This document shows positions 1-64,000 of a stretch of DNA of 64,000 nt, in pieces. The position numbers and the translations under genes were made by a program. This DNA comes from Zootoca vivipara (Eukaryota), in NCBI RefSeq assembly GCF_963506605.1, contig NC_083288.1, positions 38,626,001 through 38,690,000 of the forward strand. Direction: 5' to 3'. The notes beneath the pieces are model-generated. The model searched no databases and had not been told where the DNA came from. It saw nothing but the letters and a program-made list of their open reading frames with translations. Numbering within the stretch: position 1 is the stretch's first letter; the number at the start of each line of letters is the position of its first letter.

Positions 1-1582
1 GCATTCACCCCCAACAAGTCCAATGCGACTGTAAAGATCCTTTGCCAGGGAGCACCCAGCTGCTCAAGTCTTTGGGGTTCCACTCTTTGAGAATTATTGA
101 CCCAGAAATTACCCTTCCACTTGGCCTTTTATATACAGAGTTGATGCTGGGCCTCTCACAGATGAATGACAGGCTGAAATGCAACGGATCCATTTCCAAC
201 AGAGTCCAAGAGTAAGCAGAGAGAGAATACAAATTGCTCATCAAAAGCCTAATGAAGAAAAAAAAAACTTCATAATACACCTAAAGACTGCAAGAGATGA
301 AAATTGCTGGTTTCCCCCAGCAGTGCCATTACTGACAATACCCAGTCCCTATAAACCACCATCTTTTATTAACTAATGATGGACCAGTAAGTATATGATA
401 CACCAGAGTGGGTGCACAAGGGGGAACAGGCAAGGTCAGAAAAGGGGGCACTTTATGGGGAACTGTAGCAACTAGAACTTAGATCCCAACTACTGAGATT
501 CCTGCATTGCAGAGGGTTGGACTAGATGAAACTCTGGACCCCTTCCAACAGTTATTATTATTCTGTTATTCTACCCTCCATTCCTCACAGCTATTTGTTC
601 CTGAAAGAATCCATTCTGAGGCAACTCTCTTTAGGACCAGAGAGAACTTTCCTTCGAGGTTAAGTTTCAGCACTTGGTTGTGGGTTCCTTACTTCCTCTT
701 TCCAGTTGCTTGTTCTTTTTTATCTTGAGAGAGAAACTGCGGGTGGGGAAAGCAAGGTACTACGATCAAAGGGGAGGCAAGCTTCTCCCATAGCTACCTT
801 CTCTTCCTGGACCAAGTGACTTGTGAATCGCCAGGTGAGCTCTAGTCCCGCCCCTTCACCTGGGAAATGTTTCCTCTTGAAGAGTGGGAGAAAGAGAAAC
901 TGCCATGAAGGAAAACCAAAAGGGGGAACTCAGACGCATCTGACACCAAAGGTAAGGGCATTCAGGGGAGTGTGTTTCCCTTTTTTACAATATCCTCATG
1001 TTTGCATAGGACACTTGCTATAGTTACATTTATTTCAAGACAAACTGGGGAAGTTATTCCTCCTTCCCTCTCACTCCAGTTCTTCTCCAGCTTTCCCCCT
1101 TTCCCAGTATTTTCTTTAATTATGCATAGATTGGTCCTCTCCTTTTTTTCTTCTGGCGCCCTTCATCCTATCGTTTCATTACTGTTGTGTCGTGACTCAA
1201 TACACAACAATTACTTTTCTTCCTTCACCACCTTTTTGTCCTCACTCCTTCTAAAACCATTATTTCAATTTGTTTATCTGTTCTCCTGTCCTGTTATGCT
1301 TATATAACACAATTAGTTTGCTCATTCATTAAGTTATTTCCACTTTTGTTCCAACATCCTACTCTAGATCCTGTTCAATTTTCTTAAAAATAAAAATCCA
1401 TCCCAAATTAGATTCTCTCCCAGCTGGATAAACACCACACATTTAAAGCAACCCAATAATCTTGGCAACTGTAGTTTGCCTGCAGGGAGCTATACTTCCC
1501 AGCACCTTTAACAAACTACATTTCCTAGGATTCCTTTTTTTTGGGGGGGGGGGTACACAGCCAGAGATCTTTCCTGTGTACA

Positions 1583-3597
1583 CCGAGGGTGTAAAAGGTA
1601 TTAAAGTAAAAAGGCACACAATAAAAATAAAAGCTTTTGCAGATGACGTTATAATTATGTTGGAGGACCCAAAAGAGTCAATATTAAAATTAAAACAGAA
1701 TTTGGAAAATTATGGGAAGGCATCTGGATTTAAAGTTAACGCAAAAAAAAAAATCATGATCAAAAATCTAAAAGGAAAAGAGATAAAGGACCTGGAAAAA
1801 TTGGCAGAATGGCAAATAGTAAATAAAACAAAATATTTAGGCATAGAGGTAACACCAAATAACATTAATCTATTTGAAAATAATTATATAAAATTATGGA
1901 AGGAAATAAAGGAGGATCTAGGCAGATGGGACAAATTATATTTGTCCCTCTCAGGAAAGATAGCGGCTATTAAAATGGTGATCCTCCCAAAAATCACTTT
2001 TCTTTTCCAGATGCTACCCATAATAGGAAAGAAGGAAATATTTGAAGATTGGAAAAGAATACTAAGTAAATTTATATGGGCAGGTAAAAAACCCAGGATA
2101 CAGTTCAAATTATTAACAGAAGCAAAAGAAAGAGGAGGTTGGGGAGTCCCCGACTTAAGACTATATTACGCTGCAGCCGGATGGTGCTGGATAAAAGAAT
2201 GGCTGACTCTAGAAAATCAAGAGTTGTTAGAACTAGAAGGATTTAGACACACAAAGGGGTGGCATGCCTACCTCTTGCTGGATAAAAGAGGAAACCAAAG
2301 AGAATTTAAGGATCATATAATTAAGAAATCCTTGTACCAGATTTGGCTGGAATTCAAACAGCTAATGGAGCCATATAGCCCTTGGTGGGCATCACCCATC
2401 GAAATGACAGCAATGAGCAGAAACCCAACAAATGACAAATGGCCCACATATCGAGAATTATTGGTAAAAGATAAGGACAATTACAATCTAAAATCGTATG
2501 AAGAAATTAAAATACATTGCTCGAGTTGGTTACATTATGGCCAGGTACAAAGCATATTCAAGATCCATAAAGAAATTGGGTTCCCCAAAGAAAAGTCCAA
2601 ATTACAAGAGATTATACTAGATAATGATAAAAAAATACTTGGGAAAGTGTATAGATTTTTATTGGATTGGGAGCTAAAAGATGAACTTACGAAAAATGCC
2701 ATGATAAAGTGGGCATCAGATATCGGCAGACCAATTATGACAAACCAATGGGATAATTTATGGAAATTTGACTCTAAATTCACAGCTTGTACAACAATTA
2801 AAGAGAATATTCTAAAGATGTTTTATAGATGGCACATGACCCCAGATAAGATCGCGAAATATTACAAAACGGGAGAGGGGAAATGCTGGAAATGTCAGGA
2901 CAAAATTGGGAGTTTCTATCACTGTTGGACATGCCCAAAAGTGGCGGAATTTTGGAACCAGATATATGAAAAACTAAAAAAAACTTCTAAAATGTACATT
3001 TAAAAAAAACCCCGAAACCTTCCTCCTAAGTATGACCCCACCAGACATACCTAAAGATAGAGTAAATATCCTGCTGTACACATGTGCAGCGGCAAGGGTA
3101 TTAATTGCGTCAAAATGGAAAGGAGCTAGCTTACCAACGATTCAGGAATGGCAAGAAAAGTTAATTAAATATTTAAAAATGGCAAAATTAACGGCAATAA
3201 TTAGACACGTTCCGAGGCAAAAAAAAATAGGCGAATGGAAGTATGTTCAAGATTACTTGGAGAGAGAAGACATAGAGGTTAATTTAGCGAAATACTTAGA
3301 TTAGAACTTAAAAGGAGAAAATAAAATAAATCTAAAGTGAAAGTTTGATTTGGAACAGATCAGGAGGAACAGCAAGAAGGAGAGAAGAAACAAAGGAACA
3401 CGTATTGTAAATAACAGGAAGTGATTTTTTTTTTCCTTTTCCTTTTTCTATTTTACTCGGTTGTAGCTTTGTATATGCTTTTTCTTGTTTTTTACAAATT
3501 TACTTTGTATATAACTTGATTATTTTCCACTACTTTTTGCCCTTTTTTTCTTTGTTACGTATGTTTTTTAAAAATTGAATAAAGATTTGAAATTCAA
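1583..3597 (+). mobile_element. 5'-truncated L1-clade LINE (ORF2 RT C-terminal half, CCHC knuckle, 3' UTR)
   Basis: ORF 1462-3003 contains the RT motif AFADD, KYLGI, GGWGVPD and CWKC..HC-W-C. The frame continues in ORF 3032-3304 after a +1 shift in an A-run near 2976-2983. A T-rich 3' UTR ends with AATAAA at about 3578. Confidence 0.93.
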
Positions 3598-3852
3598 AAG
3601 CGTGATCCCTCTTTTCACGTGCTTTGCTTCATTTTTCTTATTCCCTTTCACCCCATCCCAAATTTATTCCACACTCTCCCTCATTTCTCTCTTCTTTTTT
3701 CACACACACCCGCCCGGTTCTACCGGTATATCTGCAATTCCTTTTCTGGGCCCATTATCACCTGTACTTTCTTGACATGCCCACCTGTTTCATTCACTGC
3801 CACCAGTCGTCCATCATAATTTCACCCCTCATCTTTCAGGCTTCTGTCCGCC

Positions 3853-4473
3853 ATGAAACTCCACCTCTCGAGTGCTCTCGCATCTTCCCACCTGAGGCAT
3901 CTCCCAGACCGGCAGGGATTGCTGTATAAGAAGAGCATCCGCACAGCCTCCTACCGGCCATGCTGGTGCGAGCTTTGGGGCAATATCCTCTTCTGCCGAG
4001 ACCAATCAACAGATCGGGGTCATCTCCGGCTCATCATCCTGGAAGGTTGCACCGTTGAGCTGCAGGAGTCTGCATCTGAACCGCACACCTTTGAGATTTC
4101 CTACCCCGATGGCGTACCTGGCGCCCGATCCTACAAAATGGCGGCCGAGAGCCAAGAAACCATGGAGGGTTGGGTGCGAGCTCTCAGCACGGCAGGTTTC
4201 AGTTACCTCCGAGCTTTGGTGACGGAGCTGGAGGGACAGTTTCAGATGTTGAAGCACCAGCAGCCTCCCAAATGTGAAGGACAATTGAGACACCTGGCAA
4301 GAGACTTGAAACACCCCACTACAAAACCGGCGGTGGAAGCTGGTGTCTTCAGCATGGGTTTTGGCCAGCTCCATCAGCAATTTGGAGAAGATATTGTGAG
4401 GCTGAGGCTGAAGTGGCAGGAGAAGCAAGGCAAGCAGCAATCAGAGAATGAGTCCTTGATTGATTTTGAGTAG
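3853..4473 (+). CDS. PHETA/sesquipedalian (FAM109/IPIP27)-family PH-domain endocytic adaptor, 206 aa, single coding exon
   Basis: MKL start; PH-domain motifs GLLYKK, GNILF, IILEGCTVEL and AAESQETMEGWVRALS; coiled coil YLRALVTELE; F&H motif FGQLHQQFGEDIVRLRLKW. Splice acceptor tttcag at 3834-3839, GCCATG start context, AATAAA at 4624-4629. Orthology to PHETA1 versus PHETA2 is not determined. Confidence 0.9.
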   Translation: MKLHLSSALASSHLRHLPDRQGLLYKKSIRTASYRPCWCELWGNILFCRDQSTDRGHLRLIILEGCTVELQESASEPHTFEISYPDGVPGARSYKMAAESQETMEGWVRALSTAGFSYLRALVTELEGQFQMLKHQQPPKCEGQLRHLARDLKHPTTKPAVEAGVFSMGFGQLHQQFGEDIVRLRLKWQEKQGKQQSENESLIDFE

Positions 4474-4686
4474 GGCAATTCAGGCCATGCCAAATGTTTG
4501 GACCGTGCCTCGTGAGCTTTGGGAAGTCTAGAATCTATGAAGTTTAAGGCAAGAATCTGATTAATGCCTTTGAAACATATGCCAGCACATTGACATTGAT
4601 TTTTACATGCTAAAGGAGAGTTTAATAAATGTGTATTTTTAAACAAAGAAACCTACCAGCCTCAAGAATTGTTTTGTTCACCATAG

Positions 4687-4937
4687 TACCGTGTTTCTCC
4701 AAAAATAAGACACCGTCTTATATTCTTTTTTCCTCAAAAAAAAAACACACTATGGCTTATTTTCAGGGGGTGTCTTATTTTTTTCCTCCTCCTCCTCCTC
4801 CTGCCGCGGCCGGCATTGCTGCTGCGCCTATCACTATGTCTTATTTTCGGGGTATGGCTTATATTCCTTGAATGCTTAAAAATCCTGCTATGGCTTATTT
4901 TATGGGTATGTCTTAAAATATGTGAAACAGGGCAGTA
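4687..4937. mobile_element. Tc1/mariner-pogo (Tc2-like) non-autonomous element
   Basis: Imperfect terminal inverted repeats TACCGTGTTTCTCCAAAAATAAGACA ... TGTCTTAAAATATGTGAAACAGGG, internal TCTTATTTT repeats, TA flanks. Confidence 0.55.
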
Positions 4938-6414
4938 GCCGCCATACCTGATACAGTGAGAAAGGAGGTTGACCTCAGTAATGGTATATTTTGGCAAGCG
5001 CTTATTGTGGGTGGAGTCTGCAGCTGTGCCAACCTCCTGAGTGTGGAACCAAAACCATTCCCCAAAGTGAAAGCTTGCCTTCTTTGCCGTTATTTGGTCC
5101 AGCCCATGCATTTAATGGTGTGATGAAAACAGCATTGGCCTAGTCTCTGGTATTTGACTGGTGGGTCAGGACCCTTGCCTTAGCCTTAAGGATGCATTGC
5201 CACAACAGCACTATTGCAATATGGTAAAGTAACAATAAAAATGAAGCAGCAGGTACCCACCATGTCTGGCTTAAAAGTTGACTGCTATCAAAACCAGGAT
5301 TGCCTGGACAGTGGTGGCTCAGCAGAGGCCGCAAGCAGAAGCTTCCCTCAGATTAACTGTAAAGAGATCCTGTTAACTGGAAGAGACGGGCCCTTCCGAA
5401 CACAAAGTGTGCATCTACCTCTAAACTATGGTCCTTCCAATGGTGTCATCTTCCCCAACCCACTATAACACACACACACACACCTTTTTATCAATGATTT
5501 CTAGGTAGTTGCCTACGACTCTCATCATAAAATCATTCCTCCACCACAACTTTAAAACCTAAAAGGATCTTTGTTCCCAACAACAGTTTGAAGAGGCACT
5601 GTCTGTATTTCGATTTTCCAGTTCTGCTCTTGCACCCTTAAAGTATCCATGTGTAATTTTACTTTATGTTCATTTGCTCCCTGGCTCAACATCATTCGTG
5701 GCTGCCCAACATGGCACTGGTCCACCTCTGGCTACACAAACCCACTGATTTTCCTCTCAGATCAACAACGAAGATTCAAAAGAGCCAGGGTAGTGGCTGG
5801 TTGTGGGGGGGGGGGACGGTATTCAAATCTCCATTCCACCATGAAGTCCGCTAAAGTAACCATTTTCCAAGCTCTGTCTCAGTCCCATCTATTATGCAGG
5901 ACTGCCCCAAGTATGTCATCCATGTTTCAATATGTGGCAAACATATTGATCTTAAAACTACCAACAGGCTTTCCCAATCATGGCAGAGTTGAGAGGGATG
6001 TCAAAAGTCACAGAGTTTTAGGACAGAGAATATTTGACCCGGCAGCTGATGCTGGAAGACATCTTCCCATCATCCCTTACTGTGGACCGTGCAAAGTGGA
6101 GCTGATGAGAATCCAACATCTGGAGATTCCTCTTCCCTGATCAAGGTCCCCCTACAGAATTCATGTTGGCAAGCTAGTAAAATGTGGGCTAGATGGAGCT
6201 ACCATGACATAAGAGTTGTAGTTAGTGAGGGATTGCATCCAAGGAGTGCTCATAGCGGCTCCTGGTCATCGTGAAGAGAAAATGTTCTATCTGCACTATA
6301 TCTTTTAAGGACTATGCTGGATATCACTTCAAAGAGTCCTCTCTTCTCCCCAAAGGATCCTGGGAACTGTAGTTTGTTCAGCATATTGAGAGTTGTTAGA
6401 AGACCCCTATTCCC

Positions 6415-6631
6415 CAGTTTGAAAGTACGAAGTGCAAGTAGATAAGTAGGTACTGCTCCAGCGGGTAGGTAAACGGCATTTCCGTGTGCTGCTCTGGTTT
6501 GCCAGAAGCGGCTTCCACATGACCCGGAAGCTGTACGCCGGCTCCCTCGGCCAGTAAAGCGAGATGGGCACCACCACCCCAGAGTCGTCTGCGACTGGAC
6601 TTAATGGTCAGAGGTCCCTTTAGCTTTACCT
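6415..6631 (+). mobile_element. Sauria SINE (3' part) inserted into a palindromic non-autonomous element
   Basis: Sauria SINE motifs (AAGTGCAAGTAGATAA..., GGCTCCCTCGGCCAGTAAAGCGAGATG, ACCTTTA-type tail). TATTCCCC occurs on both sides as the target-site duplication. The host repeat (about 6290-6840) recurs near 43600-43770 and 51060-51550. Confidence 0.8.
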
Positions 6632-9600
6632 TTATTCCCCTCACAGAGCTACAATTCGCAGAGTCCCCTGGGAAAAGGGGTTGGTCATTAAACCACACTG
6701 GGAATTGTAGCTCTGTGAGGGGAATAGGGGCCTCTTTAAAATTCTCAGCATCCTTAACAGACTACAAGTTCTAGAATTCTTTGTGAGGAAGACATAACTT
6801 TTTAAAGCTGTATGACACTGCTTTAAACATAAAGTTCAGATGGAGCCAAAATGAAAAGCTGGGTGCTATTATAGGGTTCTGTCTTGGGCCCAGTGTTGTT
6901 CAACAATAAATGATTTGATGAAGGTTGAGGGTGGGATACTCATTAAATCTGCAGATGACACAAAACTGTACGAGCTAACCAATGCCTTAGAAGACAGAGA
7001 TTATCTTGACAGTAAGGAGACTTGGGCCAAAACTCACAGAATATAAATATGAGTTTATATAAATGTGAAGTTCTGTGTTTAGCCAGGAAATAAATCAGAT
7101 TCACAAATATAGGATGGGTGGCACCTGGCTTACTACAGTAGCACCCGCACACTGCGTGTTCCCTTCAGCAAAGAAAATTTTCCCCTTCTCCAAGGATGCA
7201 GATACTCTCATCCCACAGAAGACAGCCCAAACCATCAAAAATCAATGAAGACGCTTGACAAACTAGACTGTCATTTTGTTTTGTTAACATTTTTAAACAA
7301 AGCAATGGGGGAAAAATCCAGTAAGAACGAGGCACAAACAAAAAGAAAGACATTATTAACAAGGAGGACAGTAAAGAGATGTCAGCTGTAAACTTCCAAT
7401 TTTCTTCTCTTCCTGATTAGCAGTGGTGGTTTAAAAAAACACTAATAAAAAATTAAAAGGCAAGGGGAAAAAATGAATTCCTAATTTTTCCAGTGTCTGT
7501 CCCATTAAATAAGAGCACAAGGTCAAAAAATAATAACCTCAAGGTTCTGTATACATAATTACAATACTGAAACATATATATAATATATGTGTTATAGAGA
7601 AGAGTTATATACAGAAATGAGGATGGACTAATGGAGCTTTTTCGCTGGCTCGTAGATGGGATCGTGGAGTCTAGAAGCTGCCATTTAGGGCAGGCGTGTT
7701 CTGGGAAGCAAGATTCTGAAACAGGTTCATGATTTTCAAGCTATTCACAACTGCAGAAAAATGTAACCTAACGTGGAGAGCGATGCTGCGGAAGGTGAAA
7801 GCAGAAGGGGCAACAGGGCGAGTTATGAAGATGCACAAGTCCAAAGTTGCCCAAATCCATTCAGTCCACTTCCAGCCCAGCCTGACCTCCAAGGCAGCAA
7901 GAGTTCTGTCTCCCTGTTGCAGAGACCCTTCTTCCCACAACATTTCTAAAATTCTGACCCGCCAGGCTCTGCTAAGCTACTGTAGATATCAGCATCCCAG
8001 GTCTCGCTAAGCTGCATGGAATAAAAGCCAAGGATCTGACCGGCTGCATTCTACACTGCTATCAAAGGAAGGCCAAGCTAGCTAATGCCAGTGTGTAGGA
8101 ACGTTAAAAGGGTTTGTGGTTGCATAACGAAAACACATAGAGAAAAATCATTCGAGTTACAGTGTTTTAAAGGAACCAATTTGCTTTCCGCTGAGGGACA
8201 GAGGAATAAAGCATGCAACTTGGGGGCATGTACTATACTATATTAACAAACTAAAAGCATTTTAAAACCTGTTTTAAACCGCCGTGCCTCAAATTTTATG
8301 AAGGGACTGTGGGGCTTCAAAATATGAAAGCATTCTCAGCCTGTTCCCCAAATGACAATTCCTTAACCTTGACTCTAGGCCAGCCTTCCTCCTGCTGCTG
8401 CTCTCTCAATAAATGTTAGGGTACTGTACCGCCTCTGACTGCCATGCTGGGCTGGGGATCATGGGAGTTTTCATACCAAACACATGGGAACTTGGGAAAG
8501 GGCTCAAGAGAACCCAGAGCAGTCAAAACTAATGGTCCACTGGCTTAAATGTGTTGTGGAGACGCATCCTTTGTATCCAGAAAATGACTGGTGCTGGTTG
8601 TATGCTAATAAAACAAGGGCAAAGATACCCAAATATGTTGTTAAGGACTGATATGGGTACCAGGGCTTGGAGAGGAACAGTGTACAACACAGTCCACCCC
8701 CACCCCACCCCTTGTTGGCAGAAGCTCCCTAGAAACCTGGCTGCCTCCCTCACTGTCTGGAGGCAGCAAATGGGAATGTTTGTGCCAGAAGGTAAATACT
8801 CAAGGACAAGAAATTGCTAAAGAGCAAAAACCTTTCTCAAGTGCATATCACCAAAGCGGGAATGGGGAATCTCAACGTACGGCCCCCTCTCTGCTCCAAT
8901 CTCTCTTCTCCTTTCTGCTCAAGAAATCTCAACAGACATAAATAGGCACCAACTTTTTTTTTCCTGACCACTGCTAAGAAATCTTTGCATAGGAGCAGCC
9001 AAATGGCCGAGTTTCTGGGTAGCAGGGTAGCCAGCTCCCCACCCCCAATACACATACACATACACACACTCAGACTCGCATTTACAGAAAGGCTTCCTGT
9101 CTCAATTCACTGTATGTGAGGGAGCAATCCAACAGGTTCCGCTTTCCTCTTTGCTGCAGGTCCATGTTGGCTAAAGCCACTTCAGCCTGCCATGCGGCTT
9201 TCAAAGAACAGAGACACCGCCAGCAAATAAGGCAACTATCGCAGCCTGTAGGTAACCATGCATGGGGGCCAGGGAGCCAAAGGAAGGAGGGATTTCTTAT
9301 AGGGGAGACAGTCAAGTCTGGGGTGGAGCCAAGGGAAATACATATATATATATATATAGCAATGTTATGAGGGCCAACCCACAATGGAAGAAACATTTGT
9401 TAATATACTGGCGGGAAGACAATACCTTGTTCTCGAAACCAGCCTCTCTGGAGGTGGTGTTGTAAGCCTGGAGTGGTTAAATAGCTTTAAGGAGAGAGGA
9501 TTCTATATACAGTACTTGAAATTGGGATGTCAGGAGTTATTATTAATAGTATGGTTACCTCCTCAGTTAAGATTCCCAACCTTTTGGTAGGGGATCGGAG

Positions 9601-9974
9601 CGATGCAGCTGCTCCTGTTGGTTGCGACAAAAACAGCAGTGGGCGGCCATTTTCTGTAGCCACGCAGAGCACAGCCGCCATCTTGTTTTGGCCCTATTCA
9701 TTAAGGATAGGGGAAGGGGAGGGGGAAGGGAGCCACATCCACCTCAGGCACACAAAGGGAGGTAAAAACATGGGACCTCCGTTAAATATTCCACTACCCA
9801 ACCGCGGCCCTAAGTTGTGTGGTTCAGTGCACGGCAGCTATCCCCCGCCTTGGCAAAAGCTCCTCCTGCCTTCTGGGTCCCCCTACCACAACAAGTCTCT
9901 GGGTGGCAGCCACCACCTTGGTCCTTGGCTGACGGGAGGGAGTCGTCGGGGCCCGTGTGGCCCCCCAGCCCTAC

Positions 9975-12900
9975 TCAAAAGTGTGTGCTTTGTACCACGG
10001 ACGCCCCTGAGGTTCCCCCCTCCTTCCCCTCCTCAGCGGGTGGAGGAGGGGCTGACTTGGGTTCCTTTTTCCTCAGCGACAACTTCCTCTCCTTCTTTAG
10101 CTTGGCCTCCTCTTTGGCTCGCTCCCTCTGCTGCTTCTTCTCCCGCTCCTTCTCCTGCTTCTCGCGCTCCTTCTGCAGCTTCCGCTCGCGCTCCTTCTCC
10201 TGCTTCTGCCTCTCCTTTTCCAGCTTCTCCTGCCTCTCGCGCTCCTTCTCTTTCCGCCTCTCCTCCTTGCTACTGCCCCCCGCTTTCCTGGGGGGGCCCC
10301 CAAGTGGCATGTTGTTCCCGGTGGGGGACGGCAAGGCCGCGTGGAGGCCTTCGGACACCACCACCTGGCTCTGGGCGGCAGGAGGAGCCGGGGGAGGGAC
10401 AGCCGACATGGCCAAGGAGCCCACCGAGTGCGCCGGGGAGAAGGAGGGGCCGCCCGTACTGCCAATGGCTACCCTCTGCCTCAGGCCAGTGAGGCTCAAA
10501 AGGCTGGCGCTGGCGCTCAAGGGCGGGTTCATGCGGTGGCTTTCCTCGTGGATGGCCCGAGAGCCATGCAACCGGCGGGAGGGCTTGTACTGCAGCTCTC
10601 CCCGCGTCTCCCGCCATTTCTTCAGCTGCGTGGCGTTCTCCCGCTCCACAAGGGCTTCCGTCACCGGGAGGTTAATCACCTGGGCAAGGGGGGGGGGCGG
10701 ACAAAAGCAAGCACAAGAGGAATAGCCACGTGGCATCTTTCACCAATATCCGCCACACTTCCACCCGTCTCAGCAGCCTCCTCGTATGTGTAACATCTCC
10801 TGGCCCACACAAAACAAAGGCAGTGCCTGGGCAAGGCACAGCTGCAATGGAAACCACATGCCATGTGGAATTGCTGGTTTCTTCCCCCTGTGGTTTCTCT
10901 CTCACTTTCAAATCAGCCTGGGCAAGCAGAGGAAGGCTGCTTAGCCTTTTCCACTGTGGTCCACTTTACGGTATACAATCAACTTCCGCCATGCCACCTT
11001 ATAATCTGCATTTGGGGGAATACCAGGATCCGGGACTTCACCCACGTGCAGGCGAAAAAGGGCCTGGTGGAGGGCGATTAGGTACTGACAAGCATGAAGG
11101 GGAAGGGTTAGGCAGAACCTCCCCGTTTGCCCTTCCCTTCACTCCCAACTCACAGCCTGCCCAGGCAGATTTTGCTTGTATGAAAAAAATAAAATCAAAA
11201 CCATTTTAAAAGTTGAGAGAGAAGCAGCCTCCCCCCTCCCAACACCTGAACTCCATGTAATCTGTCACTGTAAGCATGTGATTAGCAGATTTCTTAAAGC
11301 ACTTTCCACCAAATCTGGAGAGAGTCTACTTTTATGAGCTCATTTAAGCGCCCTTCCTCAATTATCTTACTTTAGGATTTTGAGTGCATTTGTCTCTTCT
11401 GTTCATGTTTATTTGAATAAATATGGACACTGTCCATACTTATTCGGTAGCCTGCTCATGTTCCTTATATGAGGCAGGATATAAGCATAATGGTTCAAAC
11501 CAAGGTACTATGTATTTCATGTCCATGTCATTTTGCTATAAGATAAAAGTTAGGTGAAGAAGTTTGTTTTTTAATGGGAACCTTGAATTTTTCAAACAAG
11601 GCCAACCATGTGTTTCTAGTCCCTAAGGTTAAAAAAAAAAGATTAGGAAGATAGACAAAGTCTGAAAAAGACTTAAAAATCAGGTAGATCATAAGATGTG
11701 AATGATTTTGACCAAGACTGAAATACACTATGGAATGGACAGTCTCTTCTTTAAATTTGATATCCCTTCGATAATTTGCATTCTCCAAAACAGAGGAGGG
11801 CAGATTTCTGGCTTCCGGAATCTACTTTGTGTTTTAGCAGAACCGCTGGAGATCCACCTTCTGGAACTTGGTGTGAAAGGCACACACCTTTAAGACATAT
11901 ACAGGGGCGGAGCTACCTGCCCCGGCACCCGGAGCGGTGCAGGGGCGGGGCTTGCCGCCCGCACAGTGAGCTTCCCTAGCCACCTGCCACCCGCACGATG
12001 AGCGTCGGGGGGGTGGGGGCGCTAGCGGTCTACGGCAGCATCATTCCTATTGGCCCGCCGCCTGTGCAGTGAGCGAGCGAGTGGGGGGTAGCACAGCGAT
12101 GTCACCCGCCCTCACGGCTGACACCTGGTGCTCACCGGTCTCTCCGCACCCCCCTTCCTCCGCCAGTGGAAATATATGTGGTGCCTCTGAGCACAGGGAT
12201 TTCTGAGTACAAGAACTGAGCTGACTTCACAGTTCTTCCACCCCAAAATCCATTTTGGGTTACCTGAAGTGTCTTTCATTTTAACACTTTAATTGAGGTT
12301 CCTTTAACCCCCCCTCCCCACAAAAACCCCCACAAAACCCTGCAATTGGTAGTTATAAATCCTTGCCTATGGAATGGCTGGTCCCTTCTTTAAATCTGAT
12401 ATCCCTTCGATAATTTGCCACCAGAGGAGGGCAGACTTGCAGATCATCTAGAAATCACACAATTGACCCCCATCTGCCTTCTGCCTTCCCCTGCCCTGTG
12501 CATCTTGACTACTTTCCCAACTGGCTTTCTGCCTGACGGATATCATGGTGCAGAATCCTTGGTGCATAATCCAAGGCTCCTTGTTCTCTGCTTAGAACTC
12601 TGCTCTTACGACCTGTTTCTCACCTCCTGGACAAGGAAATTCTCTTGCATGGTATCAACAGGCAGGTTCCTTAGTTTCTCCATCGTCTCGTACATGCCTT
12701 GGCAGGAGCGCAGCTTGTCTATTGAGCCCAGCGTGTTCCGGAGCAGCACTAAGCCCACTCGAAAGATTATCTTCACCCCTGCAAGTGGGAGAGAAGGATC
12801 ACTCAGGGGTTGGGGTGTGGGGGGAGGAAGGAGCTTGACACACCGTATGACAGGCATCCCCAAACTCGGCTCTCCAGATGTTTTGGGACTACAATTCCCA

Positions 12901-15900
12901 TAATCCCTGACCACTGGTCCTGTTAGCTAGGGATTTTGGGAGTTGTAGTCCCAAAACATCTGGAGAGCCGAGTTTGGGGGTGCCTGTCGTATGAGGCCAG
13001 GAATCCCATCATCCTCTGCGAGATGGCGATAAGCGTTTTAAAAAAGGAGACTCCACAAGTGGAATTTGTAACAACCAAGTAAGCAAGGGCTCAGGAGCCA
13101 CCCTTCTGATTCAATTCAGTGATGGAAAGGCAGTTCAAAAGAAAAGCCAAAGGAGAGGATCCAATTTATAGCAGAAAGTGCCGTTGTTCTTGTATCTTTC
13201 CCTCCTGACTGGGTCGGCATAAGGGGGCGGGGGATGCAGACACTACATAATCAAGACACCCAAGGCCAGGCAGAGAGAAAGCAAGTGGGGACCAAGGAAT
13301 GAGCCTCACCTTCACAGAAGAACATGTCCCAGACGCGAAGTACAGAGCACCAGGGCAAGGTCCGAGAGAAGATGCACATGAACCACTCCGTCATGTACAA
13401 GATGGGGTCGACCTTGTACCTTTTCAGGTGGCGGTAGGCAATGGGAGACGCTCGCCGCAGCAGGGCAAAGAAGATCTCCCCGTCCAGCTGAATCGCCTCC
13501 TGCGCAGGAAGCACAAGAAACCTCTGGGATGAGAGGAGCACTGGGAGGAAGAGGAATCACCAACCCTAATTTCCCCTCCCCACTACTTTCTCCTTTCTCC
13601 TTTTCATGGTATCCTGCTCTACCAGCCCAAAGGAGGGCTTGTGGGAGTGCTTGGGTGCAGGAATACCAAGGTGGATAAAAATCACTGAAAATAATGGTTT
13701 TTTTAAAAAAAAATTTAAATTGGATTTTAAAAATAAAATGCTTTTAGTGGAAAAATTTTCTAAGGAATAGTTTTCTATTTACATTACATTATAGTCCAAA
13801 GGCTATTCATCAGGAAATAAGGATTTGTTTTTAAGTTTTTCATGTGTGCTAAAACTCAGTCTAAGGTGTGTTTTCTTTTTTTAAAAAAACTGTTTAACCA
13901 CATCAGTTAACAAACACGGATACGTATGCTAATGTTATTGTTTTAGTTTAAAAAAATGTTACATTATTATTAAGGATATTATTGTTTTTCTCCTTCCAAT
14001 AAAGTACAGCAGAAAAGTTGTCCAAATATAAACAGTTAACTTATTAAACCTCAACGTATTTCTAATAGTATAACCAAATCAGTAATTTTTGATTAACTGT
14101 AAAAACCACTCTGAAAATTTATTATTCCAAAAATGAAACCTTCATCTGGTTGTAAATATTAAGATCATACCAGCAAGAATGAGTCTGGAAACCTTAAAGA
14201 GAAACCAGCAGACCCTTTGCTTGGAAATTAAACAAAGGGTCTGCTGGTTTCTCTTTAAGGTTTCAAGACTCAAAAGAGAGCAGAGCAATTAAAGGCACAG
14301 AAGTCCTGTCCTCTATTGAGTCTGGCAACCTTATGCACAGCTTAAGGCTGCATGGAGCTAGAAGAATTGCCATATTTTTAATGGATAAAGGTTCTGTGAC
14401 TAATGACTGTATATAAGGCAGAAATAAAGCTTCCCCCAGCATGAAACGAACATAGGAAGTGCCTTTAAGTGAGCCCATCCAGCTTAGTACTGTCTACAGT
14501 AGGTTGCCAAGATTCAAGCAGGGGTTCCTCGCAGCCCCACCTGCAATTGTACCTGGGACCTTCTGCTAGCAAAGAAGGTGTTCTACCACCAAGCCAGGGC
14601 CCTTCACCTGTTGATTTTTGCCTGCTTGGCAGCTGTTTAAAGGCACAGTCTCTGTCCATATTAAACAGGGATGGGGAATCTGTGGCCCCCCAGATATTGC
14701 TGGAGATCCAACTCCCATCAGCACCAGTCAACATGGCCAGCGGTCAGGAGAGATGGGAGATGTAGCCCAACAACAAGCTAGAGCGCCAGGGGTTAGTCAC
14801 CCCTGCTCTAGTGGGATGGGGTAACGAAAGACTCAAGACATACAATTAGCCACTGATTCCTCTTTAGCTCTGTTGTTCATATGAAAGGTTGGCTTGATTT
14901 AATTCACTTTTAACACTCTTTCACCCTGATGTTTTTTCCACTGTGGGCCCACTTTTAAGCAGTCACCTGGTTTAAAGAAATGTGTCGATTAATTGCACAC
15001 ATTGTAAAAAAGCAACTATCCCTGCGTATATATGCAGCTGAATAAAATTTTTAAAAATAGTTCCGAAGGGGAAAGGGTATCTTTCCTTTATTTTGAGAGG
15101 ATGCACACACATCACGACAGGCAAGATCACAAAGACGTATTTCCACCACAGAAGGGAGCGCCTCTTCTAAAACGGCACTCGCTGCCCAGTTATAATTATA
15201 ATTCAGCCCATTATAATGGGCTGGGAAAAGAAGAAGTCGGCAACTTGAGCCCAAGGCGAGCTCACTCTCCGGACCAGTCATCCATGGTGGCAGGGGGTGG
15301 GAGGGCAAGTTCCATGTTTGACTGGAGGGAGGATGAAGGGAGAAGTGAAACAGGTTGGAAAACAAACCCTTAAAAAGCTAGTCCGATAAACTGGCCCTGA
15401 GAGAGAAATGAAAGTGAGGAAATAGCAGGCAGGTGTATAATTATGTGTGTTCCTGCTGCTGCTGCATGTTACCAGACTACAAGCCTCCCGTCCTTTCCCA
15501 GGAGGCCTCCATCCTCCAGCAAGTCTCATTCCTCTCCAGAAAAGTAGAGCACAGGAAGATACTGGGTGGTCCTTGCAGGACACTGCTAAGCATAGGTACC
15601 CCAGTGATGTAGTAGTGGGGGGAAATGTCTATTCATTAGAGTGTTTTTTTTAAAGAGTGCAGAAGACATTTCCTTGTAAAGAAGTCCTGTGGAAATGCCC
15701 TGGGCCTACTGCCCTTCCTCACAGGACCACAGCCGTACTCACCAGTCCAGCGCTGTAATAGCCAGGGAGGTATTTCTCACAGATTTGCACCAGGCACCAG
15801 AAAGCTTGCTGATGAGACAGAGAAACAGAAACTCTCAACACTGATAATCTGGGCAGTCATACCCTCCTGGCTAAGGCAGTCCTTCCACTAGTTCACTGCC

Positions 15901-18900
15901 CAATTGCATGCAATAAACCCCTACTAGTGCATTCAGGAAGGACAGCCCAGAGAGTTACCTCCTCTGTTCTGGCTGCCATATTTCCTTTGCAATACTGTGC
16001 AGGTGGCACACAAGCAACCAACGCCCAAAAAGAAGAACAAAGGAATCTGCATTATATTGGATCAGACCATTGGTCTATCTAGCAGAGCATTATCTACGCT
16101 GACTGGCAGTGGCTCTTCATGGCTGCAGGAAAGGAATATTTCCCAGGCCTGCCTTGAGGTGTCAAGGATTGAACCTGGGACCTTCTGCATGCAAAGCAGG
16201 TGCTCTGCTGAGCTACAGCCCTTGACTTCTACTGGAGATGAATGAACATGGCACTACCGATAAAGTGCCTTATAAATTCTGCTGAAATACCATGGCTATA
16301 TTTCTACGTTGGGCAATGTTTGCAGGTAAGGGTGTTGAAAACTGGCCTGAGACTAAGTAACAGGGCAGAAAAGTGCCAAGTTGCCAGAGGGGGTGGTTTG
16401 AGGAAAGAGTGCCCAACAGACTCTTACCTCCTGGTAGACATGCCTTGAGGGCCTGTGTGCAGTCATAAAGATTGCTGCAAGACTGGCATTTGAGTTTGGA
16501 GGCTCTGAGACATCCGTTTGGTTTGGTGGTTAGAGTGCTGGACAAGGACCTGGGAGACAGGGTTCAAATCCCCACTCAGCCGAGTGACCTCAGCCTGCCA
16601 GTCATCAGCACTCAGCCTAGCCTTTACTTGTTGTAAAGATAAAATGAGAAGCAAGGGGGGGGGCTGCCCATCAGCTTGAGCTCCTTGGGGAAAAGAAGGG
16701 ATTTGAATGTAATAATCAATTTAAAAAACAAACCCACTGCACATGCTCAGTGTCATATAGAAAAAAGGCTGCAGCTGAGAATAGCATGCTAGGCTAGACA
16801 AGCCTCTCGTCTGACCCAGCAGGGCGCTTCTTAGGTGTCTCTGAAAGCATGAAGCAAGGTGCCGGCTCCCCCTGTCCACTGCCTCAGCAGCACAAAGAAC
16901 AGTTTCTAGTAGAGAAGGAACCGCTGGGTAGGCCTGGTATAAAAGACCCTCTCACTACCAACACCAAGGCCCCAAGAGTTTTGGAGTCAGGATGCTCTCC
17001 ACCCTCCCACTTTTCCTGCTGAAGATTCTTCCCAGCATATACAAACTTTGGCTCCTCCCAAACCTCATCCACCACATCCCATCCTTTTCTTTTTCAGAGA
17101 ACCCACATTCTCAAGGTGTCCGCTGCGCCCCCCCCCCCCCCGCCACACAATGTCATGAAGGAGCTACTCACCTCTGCAGGCATATGCATCAGCAAAACCG
17201 CGGCCACGGGTGCCTGTGCCTGGCAGTAGCCTTCTTCTGGCCGGTAGATGGTGTAGGCCTTCAGAATGCGGTAGAGGTCCTGCTGCCTGCGATGGAAGAG
17301 AAGGGTGAGGACCAGGGATCCAGAACCCCTCTCCTAGCCTTGAAGGGGCATCCGATTCAAAACGGGACCCAGCAGGCTCAGGGAAGGGTTGGAAGGTGTG
17401 ACGTGGGTCCTTGGCCTCTAGGCCAGGCATCCCCAAACTGCGGCCCTCCAGATGTTTTGGCCTACAACTCCCATGATCCCTAGCTAACAGGACCAGTGGT
17501 TGGGAAGATGGGAATTGTAGTCCAAAACATCTGGAGGGCCGAAGTTTGGGGATGCCTGCTCTAGGCAGCGCCATGTCTAACCCAAGACTAGGCTGCAAAT
17601 AAGGGCTGGGCCTCCAATGGAGGATCAAGGTTTCCAAAGCACAGGCTGTAATGCTCCTGGAACAGGCAAAAGAGAGGTGGGAGTCATGAGCGTCTGACTA
17701 CCAATAGGCTGTGCTACTTCGGGTGGGAGATGGAAGGGATGCAGGAGAAGGAAGAATGCTGGAACATGATTGAGTGCTGACAGTCTTTCCCAACCTGGTG
17801 GACTACAACTCTCATCATCCGCACCCAGCACAGGGAGCTGGAGGGGAAGGGATGAAGCAACACCTCTAAGGCTCCTTAGAGGGCGAATTGTTCAAGTACA
17901 CGGGGAGGAAGTGCAATCGTAAGAGTCTGAGGCGCACAAGAGAAGCATGGAGACCTCCCAACCCTAGATGGCACTCCTTTTGGCCACTGTAGCAAAACCA
18001 TTCCCCGCCACCCGTCTTCCATTCTCTCACCCGTGGCCTCCACGAGCTGCAAACATCTCATGGAAAGGGAATTGCCTATGTAGGTCTTTTTCAATCACAT
18101 CTGTCCATTTGGGATCTCCAGGCTGGCGTTCTAGTTCCTAAGAAAAAAGCAGACAAGAAACAAAATGAAATAAAAAGGAGATGGGAAAAGGCTGAAAACT
18201 TGTTCTCTCTTCTTTTCCCAACAGAGATCCTGACGTCCGTCCGTCCGTCCGTCCGTCCCCCCCCCCCAATATCAGCATAGCAGCCAAGACAAGGTACTTG
18301 GAAATACCTCAAATTTCCCTGGATTTTGATCCAGAAGCTCCTTGCTGTTTGAGAGAAGTTGCCACGCTTTGGCACGGAGAGAAGAGGGGATCCCCTTCCG
18401 GCAGCGCAATTTCACCTGCAAATGAGATGGAGGAGTTAAAAAATTCAGTAAGAAAGGAAAGCTCAGATCCCAGTTGGATTCTTTCCCTCTACACTGTTGG
18501 GAAGGTGGTACTCAGAAGCTTACCTTTTGGAATCTGCGTGACAGCCATTTGTCCCAGTGGGAAAACATGTCCAGCCATTTGAGTTCCCTCTGCCTGGCCA
18601 CGTCCACTGGGATGGCGCTTTCACTGCAGGGAAAGAAGAAGACGGAAGGATAAGGAAGCAGATACTGAGCTAAGGAGAAAAAGGTTATCAGTTCTACTCA
18701 GTGCCAAGTGAGTTTCATACATGCTTATTATGCAAGAAGTACACAACATTCATGGAAAGAGCTAAAGGGCTATGCAATATACTGGTACCCTCAGCCTCTT
18801 GGCCAGCTTCTGAGCTTTCAAAAGGACACAACTACAAATTCCTTCTTTGAAAAATGCAGATTATGCCGCTGCACTGGGGAGGTGGGACCACTGGGATGGC

Positions 18901-21900
18901 ACCAAACTCCCCCGGCCCAGTGTCCTTCTCTTGCTCCCCAGCTTCATGGTCCCTGCGAGTCCTCCTCTTCCAGACCCTTCTAGGAAAAGGGATTGGCAGG
19001 ACAAGCCCTCCAGGCAGGTAACAAACACTTTCTGAGCCAGCCACCCGCTACTTGCTACCCTGAAAATACCATCTTTGTAATTTCTACTCAACACATGGGA
19101 AAAGCCTAAACTGAGCTTTCCTTCCGTCAAACTCATTGCTCTTGGTTTGTGGCCACCAAGGGGATTGTGGGAGGGCATTGAGAAATGGAGCAGTTTCCTC
19201 CTGCGTAACCTGAGAAAATGTTACAGTAGGGTAAGGTTCCAGTCAGAGTGTCTGTGGTTTCCCACTACCCATTCCTGCCTCCAGGCTCACCAACTGTGTA
19301 CATGACTACAAGCACATGCAAGCTTTACAGTGTATTCAGGTTTCTCCGCTCCTCCCCCAGAAAAGAAAACTTCAAAGAGTATCCGGGGATAACTCCTATA
19401 AGCATGAATGAAAGTAAGAAGCCCTTCAGCTAGTCATAGGGGAACAGGAAATTCAAGCTTGTCCTTTTAAAAAAATAATTCAAAATACAAACACACAAAA
19501 TAAAGAAAGAAAAATGTCAACTCAAGCTTGTCCTTGTATTGGGGAAGCGGGGGGGGGGGGGGGAGAGTGAGGTGCCTAATTTCACTTGCTTCCACCCCTT
19601 AACCCGCATCAGTTTCAGTCAAGAGGCCTTCGGGAAGGCAAACATACAGAAGGATCTGGGCAGGGCTCCCTTTAACAGAACCCCGTAAGAAACAGGAAGT
19701 GTGGTTTGCCAAACAGGAAGTGGTGGGGCTGCTTAATTGAAAAAAGCCAGGGAAGGAGTTTGGTGGGGAAGGAACAGCAGTATTCTCCCACGGCCACACC
19801 CATCAGAGGAAACCAGTGGCTGGTGCTTATGTGGGATCCACTTCTCTGCAAGGCAACCTACAAGCCTCCAGCACTATAAGGCTTTAGGCCACTCATAGAG
19901 AAACCAGGAACCTCCACTCACTTTCTACAGCACTTTGGGGTGGGTGCAGCCCTGGGCTTAGCCAACATCCCTATGACCCATTTCTATCCTGGTCTTCCTT
20001 CCATGGAACTTAGAGCAGCACATGTGGGGTTTATTTGATCTTCACAACAATCTTGTGAGCGACATGTCCAAGGTCACCCAGAGAGCTTTGTGGCTGAGCA
20101 GCAATTTGAACCAGAGCTGCCTACACAACCAGTACTCAAGCCAAAAGTTCTACTTCGCCCCAAAATTCGCTAGAGGAACCTGCATTTCATAGCCTAAGAC
20201 AAATCAAAAGAGATATATTTTAACCAATGTGGATAAGGCAAGGAAGAAAACCAAACACAAAACAACAAATCCTGAATACTGGCTCGGCTTGGCTCCCAAT
20301 ATCTCAAGTTCCAGTTTTTTCTGCTCTAACCCTGTTGGCTGCCAATACCCATACCCGGTAGTTCTGTTTCTATTGACTATTGTTTACTTTGTCAGCCGTT
20401 CTTCCTCAATAACTGGCTTTCCTTACAGGTTCCAGCATCAGCCAAAAGATGACAGAAGGTGGTACAGATGGCTGAGCAGGAACAGCAGCTTATCCACATC
20501 CAATAAGAGAAACTTCAGGCAATTGGTTCCACACCCGCCAAGCAAAGAAAGCAACCCCCAGGCTGCTGCCGCCTACATGCATTCGCCAGCTGAAACAAAA
20601 CAACACCCCACTAATCCTTAACACAGCCATGCCTCGGTACTAACTCTTATTCTGCAGACAAACAAGCTGACTGTCAGCAGACTGCAAAACCACTAGGAAT
20701 TTGCACTTGTCGGAACTATCAACTAAAAAGGGCATTCCACAACTGAAATCAATCCTGCAAATTAGGACTGCCAGCAGAAACTAGTTTTCATATTTAATTT
20801 GCATCTAACTTTTCTTGTGGGGAAAACTGGGAACTGTTTCTTCCAGCCGCATACTTGCATCTTGTAAGAGGACTTTAAAAATGGATCCAACACATTGCTG
20901 GAAATTCCAGCGATTAGACAGCCCCGCCCCCTTGTTCAGAAAGTGAATGCAGTACAGTACTTCCAATTGCTAGAGACAAACGATAGAGAGAAAGCTGTCA
21001 GCACCACCTTGCCCTCTGGGGGTATTTGACCAGCCAGCCATTGAGGTGCTATGTAAAAAAGGATCTGGCCAAAGGCTCCTCTAGTTCAGCGTCCTATTCT
21101 CATAGTGACCAAACAGATGCTTTTGGGAAGTCCAATATTATGTCGAAAACTAGCAGGGGAGAAGAGGGCTGGCATCCGATGAGGTTTTCCTCATCAAACA
21201 TGAGCTCAGCAGGCTTCCTTTCTCTTTAAAAGAAAACTAAAATTCTTAGGTTTCAGAGATGGTTGCCAAATTCTGTGTTAGTGGCTGTAACTACAGGTAT
21301 GTCACTTTCTAAATACACACATACGCAACGTTCCACATGCCATACACACTATTCCACATGCCTGGTGAAACCAGGGCAACCGGGGAGAGGCAATGCTCCC
21401 TCCTCCGCACCCTTTAGTGGCACCTGATTAGGGGCCTAGGTAAGTCTTTGAGCTAAAAGACTTCCCTAGACATCCATCAGTCAGTGGTGCTTGGCATTGC
21501 TACACTCAGGAATCCAGGGAAGTGAGACAAACTGCACCACCGGGCTTAACTGCATGACTGAAGGCCACAGACAACTGCCGCTGCGCAGTTACAGGTCCTG
21601 AAAGGTCAGCTTTTGAACCCACCCAGAATCTCCCAGCTTTTCAGGGCCAGAACAGGCAGCAAGTCTGGGTAGAGTGATACACTGGCATGGAGAGGAAGAG
21701 GGAAAACACCTTCCAATAGATAACGGCTCAAAAGCTCTTCAAAAGCAACAGCATATTGGTCATTCCACGCTGCAAAAAATCACCTGAGCACTAATTCACT
21801 CTCTCTCTTTCCTCACTCCATGTAGATGACAAACTGCTTTCAGAAGAAGCTGCTTGTAACTGAGGACTGGGGGAATGGTACTCTTCAAAATAAGGAAACA

Positions 21901-24900
21901 AAAGCCAAGCACTCTTCCCAGAATATCTCTTCAACAGCCACAGCTGTATACACTTTATTGAGAGCCTGAAGACCACTAAGAGCACACAGGGCAAGTTGAA
22001 GGTGGCCCATCCATCCCTGCATCTCATCTCCAGGGGGAGCAAGGAAGTGGTGTTAGAAACTCAGATATATAAGCTAACCACCAAATGGCATCTTAACCCT
22101 GGGTTGCAGTTGCCACAATGGTATGTCTAGGCACCATTCCCACCCACCCACCCCCAAAGAAGCTTATTATTATTATTATTAATTTCATTTTTATACCACT
22201 TTATATTTTAAAGAGAAAATCTCAAAGTGGTTTATGGTACATTAAAACATCAAATAAAACAATTCCCCATATTTATTTACCTATTTAATTTAAAGTGGCT
22301 GGGGAAACCCAGCCAGATGGGCGGGGTATAAATAATAATAAGTTGTTGTTGCTGTTATTATTATTATTTTATTATTATTATATAGCTGCCCAATAGCAGA
22401 AGTACTCTAAGAAGCCAGTGCAGTGTAGTGGCTAAGAGTGTTGGGCTAGGTCAGGACCTGGAAGATCAGGGTTCAAAACTCAGTTGATCAGGACCTGGAA
22501 GATCAGGGTTCAAAACTCCACTCAGTTATGAAGCTTACTAGGTGACCTAGGGCCAGTCACAGCCTCTTAACCTACCTCACAGGGTTGTTATAGGGATTAA
22601 CTGAGGAGGTGGGTGAATCATGTACTCCTTGGAGAAAAAGGCAAGATATAAATGCAATAAAGAAGCTATTCTGCTTACCTGCTTAAGAAAGGTGGAGGGG
22701 CCAGCCAGATGGAGATGTCAGTCGCCAACCTGGCATCCAGAGATCTCCATGTGGTTGCAATTGGGCCCATGCCAGTCGCAAACATTTCTAACACTGCCAG
22801 AAAGCAACAGGGCAGTAATCAGTCAATTCACCATCTCATTCCCTCCTAGCAGTTAGAAGTCTGACAAGTGAGCAGGTGATTGTTTCCTTTGGTTAGTTAG
22901 CAACTACAGATGTAGAGATCCTATATGAAAATGTCTAACCTTTGACCTGCTCACATCCTGAGACAGTGAATTCCCTTAGCAACTTTGTCTCCCACCACAC
23001 CACAAATGCATGGAATGGCCATTTAGAGGAGATGGCAACTGGAGTAAGAGGCAAACCAAGGATTTGGGGGGGTATAGAGTAAAACACAACTGACACATAA
23101 TAGACGTGATAGTCTGAATTCACACTACTGAGACTAATGTTACAACAACACTTCCCATGTTTGGGACAAAGACTGACTGGCATGCACAAAAGAAAGGTGG
23201 TCAGTCACAATACAAAAGAGCATGTAGCATCCTTCCAGTGAAACCACACATCCAGAGAGATGGTTTGAATTTCAGGCCAATGAGGGCAGCATCCAAGCTG
23301 AAGAGAAAAAACAGAGTTATGGGGGAAAGGGCAGAGATTAAATCCCAGTCATATTTGGGTGGAGAAATGAGTCACTTGGTCTAATTGAAGGATTGTGCTG
23401 AAGAGAAAGGTCTAGGGTTTAGGAAGACAATTAAGGCGGTTCCATAACAGTCATGATCAGCAGTCCCCACCTTACCCCAATTCATACAACAGTTTTACAG
23501 GGCATCAGGAAGCCTCTGAACTCCACACTGTCCTCCTGCCTAGAGGAGAATCAATGTATTTCACCTCTTTGGAAAAAACTCAGGTGCTATTTGTTCCTTT
23601 GCTGTATGCCAAGTACAGAATGATAAAGTAGGTGTAAGGAAAAAAATAATGATTTTTTCTTAAAGAAGAATGAATGCACAATCTGTTCCTAATGTCAACC
23701 AATAAAATGAAAATCTATGTCATATTCCCCAAAAGTCAAAGATTAGAGCCAGCACTCCCCAAACTAGCGAGATACCATTCACAAAGTTTGAATGGTATCT
23801 CCTGTGGGCGATGCCTTAGGTTATAACTATGCTGTCAGGGTACCAATCTGGACAAGGATCCCTCTCATCCCTAGGATTCTCCCCACAATCCAACTTTTCC
23901 AAGATGACAGCTTGCGCCCCCTAGGGGAAGAACATCATATATTATTTTCCCAGCACTCTAGCCAGAGTTGGAATTGTGGTCATCACTGGATATCTTGGTG
24001 AACTTGTTTGTCCTGTATAAAAGACTAACATCTTCCCTCCCTCCCTTCCCCGCAGGCATGGGAAACTCATCATCTTGGTGCCAATACTTACAGTGAACCA
24101 ACATATTGGCTGCCCCCTAGGAAGCCATATTTGTCGGTCCTCCGGTATGCTAATCCATTGATCTCAGAATCTGAACCCATGGAGCTAGCATCATCAAGGA
24201 ATCCAGAGCCGGGCAGTGACTCCATGGTGCCTGACATGAGGCTGACAGAATCCAAGTAGCTCAATGTGTCAGGAGCTGGAGGAGCCCTGGGTGCCGGGGT
24301 TCCGAGACTGGACTGGGAACCCATGTCCTGGGGCAGTTGTGAAGTGGAGAGATCGTGAGGCTCCAAGTCCTCTGGAGTGGTCGGTGAAGTCTTCTCAGGA
24401 GGCGTAACAGGGCTAGGCGCTACCACTACCACTGTGGGCGATTCTGGTGGAACCGGGAGAGATTTTACCATGGTCTCTTTAGGCAAAGCCACAGCTGGCG
24501 ACATCATCCCGACATCATAGGACGACGTCACCGACATTCCATTTACTGTTGCCACGGCTGGCACGGGATCCACAGAATTGGTCGCAAGTACCGTCTCTAC
24601 GGAAAGTTTGTCGCCCATCGGAATCACGTCCGTAGCTACAGCATCCGATGCCACGTGTGCAGGAAAGGCCATGCTCCCGTTATCGTTGGCCACAGCCATG
24701 AGAGACATCTCTACGGTGATCTTGGTTAAAGTTGCTTCTGTAGGAATGCAAGGTGCTGCTGTTGTAGCGCTGGTTGGCAGGTCTGCTTCCACGGCTTCCA
24801 TTGTTACTGCATTGGCTGTTGCCAGGGGCGAAGCTGTCATGTTGTCTGCAGGCACTCCTACAGCCCCAGGAGCTGGGCTCACCTTCTTGAGGGCATGGAG

Positions 24901-24963
24901 CACTGAGTGAGGAGCATTATACCTCGGTGGGGGTGGTGGGGGGTCCCCAGAACCGGTCTCCAT
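9975..24963 (-). CDS. TBC1D10B: TBC1 domain family member 10B (Rab-GAP, EPI64B), about 805 aa
   Basis: Exons 24963-24092, 18623-18524, 18415-18308, 18137-18031, 17286-17172, 15808-15743, 13499-13310, 12778-12624 and 10679-9975; all GT-AG, phase-consistent, 2418 nt in total. Motifs: [10 protein letters not shown]-finger [11 protein letters not shown]-finger [17 protein letters not shown], and a KE/QE-rich coiled-coil tail typical of 10B. Confidence 0.97.
11902..12168. mobile_element. GC/CpG-rich hAT-type MITE
   Basis: TIR CAGGGGCGGAG...CTCCGCCAGTG; 8-bp TSD GACATATA/GAAATATA. Confidence 0.75.
12851..12986. mobile_element. hAT (Charlie/Buster-type) ~136-bp palindromic MITE
   Basis: TIR CAGGCATCCCCAAACT; TSD CCGTATGA/TCGTATGA. 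Confidence 0.9.
13665..14185. mobile_element. AT-rich non-autonomous DNA transposon fragment (truncated)
   Basis: Abrupt AT-rich block starting CCAAGGTGGATAAAAATCA, resembling hAT-like subterminal repeats; it ends at the 14181-14271 fold-back. Confidence 0.45.
14181..14271. repeat. Near-perfect inverted repeat (39-bp arms, 13-nt loop)
   Basis: GAGTCTGGAAACCTTAAAGAGAAACCAGCAGACCCTTTG followed by its reverse complement with one mismatch. Confidence 0.95.
16055..16225 (-). mobile_element. tRNA-derived SINE
   Basis: Reverse-strand head GGGCTGTAGCTCAGC...GGTCCCAGGTTCAATCC (A/B boxes), same family as the 27616 and 58615 copies. Confidence 0.7.
17424..17558. mobile_element. hAT (Charlie/Buster-type) MITE
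   Basis: TIR CAGGCATCCCCAAACT; perfect 8-bp TSD CTCTAGGC. Confidence 0.93.
22415..22660 (+). mobile_element. MIR/CORE-like tRNA SINE with an internal ~37-bp tandem duplication
   Basis: A-box GTGTAGTGGCTAAGAGTG, B-box GGTTCAAA, core GTGACCTAGGGCCAGTCAC, CCTACCTCACAGGGTTGTT. CAGGACCTGGAAGATCAGGGTTCAAAACTC is duplicated. Confidence 0.65.
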
Positions 24964-25139
24964 AACAACAATGGCCCCCTCCCCCCCAACAGGGGGGGGA
25001 ATGCGGCCTAGTCACCCAGCCAAAGCCTGAGCTGTGGTAAGGGGAGGGTGGGGAAGGAGAAGGAGGAAGCTCAGAGCTTCGCGCTCCCCCCTGCCCTGGT
25101 AGTAGCAGCAGCAGTAGGAGAGGCAACCACCCCAGGCTG

Positions 25140-25990
25140 CGCGCGCATCTCCAGACAGCCTAGGCCGGAGTTCAGCCAATGAGAGTCAAGGAGGAAAATG
25201 ACTTTAGCCAATCACTGAAATGGAACACAACTGGAACAGAAAGGGGTGGGGAGGGCCTGGAGAAGAGGGCGGGGCTCCTCGAAGGGCAAACCAATCGAAT
25301 AGAGCGGGCTATGGTGCGCAGCCAATCCTTAAAGGGAAGTAGGAGATGTCGATCAAAATGAGGAAGGGCGGGGGAGTACTTGCCAATCAGAGACACAGAC
25401 CCAAAACCAGAAATCCGTTTTCTTAGCCGGGAGGACAGCGAAGCTAAACCAATCGGGACAGAGCTGGCTAAGGTAATTGTAGGAAAGGGCGGGGGAGAGG
25501 CGTGCTTAAGAGCCCACCAGCCAACAGGAAGAAGAACCGGCAAGGATTGTCCAATCACCAGCGAGAGCGGAAATTAACCCTGCAGAGACGAACGCACGTG
25601 ATGTTTATAGGCGGCTAACGGGGAAGTAAAAGCGGCTGCTCTCGTCAAATCAAGCGGCAGCCGAAGGTGTCAGCTTTTTTGAGTAGCGTGATCCTGAACC
25701 AATTGAACTCCAGGATGTGAAAATGTGGGCGCGAATGTTTCTGATGTTGCCCAGTCCAGCGAAAGGCAATAGACCTTTCTTGTCGGCTTGTGAGGTGTTG
25801 CCAGAGTAGCCAATAAGAATGGGGTTTCGATTTTTAATTGACGTTTCCCTAGGCCAGTCAGATTTAAAAATTGAGTTAGACAGGCGAGCGTCAGAGCCAA
25901 CGACCAAGAACGAAATGAATTGTGGGGGCGGGGAAGAGAGTGATTGATCGGGCTACGAAAGGTTATGATTGGAACCCAGATTGTCAAATG
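25140..25990. promoter_or_regulatory. TBC1D10B CpG-rich promoter with CCAAT/GC-box array
   Basis: CCAAT at 25176, 25208, 25291, 25322, 25383, 25449, 25551, 25699 and 25810; GGGCGG boxes near 25267, 25366, 25486 and 25926; lies immediately upstream of the ATG at 24963. Confidence 0.8.
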
Positions 25991-26582
25991 AAAAGCAAGG
26001 AGGGGGCCCTAACGGGAAAAGAATTTCAAGAGATGCTGCTGCCTCGACCGGTCTTTTCAAGAACTTGACCAAAGTCCCAGCATCCTTTGCACTCAAGTGA
26101 TAGTTGTGCACACTCTGCTGGCTTGAAACGCACTGAGGTCATTCATTATTCTTCTTAATTCGGATTGAAGCTGGTTTTGCGGGGAAGTGCATCGAAATAC
26201 CTCACTGCATAAGAAATGACAGGATAGGTATGGATTTGGGCTGACGTCAACGTGTGCGCTGCTTCCCAAGCCAGTGCTGGGAGAGCGTTGGCTGCAGTAG
26301 AACGAGTGGCAACGTTGGACTGCAGTGGCTCGCCTAAGGCAACCATGAAGCCTCTGTACCGCCCCCTGCAAAAAAAGAATTGCTGCCCCATGTGGTGAGC
26401 CTGCATTACTTTGAAAAGCACAAAGGGCTGAAGGAGGAGGCTGGAAGTGACAGACTTTCCCACTTTCTCTTTCAGCCTTTACACTGGATCTGACTTTTAC
26501 CCAAATCCAAAGTGGGGAAGTGATCAAAAGTCCAAATGTGCCCCGGGGTCTGAAAATGTTGGCAACCCCTGCTGTACTAGAG

Positions 26583-26931
26583 AATGCAGGTGGCGCTGTG
26601 GTCTAAACCACTGAGCCTCTTGGGCTTGCCGATCAGAAAGTTGGCAGTTTGAATCCTCATGGCAGGGTGCTTCTGCCAACCCAGCAGTTCAAAAGCACAT
26701 CAGTGCAAGTAGATAAAGTGTACCGCTGTGGCGGGAAGGTAAACAGCATTTCCATGTGCTCTGGCTTCCGTCACGGTGTTCCATTGTGCCAGAAGTGGTT
26801 TAGTCATGCTGGCCACATGACCAGGAAAGCTGTGGACAAACGCCGGCCCCCCCAGCTGGAAAGCAAGATGAGTGCTGCAACCCCATAGTCACCTTTGACT
26901 GGACTTAACTGTCCAGGGGTCCTTTATCTTT
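26583..26931 (+). mobile_element. Near full-length Sauria SINE
   Basis: Head GGTGGCGCTGTGGTCTAAACCACTGAGCC, AGTGCAAGTAGATAAA core, GGGGTCCTTTA tail; TSD TACTAGAG. Confidence 0.88.
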
Positions 26932-27615
26932 TACTAGAGGTAAGGATTCCCAGGTCTTATCTGTGCTGGGAGCCTTTTTAAGCTGAATATAAAGTAGCCA
27001 CCTACAAATTACTTTAAAAAGAGGAAATGCATCACGAAAAGAAGGCAAAGATTTACATTAAAATCTGTATATACTACTTTATAGAGAGAGGTGCAAATTT
27101 AGGAAGTTTTATAATTTAAATACATGTCTAATGCATCTCTCCATAGTGGGGAAGACTGACTAGGTGACCTGTGCTTTGTTCTTCAGGTGCTTACTGTTCA
27201 TGAGCAACTTCAAGAGCCCTCCTCTCCCTTCTTAGGCTTCTTCTATCTTTAAACTGGATTTTGAGCAGGCAGCCCTACTATAATTGCAGGACTATCCTCT
27301 GCAAAGAAAGACACATGGCCACCTTATCTGATGAACAAGATAATTAAAAAAAACAAAACAAAACAAAACAGATAATTAAAAAAAACAAAAACAAAATACA
27401 ATCAGACTGATTTTAGATATGTACAGATTTACATTAACCCAGTTATAAAGTTTATCCTTTTCCCCCGGCAAGTTTCATTACCTTTCAACAGCTGTGTGCT
27501 AGGAAAGAATTCCACAGGCCATGGTATCACTTTCCGCATTGTTAGGAACAATTGCAGGCAGGCCTTGCTGGTGTAACTTACAGGAGTCTTCAGGTGGCAT
27601 GTGTGCTCAAGGGAA

Positions 27616-27810
27616 GGGCTGTAGCTCAGTGGAAGAGCATGTGCTTTGCATTCAGAAGGTCCCAGGTTCAATCTCCAGCATCTCTTGAGTCAGTCTGAGA
27701 AAAGACTTCCTGCCTCAAACCCTGGAGAGCTACTGCCAATTGCCAATTAGTGCGGACGACCCTGAGCTAGATGGACCAATAGCCTGGCTTGGAATAAGAC
27801 AGCTTCTTAC
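27616..27810 (+). mobile_element. tRNA-derived SINE
   Basis: Head GGGCTGTAGCTCAGTGG...GGTCCCAGGTTCAATC followed by the family body (CTGGAGAGC...TGAGCTAGATGGACCAAT). Confidence 0.78.
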
Positions 27811-28184
27811 ATCCCAGGGTGCCAGGACCCTTGGGCTTTATTTCCAGGCTGGAAGTACAGAAGGTATGACTCCAAGCTAACAGAATATCACCTTCCAATT
27901 TGGGTATGTGTCCAGGAGGAGGACGTGTCAGCTCAGCACGGATAGCTGCAAAAGGCCTTAGTAGGTCAGGTTACCCTGAGCTGAGCTGATGGGCTCTTCC
28001 CTTCTTGCGCTTTCCTACACCTTAGCAAAAATGTCAATTCTCACCCTCCACCCACCACACCCACTGGTATGTCTCACTCAAATCTTCCCCGCCGCCATCT
28101 CCTTTTCTTTCTTATGCCTTTGTTCCTTCTCTCTGTGTTTTTCCACGTTTTTATGTCTCTCCCCTTGTGCCACCCCCATTTACC

Positions 28185-28335
28185 GCTCTCTCTTTCAGGA
28201 CCTTTCCAGACTGTCTGTCTGTTGCATTCTGAAACACGTCGTTGATGCAATAATAGTGTGTTGGCGATGAGTTTACATGACATGTTTCAGAATGCGAAAA
28301 ACAAACCACCAGTCTGGAAAGGTCCCAAAAGAGAG
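28185..28335. repeat. Imperfect inverted repeat / palindromic MITE
   Basis: CTCTCTTTCAGGACCTTTCCAGACTG...GCATTCTGAAACA mirrored by TGTTTCAGAATGC...CAGTCTGGAAAGGTCCCAAAAGAGAG. Confidence 0.75.
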
Positions 28336-28892
28336 TGGCAAATTCATACCCCAATCTGCTAGACAGTCTTCACACTATTCCACTGTGTTAGTTTTGCACT
28401 GCTTCCCGAAAGAGACCTCATTATTGCCATCTGGGAGGGCTTTCTTGTGCTGTAGTACAAAAAAGTGGGGCAAGCAGCCTTCCATCCACCCTGGAATATT
28501 TGTGGTATGAAAAGTTACCCTTTTTGGCAGGAGTCTACAGGATGCTCACTGATTGGAAAGAAAGCAGCATGTCTGCCCCAAAACTTTTGCAGGCATAAAT
28601 AGTATTGAAAGTGGGATCATGCAGAACCTCCCCGCTATCGTTGTGAGCTCAAATAATCATGAATTTACAACTTTTAAAAAGACATCTGGAGAGGCCCTCT
28701 GTCTTTCCCATCCCCGCATACCTTTCTCAGGAATTGGGAAGATACTAGTGCTCTATCACTGTATTCCATCACTTTGCTGCTGAGTTGTTCCTTTTCCTTA
28801 CTTCATGCTGTGTTCTGCAAGTTTGCAGTGAGAGGTGGAAAGGTAACATTACATGGGCCTATGTCCCTACTGATGTTGGAAATAATAATACG

Positions 28893-29241
28893 TAATAATA
28901 ATAATAATTTATCATTTATACCCCGCCCATTTGGCTGGGTTTCCCCAGCCACTCTGGGCGGCTTCCAACAGAATATAAAATACAATAAACTATCAAACAT
29001 TAAAAGCTTCCCTAAACAGGGCTGCCTTCAGATGTCTTATAAAAGTCTGGTAGTTGTTTTTCTCTTTGACATCTGGTGGGAGGGCATTCCACAGGGTGGG
29101 TGCCACTACCGAGAAGGCCCTCCACCTGGTTCCCTGTAACTTGGCTTCTCGCAGCGAGGGAACTGCCAGAAGGCCCTTGGCACTGGACCTTAGTGTCTGG
29201 GCAGAACGATGGGGGTGGAGACGCTCCTTCGGGTATCTGGT
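28893..29241 (-). mobile_element. L2-clade LINE 3' fragment
   Basis: ORF2 C-terminus RAFSVVAPTLWNALP...HLKAALF followed by a 3' UTR and (TTA)n tail; the same tail also occurs near 22290-22380. Confidence 0.8.
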
Positions 29242-30574
29242 CAATTATTCTGTCCACTTTTAAATCATACGGTCTCCATGGTCACCAATTAGTTGACAGG
29301 AGGGAGGCTCCTCCAAAAAAACAAACCTGTATCCAAGTTGTTTCTGTGGCTACACCACCCTCTTCACACACGCCTTGCCTCTAAATGTGCAGCTGTGATA
29401 CCCTTGGGATCTCTAGTTCCCAGTCCCTCTTCTAGCAATCATACTGATCTTTGAAGAGTTGCAGGTGCTCACATCTTTCACCCTTCTGTTTTCCTTCTCT
29501 CACGTTCTCCCTCTCTCTGCCCTTACAGCACATGGTGAGTCTATAACTGGGGCTCTTTTGAGGAGAAATAACTACCAGGAATAAGTGGGTGAAGTAGGGG
29601 GATGAATGGGCAGGGCCTCCCGTAGCTTTGTCCGCAGTGGAGTGGGGAGGAAGCTCAAGATTGCTATCTTTAGGAGCCTCTACTCCAGCCTGGGTGTCTT
29701 GCAAGCGACAGCTGGGCCCCACAATCCCAAAAAGGAAATTTTCTCAGGGACATTGGATACCCTTGGCTGGGAGGAAGGGTAGGGAGAGGGCCGAAGGGAA
29801 GAAGGCGGATATTGAGGACCTCTGAGGCAAGGAAATGGGAGTGAGGAGCTGAAATTTTCTCAGCCCACGATGGAGGCCAGGCAGCAGAGGTCCCACAGTG
29901 AACCTCCAGGGCTAGGGAGTGGGGCTGAGCTCTTAAGAGTAGCTGCCAAGCTCAAGGTCTATGGGATAGTGCAAATCTCACTGTGGATGCCTTCCAGTGT
30001 GGTGCCTTCCAGACGTTTTAACTACAATTTCCAGTGACTAGGGATTATGGGAGTTGAAGTCCAACAATATCTGGAGGGTACCACATTGGCTATCCTTGTG
30101 TATCAAGTCTGACAAAATAGTTAGCCCCTGATCCCTGAATTTCATACAAGGAATAAATAAATAAAAACATTTCCTGCAAAGGCTTTGGCATGCATAACTT
30201 TAACTATACTGACGTACCGTGTGCAGATGAAATAAATGCACGTTCTCTTCTTTGTCTTCCCCCACAACCCCCTTCCCTCTATTTCCTGGGTTGTCTCCCC
30301 CGAGTCACACTTTAGATTGTAAACTCCTCATGGCGGCGACCTGCCCTCTCCTACTTCATAATGCGAATTGATGATGCAAGTCACAAATAACCCCAATTGA
30401 AGCTTTTGAGTCCTGGCAAAAGATCAGTGGAGCCCTAAGCCAGAGGTTCACCTTGACACCAAACTGGGCAGACCTGTAGGACCTACTCCTACAGGTGGGG
30501 CTGGGGTACTACCACTAACCCCTGTGATGGCAAGATTTCTGGGGCAGGAACTGTCAAAAACCCAGCATGCCTTT

Positions 30575-30760
30575 TCCCTTCTCCAAGAAAGGAGTTGGCC
30601 CGTTTGCGTTCCTCTGGAGTCTATTTCTGGACTTTGGTTACCCCCCCACCCCCAGCCCTGGAGCCAAACTTGAAGATGTGGCTATAGTTAGCTGCCCCGC
30701 CTCCCGCCAGGGGAGTCTATATAACCCCAGGGGAATTGGCAGCCTGTGTCTAGGCTGCTC
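30575..30760 (+). promoter_or_regulatory. MYL11 muscle promoter (TATA box, CArG-like and MEF2-like sites)
   Basis: TATATAA at 30718-30724, CArG-like CCAAGAAAGG near 30583, MEF2-like CTATTTCTGG (30621) and CTATAGTTAG (30682), GC box near 30696; upstream of the ATG-only exon 1. Confidence 0.65.
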
Positions 30761-30838
30761 ATCCTTTTGGCCCTTGGGACATCGCCACCGCACCCACAGC
30801 TGCTGTTTGCCCACCTGCCTGTCCGCTGAGAAACCAAA

Positions 30839-33800
30839 ATGGTAAGTGGGGTGCAGGTGCCCTGGTTCAATCTAGTGGAAATGTACAAAGTGGAAAGAAA
30901 ATGGAACGTTGGTTGATCAATCTGCAGCTCTTTTCTTTCAAATAGGAGGGGAAGACTACGAGACCATTCAGATTGTGTAGGAGAAATACATAATTCAACA
31001 CCCAAGAGGTTGGGTATTGGAGAGTGGGGGACAGAGGAATCCCCTTACCAATTTTCTAAAATTTTATTTCATGGCCAAAACAGTGCTGTACAGTTCTTTC
31101 TCTTACCTATTTTTCCCTTCATCAGTTTCTCCACTACTCTCTTTCCTTGTCTCATCTCTCAGTTTCAGTTTCTTTCCACTTAAACATTTTAATGTCTGTG
31201 CAGAAGAAATGTATGTGTTCAGGGAATACCTCGGAGCAATTGAGGAGAGATTGGGGGTAGTTGAATGAGGTGGGATGCCAGATAGCAGCTGAGAGGGACA
31301 GCTTTTGATGAGGGGAAGGGAAAGATGAAACCTAAACCGCATGCAGAATGTCATGTTAAACAGGATTATTTCACATCCTTCCTTGCTTTCTAGCTAGCCT
31401 TCCTTAAGATCCTATTTCCTTCGCTGAACTATGCACCTTAAAATTCACCAGGGAATCCTTTCAGGCCCTGAATGGCCATATCATGCTCTTTTTTCTTGAA
31501 TAATGCAGTAGAACAGTTTACTCAGCTGGGAATTAGTTGGACCCCGTATTGAATTGAGAGAGAGAGAGAGAGACAGTAAAGGGCAGCTGAGCAGTTGCTG
31601 AGCAGACAAAAGCTGCAGGAGTCATATTCCTGGCGGTGCCACAAAATTCAAAGCAAAGGAGCTGGAATCAAGGGATACCGTGGAACAATTTTTTTTTTTT
31701 GAACAAAGAAGCACAAGGAGTATGCTTTATTCCCTTCTTCTTCTTTTTGCCCTCGGAGTCTATTGTGTGGTTTGTCACTTCACCAATACACACACACACA
31801 CCCCTCATATTTTGAGATCCAGGTCACAGGCTGCCACTAGCACAAGAGAGGCAGTGTACTGCAAAACCTGCTTAGGAAGCAATCACTCCAGATTGTTCAC
31901 GCAAGCGAGCCAAGCCAACTCTCACAGACATTGCAGGCAAAAATAACCTATTGCCGCCCTTGGCTGTTCAATCCATCTATTGGTACTCACTGGGTACCAA
32001 TGGGAAATCCTATGTATGACTGCTCAGAAGTAAGCCCCAGTGATTTCAGTGGGGCTTACTCCCAAGTAATTGTATATAGGGTGGCAGTCCAAGAGATACA
32101 ACTTAATTTTGTGTGTGTGTGTGTGAGAGAGAGCTCTGTCTTCTGTGGTATGTTAGAGAGATTTCCCGAATCCTTTGACATATACACTTACCTAAGTAAA
32201 CCTCAACCCTGTCACCCAGATCAGCTATTGCTCAAACTCCTTTGCTGCCTTCTATCTCTTATGAGGCCAAAGTGCACCCTGTTCATTTCCGATCAACCAG
32301 ACCAGTATATGGCAGGAGGGTTCAGAAGGAATTGTGTACACCTTGCCAGCACTCCTTAGAGCTCCATTTAACCGCATGCTCCAAGCCAACCTCCAAGGAA
32401 GAGGCCTAGTTTGTGAACTTTGATGCATTCCAAAAACTGGAACCCTCTTTCACTGGGGCCTTTGCAGTTTCTCCCGCATCTGCTTAAACTTCCAGAACCT
32501 CATCAGCGTTCATTTAATTAGGTGTCAAAGCCTACAAAAAGCATTTTTGGAAGCTAGAATGTGTAGGCAAATTCTGCAGGACACACAAGGTTAGTTTACA
32601 TTTTGCTGAACACCTCTCTCTGTAACTCACTCTCACAAACACACCTCAGGCTAATACGTTGAAGATTTTGAGGAAATACCTCGAATATGATATATTACAG
32701 CTCCTCGACCTGAAGCAGCATTTGTTCTTCCTGCCATTTCTCAACACTAACTAAAGTTCTGAGCTTGTTCGTCAAAGGGTCTTCTTTTCCTCCCAGTTTT
32801 TAAAACCTTTGCTACCATAACCAAGCATTTTGGAATCACCTGAACCTTCATCCTGCTCCCTGTATCTATGGAAAGTTTGGTAACATCCTGTTTTGAAACT
32901 GAAAAAAATAACCCCCACCTCCCACCCCCACCCCAATAAAAATTTTGTTTAAAAATGAGCAGAAGCTGCTTCCAGACATTTCCCTCCTACCCGGAACAGA
33001 ATAAATGAAATAAAATTATTTCATTTCTAACCCCCCCCCCTTTAACTATGTTCAGAACATTTCGCACTCTAGAAACCTGCAGAAAGTGTGGACCCTGTCC
33101 CCCATCCTTAATAAGCTTTTCGGGTGGTAATGTACATAGTGGCACTGGTCTGACTTCCCATTTTAACCCATTATAGGCACCCAAGAAGGCAAAGAGAAGG
33201 CAGGCAGCCGAAGGAGGAAGCTCCAATGTATTCTCCATGTTTGACCAAACACAGATCCAGGAGTTCAAAGAGGTAAGAAACTAAGAAGAGATGGAAGAGG
33301 AGAAAATGGGAAATGTGCAGCTTGCTGGGAAATGTAATGTATGGTGCTCTTAAAGCTTACCTGGAACTCTTCATTGAAGATGTTTGGGAAATTAATTGAC
33401 AGAAAGGATGTTTTTTTCCCCCCCAAGGTACTAGAAATGAAGGTGACTACAGTTCCCAGGATTCATTGGGTGGGGCATGTTTTAAATGTGCTTTAAATGT
33501 ATAGTGTGTACGCAGCTACGGTGTAATCCTATAAATATCTACTCAGAAGTAAGTCCTATAGAGTTTAAGGGGACTGAACTCCAAGGTAAAGCGGGATTAC
33601 AGACTCAGTGTTTGGAGAGAAGCTGCTTGATTGTGGGCATGTAAGTCTCGCCCAGAAACCAGAAGGATACAGAAGTTAATAATAATCCTCATAATAACAG
33701 ACACATCTATAGATCACCTCCTTGGAACAGGATAGAAATTGAATTTTGAGGACCACCAGATTGGGAAAAGGACCTAAGTAAGCTACTGTATGTGGAAGGA

Positions 33801-36800
33801 TGTTCTGACCGTAAGAAATCTACAGTGTCTGGAATTTTCATCTGTGGGTTATTTAAAAGTAGCGCATCTGTGGCAGATTGATTGGATAGAATTAAACCTT
33901 TCAAAATGCAGCAGCTTCTGTCTACCCTATTTCACCCATGGAGGCCCATACCTCACTGATTTCCCTTCTCAAGCTTCACTTTAGCCCTTTCACTGTTTAG
34001 GATTCATCAGATGTTGAGAACGGTGGATGCCTCCAAGTTCTAAAGGATTTCCTAAAGGAGAGAGAACAGGAGAATGAATCCATGGGTGCTATAATTTGGC
34101 CAAGTTATCCTAAGCAAGTTCCTTTGTGTCTGTAGGATACAGAACCTCAGAGGAGCTGAAACTATCAAACACTACCTAGTTAGTTGTGCAGTACAACCCT
34201 AGGCATGTTTATTCAGAAGGAAGCCCCACTTTGCACAGTGAGCAAGTAAGCATGCGCAGGGTTGCAAGCCTTGGAAGGTGTTCAACACCTCCCTTTTTGA
34301 GGTGGATCCACCCCCTTCCTCTGCCTCTACACCCCATTTAAGTAGTCCTCTGTCTCCTACGGTAGTAGCCAGCCTGGTTCATTCCACTTGGGAAACTGGT
34401 GTGGTGGTGGTGGCGGTGAGAGCTTTCCATGTGAAGTTCGCCCTCCCCCATGCATGAGATTCTTCCCCTCCATTTTGAAGAGGATCTCCCTTGCCCTTTT
34501 GCAGCCATCGCTGCTGCCCCTCGACGCCCCACCCCCACCCCAAGAATGGCGGTGTTTCCTTTCTGAGACCCTTGAGACGCAGCAGTGTCTATTTTGGGTG
34601 AGGTTAGGACCGAGAAGGTAGGTGACATCTGCGCTTGGACAGAGAAGCAGGCGGCAGCTCCTTACAAGGAAATCTTTGGAGATGGATTCTGGGTGACTGG
34701 CCTGAAAGAAGAGCTGTGGGGATCCAGACTCAACGAAAGCAAGAATTGGGCCGGTGTTGCAAAGGCTGAAAACACTTAATCTAAATCTAACATTTGGAGA
34801 AAAGAAATCCAAAGAACAACAGGAAAATAATTATCATTCCAGCTGTCTGGGGAGTTCCATCAATCTTGTTCCTTTCTCTTTCCTCCATCCTGGTCAACGA
34901 GCATTTTCAATGTTTTTGATGACAACCCACTTTCAATCAATACATTTGGTGAAAAGAACATATCCTTGGCTACTGGGCAATTTATTGTTGATGACCTTTC
35001 TAGACCACCTCCCTCTAAGCAGCTTGGGGTAGTGATAATGGCTGTTCCCCAACCCGCCTCCATCTCCCAGTTTATCCTCAAAACAACCCTGCGACTGTGA
35101 TGGGAGACTGGACTGGAAAGGATGAGGTGACATTTGCTTCGGCTCAGCGTCCTCTAACTTCCCCGCAAACAAATCAGAACGAATGCTTCTTAAATAGCCG
35201 GCTTTGTCCAACCTCCCTGTAAACAAATCAGGGATGAATGCTCCATAAACAGGTTGTCTGGAAACGTCTCCAGTTGGAACAGGAACTCCTGGCTAAGGTG
35301 GCTCAATGGCCTGACTTGCTATAAGGAAAAATTATATATCCAGCCTTAGGCTATGGTGTATTTTGGGGGTTCAATTGTCCCTTGGCAGTGGCAGCTACGT
35401 TGTCTCTCTCCACACCTGCCCAAGAGTAGCTAAGGGGTTTCCCCCTCAGTGAGTACCATTTTGGAGGGCTGCATGTTCAGCTTTTATACGGAAAGATTGT
35501 TTACCCCCAGCACTCAAGATGCTGAAATGATGCAGTTACTACTACCACACAATTGTAATCATTGCCTTTAAAATGAAGAGTGTGTTGGGAGCGCCTCTGC
35601 CTCTCCATTCTGCATTCACTGTAGCTCTGGTGGGGTGGGGATTGTTCCATGTTTTTTTACAGGAAAGAAACATGCCGCACAACCCCAAAGGATAATAGTG
35701 ACTGAGCCAAGGAAGGCGTGAGCTCCCCTCCCCTCCCCGCTATCCTCCGGAGATCTCATCAACAGCTCCTCTGGAATGTTCCATCTGTCCCCTTAGGGAG
35801 GGGCCCTGGGTTTAATATGAGACAGAAGAAGATTGTTCCCATTCCTGGTAGAGACTCGGAGGGGTATCAAGTGACAGGTGTCTCTAGGGCACAGCTGCAG
35901 AGAAGTGAGGAGGGGGAGGAGAGGCCCAACAGGGATCGTGCTGTGCTGGAAGCTGGTCTTTCTCCAATCCCACAATGCATTGCTAGATATAAGCATCAAT
36001 AGAAGAAGACTGGATCTTGGGTCCAACCTGGGTCATGTTTTCTGGAACTCCTTTTACTTTAACTGTCCTGTCAGCTCATTAAAATTCCAGAGATAAGACG
36101 TCTGGCAACCTCCTTGAGTAAATTATATAGTGGGCTGCTATAACTACTGTTTTTTGCCCAATGCTTGATGACCCCAGTTTAATGTTTCATTCTTCTTTGA
36201 ATAATGCTGGCCATTGATTGTAACAATAAAGACTGGATTTGATTCTCCCTTGCGTTGCAGCGGCTTTTTCGATAGTCAGAAGCCGCCAACATATTATGTT
36301 CTCTTGGCCAGTAGCCTTGTGCCCTCCATAGGCTATGGTGTACAACTCCCAGCAGCCACAGCCAACGTTTTGTTAGATGCCACCCCAATCTCTGAGCGGT
36401 GCGAGATTCCAGGGGTTCCAGGCAGCTCATTCAGGGTTCAGTGGAGACGGTGGTGTCTTTAGGATTTATGGTTTATTTGCATATATATACAACCTGAGCC
36501 TACGGTGGAGAAGTTCACAGCACTGACACTCCAAGAGGGTCTTGTTTATCCCGCAGCCACAACTTTGGATTCAAGCAGAAATCATAAGTCAGAACGCTCC
36601 TTTTAATATTCTCTCCAGAAGTCAAAATTAACCTTCAAAGGAAGTTCATTCAAGGCTGGTGTATGTTTACCTTGCCATGGACATTTACATGATGAAACCA
36701 AGGTCTTGAAATGTGTACTGTCAACACAGGCACGAATGTGTGCGATTTCCCGTTTGCTAATGGATAGGTATTGTGTAGCAACAAAGCAATCTGTGGTTCC

Positions 36801-38478
36801 AGTAAAAACTACTGCACTCACATCCACTGGTGAAATTATAACCCAATCACACAAACACGTTCATGTCTTGTGACATGGTCACTGGCAGCTGAGTGTTATG
36901 AGTTGACTCCCTGAAAAGTTTTGTGTTTCAGGTTCTGAGGTGGATGGCATTTTCTTCTCTGGTGGTTAAACTGCAGTGGTTTATTCAGAACTGCAGAACT
37001 GTCAGTTGAGGTAGCAGGAATCGAGCGCTGAGCATGCATGTGCAAACGAGTCTTTAGAGGACCAGCAAAATCTCACAATTTAAATTGTGCCGAGTTACAT
37101 GCAGGTATTATATATAGCTTCGGAACTGGAAATTTCAGTGCAGATCTGTGTGTTCACGCATTCTAGAAATCCTTTTGACAGATTCGAGATCCAACAGTTG
37201 TTACAAAGGAGAGTTACTCTACAAATCCTGCATTCATTTTTTTGTTGGGAGGTAGGGCAGAATGCTGGAGGTAAATTGCCTGCAATCCCAGAGCGTTTGC
37301 TTTTCTCCCACTTTTTAGGCCTTCACTGTCATTGACCAGAACAGAGATGGCATCATTGACAAGGAAGACCTGAGAGATACATTCGCTGCTATGGGTAAGG
37401 AAAAAGGGAGTCTTGAAAGAGCGTGGCAGTGTGGGCAGGAGGGAAAGCAAAGCTTGGCTGTCGATGGAACTCTCAAGAGTCATTCCCCAGCTGATAATCC
37501 TGCCCTTCCCATCTCTGCAGGGCGCCTGAACGTGAAGAATGAGGAGCTGGATGCCATGATCAAGGAGGCCAGCGGCCCCATCAACTTCACGGTCTTCCTC
37601 ACCATGTTTGGTGAGAAGCTGAAGGGTAAGTTATCTCCCTGTTCTATCTCTCCTTCTTCTCTACTTGATGTCAAGTTCTCACTTTCGCTCCTCTTCTCCC
37701 ACCAGGTGCTGATCCCGAGGACGTAATCATTGGCGCCTTCAAAATCCTGGACCCTGAGGGCAAGGGCACTGTCAAGAAGCAGTTGTGAGTATCTGCCCTG
37801 CAGATCACTTTCATTAGATGTGCTGCGCTGGTTAACATGCGGCACCAAACCATTGCTTGGCTGTCATTGGGTTCATGTGCTCCCCCAACACACTCACATT
37901 TCCTTCCCAACTCACCTGATCAAACAAACATCAGTTTGCTTAAGATTTGTGTTTGCCCTCCAAACAAATTAGAAACCACATTCTGAAGTAGATTTCCAAT
38001 TGTGGTTTAGAAGGCGAATGCAAACCATAGTTTGTCTGTTCAAATTTGAAAGCAACTTGTGGTTGGAGAGCAAGAAGTATGCACTCTTGGGACTTGGACC
38101 TGACAGCTGAATCATGTATAGGCTGTTATGTCTGAACCATCCTGCTGCATCTCAAATGATGATGATATGTTGGCTCTATCTATCCTACAAACTTAAACAA
38201 TTCATTTTACACTAGTTTAATTGTCATGACTTCCTTTCAGACACCATTCTGGCAGCTGTAAGGGCTGTGAGGATTCAGAACTCTCACCAAACTACCGTTG
38301 CTGATGACTTTGAGATTTTTCTTAGTGCTCCATGGGCTTTTTCATAAAATGACAATGCCCTGGGAGGAATTATAGCAGTTTTAAATGCTAGATATGCATG
38401 CTGTTGTAGGGTTAAAGATCTTCCAAAGCTGGAATTCAAAGGTAGGGTTCTGTTGTCTATGAAACAGTTGCCTTTTGC

Positions 38479-38511
<33 letters not shown>

Positions 38512-39611
38512 GAACAAAGCATTCTTCAAAGCAAAAATATTTCCACCAGGAAGGGCTTTCAGCTTATGTGAAACTGGGAGGGAACTGGGGAGCAGATGTT
38601 CTCCATTATAAGAGGCTGGAGTGCTTGAAGACCATCTAAAAAGGATTCACACTTACCTGGGGATCCCTCTCAAACATCTTACTCTCTTTGCTTCACTGCA
38701 GCTTGGAAGAACTCCTGACCACTCAGTGCGACCGGTTCACCCCAGAAGAGGTAAGAGAAATTCCCTGCATCATGCAGAATATCCAGTCCTTTCTTTTCTC
38801 ACCTTTATGCTCCCCCCTTGTTCTCTTCATGCCCATTTTTCTTCACCTGTGAGCTACTCTTCCCCAAAACATGAAAATGTATACTTCTGCGCACTCCACT
38901 TATCTGCCAAGCTAATGCTTAATACATCAAGGCATCATAAAAGTCTTCTGAGAATTTGCAGCAAGTTTTCCTGTCACTGCGAAATAATCTCACAGCCCAC
39001 ATCCACACACCGTCTAGCCAGAAAGTGCAGCTTTTATATAGAATTGCCCTTCGCTCCTGTTTATCTGTCCTTTCTGGATTTAGGGTCATAGCCTTCTTGT
39101 TCATCTGGATAGGAAGGGAAATACCCAGCCAATTGAATGTTAAATGTTGGCTCTCCTAGGACAGAACAGTGTGCCTGTGCAGTGATTCAGTGGTTTAAAT
39201 GCTACAATTCCATCGCAGGACAGAACTAAGTTGAGAGAGAGGTGGTGAGGTTGGCAGAGGGGAAACAGAAGCAGCCATTGCAGTTCTGCGGAAAACTTTG
39301 TAAAATCACCAATCTGTTATTGACATCAAGCAGCTTCTCTGCTTCTGAATGTCCACCCTCCCCCTCCAACTTTTTAGACATCCGTATTGAAAATAACACC
39401 AATGCATTTACTGACTTAGGAGTATACCTTTTTTTTAGCTTCCTGGGAAGGGATACCGAATCAGGAATTGGGCAACTTCTCATTTTGGCCTCTCTGCCTC
39501 TTTCAGATCAAGAACATGTGGCACGCCTTCCCTCCAGATGTAGCTGGCAACGTTGACTACAAGAACATTTGCTACGTCATCACACACGGAGAGGACAAGG
39601 AAGGGGAATAA
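30839..39611 (+). CDS. MYL11: Myosin regulatory light chain 11, fast skeletal (MYLPF), 170 aa
   Basis: Exons 30839-30841 (ATG), 33177-33272, 37319-37394, 37521-37625, 37706-37784, 38702-38750 and 39507-39611, 513 nt in total. MAPKKAKRR...[31 protein letters not shown]-hand; C-terminus [26 protein letters not shown] at 39853. Confidence 0.98.
35583..36291 (+). mobile_element. Possible solo LTR
   Basis: TGTT...AACA termini, TATAAG near 35988, AATAAA near 36224 followed by a U5-like end. No TSD found. Confidence 0.3.
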
Positions 39612-40946
39612 GCCCTGGTTTTCCCACCCTTGCTTTGTGGGGGGAATCCACCCAAACACCCCCAGGCCGGGGAGTTTACCTTACACTGGTCCCAGATGAT
39701 CCACACACTTTTGTAACCCAGCAATACACACATCAAACCTGTTATTTATTAGTATTATTATCTGGGGAGGAAAACTATACCCCCCAGAGCCAAAGCCGTG
39801 CCCACTTCAACTTGTCTTAACCTAACCGGGACCTTCCTCCGTAAAATGTCTTAATAAAGATGAGGACACCTCTGTTTCTAACGCCCCTGTTGTTACAGTT
39901 TCTTTGACTTTTCTCAGTTTGAAATTCAAATACTCCTGGAATGGATCCATGCAGTGGGTAAATCTTCTTTTTTTAAAAAAAACAAACAAATTATATTTCT
40001 GCCCTTTAGGGATGCTGGGTTTAGTCAGTCCATTAGATTAACACACTAAAAAAAGTTAATAATTAAGTATGTGTTCCATATTTATTGCATTTAACCATAG
40101 GCCATGACAATCTAAAAACAGGAGTGGTGGACATTATATAACAAGTTTGATGAAAAATAACAGATTAGGCCTAAACCAATAAAAACCACTTAATTAACTG
40201 AGCAGCAGATATAAATGTGACGGGTGGTATTCAATGACATTTTACTCATAGCAGATCCACTGGACTTACCTTAATGAACATAGCGAGCAGTGCAATCCTA
40301 ACCCGGTCTACTCAGAAGTAAGTCCTATTGAATTTAGTGGGGCCAATTCCTGGGTAAATGTGATGAAGATTGCTGCCTCGGGTTTGTAAATTTCAGAGGG
40401 TGTCTATTGTGAGCAACACTTAGCTGAATACCGCCCAATATTTTTTAATACTTTCTAGAATCCATACCCGGGGGGGCAGGGGGTTACCATTATTAGGTCA
40501 AGCAACATGTCACAAAGCAAAGAGGAAGCTTTTGAGTTTCTTGGAACTCTTTGGGGCTATGGAGTAAGGAGCTAAGCAAGGGAGGCTGGGTGCAGCCATG
40601 CTGCCTGGCTCTGGAAAGAATCTTAAAAGATGGAATGTGGGAAGAGGCAGCAGCTATTCAAACAAGGCTTTTTGGTTGGGGAGGGGCTGTGCAGGTGGCA
40701 AGGTGAATCGAGGCCTCGTGGAAAGAGAAGGCATACAACAGATACAGCAACTGCCGTTTCCTCATCTCTTAATATATAAAAACTGCAGGTGGCCAGCATT
40801 GCCTTAAAATTGAGCATTCCTCCCTAGCTAAGAGGGTGGGGGAAGGAGAAATCCACCCGTAGCTACACACTACACGAATCCACACACAAATGATTTTAAG
40901 CCAGTAAAGGTCCGCTTCTTGCTTCAGGGCAATTGCTTTCACCCAT

Positions 40947-41360
40947 GTTGTTGTTGTTGTTGTTTAGTCATTTAGTCGTGTCCGACTCTTCGTGACCCCA
41001 TGGACCATAGCACGCCAGGCACTCCTGTCTTGCACTGCCTCCCGCAGTTTGGTCAAACTCATGTTCGTAGCTTCGAGAACACTGTCCAACCATCTTGTCC
41101 TCTGTCGTCCCCTTCTCCTAGTGCCCTCAATCTTTCCCAACATCAGGGTCTTTTCCAAGGATTCTTCTCTTCTCATGAGGTGGCCAAAGTATTGGAGCCT
41201 CAGCTTCAGGATCTGTCCATCCCGTGAGCACTCAGGGCTGATTTCCTTAAGAATGGATAGGTTTGGTCTTCTTGCAGTCCATGGGACTCTCAAGAGTCTC
41301 CTCCAGCACCATAATTCAAAAGCATCAATTCTTCGGCGATCAGCCTTCTTTATGGTCCAG
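40947..41360 (-). mobile_element. RTE-BovB LINE 3' fragment
   Basis: RVPWTARR...YFGHLMRR...GRQRTRWLD...VHGVTKSRTRL is the BovB ORF C-terminus; (CAA)n tail. Confidence 0.93.
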
Positions 41361-42006
41361 ATCCATTGATTAAATCAACTAAAAGTCATTCAGATACGTT
41401 TACTTCGACTCAAGAGGCAGAGAGTTTGGAGGGGGGGAACGGTCTCTTGCAATAGATGTGGTGCTGCGTGTGGGGCGGAAGCATCCTGAAGGCATTCAAG
41501 GAACAAATATTGAAGGTGTTGGGGAACCTGTGGCCCTGCAGCTGTCCTTGGACTCCAACCCCCATCACCCCCCGCCAGTATGGCAAATGATATGGGGTGA
41601 TGGGAGTTGGAGTCCCAGCGCCACCTGGAAGGCCTCAGGCTTCCACACCCTGGCTTTAAAAAAAAAGATGAGTTTTTACTCGGCTAGCTTACCAAAACGG
41701 CCTGCAGCAGGAGCTGAGCAAACACAACAGGAAAAGATCCCCACCCATTGTTTTTTTAGGGAGTGTCACAGCAGAACCCCTAGAGATCACCTCTTGGGAT
41801 CCTTCTGCAAGAGCAGATGCAGCCACTGTGCTTGACACACTGGAACAAAGCACCCTGTCCCTGTAATTTTGGACCTTCCAAAAGTGCAGACATGGCACAA
41901 ACTTTGTACACAAATTGGTGCTACCCACCCTCTACCACATCCCCACCAACATCAAACCTTCCGCCACCTGGCGATGCATCTGGTCTGGCTCCCCCCATCC
42001 TAGGAC

Positions 42007-45072
<3,066 letters not shown>

Positions 45073-46853
45073 GAAGACTAAGAAGAAGAAATCATAGAGA
45101 TATTGGCAAAGGCATACCAGACGGAGCCCAATAAACTAATGGTGTCACCTAGGGGTAGGAATGAGGGGTGGGAATTGCTACCCTTTGCCTGATGGCAGCT
45201 CTTCCTAGTGGGAGGAGAAGGATGGACATTAGGTTATCTTCCTACGATGACCCAAAAACCCAGAAAATGGGGAATGTGATAATGTTTGGGTCCCTGTGTG
45301 GCTGGCAACTACAAAGGACAATTTCTCTACTTGGACAAAGGGGCCACAATCTGATAGCTGACCATTTTCTATATATATAGTGGTGACTATATATAGTGGG
45401 ACTCACCTATAAGCTAGCTCCAGCTTCTGCACCCCAATTTCTCCCCTCTACACCAGTAGAGACAACAATATCACATCAGCAACTGGACAAGGTTTATTCC
45501 CCACCCCCCACTCCTTTTAATTTTTTTATGTTAGTATAGTAATATAATGGGTTGAATTAAAAAACACTGTGGAAAAAGAGGAAGAAATGCTACTGGGATC
45601 TTCAGGGTTAAGTCCTCTGGTACACGATGCCAGCCAGCAACACCCTTTTGCAGGATACGCCAGTCCATTCTCTGTGCTGCCCATCAGCATTCTGTCCCAC
45701 CCATGCAAATGTTTTCCCACATTCTGAGGCTGCCAAGCACATTCAGTTCTCATTGAACTTTTTTTGGGGATTGTTATACTCACCCCCTTGTTTATTTTTT
45801 ACTCATGGTATGCTGTTAGTAAAAGGAAAGGAAGCGAGGCTCACCTTGGTTCATAGCAGCCAAGTCCTAGGGACCCTCCAATAAAATATTTGAGGAGGCC
45901 AGCTGCCCAAAAGTTAATGGGAATTGCCATTCAAATGATGTGTGTGTATCTTGTGATTATGTGGGTCAGGGCTTATCTGCTCCCCACAGTATTTTATTCA
46001 AGTTGGCACCCCTGCCCTGTTTTTTTTAGGAGGAGTGGGACATTGCCAGGCCCCCACCTGCCTGCCTTCTTTCTTACTTACAACCAGTCCAGCTCTCCTG
46101 CTGATCTGTACACAAAGTTTACTCAGTGGTTAAACTATGGCCAATCTTTTGTGAGCATCTGTTCTGATTTGTTTACTATGCGGATGTTCTCTGACAAGGA
46201 CCATTCATCCTACATTCACCCCAAAGTTATTTGCAGGGTATTTCCATTTCTTTCCTGTAATCATTCATTCAGCCCACGTTTTGCAACACATTTCCCCATT
46301 ACTTTCCAAACCTCAAGCAGCCCCGGTTTTTCTTTATTGCTATTAAAGTCTATTTGTTGTGTGAATCCTTCCTGCAAGATACTGACAACAGCCTTGAGGC
46401 ACTCAAAGTGGTTGCATCACTTTGCCCAAAGTCCCAGGTGAGGTTACCTCTAAAAAGTACTGTGTATAGGGCAGGGGTGTGTGGACACGGGTGTGGGTGA
46501 GAGAGAGAGAGAGGTGGGTGTGGGGAGAAAAAAACTGGACTGCCTAAGCAAAGAGCCCTGCAGAACAGAGGTCAAAATCCAACTTTTCCTCATTAGGCTC
46601 ACGTTGCCACCTAAATTCTGTGGAATGAAGTAGATACTTATTTTTTTAATGTAAGGATGTGGTCAGTCCTTTTTTTCTGGGGGGATGCAGGGGTATGCAT
46701 ACCCCTAAACATTTTGTGAATCTAAATTTGGCCTCATTGAAGGGCAGTATTTCAATATGAGTAGGGAAATGAGAGTACCCCTAAACATTTTTTTTTACAA
46801 AAAAAAGCACTGGATATGGATATTCTAACTTTTACCTGCTGCTAGTACTAGAG

Positions 46854-46854
<1 letters not shown>

Positions 46855-46927
<73 letters not shown>
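46855..46927. repeat. Compound microsatellite (GT)n(GA)n
   Basis: Directly visible in the sequence. Confidence 0.97.
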
Positions 46928-46930
<3 letters not shown>

Positions 46931-47197
46931 GGAGGGTGAGAATCCATCATTTAAAGCCATAAAAATGGAGCTTTTAAAAAAGCAACATAATAAAGCAATA
47001 CATTTCTCCCCAAACCCAACAAAGTGTGAACCAATAAAGATAAAACCAACTGTTAACCCACAGTAACTAGACCAGTCAAGGCAGCCTTTGAATGCTTCCG
47101 ATGTTTTGTTCTAGGATTCCCCCTTCCACCCCTAAAGTTCTGTGGGTATCCCAGATGTACTGTAGCTAGTTTAAAAGAGGCAAAGTTGGTTGCTTAC

Positions 47198-47276
47198 CTG
47201 ACTAGCCAGGCTCCAAAATGTCTCTCTGCAACTTTTCCTCGTCTAACTGGTTGCACAAGATAAATTTCCTGAATTC
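47198..47276 (-). other. Candidate non-coding 5' UTR exon of QPRT
   Basis: Acceptor cccctcag| and donor CAG|gtaagc bound a 79-nt exon. It carries a stop in the QPRT frame, so it would be UTR. Confidence 0.45.
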
Positions 47277-48120
47277 CTGAGGGGTGGGAGGCTGTACAAT
47301 GAGGGGTGGGATTAGGACCATGATGATTGCTTTTGGCACTTTGGACTCTTGTTTTCCCCCCTTGTATAAATAACCTCTCCTGCACAGCTGTATCGTATCA
47401 GGGCCAAAGTAGGCAAGGCTCCATCCAAAGGATCAGCAATCGCATGAGCAGCCTTTTAGAAGTCCTGGGAAATAACGCAATGGCCTTTTCATTCAAATAC
47501 TATCATTTGTTTAAAAGAAAACAGAATAGGGAGGGGGTAGTTATGGGAGCTGTACAGGATGATAGGTGCATCATTGTCATCATTCATGCCGGATTTACGT
47601 ATCAGCTAAACAAGCTATAGCTTAGGGCCCCACTCTATTGGGGGCCCCCCAAAAATGTAAAGGAAAAAAACCCTGGATGCACATTTCCAAAATATTAGAT
47701 AAAATACTAATAAAATAAAACCTACATATAGCAACAGTGTTTTGTGTTGTGTAGCCTCCTATGATGTAAGTAATGGGCCCTGCCTGCTAGCCTGCTCCCT
47801 AATGTAAACAAAATCTGGCCTTATTCCCTTATGGGGTATACAAGAGCCCTTATAGAGTCCTTTGTAGGTTCTCCATCGGTAGGAGAAAACAACAGAGGCC
47901 AACCAGAGAATACTGAGAAGCAAAGTAGCTAGTAAGCTTGATCTCTATTGAACTGTTGCAACAGGGTGCTCCCTCTCACACAGGAGAACAAAGGTGTGCC
48001 TACCCTTATATAGACATTTTAAATTGCTCGCCCTGGAGTCCAAGACCACCCCCAGAAACCTCATACATAGATCACAGAAGGGGTGTAGCCCAAGACCACC
48101 CCCCAGATACATCATACCTA

Positions 48121-48781
48121 TGTTATGAAAAAATGTACCCCCAAATGCGTTGCCTTTTAAGAAGGACAGACGCGGGTCGGAAGCTCCAAAATTTGCACTA
48201 AGTTCAGCTCCGCCGGGAAAATGACAGAGACCACACGATGCTGTCAGGAAAAACAAACTGATCCCTTTATTGCAGAATGCAAAGCTACAGCTGTAGGGTC
48301 CCTGCCTCTGGAAAGAAGGAAGGAACCCAGAAAATGGTAAAGTCCCCTTATATACCCTCCTGTCCCTGCATGGAAATCTCTGGACTGGGAGGGAGGGGGA
48401 GACAAGGGCGACGGGTGGGGGATCGGATTAGCTGGGTGCGGAGATGACTTTTCCTTTCAGATGGAGAGATGTCAATCGCTCTTCTCCTGTCGCTGATGGT
48501 GCTCCCTGTTGTTTGGCAGGAAGGGCAATCAGTCGAGATGGGTGCAGAGGTGGGGCAGTTCCTGGCGATTTCCGTGGGGTGGAAGTCCGCCCGGCAGTTG
48601 TTTTCCTCCAGGCCATGGAAGGGTGGGCTACGTTGAGGATGGCAATTTATTTGAATAAAGTTGTTCCAGCTAATCCCTCTATTGTCTGTGTGTCCTTGAA
48701 TGGGTATAGGGTGGTAGTAGGGCAAGGTTCAGGTGGGTTGGGATCATACAGGGTTCATACAGAAAATATACCTGGAAAACA
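48121..48781 (-). mobile_element. Solo LTR, 661 bp (6-bp TSD TACCTA; class II ERV-like)
   Basis: TGTT...AACA termini; TACCTA at 48115-48120 and 48782-48787; minus-strand TATATAAG near 48347 and AATAAA near 48266. Confidence 0.75.
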
Positions 48782-49269
48782 TACCTAATACAGGGATTTC
48801 TAATTAAAAGGTAGCAGTCCTGACATATACAGTTCTAAGATATAAAACAGCAATTCCAATACAGAGAGATACTAGCAATTCTAATACAGAGGCAGCGGAT
48901 AGAGATTTCATGGTAAGAGAACATATAATAGGCTGTATTATTAACTTGAGTAGAAAAGTGTCACTTTGGATTTGGGCGGTTCCCCCCCCCCCTTCTTCTG
49001 GAAACATTGTTTTGTTCTGGGCGGAGGGGAGGTGGAGAGGGGAAATGTGTGAGTTTATGCTAACTGTTGTGCATATGCAGATCCTTAAGCCTTCCTCCAG
49101 GCAGGGTCTCGTCCTAGCGGGAGGGGTGGGGAGACAGGGAAGATGGCATTGAACAGGATTCTGGGTATTGCAGCTGTCAAATTCTGTCACCCCTCTCTGT
49201 TCATTAATAATGGTGTCCTGCAAACCCCCCCCCCAATATGATTTTATGACACCTACATCACAGAAAAGG

Positions 49270-49420
49270 CGGTCTACAACAGAAATTTGAATACAGGTAG
49301 GTAGCTGTGTTGGTCTGACGTCGTCAAAACAAAATTTAAAAAATCCTTCCAGTAGCACCTTAGAGACCAACTAAGTTTGTCATTGGTATGAACTTTTGTG
49401 TGCATGCACACTTTTTCAAA
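49270..49420. mobile_element. Penelope-like element fragment
   Basis: GTAGCACCTTAGAGACCAACTAAGTTTG...GTGTGCATGCACAC resembles the terminus of squamate Penelope elements (recognised from memory). Confidence 0.5.
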
Positions 49421-50349
49421 TTTGAATATTGTTGTTTTTCCTGTCTGCAGTGCTAGGTTATCTGATAATGCCTTTTCTGATAGTCTGGCCATTCCTTTGA
49501 GAGGGTAATCACTTAATTTCTGAGACAATGGGAAGGTTCCCTCACCCCCTCCCTCCTTGCAGAGAAACATTTGGTCAGTTTGGGAGTCAAAATGGTTTCA
49601 GGACTTTGCTGCTCCAGACATGTGGTTTATATTTTTATGTACGTTTGCTTGGTACATTTATGAACATTTATTATATATATGTAAGACCTTAATTTTTTTA
49701 TTACGCTAAAATATCACTGGTTTGCTCATTTCTCTTTCTTCTTAATTGTATTTCAGTTCAACAATTACTATGATAAAATACATATTTTGTTATGTGCAAA
49801 CGGCTTTAGATACCTATTGTGTCCATAAATTACCATATATTCAACACAAAAAACAGCGACAATTTGTTGTTGACAAAGGACAGCTGGACATATAAAGGGC
49901 CCCATTACCTTCAATAACGTAGGGCCTCATCAAACCTAAATCCGGCCCTGGTCATCATCCGTGCTCCCTGTAAAAATCCAGACAGCTCACATGAACTGTG
50001 CAGAAAAAACCTCTCAACTGGAAGCACCCTAAATTGCTGGAACTTTTATTTTTCTAGGGATAAGGCCAGCGCAACAGCCCTTAAAACGAAAACGCAGATT
50101 TGAGAGGAGAATGCACAAGAAAGGACCAGCTGCAAGTTTTACGGATTCTTGCATCTTCCCTGACTGGGGAATCCCTGCGAGAAGAAACTGCGCCTTTCAC
50201 GCAGTTTCCTCCCATATATATATACCTGTATTTGTGTACAATATGGAACCTATTATATTTCTTATATTTTTATTTGCATATTTAGTATTGGTTTATGATA
50301 TTTTATGATATTGTTGTGGTCGATATATTGCAGACATATATATAAAGCT

Positions 50350-50700
50350 AACCCGGATTTTTCTTTCCCTGTAACTCCTCGAACCGGCCGCTGCTTTGCG
50401 TATTTATGACTCTTTATCCCGGCGCCTCTTCCTTCTATACTCGCTATTTGTTGCCTCTCCTCCGATTGGGCGCGACCTTCTGCTCTTTTTGATTGGTTGC
50501 AGTGTTCCGCTCGCCTTCCACCAGCCACCTTTGATTGGGCCGCAGGTGCGTTCGTCATGCCCTTTGTACCCTACCAGAGCCCAGCTCAGTGGCGATGGTG
50601 GGTTGGCTTGCCTGCGCTGAACCCGGGAAAACGCGCGTGGCTTGTTAGAAGGGGACGGATCCTGCCTGCTCTGTTGTCCTTTGGTGCCCAGGTAGGCTGT
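50350..50700. promoter_or_regulatory. CpG-rich promoter of DCTPP1, probably shared bidirectionally with QPRT
   Basis: CpG-dense; ATTGG boxes at 50465, 50492 and 50534; candidate first-exon donor CAG|gtaggc at 50691/50692; lies between the head-to-head genes QPRT (-) and DCTPP1 (+). Confidence 0.65.
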
Positions 50701-51640
50701 GTATGCTGCTTTGCTTTCGTTGAGAGCCAGGCATGAGAGTTGCAGAGAATACCCAGAGAGGGGTGTGTGTATGTATGTGTGTGTACCGGGGGGGGGGTTT
50801 TCCTGTGATTTCTTAAGGGTGAGGGAAAGAGCCTTCTACACATGCTCAAGTGATGTGCGCTCACTTCTATTTTTTCAGGGCGTGAGCCGTGCCACTGAAA
50901 GCAGAATTTATCATGCAGCTCAGCACTGGAGAGTACTGGCTTAGAAAAAATTCTAATTCTGGGTGGGAGACACACACACTGATGTGTTGTATCTACAACT
51001 CCCCATGTGGGGAGCAGAGAAGCTACAGAGTCTGTCTGTGTAGGTGGCGTACGTTTGAAGCACGTGACTTCTCCCAAATCATCCTGGGAAGTGTAGTTTG
51101 TTAAGGGTGCATGGAATTGTTGCTCAGCGAGGATTAAGCTAGAAGTTCCCAGGACTCTTTGGAGGGAGATGTTTTGCATGTACGGTGCACAATGCAGCCA
51201 GAGATTTAGCCAACATCAGTCATACTCTGTGAAGACCCATTGAAATGAATAGACATAATTGACTTAGGTCCATTAATTTCATTGGGTCTACCCCGAGTAT
51301 AACTTGGTTGGATACAACCTGCAGACACTGTTCACATGTTGGAAAAGGCACAGGAGTTGCCAATCTCAGAGTTCCCTGGGAAGAGGGATTGCTCTTTAAA
51401 CTACCCTGGAAATTGTAACACTTGGAGGGGAATAGGGGTCTCCTAACAACTCTCAGCACCCTTAACAAACTACAGCTCCCAGAATTCTTTGGGGGAAGCC
51501 ATGACTGCTTAAAGTGGTATCACAAAGCTTTAAATGTGTGGTGTGAATGAGGCTTCGGCTAAATTATTTATCCTTTGCTGCTAACAACCACTTTGTTCAG
51601 CGAGCTTCTCTCTCCGCATCTCTTTCAGGCCTGGTCAATC

Positions 51641-51928
51641 ATGGCATCATCAAAGAGGGCTGCCAGTGAGGGAAAGTATTGCAGAGACTGGGAGAAAGAG
51701 GAGGATTTGAAGGTCTGGCTTTGCCCTGTGGCAGGAGACAATGGCAAAGCAGCCTGCCGGTTCTGCAAGGGTACGATGCCTGCTGGCTACTCTGACCTTC
51801 GGCTGCACATGGCCACGGCTGAGCATCAAAAGCATTTGCCTCCAGGCTGCTCTGTGCCTTTGGCTGATGATGGGCTTGGTGACCTGAAGCATTCTGGTAC
51901 TGGAGCCACCATGCCCAGGAGGACAGAG
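51641..51928 (+). CDS. Zinc-finger-encoding exon (C-x2-C-x13-H-x5-H, BED/TTF-like, transposase-type); putative N-terminal exon of DCTPP1
   Basis: Acceptor tctttcag| at 51628, start context ATCATGG at 51641, 96 open codons including KYCRDWEKEEDLKVWLCPVAGDNGKAACRFCK...DLRLHMATAEH, phase-0 donor GAG|gtaacg at 51928. Confidence 0.75.
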
Positions 51929-52126
51929 GTAACGAACGGGAGATGTCCTATGAGTGAGTTGTGTCTCTCTGTGAGCAGAAGGGTGTTATGTGAGTTGTAA
52001 TTCCAGGGTTTCTGGAAGCATATCCAGAATATCTTATCGGTATTGTGTATATATGTACCTCCAGAATATCCTGTGGATAGAAATATCCAATGGGTATGCA
52101 TAGAAGTATATAAGTACAGTATAACA

Positions 52127-52379
52127 CAGGACTCCCCAAACTAAGGCCCAGGGGCCGGATGCGGTCCAATCGCCTTCTAAATCCAGCCCGCGGACGGTCC
52201 GGGAATCAGCATGTTTTTACATGAGTAGAATGTGTCTTTTTATTTAAAATGCATCTCTGGGTTATTTGTGGGGCATAGGAATTCGTTCATTCCCCCCCCC
52301 CCGAAAATATAGTCTGGCCCCCCACAAGGTCTGAGGGCCAGTGGACCAGCCCCCTGCTGAAAAAGTTTGCTGACCCCTG
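52127..52379. mobile_element. hAT-Charlie-like MITE
   Basis: Termini CAGG..CCCCAAACT / AGTTTGCTGACCCCTG, internal GGCCC motifs, TSD GTATAACA/GTATAGCA. Confidence 0.8.
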
Positions 52380-52641
52380 GTATAGCATATTCTATTATTA
52401 TTATTATTATTATCTATCCTATTTTTTTCGGGGACAAGCGGGGCTTTCGGCCAGCAGGGAATAGATTAGTGCTTGACCTAAAATAGCTGCCAGGTTTAGC
52501 TCGCAATGCCCAATTTCAACCATTTTAAACTGCCAATAGCAAATTGATGGAAAAAATCCTTACTAGTTGTTTGGAATGAAGGCGCACAGTTACCGTGACT
52601 TCCTTTGCCAAGCCTTGTTCCCATCGGCGGGTTCACCAAAG

Positions 52642-54924
52642 GCAAAAGAGGAAGAAATGGATGAGGTGTTGGTGAGGAACAGGAACGGAAATTCAGCAGA
52701 GACGTTTCAGTTCAGCGCTGAGCCTACCTTGGAAGACATGTGAGACACCCTCCTTTCTCTCTTCCCACCTCACAGGCCCCACATTTATGGTTGATTATAA
52801 CTTTACCCTCTCCTCCTTCCCACCCCCAAATCTGCACCAATGTACAGGGGTCATTGGTAAGGCAGAAGGCGGGGAGATTAACAGTAGGTGGCGCCAGAGC
52901 CATTGAGAGGCGGAGCCATCCCCTGATTGGTTGTAAGTAAAGAGGCAGGCAAGTGGAGATTAGCCAAGAGCAAGTCTGAAGCTGCTGTGGCAGTGCCCCC
53001 TTTGCGCTAATGGACCAGCCTCTGCTGAACACAGCATCAACCTCTTTTCACCTCTCTTTCTCTCCCACAGCCGAAGACTCCAGTCTGGTTTCACAGCCGA
53101 GCGCGGCTGGAGGAAGTACCACCAGCCTCGGAATCTGCTGCTTGCTCTCGTCGGGGAGGTTGGGGAGTTGGCGGAGCTCTTGTGAGTACAGGTGACGGGA
53201 TTGCAGAGTGGGCCCCCATGGGCAGTATTTTGGGCAGGGAAGGGGAGAGGAGAGGAGAGGAGGTAGGCCTAAAGGTGCTTTCATAGAATCAGAAGGGTCC
53301 TTGGCAATCATCTGATCCAGCCTTTGCCAACCTGGTGCCCTCCAGAGGTTGTTGGACTACAACTCCCATCAGCTGGCACCACCTCCTGAGGTAGTCTGTT
53401 CCACTATTGAACAGCTCTTACTATCAGAAAGTTCTTCCTGATGTTTAGTCAGAATCTTTCTTGTAACTTGAATCTGTTGGTTCGAGGCCTATCCTCCAGA
53501 GCAGGAGAGAACAAATTAGCTCCGTCTTCCATGGGACAGCCCTTGAGATATTTGAAGATGGCTATCATATCTCCTCTCAGTCTCAGTGGAATGGTTTCCC
53601 TCTGGAGGTTGTGGACTCTCCTTCCCTGGAGGTTTTTAAGTAGAGGTTGGGTGGTCCTCTGTCATTGATGCTTTAGCTGAGATTCCTGCATTGAAGGGGG
53701 TTGGACTAGATGACCCTTAGGATCTCTTCCAACCCTACAGTTCTATGATTCTTTTCCAGGCTAAACATACCCAACTCCTTTAACTGTTCTTCATAAGGCT
53801 TGGTTTCCAGACCCTTGATCATCTTGGTTGTCCTCTGCACATGTTCCAGCTTGTCAGTATTATTCTTAAGTGACAGTGCCCAGAACTGGGCACTCAGGGT
53901 AACACTTCATACATCTGATAGAGTGGTCTGCAGTTGACGAAAGCTTACGCCACAATAAAGTTGTTAGCCTTTAAGATGGTGGCAGGGTGGACTCCTTTTC
54001 AGCCCTAGAGCCACATTCCCCTTTCCCGGAGACAAAAGTGGGCAGAGCAATCAGTCTAAATTTTATCTTCATAAGGTAGGTTAATGTCTACACCAGGCAT
54101 CCCCAAACTTCGGCCCTCCAGATGTTTTGGACTACAATCCCCATCATCCCTGACCATTGGTCTTATTAGCTAGGGATCATGGGAGTTGTAGGCCAAAACA
54201 TCTGGAGGGCCGCAGTTTGGGGATGCCTGGTCTACACGCATCTCTCTCTGTCCTTCAAGAGGCATGATTGGTGTTCAAGGACACATTTGAGCCAGGCAAA
54301 ACCTCTCAAGGAGGCTGGGGGGGGGCGGCCTAAGCAGAGTTCCAAGAGCGAGGCAGAGAGGTCTAGTGGGCACAGTCAGCTCTCAGGTGCCTCCCTCCTG
54401 CTTTAAGGTGTCCAAAGAGACTTTGCTGGCTTTGCTGCAACAAACAATCATAGCTTCCCTTTGGAACTTTGAATCCCTTCTTAGCTCCTTCCCCTCCTCA
54501 CACCATCGTTTCTCCCCTGTTGCCCTTTAGCCAATGGCGGGAAGAAGCCCCTGAAGGCCTGCCGGGCTGGACGGTGCCCGAGCGCGAAGCCCTCTCCGAC
54601 GAGCTCAGCGATGTCCTCATCTACCTGGTGACTCTGGCAGACAAGTGCTGTGTGGACCTTCCCTTGGCCGCCCTCCGCAAGATAGGGAAGAACCGCCTCA
54701 AATACCCGGCTGAGCGTGTTTACGGGTCGTCCAAGAAATACACCGAATACGAGAAGCAACAGGACGGTGCAGCTGCTTCTTCCGAAGCAGCGAGGGGAGA
54801 AAACTCTTGTGTGGCTTTGGGAAGCTCCCATCCTCCGGACACAAGCTGCGGGGGCTCCAATGGCGCTGGGGCTTCAGGGCTCAGGCAGGGCAGCACCTCA
54901 AAACAGGCCTCTGCTTCGTCGTAG
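52642..54924 (+). CDS. DCTPP1: dCTP pyrophosphatase 1 (MazG-like all-alpha NTP-PPase)
   Basis: Exons 52642-52739 (in-frame ATG at 52657), 53071-53181 and 54531-54924. [54 protein letters not shown]...SSKKY. The intron positions match my recollection of the mammalian gene. AATAAA at 55797. Confidence 0.96.
53385..53890 (-). mobile_element. CR1 LINE fragments (with a nested opposite-strand CR1 3' end at about 53585-53750)
   Basis: CR1-typical sequences GAAAGTTCTTCCTGATGTT, GGCTAAACATACCCA, GGTTGGACTAGATGACC and the TTCTATGATT tail. Confidence 0.7.
54094..54229. mobile_element. hAT (Charlie/Buster-type) MITE
   Basis: TIR CAGGCATCCCCAAACT; perfect TSD GTCTACAC. Confidence 0.93.
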
Positions 54925-56405
54925 TCTTTTTTGAGAGGAAAGCGCTTAATACAAAGGGAGCGATGTGGGGAGGGAAGGGTGCTGCCATTATTTCCTCCCT
55001 CTCCTTTTATGTTTTTGAAGGTTTAGATGGTGCTCACTCCAGTGAGGAAGGGAGCCCTATCTGGCAGGGGAATTGAAAGTGACTAGTCTGTGGGGGAAGG
55101 CCCTTTGCTCTACGCAGGCATTATGACTTTTATCTCAGATGTGAAACTGACAAGGGCCTTCTACACGCTTGGCCTCCTGACTAGGGCCCAGTTAGATGCC
55201 TCCATCTTAGTTTTTGTTTTTTAAGAAAGGAAGCCGGGGGAAGCTGCCTGTTTGCGCTGACTAATTAGGGCTGCTTTGCATCTGGATGTTTCCGGTCCAA
55301 AGCCATCCTCCTCAAGCTCCCCCCACCCACCCTGGTCCATTGATGTGTGTGGAAGAGATTAATTCCCCCCCCCCATGGGTGTAAGAGCAGCTTGAGAAGC
55401 ACTTTTAAGCAGGGAAATGGTTGGAGCGGGGAGGGTTAAGTAGTCCCTCACGAGGGTCCTTCCTCTGCCCAAAATGGCAGTCTCCTGTGGCTGTTTTCAT
55501 TTTAATATGCACATGGCCTTCAGCTCCTGAGAGACACTATCTTTTTCAGGCTGCGCTGTTGTACGCCCAATCAACAACCATATTGACGTTCTTGGTTACA
55601 GCATTACATTGAGAGCTTAAGAGTTACAGTTTTTCTATTCTGGAAAAAATGACTTGTTTTAGTATTGTCTCCTTGAGGCCCAGTTTTGCAACTCTCCTCG
55701 TGACCTCATGACCCACGTTTCAAATAATAGTGCGGCACTTTTGTTGCTGAGTACTTTTGGCCGTCACAGTTAAATTTGTCTGGAGAAGTAATCCTGAATA
55801 AATAGATCAAGTGGAAGTGAAAATAGGAATCCATAGAGGAGCATCTGTTTGGTGATAGGCTTCTTTGGAGATAAATATTCTGTGCTTGATAGTTTGTGGG
55901 AAAGTAGATGCCTACAAATGATTTGGAAGATCTGTTAGGAAGCCAGTCTTCAGCCTTGTAAAATACATTTTATTTCCTTTGAGCAGTCAATCATTGTGTC
56001 TTATTGAAAGATACTAAAACAGTCAGTGGACAATGGTGGGGGCGAGGGGGGGTGGAGAAAGAAGGGAGTTTTGTGTGTGTGTGATAGACAGGTTATCCAA
56101 TGTGATAACTTCTTAAGCCAGAGATGGGGGGCCTGTGGCCCTCTGAATATTGTGGGGACTCCAACTCCCATCAGCCTCAACTAGCATGGGCAAAGATCAG
56201 GGATGTTGGGAGTTGTAGTCCAGTAACATCTGGAGGTCCACAGGGGTTTTTTCTCTCAAATACATACGGTAGTATACCCACCAACACTTAACACTTCCAT
56301 TTCCGTTACTAGTGTGGCCCCCCTGCTTTGGCCACATAGAAGCAGAATTAAGTGTCTTTCCACCGGGATTCTCAAAGCACTGTGGGAAAGGAGCTCTGCT
56401 GCCTT

Positions 56406-59400
56406 TCAGAGGCTGTCACACTGCTCCCCTTTGCTCTGCAGCATCTGTGCTTGCATCTTCTGCAGCATTTCCTGCATCCGACGGAGCTGGACAAAGAGAG
56501 ACGAGAGAGAGAGGTGCCGAGGTTGCCTTTGCCTTGGGGGTGGACCCACCTTTTTTGTATCGCTTGCTGGGTGCTAAGATGCAGCTGCTGAAGGACTCGG
56601 ATCTAACATCGGACAGGGTCAGCTCCAACAGAAAGCACAAACACAAAGCCTTAAAACATGCAAAGACTCACCTCCTCGTCTTTCTCGCGAATTAATTTCT
56701 CCGTCTCGGCCAGAGGCAGGAGTGGCAGCTCAGTGGCACTTTGACGTGACAGTTTCCTAGGGAGGTGAAAGAGAGCTGGTGATAGAACACGGGAAGATCC
56801 TGGCTCCTGCTTGTACATTAGCTGAGGAGAAAGGCTGTAGCCCAGGGGTAGAGCACACGTGTCTTGCATGTGGAAGGTCCTGGGTTCAATCCCCAGGGTC
56901 TCCAGGTAGAGCTGGCGGAGGACCCTGCTCAAACTCTGGAAAGCTGCTCCCAGGCAGTGTAGACCAGCATTCTTCAACCTTGGGTGCCCAGTCATAGCTG
57001 GACAACAATTCCCACCAGCCCTGACCATTGGCTAAGCTGACCGGGGGCGGTGGGAGTTTCAGTCCAACAATATTTGGGGACCCAAGGCTGAAGAACAATG
57101 GGTGCAGGGCATTGCTGAGCTAGATGGACAAATGGCTGGACTCTGCGCAAGGCAGCTTGCTATGTTCACTGGATCATACCAATAAAGCAGTGCAGCATAG
57201 CGGCAAAGAGTAAGTGTGACATGGCAGCAAGATAATGGGTGTAAGGCAGGATTCCTGGTTAACTATGAACAAACAGCATGCTAGTGCCTGCAGCACATTC
57301 CACCCTGCCTGCAAGCAAGGAGTGGGCTACATACATACCCCTACCTGAAGCATTACTAACACAGCTCTTTTCCCCAGTCCTTAAGCCAGGATGAGGGAAA
57401 CCTTTGGCCCTCCAGATGTTGCTGAAATAAGACTCCAATCAAGCCTAGCAGGGGAGGACCTGGGATGATGGGAGCTGTAGTTCAGTAACATCTGGGTGGG
57501 CAAAGGTTCCCCACATCTGCCTTAAAAGCACTTTGTTAAATTGCCAGTAGGGAGTTAAGTGAAGGAACTGGGAACTGCCAACTTACATCCTCGGTATTTG
57601 CTGGATAGAACTTGTCTTTTTAAAGGATATATCAGTGTGGAGTGTGTGCAGTTCCGTTTTATGGTCATTTTCCTGTCTTAAATTAACCAGACTCTCTCCA
57701 GACTCTCTGTTCATCTCATAACTGAGCCTTCTGCCCTGGCCTGTCCAAAGCCTCTTCCCTTACAGAAAACAGAATCTGCTTACGCGCGGCTGCTGCGGTC
57801 TCGTGCCCCAGGTCTGGTCAGACTCTGAATGCACTGCGCGCGGTAGTTTTCGTAATGGACTTCGTGGGTCACATCCTTTAAGTCCTGCATATGGGTTTGA
57901 ATCAGCATGTTCCGAAGTTTGAGGAAGTCGCAGTGAGCAGCGTTTTCCACTAGGGGGTGGGGTGGGGGAAAATAGGAAGTTGAGATCAGTAACTTCCTTT
58001 GACACAGCGCCCTCTACTGAGTGCCCTCTCAATGCAACTTACCTTCCACTGTCCCCCAAGGATATTGCCGTCCCCGGAACACTTTGTCCTTCGACTCTTT
58101 GACCACCTGACTGGATCCAATCACAGCAAAGGGGATGCTTTGCTGCAGGAAGAATGCCAATGAGGCCCATTATTGCTCCACCTTTTCTATCCCACCCGGT
58201 ACTTCTCCCCCACAGAGGGAAGACCAGACCAGAGCTCATCACCTTCATCTCCGCATCCTGAGCTTTGAACTCTTCGTCTTCATCCGAGTCACAGTCAGGA
58301 AACTCGTAGATATTGATCCCATTTTCCTCTAGCTCCTGCCGGATCTGTATGTCCAAAGGAATCAAAATGAGGAGCTAAAATACCCAGGAAATGTAGCTAT
58401 GCAGAGGACAGGACTAGCAGTGGGGTGTGTGAAGAAATTGGCTCCAGAGGTGCAGGTATTGCAATGAGATTTCCTGTAGAGAGCGCTGGAGGTTCCATAT
58501 CCTTATGGTAAGGTGTTTACTTCAGACAAGCGTGCTACTTGCTGCATGCACCTGTTCCAACCCAGCATATATGAGTTTCCCCTGCAACACCCCTTTCAGA
58601 AGCCTCCCACAGGAACATAGGGGCTGCCCCACATGGTGTCAGGCCATTGGTCCATCTAGCTCTGTCATTGATTGACAGAGGCTCTCCAGGGTTTCAGGTT
58701 GGGAGTCTACCTGGAGATGCCGGGGATTGAACCTGGGACCTTCTGCATGCAAAGCAGATGCTCTTCCAGCTGAGCTACGGTGGCCCTTCCCCTTTCTCAC
58801 CTTCTCTTTCTTGTGTTTCACCTCTGTTGGAGTCAAGCTGTCCGCCTTTCCGATCACCGGCACAATATTGACTTTGTCGTGGATGGCTCGGAGGAATACA
58901 ATGTCCAGGGGGCGGAGCCTGTGGCAGAGGGGCGGGATCAAAATCCTTGACCCCTCTTTTCAGAGCCCCTAGCAGTTCTGCCTCCTACCCCTACTCACCC
59001 CTGGAGTCTCAAAGCTGGGCTTGTTTGCACAATTGGTTGAATTGTGATTGCCCTCTCTCGCCATTCATTCATTTTTTAATAAAATTTTTTAAAAAACCAA
59101 TCAGGATTCCAGCCCACGTAAGATCTGGCTGCCAGGTTTGTGCTGATAAGCTGGGCTGTCAGCACTAAAGGAAGTTGGCACATGCTCAGTGGCACTTTAT
59201 TATGCTGCCACCCATCCCAGCAATGAACTAGGTGCTGGAAATAAAAACCATGGAAGCTGCCCTTCATTTGGAGAGCTGCTGTCCTTTCAAGTGCTGAAAG
59301 ACATGACTCTGACTCCCTATGGCCACTATGACCAAACCCTAAAGCTCCACACATCTTACCCGTGTCCAAAGGGTGAGAGGACATAAAGACAGCAGTGGAC

Positions 59401-62400
59401 ACGCCCATCCTGAATGTTCTTGCGGTCCAAGCCGCTCTCATCTCGAAAGTACTGCTCAAACTGGGAATCAATATAGTGGGCAATTGGCTTCCAGCTGCAG
59501 TAAAAACCAGGTAGGAGAAGAAAGGGGGATGAGGTGGTGAGAAAGCCCCGTTGCTAGTCAGAATCATACACACACACCCTCACCGAATCCTAGTTTCCTT
59601 AGCTACATTTATGTAATGAGGGGGACTAGACTAGAGCCTGGATTGGTCTTTAAAGGCCAGGAGGAAGATCAGCTACTTTCACATAGACACGTATCACTTG
59701 CCTAGTGTCATAGGGCATCAAAGTTCTATCTGAGACATAACAAACCATGGTTTCCTGTGGCATGTGAGCTATAGTTTGTCCACCAAACTATGATCTTAAG
59801 CCCAGTTTGGTTGGCATCACGTCTGAATCAGTAATCTATGGTTTGGGCCCATTGCTTCACTCTCAAAGGCCACTGCTTGCAACAGAATCTGGGGGTTCTC
59901 AAGATAAGGAGGGGAAGAAAGTAGGGGCGCACACTGTTATTTGCTTGTAACATCTGAAACAGTTAACATAAGCCACGGTTTGAGGTCTCAGTGCAAACCA
60001 ACCCTCTGTGTTGCTTGCTCTATAGTGAAAACCAGTCATTGGAATAGGGTGGGCAATCCTTTTTTCAGTCAAGGGCCACATGTCCTCCAGGATAATCTCA
60101 TCAAGGATTATATACAAGAAGTGGGTGGGACCTGTCTTTTCTCTCCCTCTCTGCCCTCTTATTTCTCTTTCATATACTGCTTTTCCCTCTCCTGCCACCT
60201 GCATGAAATTAGTCGAAGGGGTACATGATGCCTACTTCTGCATTACATGCTATAATTGGGTGCTGAACATTCATGTATGAACTCTTTCCGCATCCTCCAT
60301 CCTTTGGGATTTCAAAAGTAGACAATATATGCTTTCTTCACTTTCAAAGAACCAATAAATATTGGCCTTCAGCACCCCTGAATTTGGACCCACTTCCCCA
60401 CTTCCCACCCATGAATCCTTGATCCCCCAGATCTGGTTCCCAGGTCCCACCTTCCCTGCTATTGCACCTTACTCTTCATCAGAACTGGGGCACAGGAATA
60501 CATACAGCTGGCCTCTTACCACTCAGTGTTGTCCACTGCATCTCCAAATCCTGGGGTATCGATCACCGTCAATTTGACTTTCACTCCCCTTTCTTCAATG
60601 TCTACCGCATGCTTGACAATTTCCAAAGTCTGGGGGATCCTGCCTGTGAGGTGGGGGAGACAGGGGAGTAATAGCACTGGGGTCACTTTCTCAGCTCTCC
60701 CTACCCCATCCAAAAACATTGCAGACTGGGGCTGCCATCAGTCGTCCTTACCTTGCGCATCCGGAAGTATCCGGTCCTTGTATAGATCTGTCAAGAAGAG
60801 GCTATTGACAAGAGTGGATTTTCCCAGCCCAGATTCTCCTATTGGATGAATGAACGTGAAGGTATCAGCTGATGATCCTCGAACTTGGAGGAACTTGATT
60901 AAGACAGGTATAAGCCTGAGAGATTAATTTTCTGGTTTTCAGGTCTGGAGATGCTTGAGGAATTTTATTTCTATGAATTCCGATGCAAACCTGACCTCAA
61001 CGGATGCCTCCTGTACTGATCTTCTTTCAGTTATGTCTCCAAATTTTGCAATACAGTCCTTTGCTCAAAAAAATGCAGCAACATGAAAATGCATATTTTT
61101 TATTTTTTTAAAAAAGGCAGTTTAGATATGTTTACAGTGGGATAAAGTACAAATTTACTTATCATTTAAACAAATTATCATACGGGTTGTTGTTTTTTCA
61201 AATTATAGATTAAAGCAGCAGTGGTACAAAAATGAATTTATTAATAAACATAGTAAACAGGGCCGGCTCTAAGGCAAGGCTGGGTGGCACAGGGCGTCGG
61301 GCCGCCAAGGGGCTGTGCCCGCGGCAGCCGCGCTGTGCGCTGTGCCCGCCGCGCTGGGAAACAGGGCGGGGGGGGGGGGTGTGCCGGGAGGATCTTCGAA
61401 CCAGGGCGCCAGATACGCTTAAGATGGCCCTGATAGTAAATTAGCACAGTCTGGAAACAGACTGGTCTGTCCAGCCCTAGTCAGGATTCTCATTTCTGTC
61501 CCTACCTCTGGAAGCAGAATATATCCTAGTGCAGGCTTCCTCAACCTCGGCCCTCCAGATGTTTTGAGATTACAATTCCCAGCATCCTTGACCACTGGTC
61601 CTGCTAGCTAGGGATCATGGGAGTTGTAGGCCAAAAACATCTGGAAGGTTGAGGTTGAGGAAGCCTGTCCTGGGGAGTTCGAGGAGCAGGCCTGAGAGAC
61701 TCCCTTCTCCTATGACACCTAAGAACTGTATGTGTCTCAAGTTACATTCTAGTGTGGCTTGGCACAAAAGGCAGCCAAATTGCCCACTGATCAATTGCCA
61801 TCAATGCTTTGACCAGGGGGTTGGGCACTTTTTTTCAGGGCAATCCCTTCTGGTCACGCTTTCAGGGTCCACCAGCCAATGGTGGGCAGGCCAGAGACAA
61901 AAGTGGGCTGAACCATTCATGTGAATGTTACCACTGTATAATAGATTAGTTTCTACACAAGCACACTCATGTAGTCTTCTCTATCCAGACAGCCAAAAGG
62001 CTTGATCATAGGTCAAAGCAGTGGCAGACCTTGGGCTTTAAAATTTCAGCAGCGCCTTGTGCGACACCAAATTTCAGCGCCCTCCCCCCCTCCAACTCGC
62101 TTTCCATTGTTTGTCATTGTTGCAGAGCACCCTGCAGCACCCTCTCAGCTCGGGACCCAGTGTGGGGGAACCAGTTGTGCTCCCCAAAATCCACCTCTGG
62201 TCAAATACACATCAGACATAAAAATCTATAATATATAAAAGGATGTCATATAGAGGAGGGAGAAAGGTTGTTTTCTGCTGCTCCAGAGAAGCGGACACGG
62301 AGCAATGGATTCAAACTACAAGAAAGAAGATTCCACCTAAACATTAGGAAGAACTTCCTGACCGTAAGCTGTTCGGCAGTGGAATTTGCTGCCAAGGAGT

Positions 62401-63077
62401 GTTGTGGAGTCTCCTTCTTTGGAGGTCTTTAAGCAGAGACTTGACAGGCATATGTCAAGAATGCTTTGATGGTGTTTCCTGCTTGGCAGGGGGTTGGACT
62501 GAATGGCCCTTGTGGTCTCTTCCAGCTCTATGATTCCATGATAATGTGTGGTGTTCAAAGCCCAGTCGGGGATGGGGAGGAGAGGGTTGTGCCCTACAGA
62601 GAGCCCTGAGGACCAGGCAGAGAGGCCTGAATGGCTGCACTTGGTGTGCATGCCAGAGTCTCTTCCACAACCTGGTTTGAACCATGCAAAAACCAACACT
62701 CAAGGGCACCTCTTCATTTTGCACGACAAAACAGCAGGCCTGCAATAGCATGGAAAGGAAAGAGAGCTGCAGGGAGTGTGTCTGGGTGCATTCAGGCGTG
62801 TTGGAGCTGATGAGGATGGAGAAAGTGGGCCTTTTCAACACGTTACCTGCAACCATCAGAGTGAAGTCGAACCCCTTCTTCACGGACTTTCTGTGGACTT
62901 GGGTGGGCAGAGTTGCAAATCCAACGTAATCTTTGTCCTGAGGCAGACAAGAAAGATAGCGTCAGGAGGAGGCGTCCCACTGACTGGTCCTTCTGAGGTG
63001 TTCAGAGAGAGACTCAAGAGAAAATAACGCAAAGGAAGAAAGGCAAAAGAGAATCTATCTTACGGGTTTCTTACCAT
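56406..63077 (-). CDS. SEPTIN1: Septin 1, about 363 aa
   Basis: Exons 63077-63075 (ATG), 62937-62847, 60838-60752, 60643-60520, 59494-59360, 58918-58801, 58344-58243, 58142-58043, 57949-57784, 56756-56672 and 56486-56406 (1092 nt). G1 [10 protein letters not shown]3 DTPG, G4 GKAD, SEPT1-like [28 protein letters not shown]. Minus-strand AATAAA at 55969-55974. Confidence 0.95.
56832..57165 (+). mobile_element. tRNA-derived SINE interrupted by a degenerate hAT MITE (about 56967-57100)
   Basis: Head GGCTGTAGCCCAGGGGTAGAGC...GGGTTCAATCC; the body resumes at TGAGCTAGATGGAC after the insert. Confidence 0.65.
58615..58790 (-). mobile_element. tRNA-derived SINE
   Basis: Reverse-strand GGGCCACCGTAGCTCAGC...GGTCCCAGGTTCAATCCCCGGCATCTCCA plus the family body. 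Confidence 0.75.
61258..61432. mobile_element. GC-rich hAT MITE
   Basis: TIR CAGGGCC...GGCCCTG; perfect 8-bp TSD ATAGTAAA. Confidence 0.85.
61532..61667. mobile_element. hAT MITE (variant subfamily)
   Basis: TIR CAGGCTTCCTCAACCT; same internal palindrome as the 136-bp family. Confidence 0.85.
62225..62540 (+). mobile_element. CR1 LINE 3' end
   Basis: RT C-terminal sequence (KGCHIEEG..., IRKNFL) and the 3' UTR GGGTTGGACTGAATGGCC...CTATGATTCCATGA. Confidence 0.85.
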
Positions 63078-64000
63078 AATTGGTATCTAGTTGTACGGAG
63101 GAGACGCTGCAGGGATGTTGACGTGCACCTTGCTGGCTCAAACACCAACTTCCTGTGGCGGTGAAACAGGAAGCCAGCTTTGCACCCGTATCAGAGCATT
63201 GTCATCTCCCATTGGCTGGCCTATTTTCGTTTCCCTCCTTTCCTTCCACCTGTGGGCAGCACACATTTCAAGTTAAAATATCACCGCTTGGAAGGTTGTG
63301 TGGGAGCTCCCTGACGCACTGCCTTTTCCTCAACTCTTATGCTCATGGGACAAGCTTGTAAATTGTGAAAGAGTTCACTTCTCGCCCCCTTGTTGCGACC
63401 CATTTCCTCACAAACCAAACAGTGCTCAAGGGGGCTTATGAAACAAGCACACGCAGAAGAGAGGCTTTGGGTACATTCTCATTGCCACTTGCTCTGCATT
63501 CAGTGCGCTCCCTGTGCCCGTTTTTGAAGCTGCATTCGCATGACGTTTAGCCACAAGCCGTATCAGACCTGTAGCTTCTTGGCAAATACTGCTGTTCGGT
63601 GTGTTTTCCCCTCTAGCCAGGTTCAGTCCAACTAGAAAACTTAAACAACATTCACATTGTACTTAAAAGTGGTGTGGGCATTTGAGACAAGCATCGTGCA
63701 TGCGCAGATGAGAATGCATGCACAGGTGACAACTTCATGAAGAAGAAATAAAATCATTATTGAAATCATAATCAAATCAAGATCAGACAAGAGAACAACT
63801 TTTTTGTGTGCATGAAGTTTGTCTCAAATTAGACCTGATATAAAGGAGATTACCCGGCGAAAGCAAGATCACACCTCTCACTGAGTTTGCATACTTACTT
63901 AAGGTACATATGTAAGAGGCTCGTTTATAATTATCTTTTGGGAATGATTCATGTTCTTGTGCATTGTTTTATACTTTGTGGATGTCCCATGATCATATTA

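Follow-up and report, generated by a model that had tools for sequence, protein, structure and literature searches.

An ancient fusion of a probable hAT transposase zinc finger with the dCTP pyrophosphatase DCTPP1 in lizards and snakes

Introduction

Does the dCTP pyrophosphatase gene DCTPP1 of Zootoca vivipara encode a transposase-derived zinc finger in front of its enzyme and, if so, how old is this union and what might it do? The vertebrate transposase captures known so far are mostly transcription factors. Host-transposase fusion genes take up the N-terminal binding domain of a transposase, with its own splice donor, via splicing, and hAT elements are a major source (Cosby et al., bioRxiv 10.1101/2020.05.07.082677). 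Here, we analyze a 64-kb window of the Zootoca genome (the whole stretch of DNA studied), in which a first-pass annotation made from the sequence alone had proposed such a finger fused to DCTPP1. We conclude, with a probability of about 0.8, that DCTPP1 of Zootoca, as in other lizards and in snakes, has an additional coding exon at its 5' end and is the product of an ancient host-transposase fusion. An enzyme that sanitizes the nucleotide pool is an unusual partner for such a capture, which apparently dates back to the origin of squamates.

Results

A zinc finger exon lies between the promoter and the enzyme exons of DCTPP1

The finger is encoded by a spliced coding exon of Zootoca DCTPP1 (Table 1). 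Its acceptor reads TCTCTTTCAG, followed by the G that opens the exon, its ATG at 51641 has an A at -3 and a G at +4, and its 96-codon open reading frame closes in phase 0, immediately adjoined by GTAACG. The intact exon, start codon and phase-0 donor of the first-pass annotation are all borne out by the sequence and by an RNA contig, X1. The encoded residues include Y13, W17, W26, A37 and C39-x2-C42-x13-H56-x5-H62; W17, W26, A37, C39, C42, H56 and H62, all present in the window exon, fall in columns that are invariant or at least 90% conserved in family alignment A1. AlphaFold2 confidently models the finger alone as a beta-beta-alpha finger.

Table 1. Features of the DCTPP1 locus, in window positions
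Feature	Coordinates	Strand	Evidence
Likely DCTPP1 promoter, GC-rich	50440..50700	+	Sequence; GC 0.55-0.62
Exon 1, 3' part	50557..50691	+	In-frame ATG 50557; donor GTAGGC at end
Zinc-finger exon (96 aa)	51629..51928	+	Sequence; X1 RNA contig over 51626-51928
Finger core, residues 11-66	51671..51838	+	Family alignment A1; AlphaFold2 pLDDT 88-94
Alternative exon 2 acceptor cluster	52565..52641	+	Sequence, X1 contig, RefSeq models
DCTPP1 exon 2	52612..52739	+	X1 contig record 1, joined to 51928; donor GTGAGA
DCTPP1 exon 3	53071..53181	+	GEVGELAE stretch; X1 joint 53181>54531; tblastn with orthologues
DCTPP1 exon 4	54531..54924	+	MazG-like core with DELSD; Pfam PF12643; PDB chains

The window exons are identical (100%) to the Zootoca RefSeq DCTPP1 proteins P0298 and P0296. 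The likely promoter contains three inverted CCAAT boxes (GATTGG; 50464-50469, 50491-50496 and 50533-50538). The exon 1 part corresponds to residues 1-45 of the old RefSeq model P0298 (100%), the one source for the junction 50691>51629, and is probably 5'UTR; Podarcis and Lacerta models begin at the finger-exon ATG and not in exon 1. Exon 2, whose "AL" start is common to geckos through lacertids, opens with 15 codons of former 5'UTR before reaching the ancestral ATG (52657). Exon 4 encodes a lacertid-specific C-terminal tail of ~55 aa and ends in a stop codon at 54922-54924, with a 3'UTR that extends to at least 55600 (X1 record 6).

Exons were searched singly, and database proteins stood in for the full-length fused protein. 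Exon 4 matched the MazG-like family PF12643 (E=1.8e-7, 31.7 bits, cut-off 27) and the DCTPP1 chains 6SQW and 2A3Q of the PDB (E=2.9e-16). The MazG-like family has an acidic metal-binding motif pair, E-x2-E ... E-x2-D, and the sequence itself shows both, as EVGELAE (exon 3) and DELSD (exon 4). Judged by its motifs and matches, the gene is DCTPP1, a predicted all-alpha NTP pyrophosphatase of the MazG-like type. It shares this all-alpha domain, EVGELAE and DELSD with mammalian DCTPP1/RS21-C6 (6SQW, 2A3Q, 7MU5, 2OIG), whose solved chains, of at most 170 aa, have no finger, in agreement with the size and domain content given for mammalian DCTPP1 in the first-pass annotation; lacertid DCTPP1 differs from them also by its C-terminal tail.

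An RNA contig joins the finger to the enzyme in frame

In record 1 of X1, which carries the same species label, 51928 is joined straight to 52612, in frame and at a depth of 14.8. X1 is spliced RNA, since exons 3 and 4 are connected in its record 6 through a GT..AG joint (53181>54531); depth reaches 22.1 in this record, which covers exons 3-4, versus 14.8 over the finger exon. The 51928-52612 join is the sole RNA junction of the finger exon that we saw, and 15 letters of the contig 5' of 51626 could not be placed. The raw RNA runs X21-X23 gave almost no reads on DCTPP1 and zero junctions, most reads coming from intronic repeats; a few reads of X21 fell on the finger exon, with the first mate on the minus strand.

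The first-pass annotation had started exon 2 at 52642 in phase 0, for a protein of ~296 aa. This acceptor (AG at 52640-52641) is in frame and corresponds to RefSeq isoform X2 (Podarcis muralis, 296 aa; P. raffonei, 295 aa), but the RNA join lies 30 nt upstream of it, which adds 10 codons and yields a protein of ~306 aa. A further AG at 52565-52566 gives an in-frame exon start at 52567 and fits a 321-aa P. muralis model. Splicing to an out-of-frame AG at 52612, which had been named as a scenario against the fusion, is not what the transcript displays: the G at 52612 is retained in X1, and the reading frame is preserved. Together with RefSeq and Logan proteins from more than 25 squamates, the contig upholds the in-frame fusion that had been proposed.

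The in-frame junction is that of the X1 transcript, and the window's own haplotype may differ. Where the 52612 junction requires AG, the window has AA at 52610-52611 and reads GCCAAGCC around the exon 2 acceptor. Its nearest canonical AG, at 52611-52612, sets the exon start at 52613, in a frame that ends after 20 codons and leaves a finger-only ORF of 116 aa. Out-of-frame splicing at this AG could therefore occur in the window's haplotype, and the A at 52611 would then have broken the fusion there, the 116 codons forming a uORF that overlaps the ATG at 52657 and enzyme production being left to transcripts that lack the finger or that use the minor acceptors 52567 and 52642. We consider this possible, at odds well short of even. 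The newest Zootoca RefSeq model of DCTPP1 (222 aa) is without the finger, and the window carries derived residues (GWGKY to GWRKY, LVALA to LVTLA) at catalytic-domain sites that are otherwise invariant, in X1 as in all other squamates. X1, from the same species label, has the G, however, the older model P0298 has an in-frame junction, alternative acceptors are in frame, and a single base may reflect polymorphism or faulty assembly.

The finger exon might also be a separate small gene with read-through into DCTPP1, joined to it as a chimera of annotation or assembly. It does have its own ATG, and the skink sequence P0002 is a finger-only ORF with a retained intron. Yet the same phase-compatible junction to the same "AL..." exon recurs in more than 25 species and is present in the spliced contig X1, and neither a separate terminal exon nor polyA evidence was found, which makes a chimera highly improbable.

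The fusion dates from crown Squamata or earlier

RefSeq holds finger-DCTPP1 proteins from more than 25 squamates under the plain title "dCTP pyrophosphatase 1". Fused proteins of 236-306 aa come from Lacertidae, Scincidae, Phrynosomatidae, Agamidae, Dactyloidae, Anguidae, Cordylidae and many snakes, and a skink Logan contig of 1,483 nt contains a complete fused ORF of 256 aa (P0151). With fused proteins across Squamata, conservation spans more than 50 million years, and the fusion is at least as old as the crown group. In matches to non-squamate DCTPP1, the alignment is confined to the catalytic half (about half of the query). The 120 matches listed include no DCTPP1 from tuatara, turtles, crocodilians or birds, so the origin can be placed no finer than at or before crown Squamata.

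Forms differ among lineages. Rhineura has truncated ones, and the intact finger of geckos is a paralogue, joined to the same "AL..." exon in the equivalent place. When the gecko finger served as query in a word-based search, gecko DCTPP1 alone was returned, and tblastn of the 64-kb window did not find a gecko-type (A-type) finger exon.

The finger core is conserved in five lizard families and decayed in snakes and some lizards

The seven family-defining residues are all intact in lacertids, skinks, phrynosomatids, agamids and an anguid. At the protein level, identity to Zootoca is 54-64% in the finger core versus 30-56% (once 67%) in the flanks. In snakes, Anolis carolinensis and Hemicordylus, on the other hand, zinc ligands or Trp residues are gone, and the finger is therefore dispensable in some lineages. 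The net charge of DCTPP1 fingers ranges from -6 to +1, versus a mean of +5.2 +/- 2.0 for the finger family.

These losses raise the prospect of a tolerated exonization without function, in which the finger is spliced in and translated, does no harm and is kept as the source of the main transcript's start codon. The decay of ligands or Trp residues, the lost basic charge, the truncated forms of Rhineura and the annotation of isoforms without the finger are all in line with it. The lizard groups with an intact finger, however, diverged ~150-200 million years ago and have kept both the open frame and the seven residues; the core is conserved above the flanks of the same exon, and geckos have an intact finger of another type in the equivalent place. 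On balance, we find a functionless exon unlikely.

The finger shares ancestry with the N-terminus of hAT transposases

A phmmer search of the finger exon against 1.84 billion proteins gave 159 matches at E<=1e-3, so its homology is not due to chance. The best matches are finger-DCTPP1 orthologues (1.8e-21). A newt protein (P0050; pairwise E=2e-15 to the finger exon) combines the finger with DUF4371, sub-threshold, and Dimer_Tnp_hAT (29.7 bits, cut-off 21.4). Among further phmmer matches, DUF4371 is above the cut-off in the SCAND3-like P0128 and sub-threshold in Ambystoma P0005 and lacertid P0026 (E 2.3e-4 and 1.2e-5, respectively). In such DUF4371/hAT-dimerization proteins the finger lies right at the N-terminal end, as in the DCTPP1 fusion. 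In the ESM Atlas, its neighbors fall into GTF2IRD2-like, zf-BED and FAM200-ZBED5 clusters. By homology, then, the finger exon is the N-terminal C2H2/BED-like finger of a DUF4371-class hAT transposase; the first-pass annotation had already likened its residue pattern to the finger of hAT-type transposases.

Like the BED-type and Spin-doc-type fingers (PF02892, PF18658) of ZBED5, FAM200, GTF2IRD2 and SCAND3, it combines C-x2-C...H-x5-H with upstream aromatics; unlike them, the window exon stays under every Pfam threshold. Pfam returned nothing significant for the exon and no zf-BED match even at E<=1. The sole Pfam match, DUF7565 (E=0.21), was taken as chance. Among finger family members, zf-BED is sub-threshold in 10 of 48 (best 1.6e-4).

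Sequence searches of the PDB with the exon and the family profile gave nothing significant (best profile match, the WBP4 finger, E=0.11), and Foldseek of the finger against the PDB gave no match at E<=1e-3. VIA-align Z scores were 2.6 for ZBED2 (2DJR) and ZBED1 (2CT5), 2.0 for Hermes and 4.4-4.7 for the U1/matrin-type fingers of TUT4, TUT1 and SF3A; as every Z is below 5, these values do not separate the BED-type from the U1/matrin-type subtype.

When the window was searched with P0026 for a transposase body (tblastn), the finger alone matched. No terminal inverted repeats flank the finger exon in the window, where only SINE-like arms within intron 1 were seen. With a fusion spread across Squamata and a window that has neither transposase body nor flanking repeats, the earlier suggestion of an old co-option holds.

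Discussion

The finger exon provides its own ATG and phase-0 donor and is spliced onto an acceptor within the former 5'UTR of DCTPP1, so that ~15 UTR codons are translated and the ancestral Met becomes internal. The product of ~306 aa comprises the finger, a linker of ~60 residues and the all-alpha MazG-like dCTP pyrophosphatase domain. The linker is probably disordered, as pLDDT is below 50 over residues 67-125 in the model of a full-length orthologue.

The DCTPP1 enzyme is oligomeric, and the finger may act on it as a targeting or interaction module. Tethering to chromatin, the role suggested in the first-pass annotation, is weakened as a candidate because DCTPP1 fingers are near-neutral or negative compared with basic transposase fingers. 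Given this loss of basic charge, sequence-specific DNA binding is no likelier than interaction with a protein or an RNA.

The DCTPP1 finger resembles the fusions of Cosby et al. in being captured by splicing, kept across species and drawn from a hAT source. It differs in that the partner is a metabolic enzyme and not a KRAB/SCAN-type regulatory domain, and in that the finger only is kept. DCTPP1 is absent from the text of that study and from those of its supplement files that were searched (10.1101/2020.05.07.082677); the fusion escaped this Pfam-based survey because Pfam has no model for the finger. We found no paper on finger-DCTPP1 of lizards or squamates. The proteins are already in databases, and their transposase nature seems undescribed.

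Other enzymes appear to carry fingers of the same family. From their sequences, members of the finger family would lie N-terminal to QPRT in the ascidian Phallusia mammillata (CAB3265344.1), to NIF3-like protein 1 in mites (RWS29648.1, KAG9511145.1) and to pyrroline-5-carboxylate reductase (P5CR) in Logan contigs, with one or more copies for each enzyme domain; these are presumably independent captures in other phyla. We tentatively suggest, as a conjecture that may well prove wrong, that the finger is a functional squamate-wide module that retargets the pyrophosphatase of dCTP and modified dCTP to a specific nucleic acid or protein partner, and one case of repeated capture of the same hAT finger family, as a first exon with ATG, finger and donor, by the metabolic housekeeping enzymes DCTPP1, QPRT, P5CR and NIF3L1 of distantly related animals. 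With ascidian and mite enzymes included, the phenomenon may be broader.

Squamates offer a natural experiment, with an intact finger in lizards, a decayed one in snakes, anoles and a cordylid, and a paralogous one in geckos, and their comparison could reveal the role of a nucleic-acid-type finger on a soluble enzyme. On the practical side, squamate RefSeq entries named "DCTPP1" hold an unannotated domain.

DCTPP1 carries an in-frame zinc-finger exon

We examined spliced RNA over the DCTPP1 locus (table). In X1, a set of Logan RNA contigs labelled Zootoca vivipara, record 6 carries a GT..AG junction between 53181 and 54531, which shows X1 to be spliced RNA. Record 1 (446 nt, depth 14.8) runs over 51626-51928 and passes straight into 52612-52739, linking the finger exon directly to DCTPP1 exon 2. 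The frame is kept, which confirms the in-frame fusion proposed in the first-pass annotation, but not the start of exon 2 at 52642 that it had assumed: the RNA join lies 30 nt further upstream, which preserves the frame and adds ten codons (ALFPSAGSPK). Adding up the exons, the fused protein would have 96 + (128 + 111 + 391)/3 = 96 + 210 = 306 aa, as do the Podarcis and Lacerta RefSeq proteins. The ~296 aa expected earlier is not the product of the X1 junction, but survives as one of the three in-frame forms (321, 306 and 296 aa) that RefSeq models in Podarcis muralis.

Positions of DCTPP1 exons, acceptors and neighboring features in the window
Feature	Position	Strand	Details
QPRT first exon	44458-45072	-	QRPTase_N and QRPTase_C; upstream neighbor
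GC-rich stretch	50440-50700		upstream of finger exon; GC 0.55-0.62, three inverted CCAAT boxes
Exon 1 ORF	50557-50691		ATG 50557 in frame with finger exon; start of 355-aa RefSeq model
Finger exon	51629-51928	+	acceptor TCTCTTTCAG/G, ATG 51641, 96 open codons, phase-0 donor GAG/GTAACG
Intronic repeats	52057-52430, 53553-54300		SINE-like or other transposable elements
In-frame acceptor 1	AG 52565-52566		exon start 52567; open frame; 321-aa form
In-frame acceptor 2			conserved site; exon start 52612; 306-aa form
In-frame acceptor 3	AG 52640-52641		exon start 52642; 296-aa form
DCTPP1 exon 2	52612 or 52642 to 52739	+	ancestral ATG at 52657
DCTPP1 exon 3	53071-53181	+	
DCTPP1 exon 4	54531-54924	+	MazG-like match
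C-terminal extension	54757-54921		lacertid, Ser/Gly/Ala-rich, ~55 aa, after ...TEYEK
Septin exons	58039-58941	-	downstream neighbor

At 14.8, X1 depth over the finger exon reaches about two thirds of the 22.1 on exons 3-4, which hints only roughly that the fused form is a major transcript in this sample. Coverage of the gene in the three raw RNA runs X21-X23 is very sparse and includes no junction reads; in X21, the finger exon has ~3x depth and first mates map to the minus strand, consistent with plus-strand RNA. In every run, RNA reads pile up on the intronic repeats to very high depth, with many chimeric joints; they come from genomic copies elsewhere, not from the DCTPP1 locus.

The intact exon described from the sequence is present with its good acceptor, start codon (A at -3, G at +4) and phase-0 donor, and its peptide bears the finger pattern noted then: Y13, W17, W26, A37 and C39-x2-C42-x13-H56-x5-H62. 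We searched the window exons singly. Every exon matches two Zootoca vivipara "dCTP pyrophosphatase 1" entries at 100% (tblastn, RefSeq proteins): XP_034990453.1 (P0298, 355 aa), which comprises the exon-1 ORF and the finger exon with the junction ...RRTE/ALFPSAGSPK..., and XP_060137668.1 (P0296, 222 aa), which starts at ATG 52577 without the finger. Exon 1 is probably 5'UTR, because its ATG is unused in the Podarcis and Lacerta models. Exon 4 scores above the cut-off for Pfam MazG-like (PF12643) and aligns with DCTPP1 chains whose structures were solved from mouse and human (E=2.9e-16). DCTPP1 of all squamates other than lacertids ends at ...TEYEK. Local gene order is QPRT - DCTPP1 - septin.

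The exon 2 acceptor in the window does not fit the RNA junction

In the window, the acceptor region reads ...TTCCTTTGCCAAGCCTTG..., with AA at 52610-52611. The intron giving the X1 junction would end in this AA, while the junction needs AG-G. The window's canonical AG, at 52611-52612, would set the exon start at 52613, shifting the frame to a stop after 20 codons; splicing there would yield a 116-aa finger-only ORF overlapping the DCTPP1 ATG. Either the A at 52611 is a variant of the lineage, in which case the fused transcript would lose its frame, or the base is wrong.

X1 represents a Zootoca lineage distinct from the window's, since about 2% of 3'UTR positions differ and X1 is ancestral at four derived replacements that the window shares with the two Zootoca RefSeq proteins: 53111 (GWGKY to GWRKY), 54631 (LVALA to LVTLA), 54665 (DLPSAAL to DLPLAAL) and 52702 (SAEAF to SAETF). 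The X1 lineage probably has G at 52611. In our squamate DCTPP1 alignment, the G of GWGKY and the A of LVALA are invariant in the 20 other proteins, the DLPSAAL site varies (S, T or A), and the SAETF state is unlike other lacertids. These replacements may reflect fast or relaxed evolution of DCTPP1 in the window's lineage.

The finger derives from a hAT transposase

A phmmer search with the finger exon against 1.84 billion representative proteins returned 159 matches at E<=1e-3, and bore out the suspected hAT-transposase origin through homology to the N-terminus of DUF4371/hAT-dimerisation proteins. Apart from orthologues, the multi-copy newt protein P0050 combines the finger with DUF4371 and a hAT dimerisation domain (pairwise E=2e-15); other matches include axolotl P0005 and lacertid P0026, both DUF4371 proteins, and the SCAND3-like prawn protein P0128. 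All four have the finger at their very N-terminus, which fits a host having captured the first transposase exon, which would have brought ATG, finger and splice donor together. As reported earlier, neither a transposase body nor flanking inverted repeats are left within the window.

Across the finger family alignment, W17 is invariant and W26, A37, C39, C42, H56 and H62 are at least 90% conserved; the window exon has all seven. The exon received no Pfam call, and family members gave sub-threshold matches only, to zf-BED, zf-U1 and Spin-doc. ESM Atlas neighbors fall in GTF2IRD2-like, zf-BED and FAM200-ZBED5 clusters. AlphaFold2 predicts a beta-beta-alpha finger with short N-terminal helices (pLDDT 88-94 over residues 11-70), and the fold search gave Z of 2.6 for BED-type and 4.4-4.7 for U1/matrin-type fingers, two types it does not separate.

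P0026 is Podarcis raffonei LOC128399830, an uncharacterised gene with orthologues in Zootoca and P. muralis (687-688 aa, at least 90% conserved among the three lacertids). It carries the same finger (50% identity) and DUF4371, and appears to be a hAT transposase that was domesticated separately.

The fusion is widespread in squamates and unevenly conserved

A search with the Tiliqua protein, together with cluster listings, recovered finger-DCTPP1 proteins under the plain name "dCTP pyrophosphatase 1" in Lacertidae (Zootoca, three Podarcis species, Lacerta agilis), Scincidae (Tiliqua, Lerista and the 256-aa ORF P0151 on a 1,483-nt Logan contig, which must be spliced mRNA), Phrynosomatidae, Agamidae, Dactyloidae, Anguidae, Cordylidae and at least eight snake species. 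Among the matches listed, those from fish, amphibians and invertebrates cover the catalytic half only. Six gecko species carry another finger (A-type, KYR.EWEKEF.WL...C..C...GG..DV..H) on the same "AL..." exon (P0171, P0173-P0176, P0178 and P0301, a joint list that includes Hemicordylus). It falls in the same superfamily as the window finger (B-type; hhalign, 94.5%, E=7.8e-8), and Hemicordylus isoform X1 has both in tandem; tblastn detected no A-type exon within the 64-kb window. Either the squamate ancestor had two finger exons or there were two captures. The presence of finger-DCTPP1 across lizards, snakes and geckos dates the capture to the squamate ancestor or before.

In skinks, iguanians and Elgaria, identity to Zootoca is 54-64% in the finger core, 30-56% (once 67%) across the remaining finger-exon residues and the exon-2 leader, and 83-90% in the catalytic domain, and every key finger residue is intact. 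Decay of the finger is seen in snakes (a 9-aa deletion removing Y13 and W17, W26 lost, H62 variable), Anolis carolinensis (W17L, H62Y) and Hemicordylus (C39H, H62Q). DCTPP1 finger cores have a net charge of -6 to +1, against a family mean of +5.2 +/- 2.0, which speaks against DNA binding having simply been retained. The finger may serve the enzyme as a targeting or interaction module; the chromatin tethering put forward in the first-pass annotation is a hypothetical role. The Lacerta orthologue, modelled at full length with low overall confidence, shows the finger, residues 67-125 at pLDDT <50 and a helical enzyme domain; the lacertid-specific tail is poorly predicted.

Related fingers precede other metabolic enzymes

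Our literature search found no link between DCTPP1 and transposases, zinc fingers or squamates. A tetrapod survey of host-transposase fusions (10.1101/2020.05.07.082677) screened by Pfam transposase domains, and DCTPP1 is absent from its text and from ten supplement files. The fusion is already in RefSeq and apparently undescribed in the literature. Compared with known host-transposase fusions, the squamate case is unusual in having an enzyme as partner. Fingers of the same family stand N-terminal to QPRT in the ascidian Phallusia, NIF3L1 in mites and a P5C reductase (enzyme fusions P0039, P0028, P0123, P0040, P0008 and P0032), which suggests that metabolic enzymes have captured this family recurrently.
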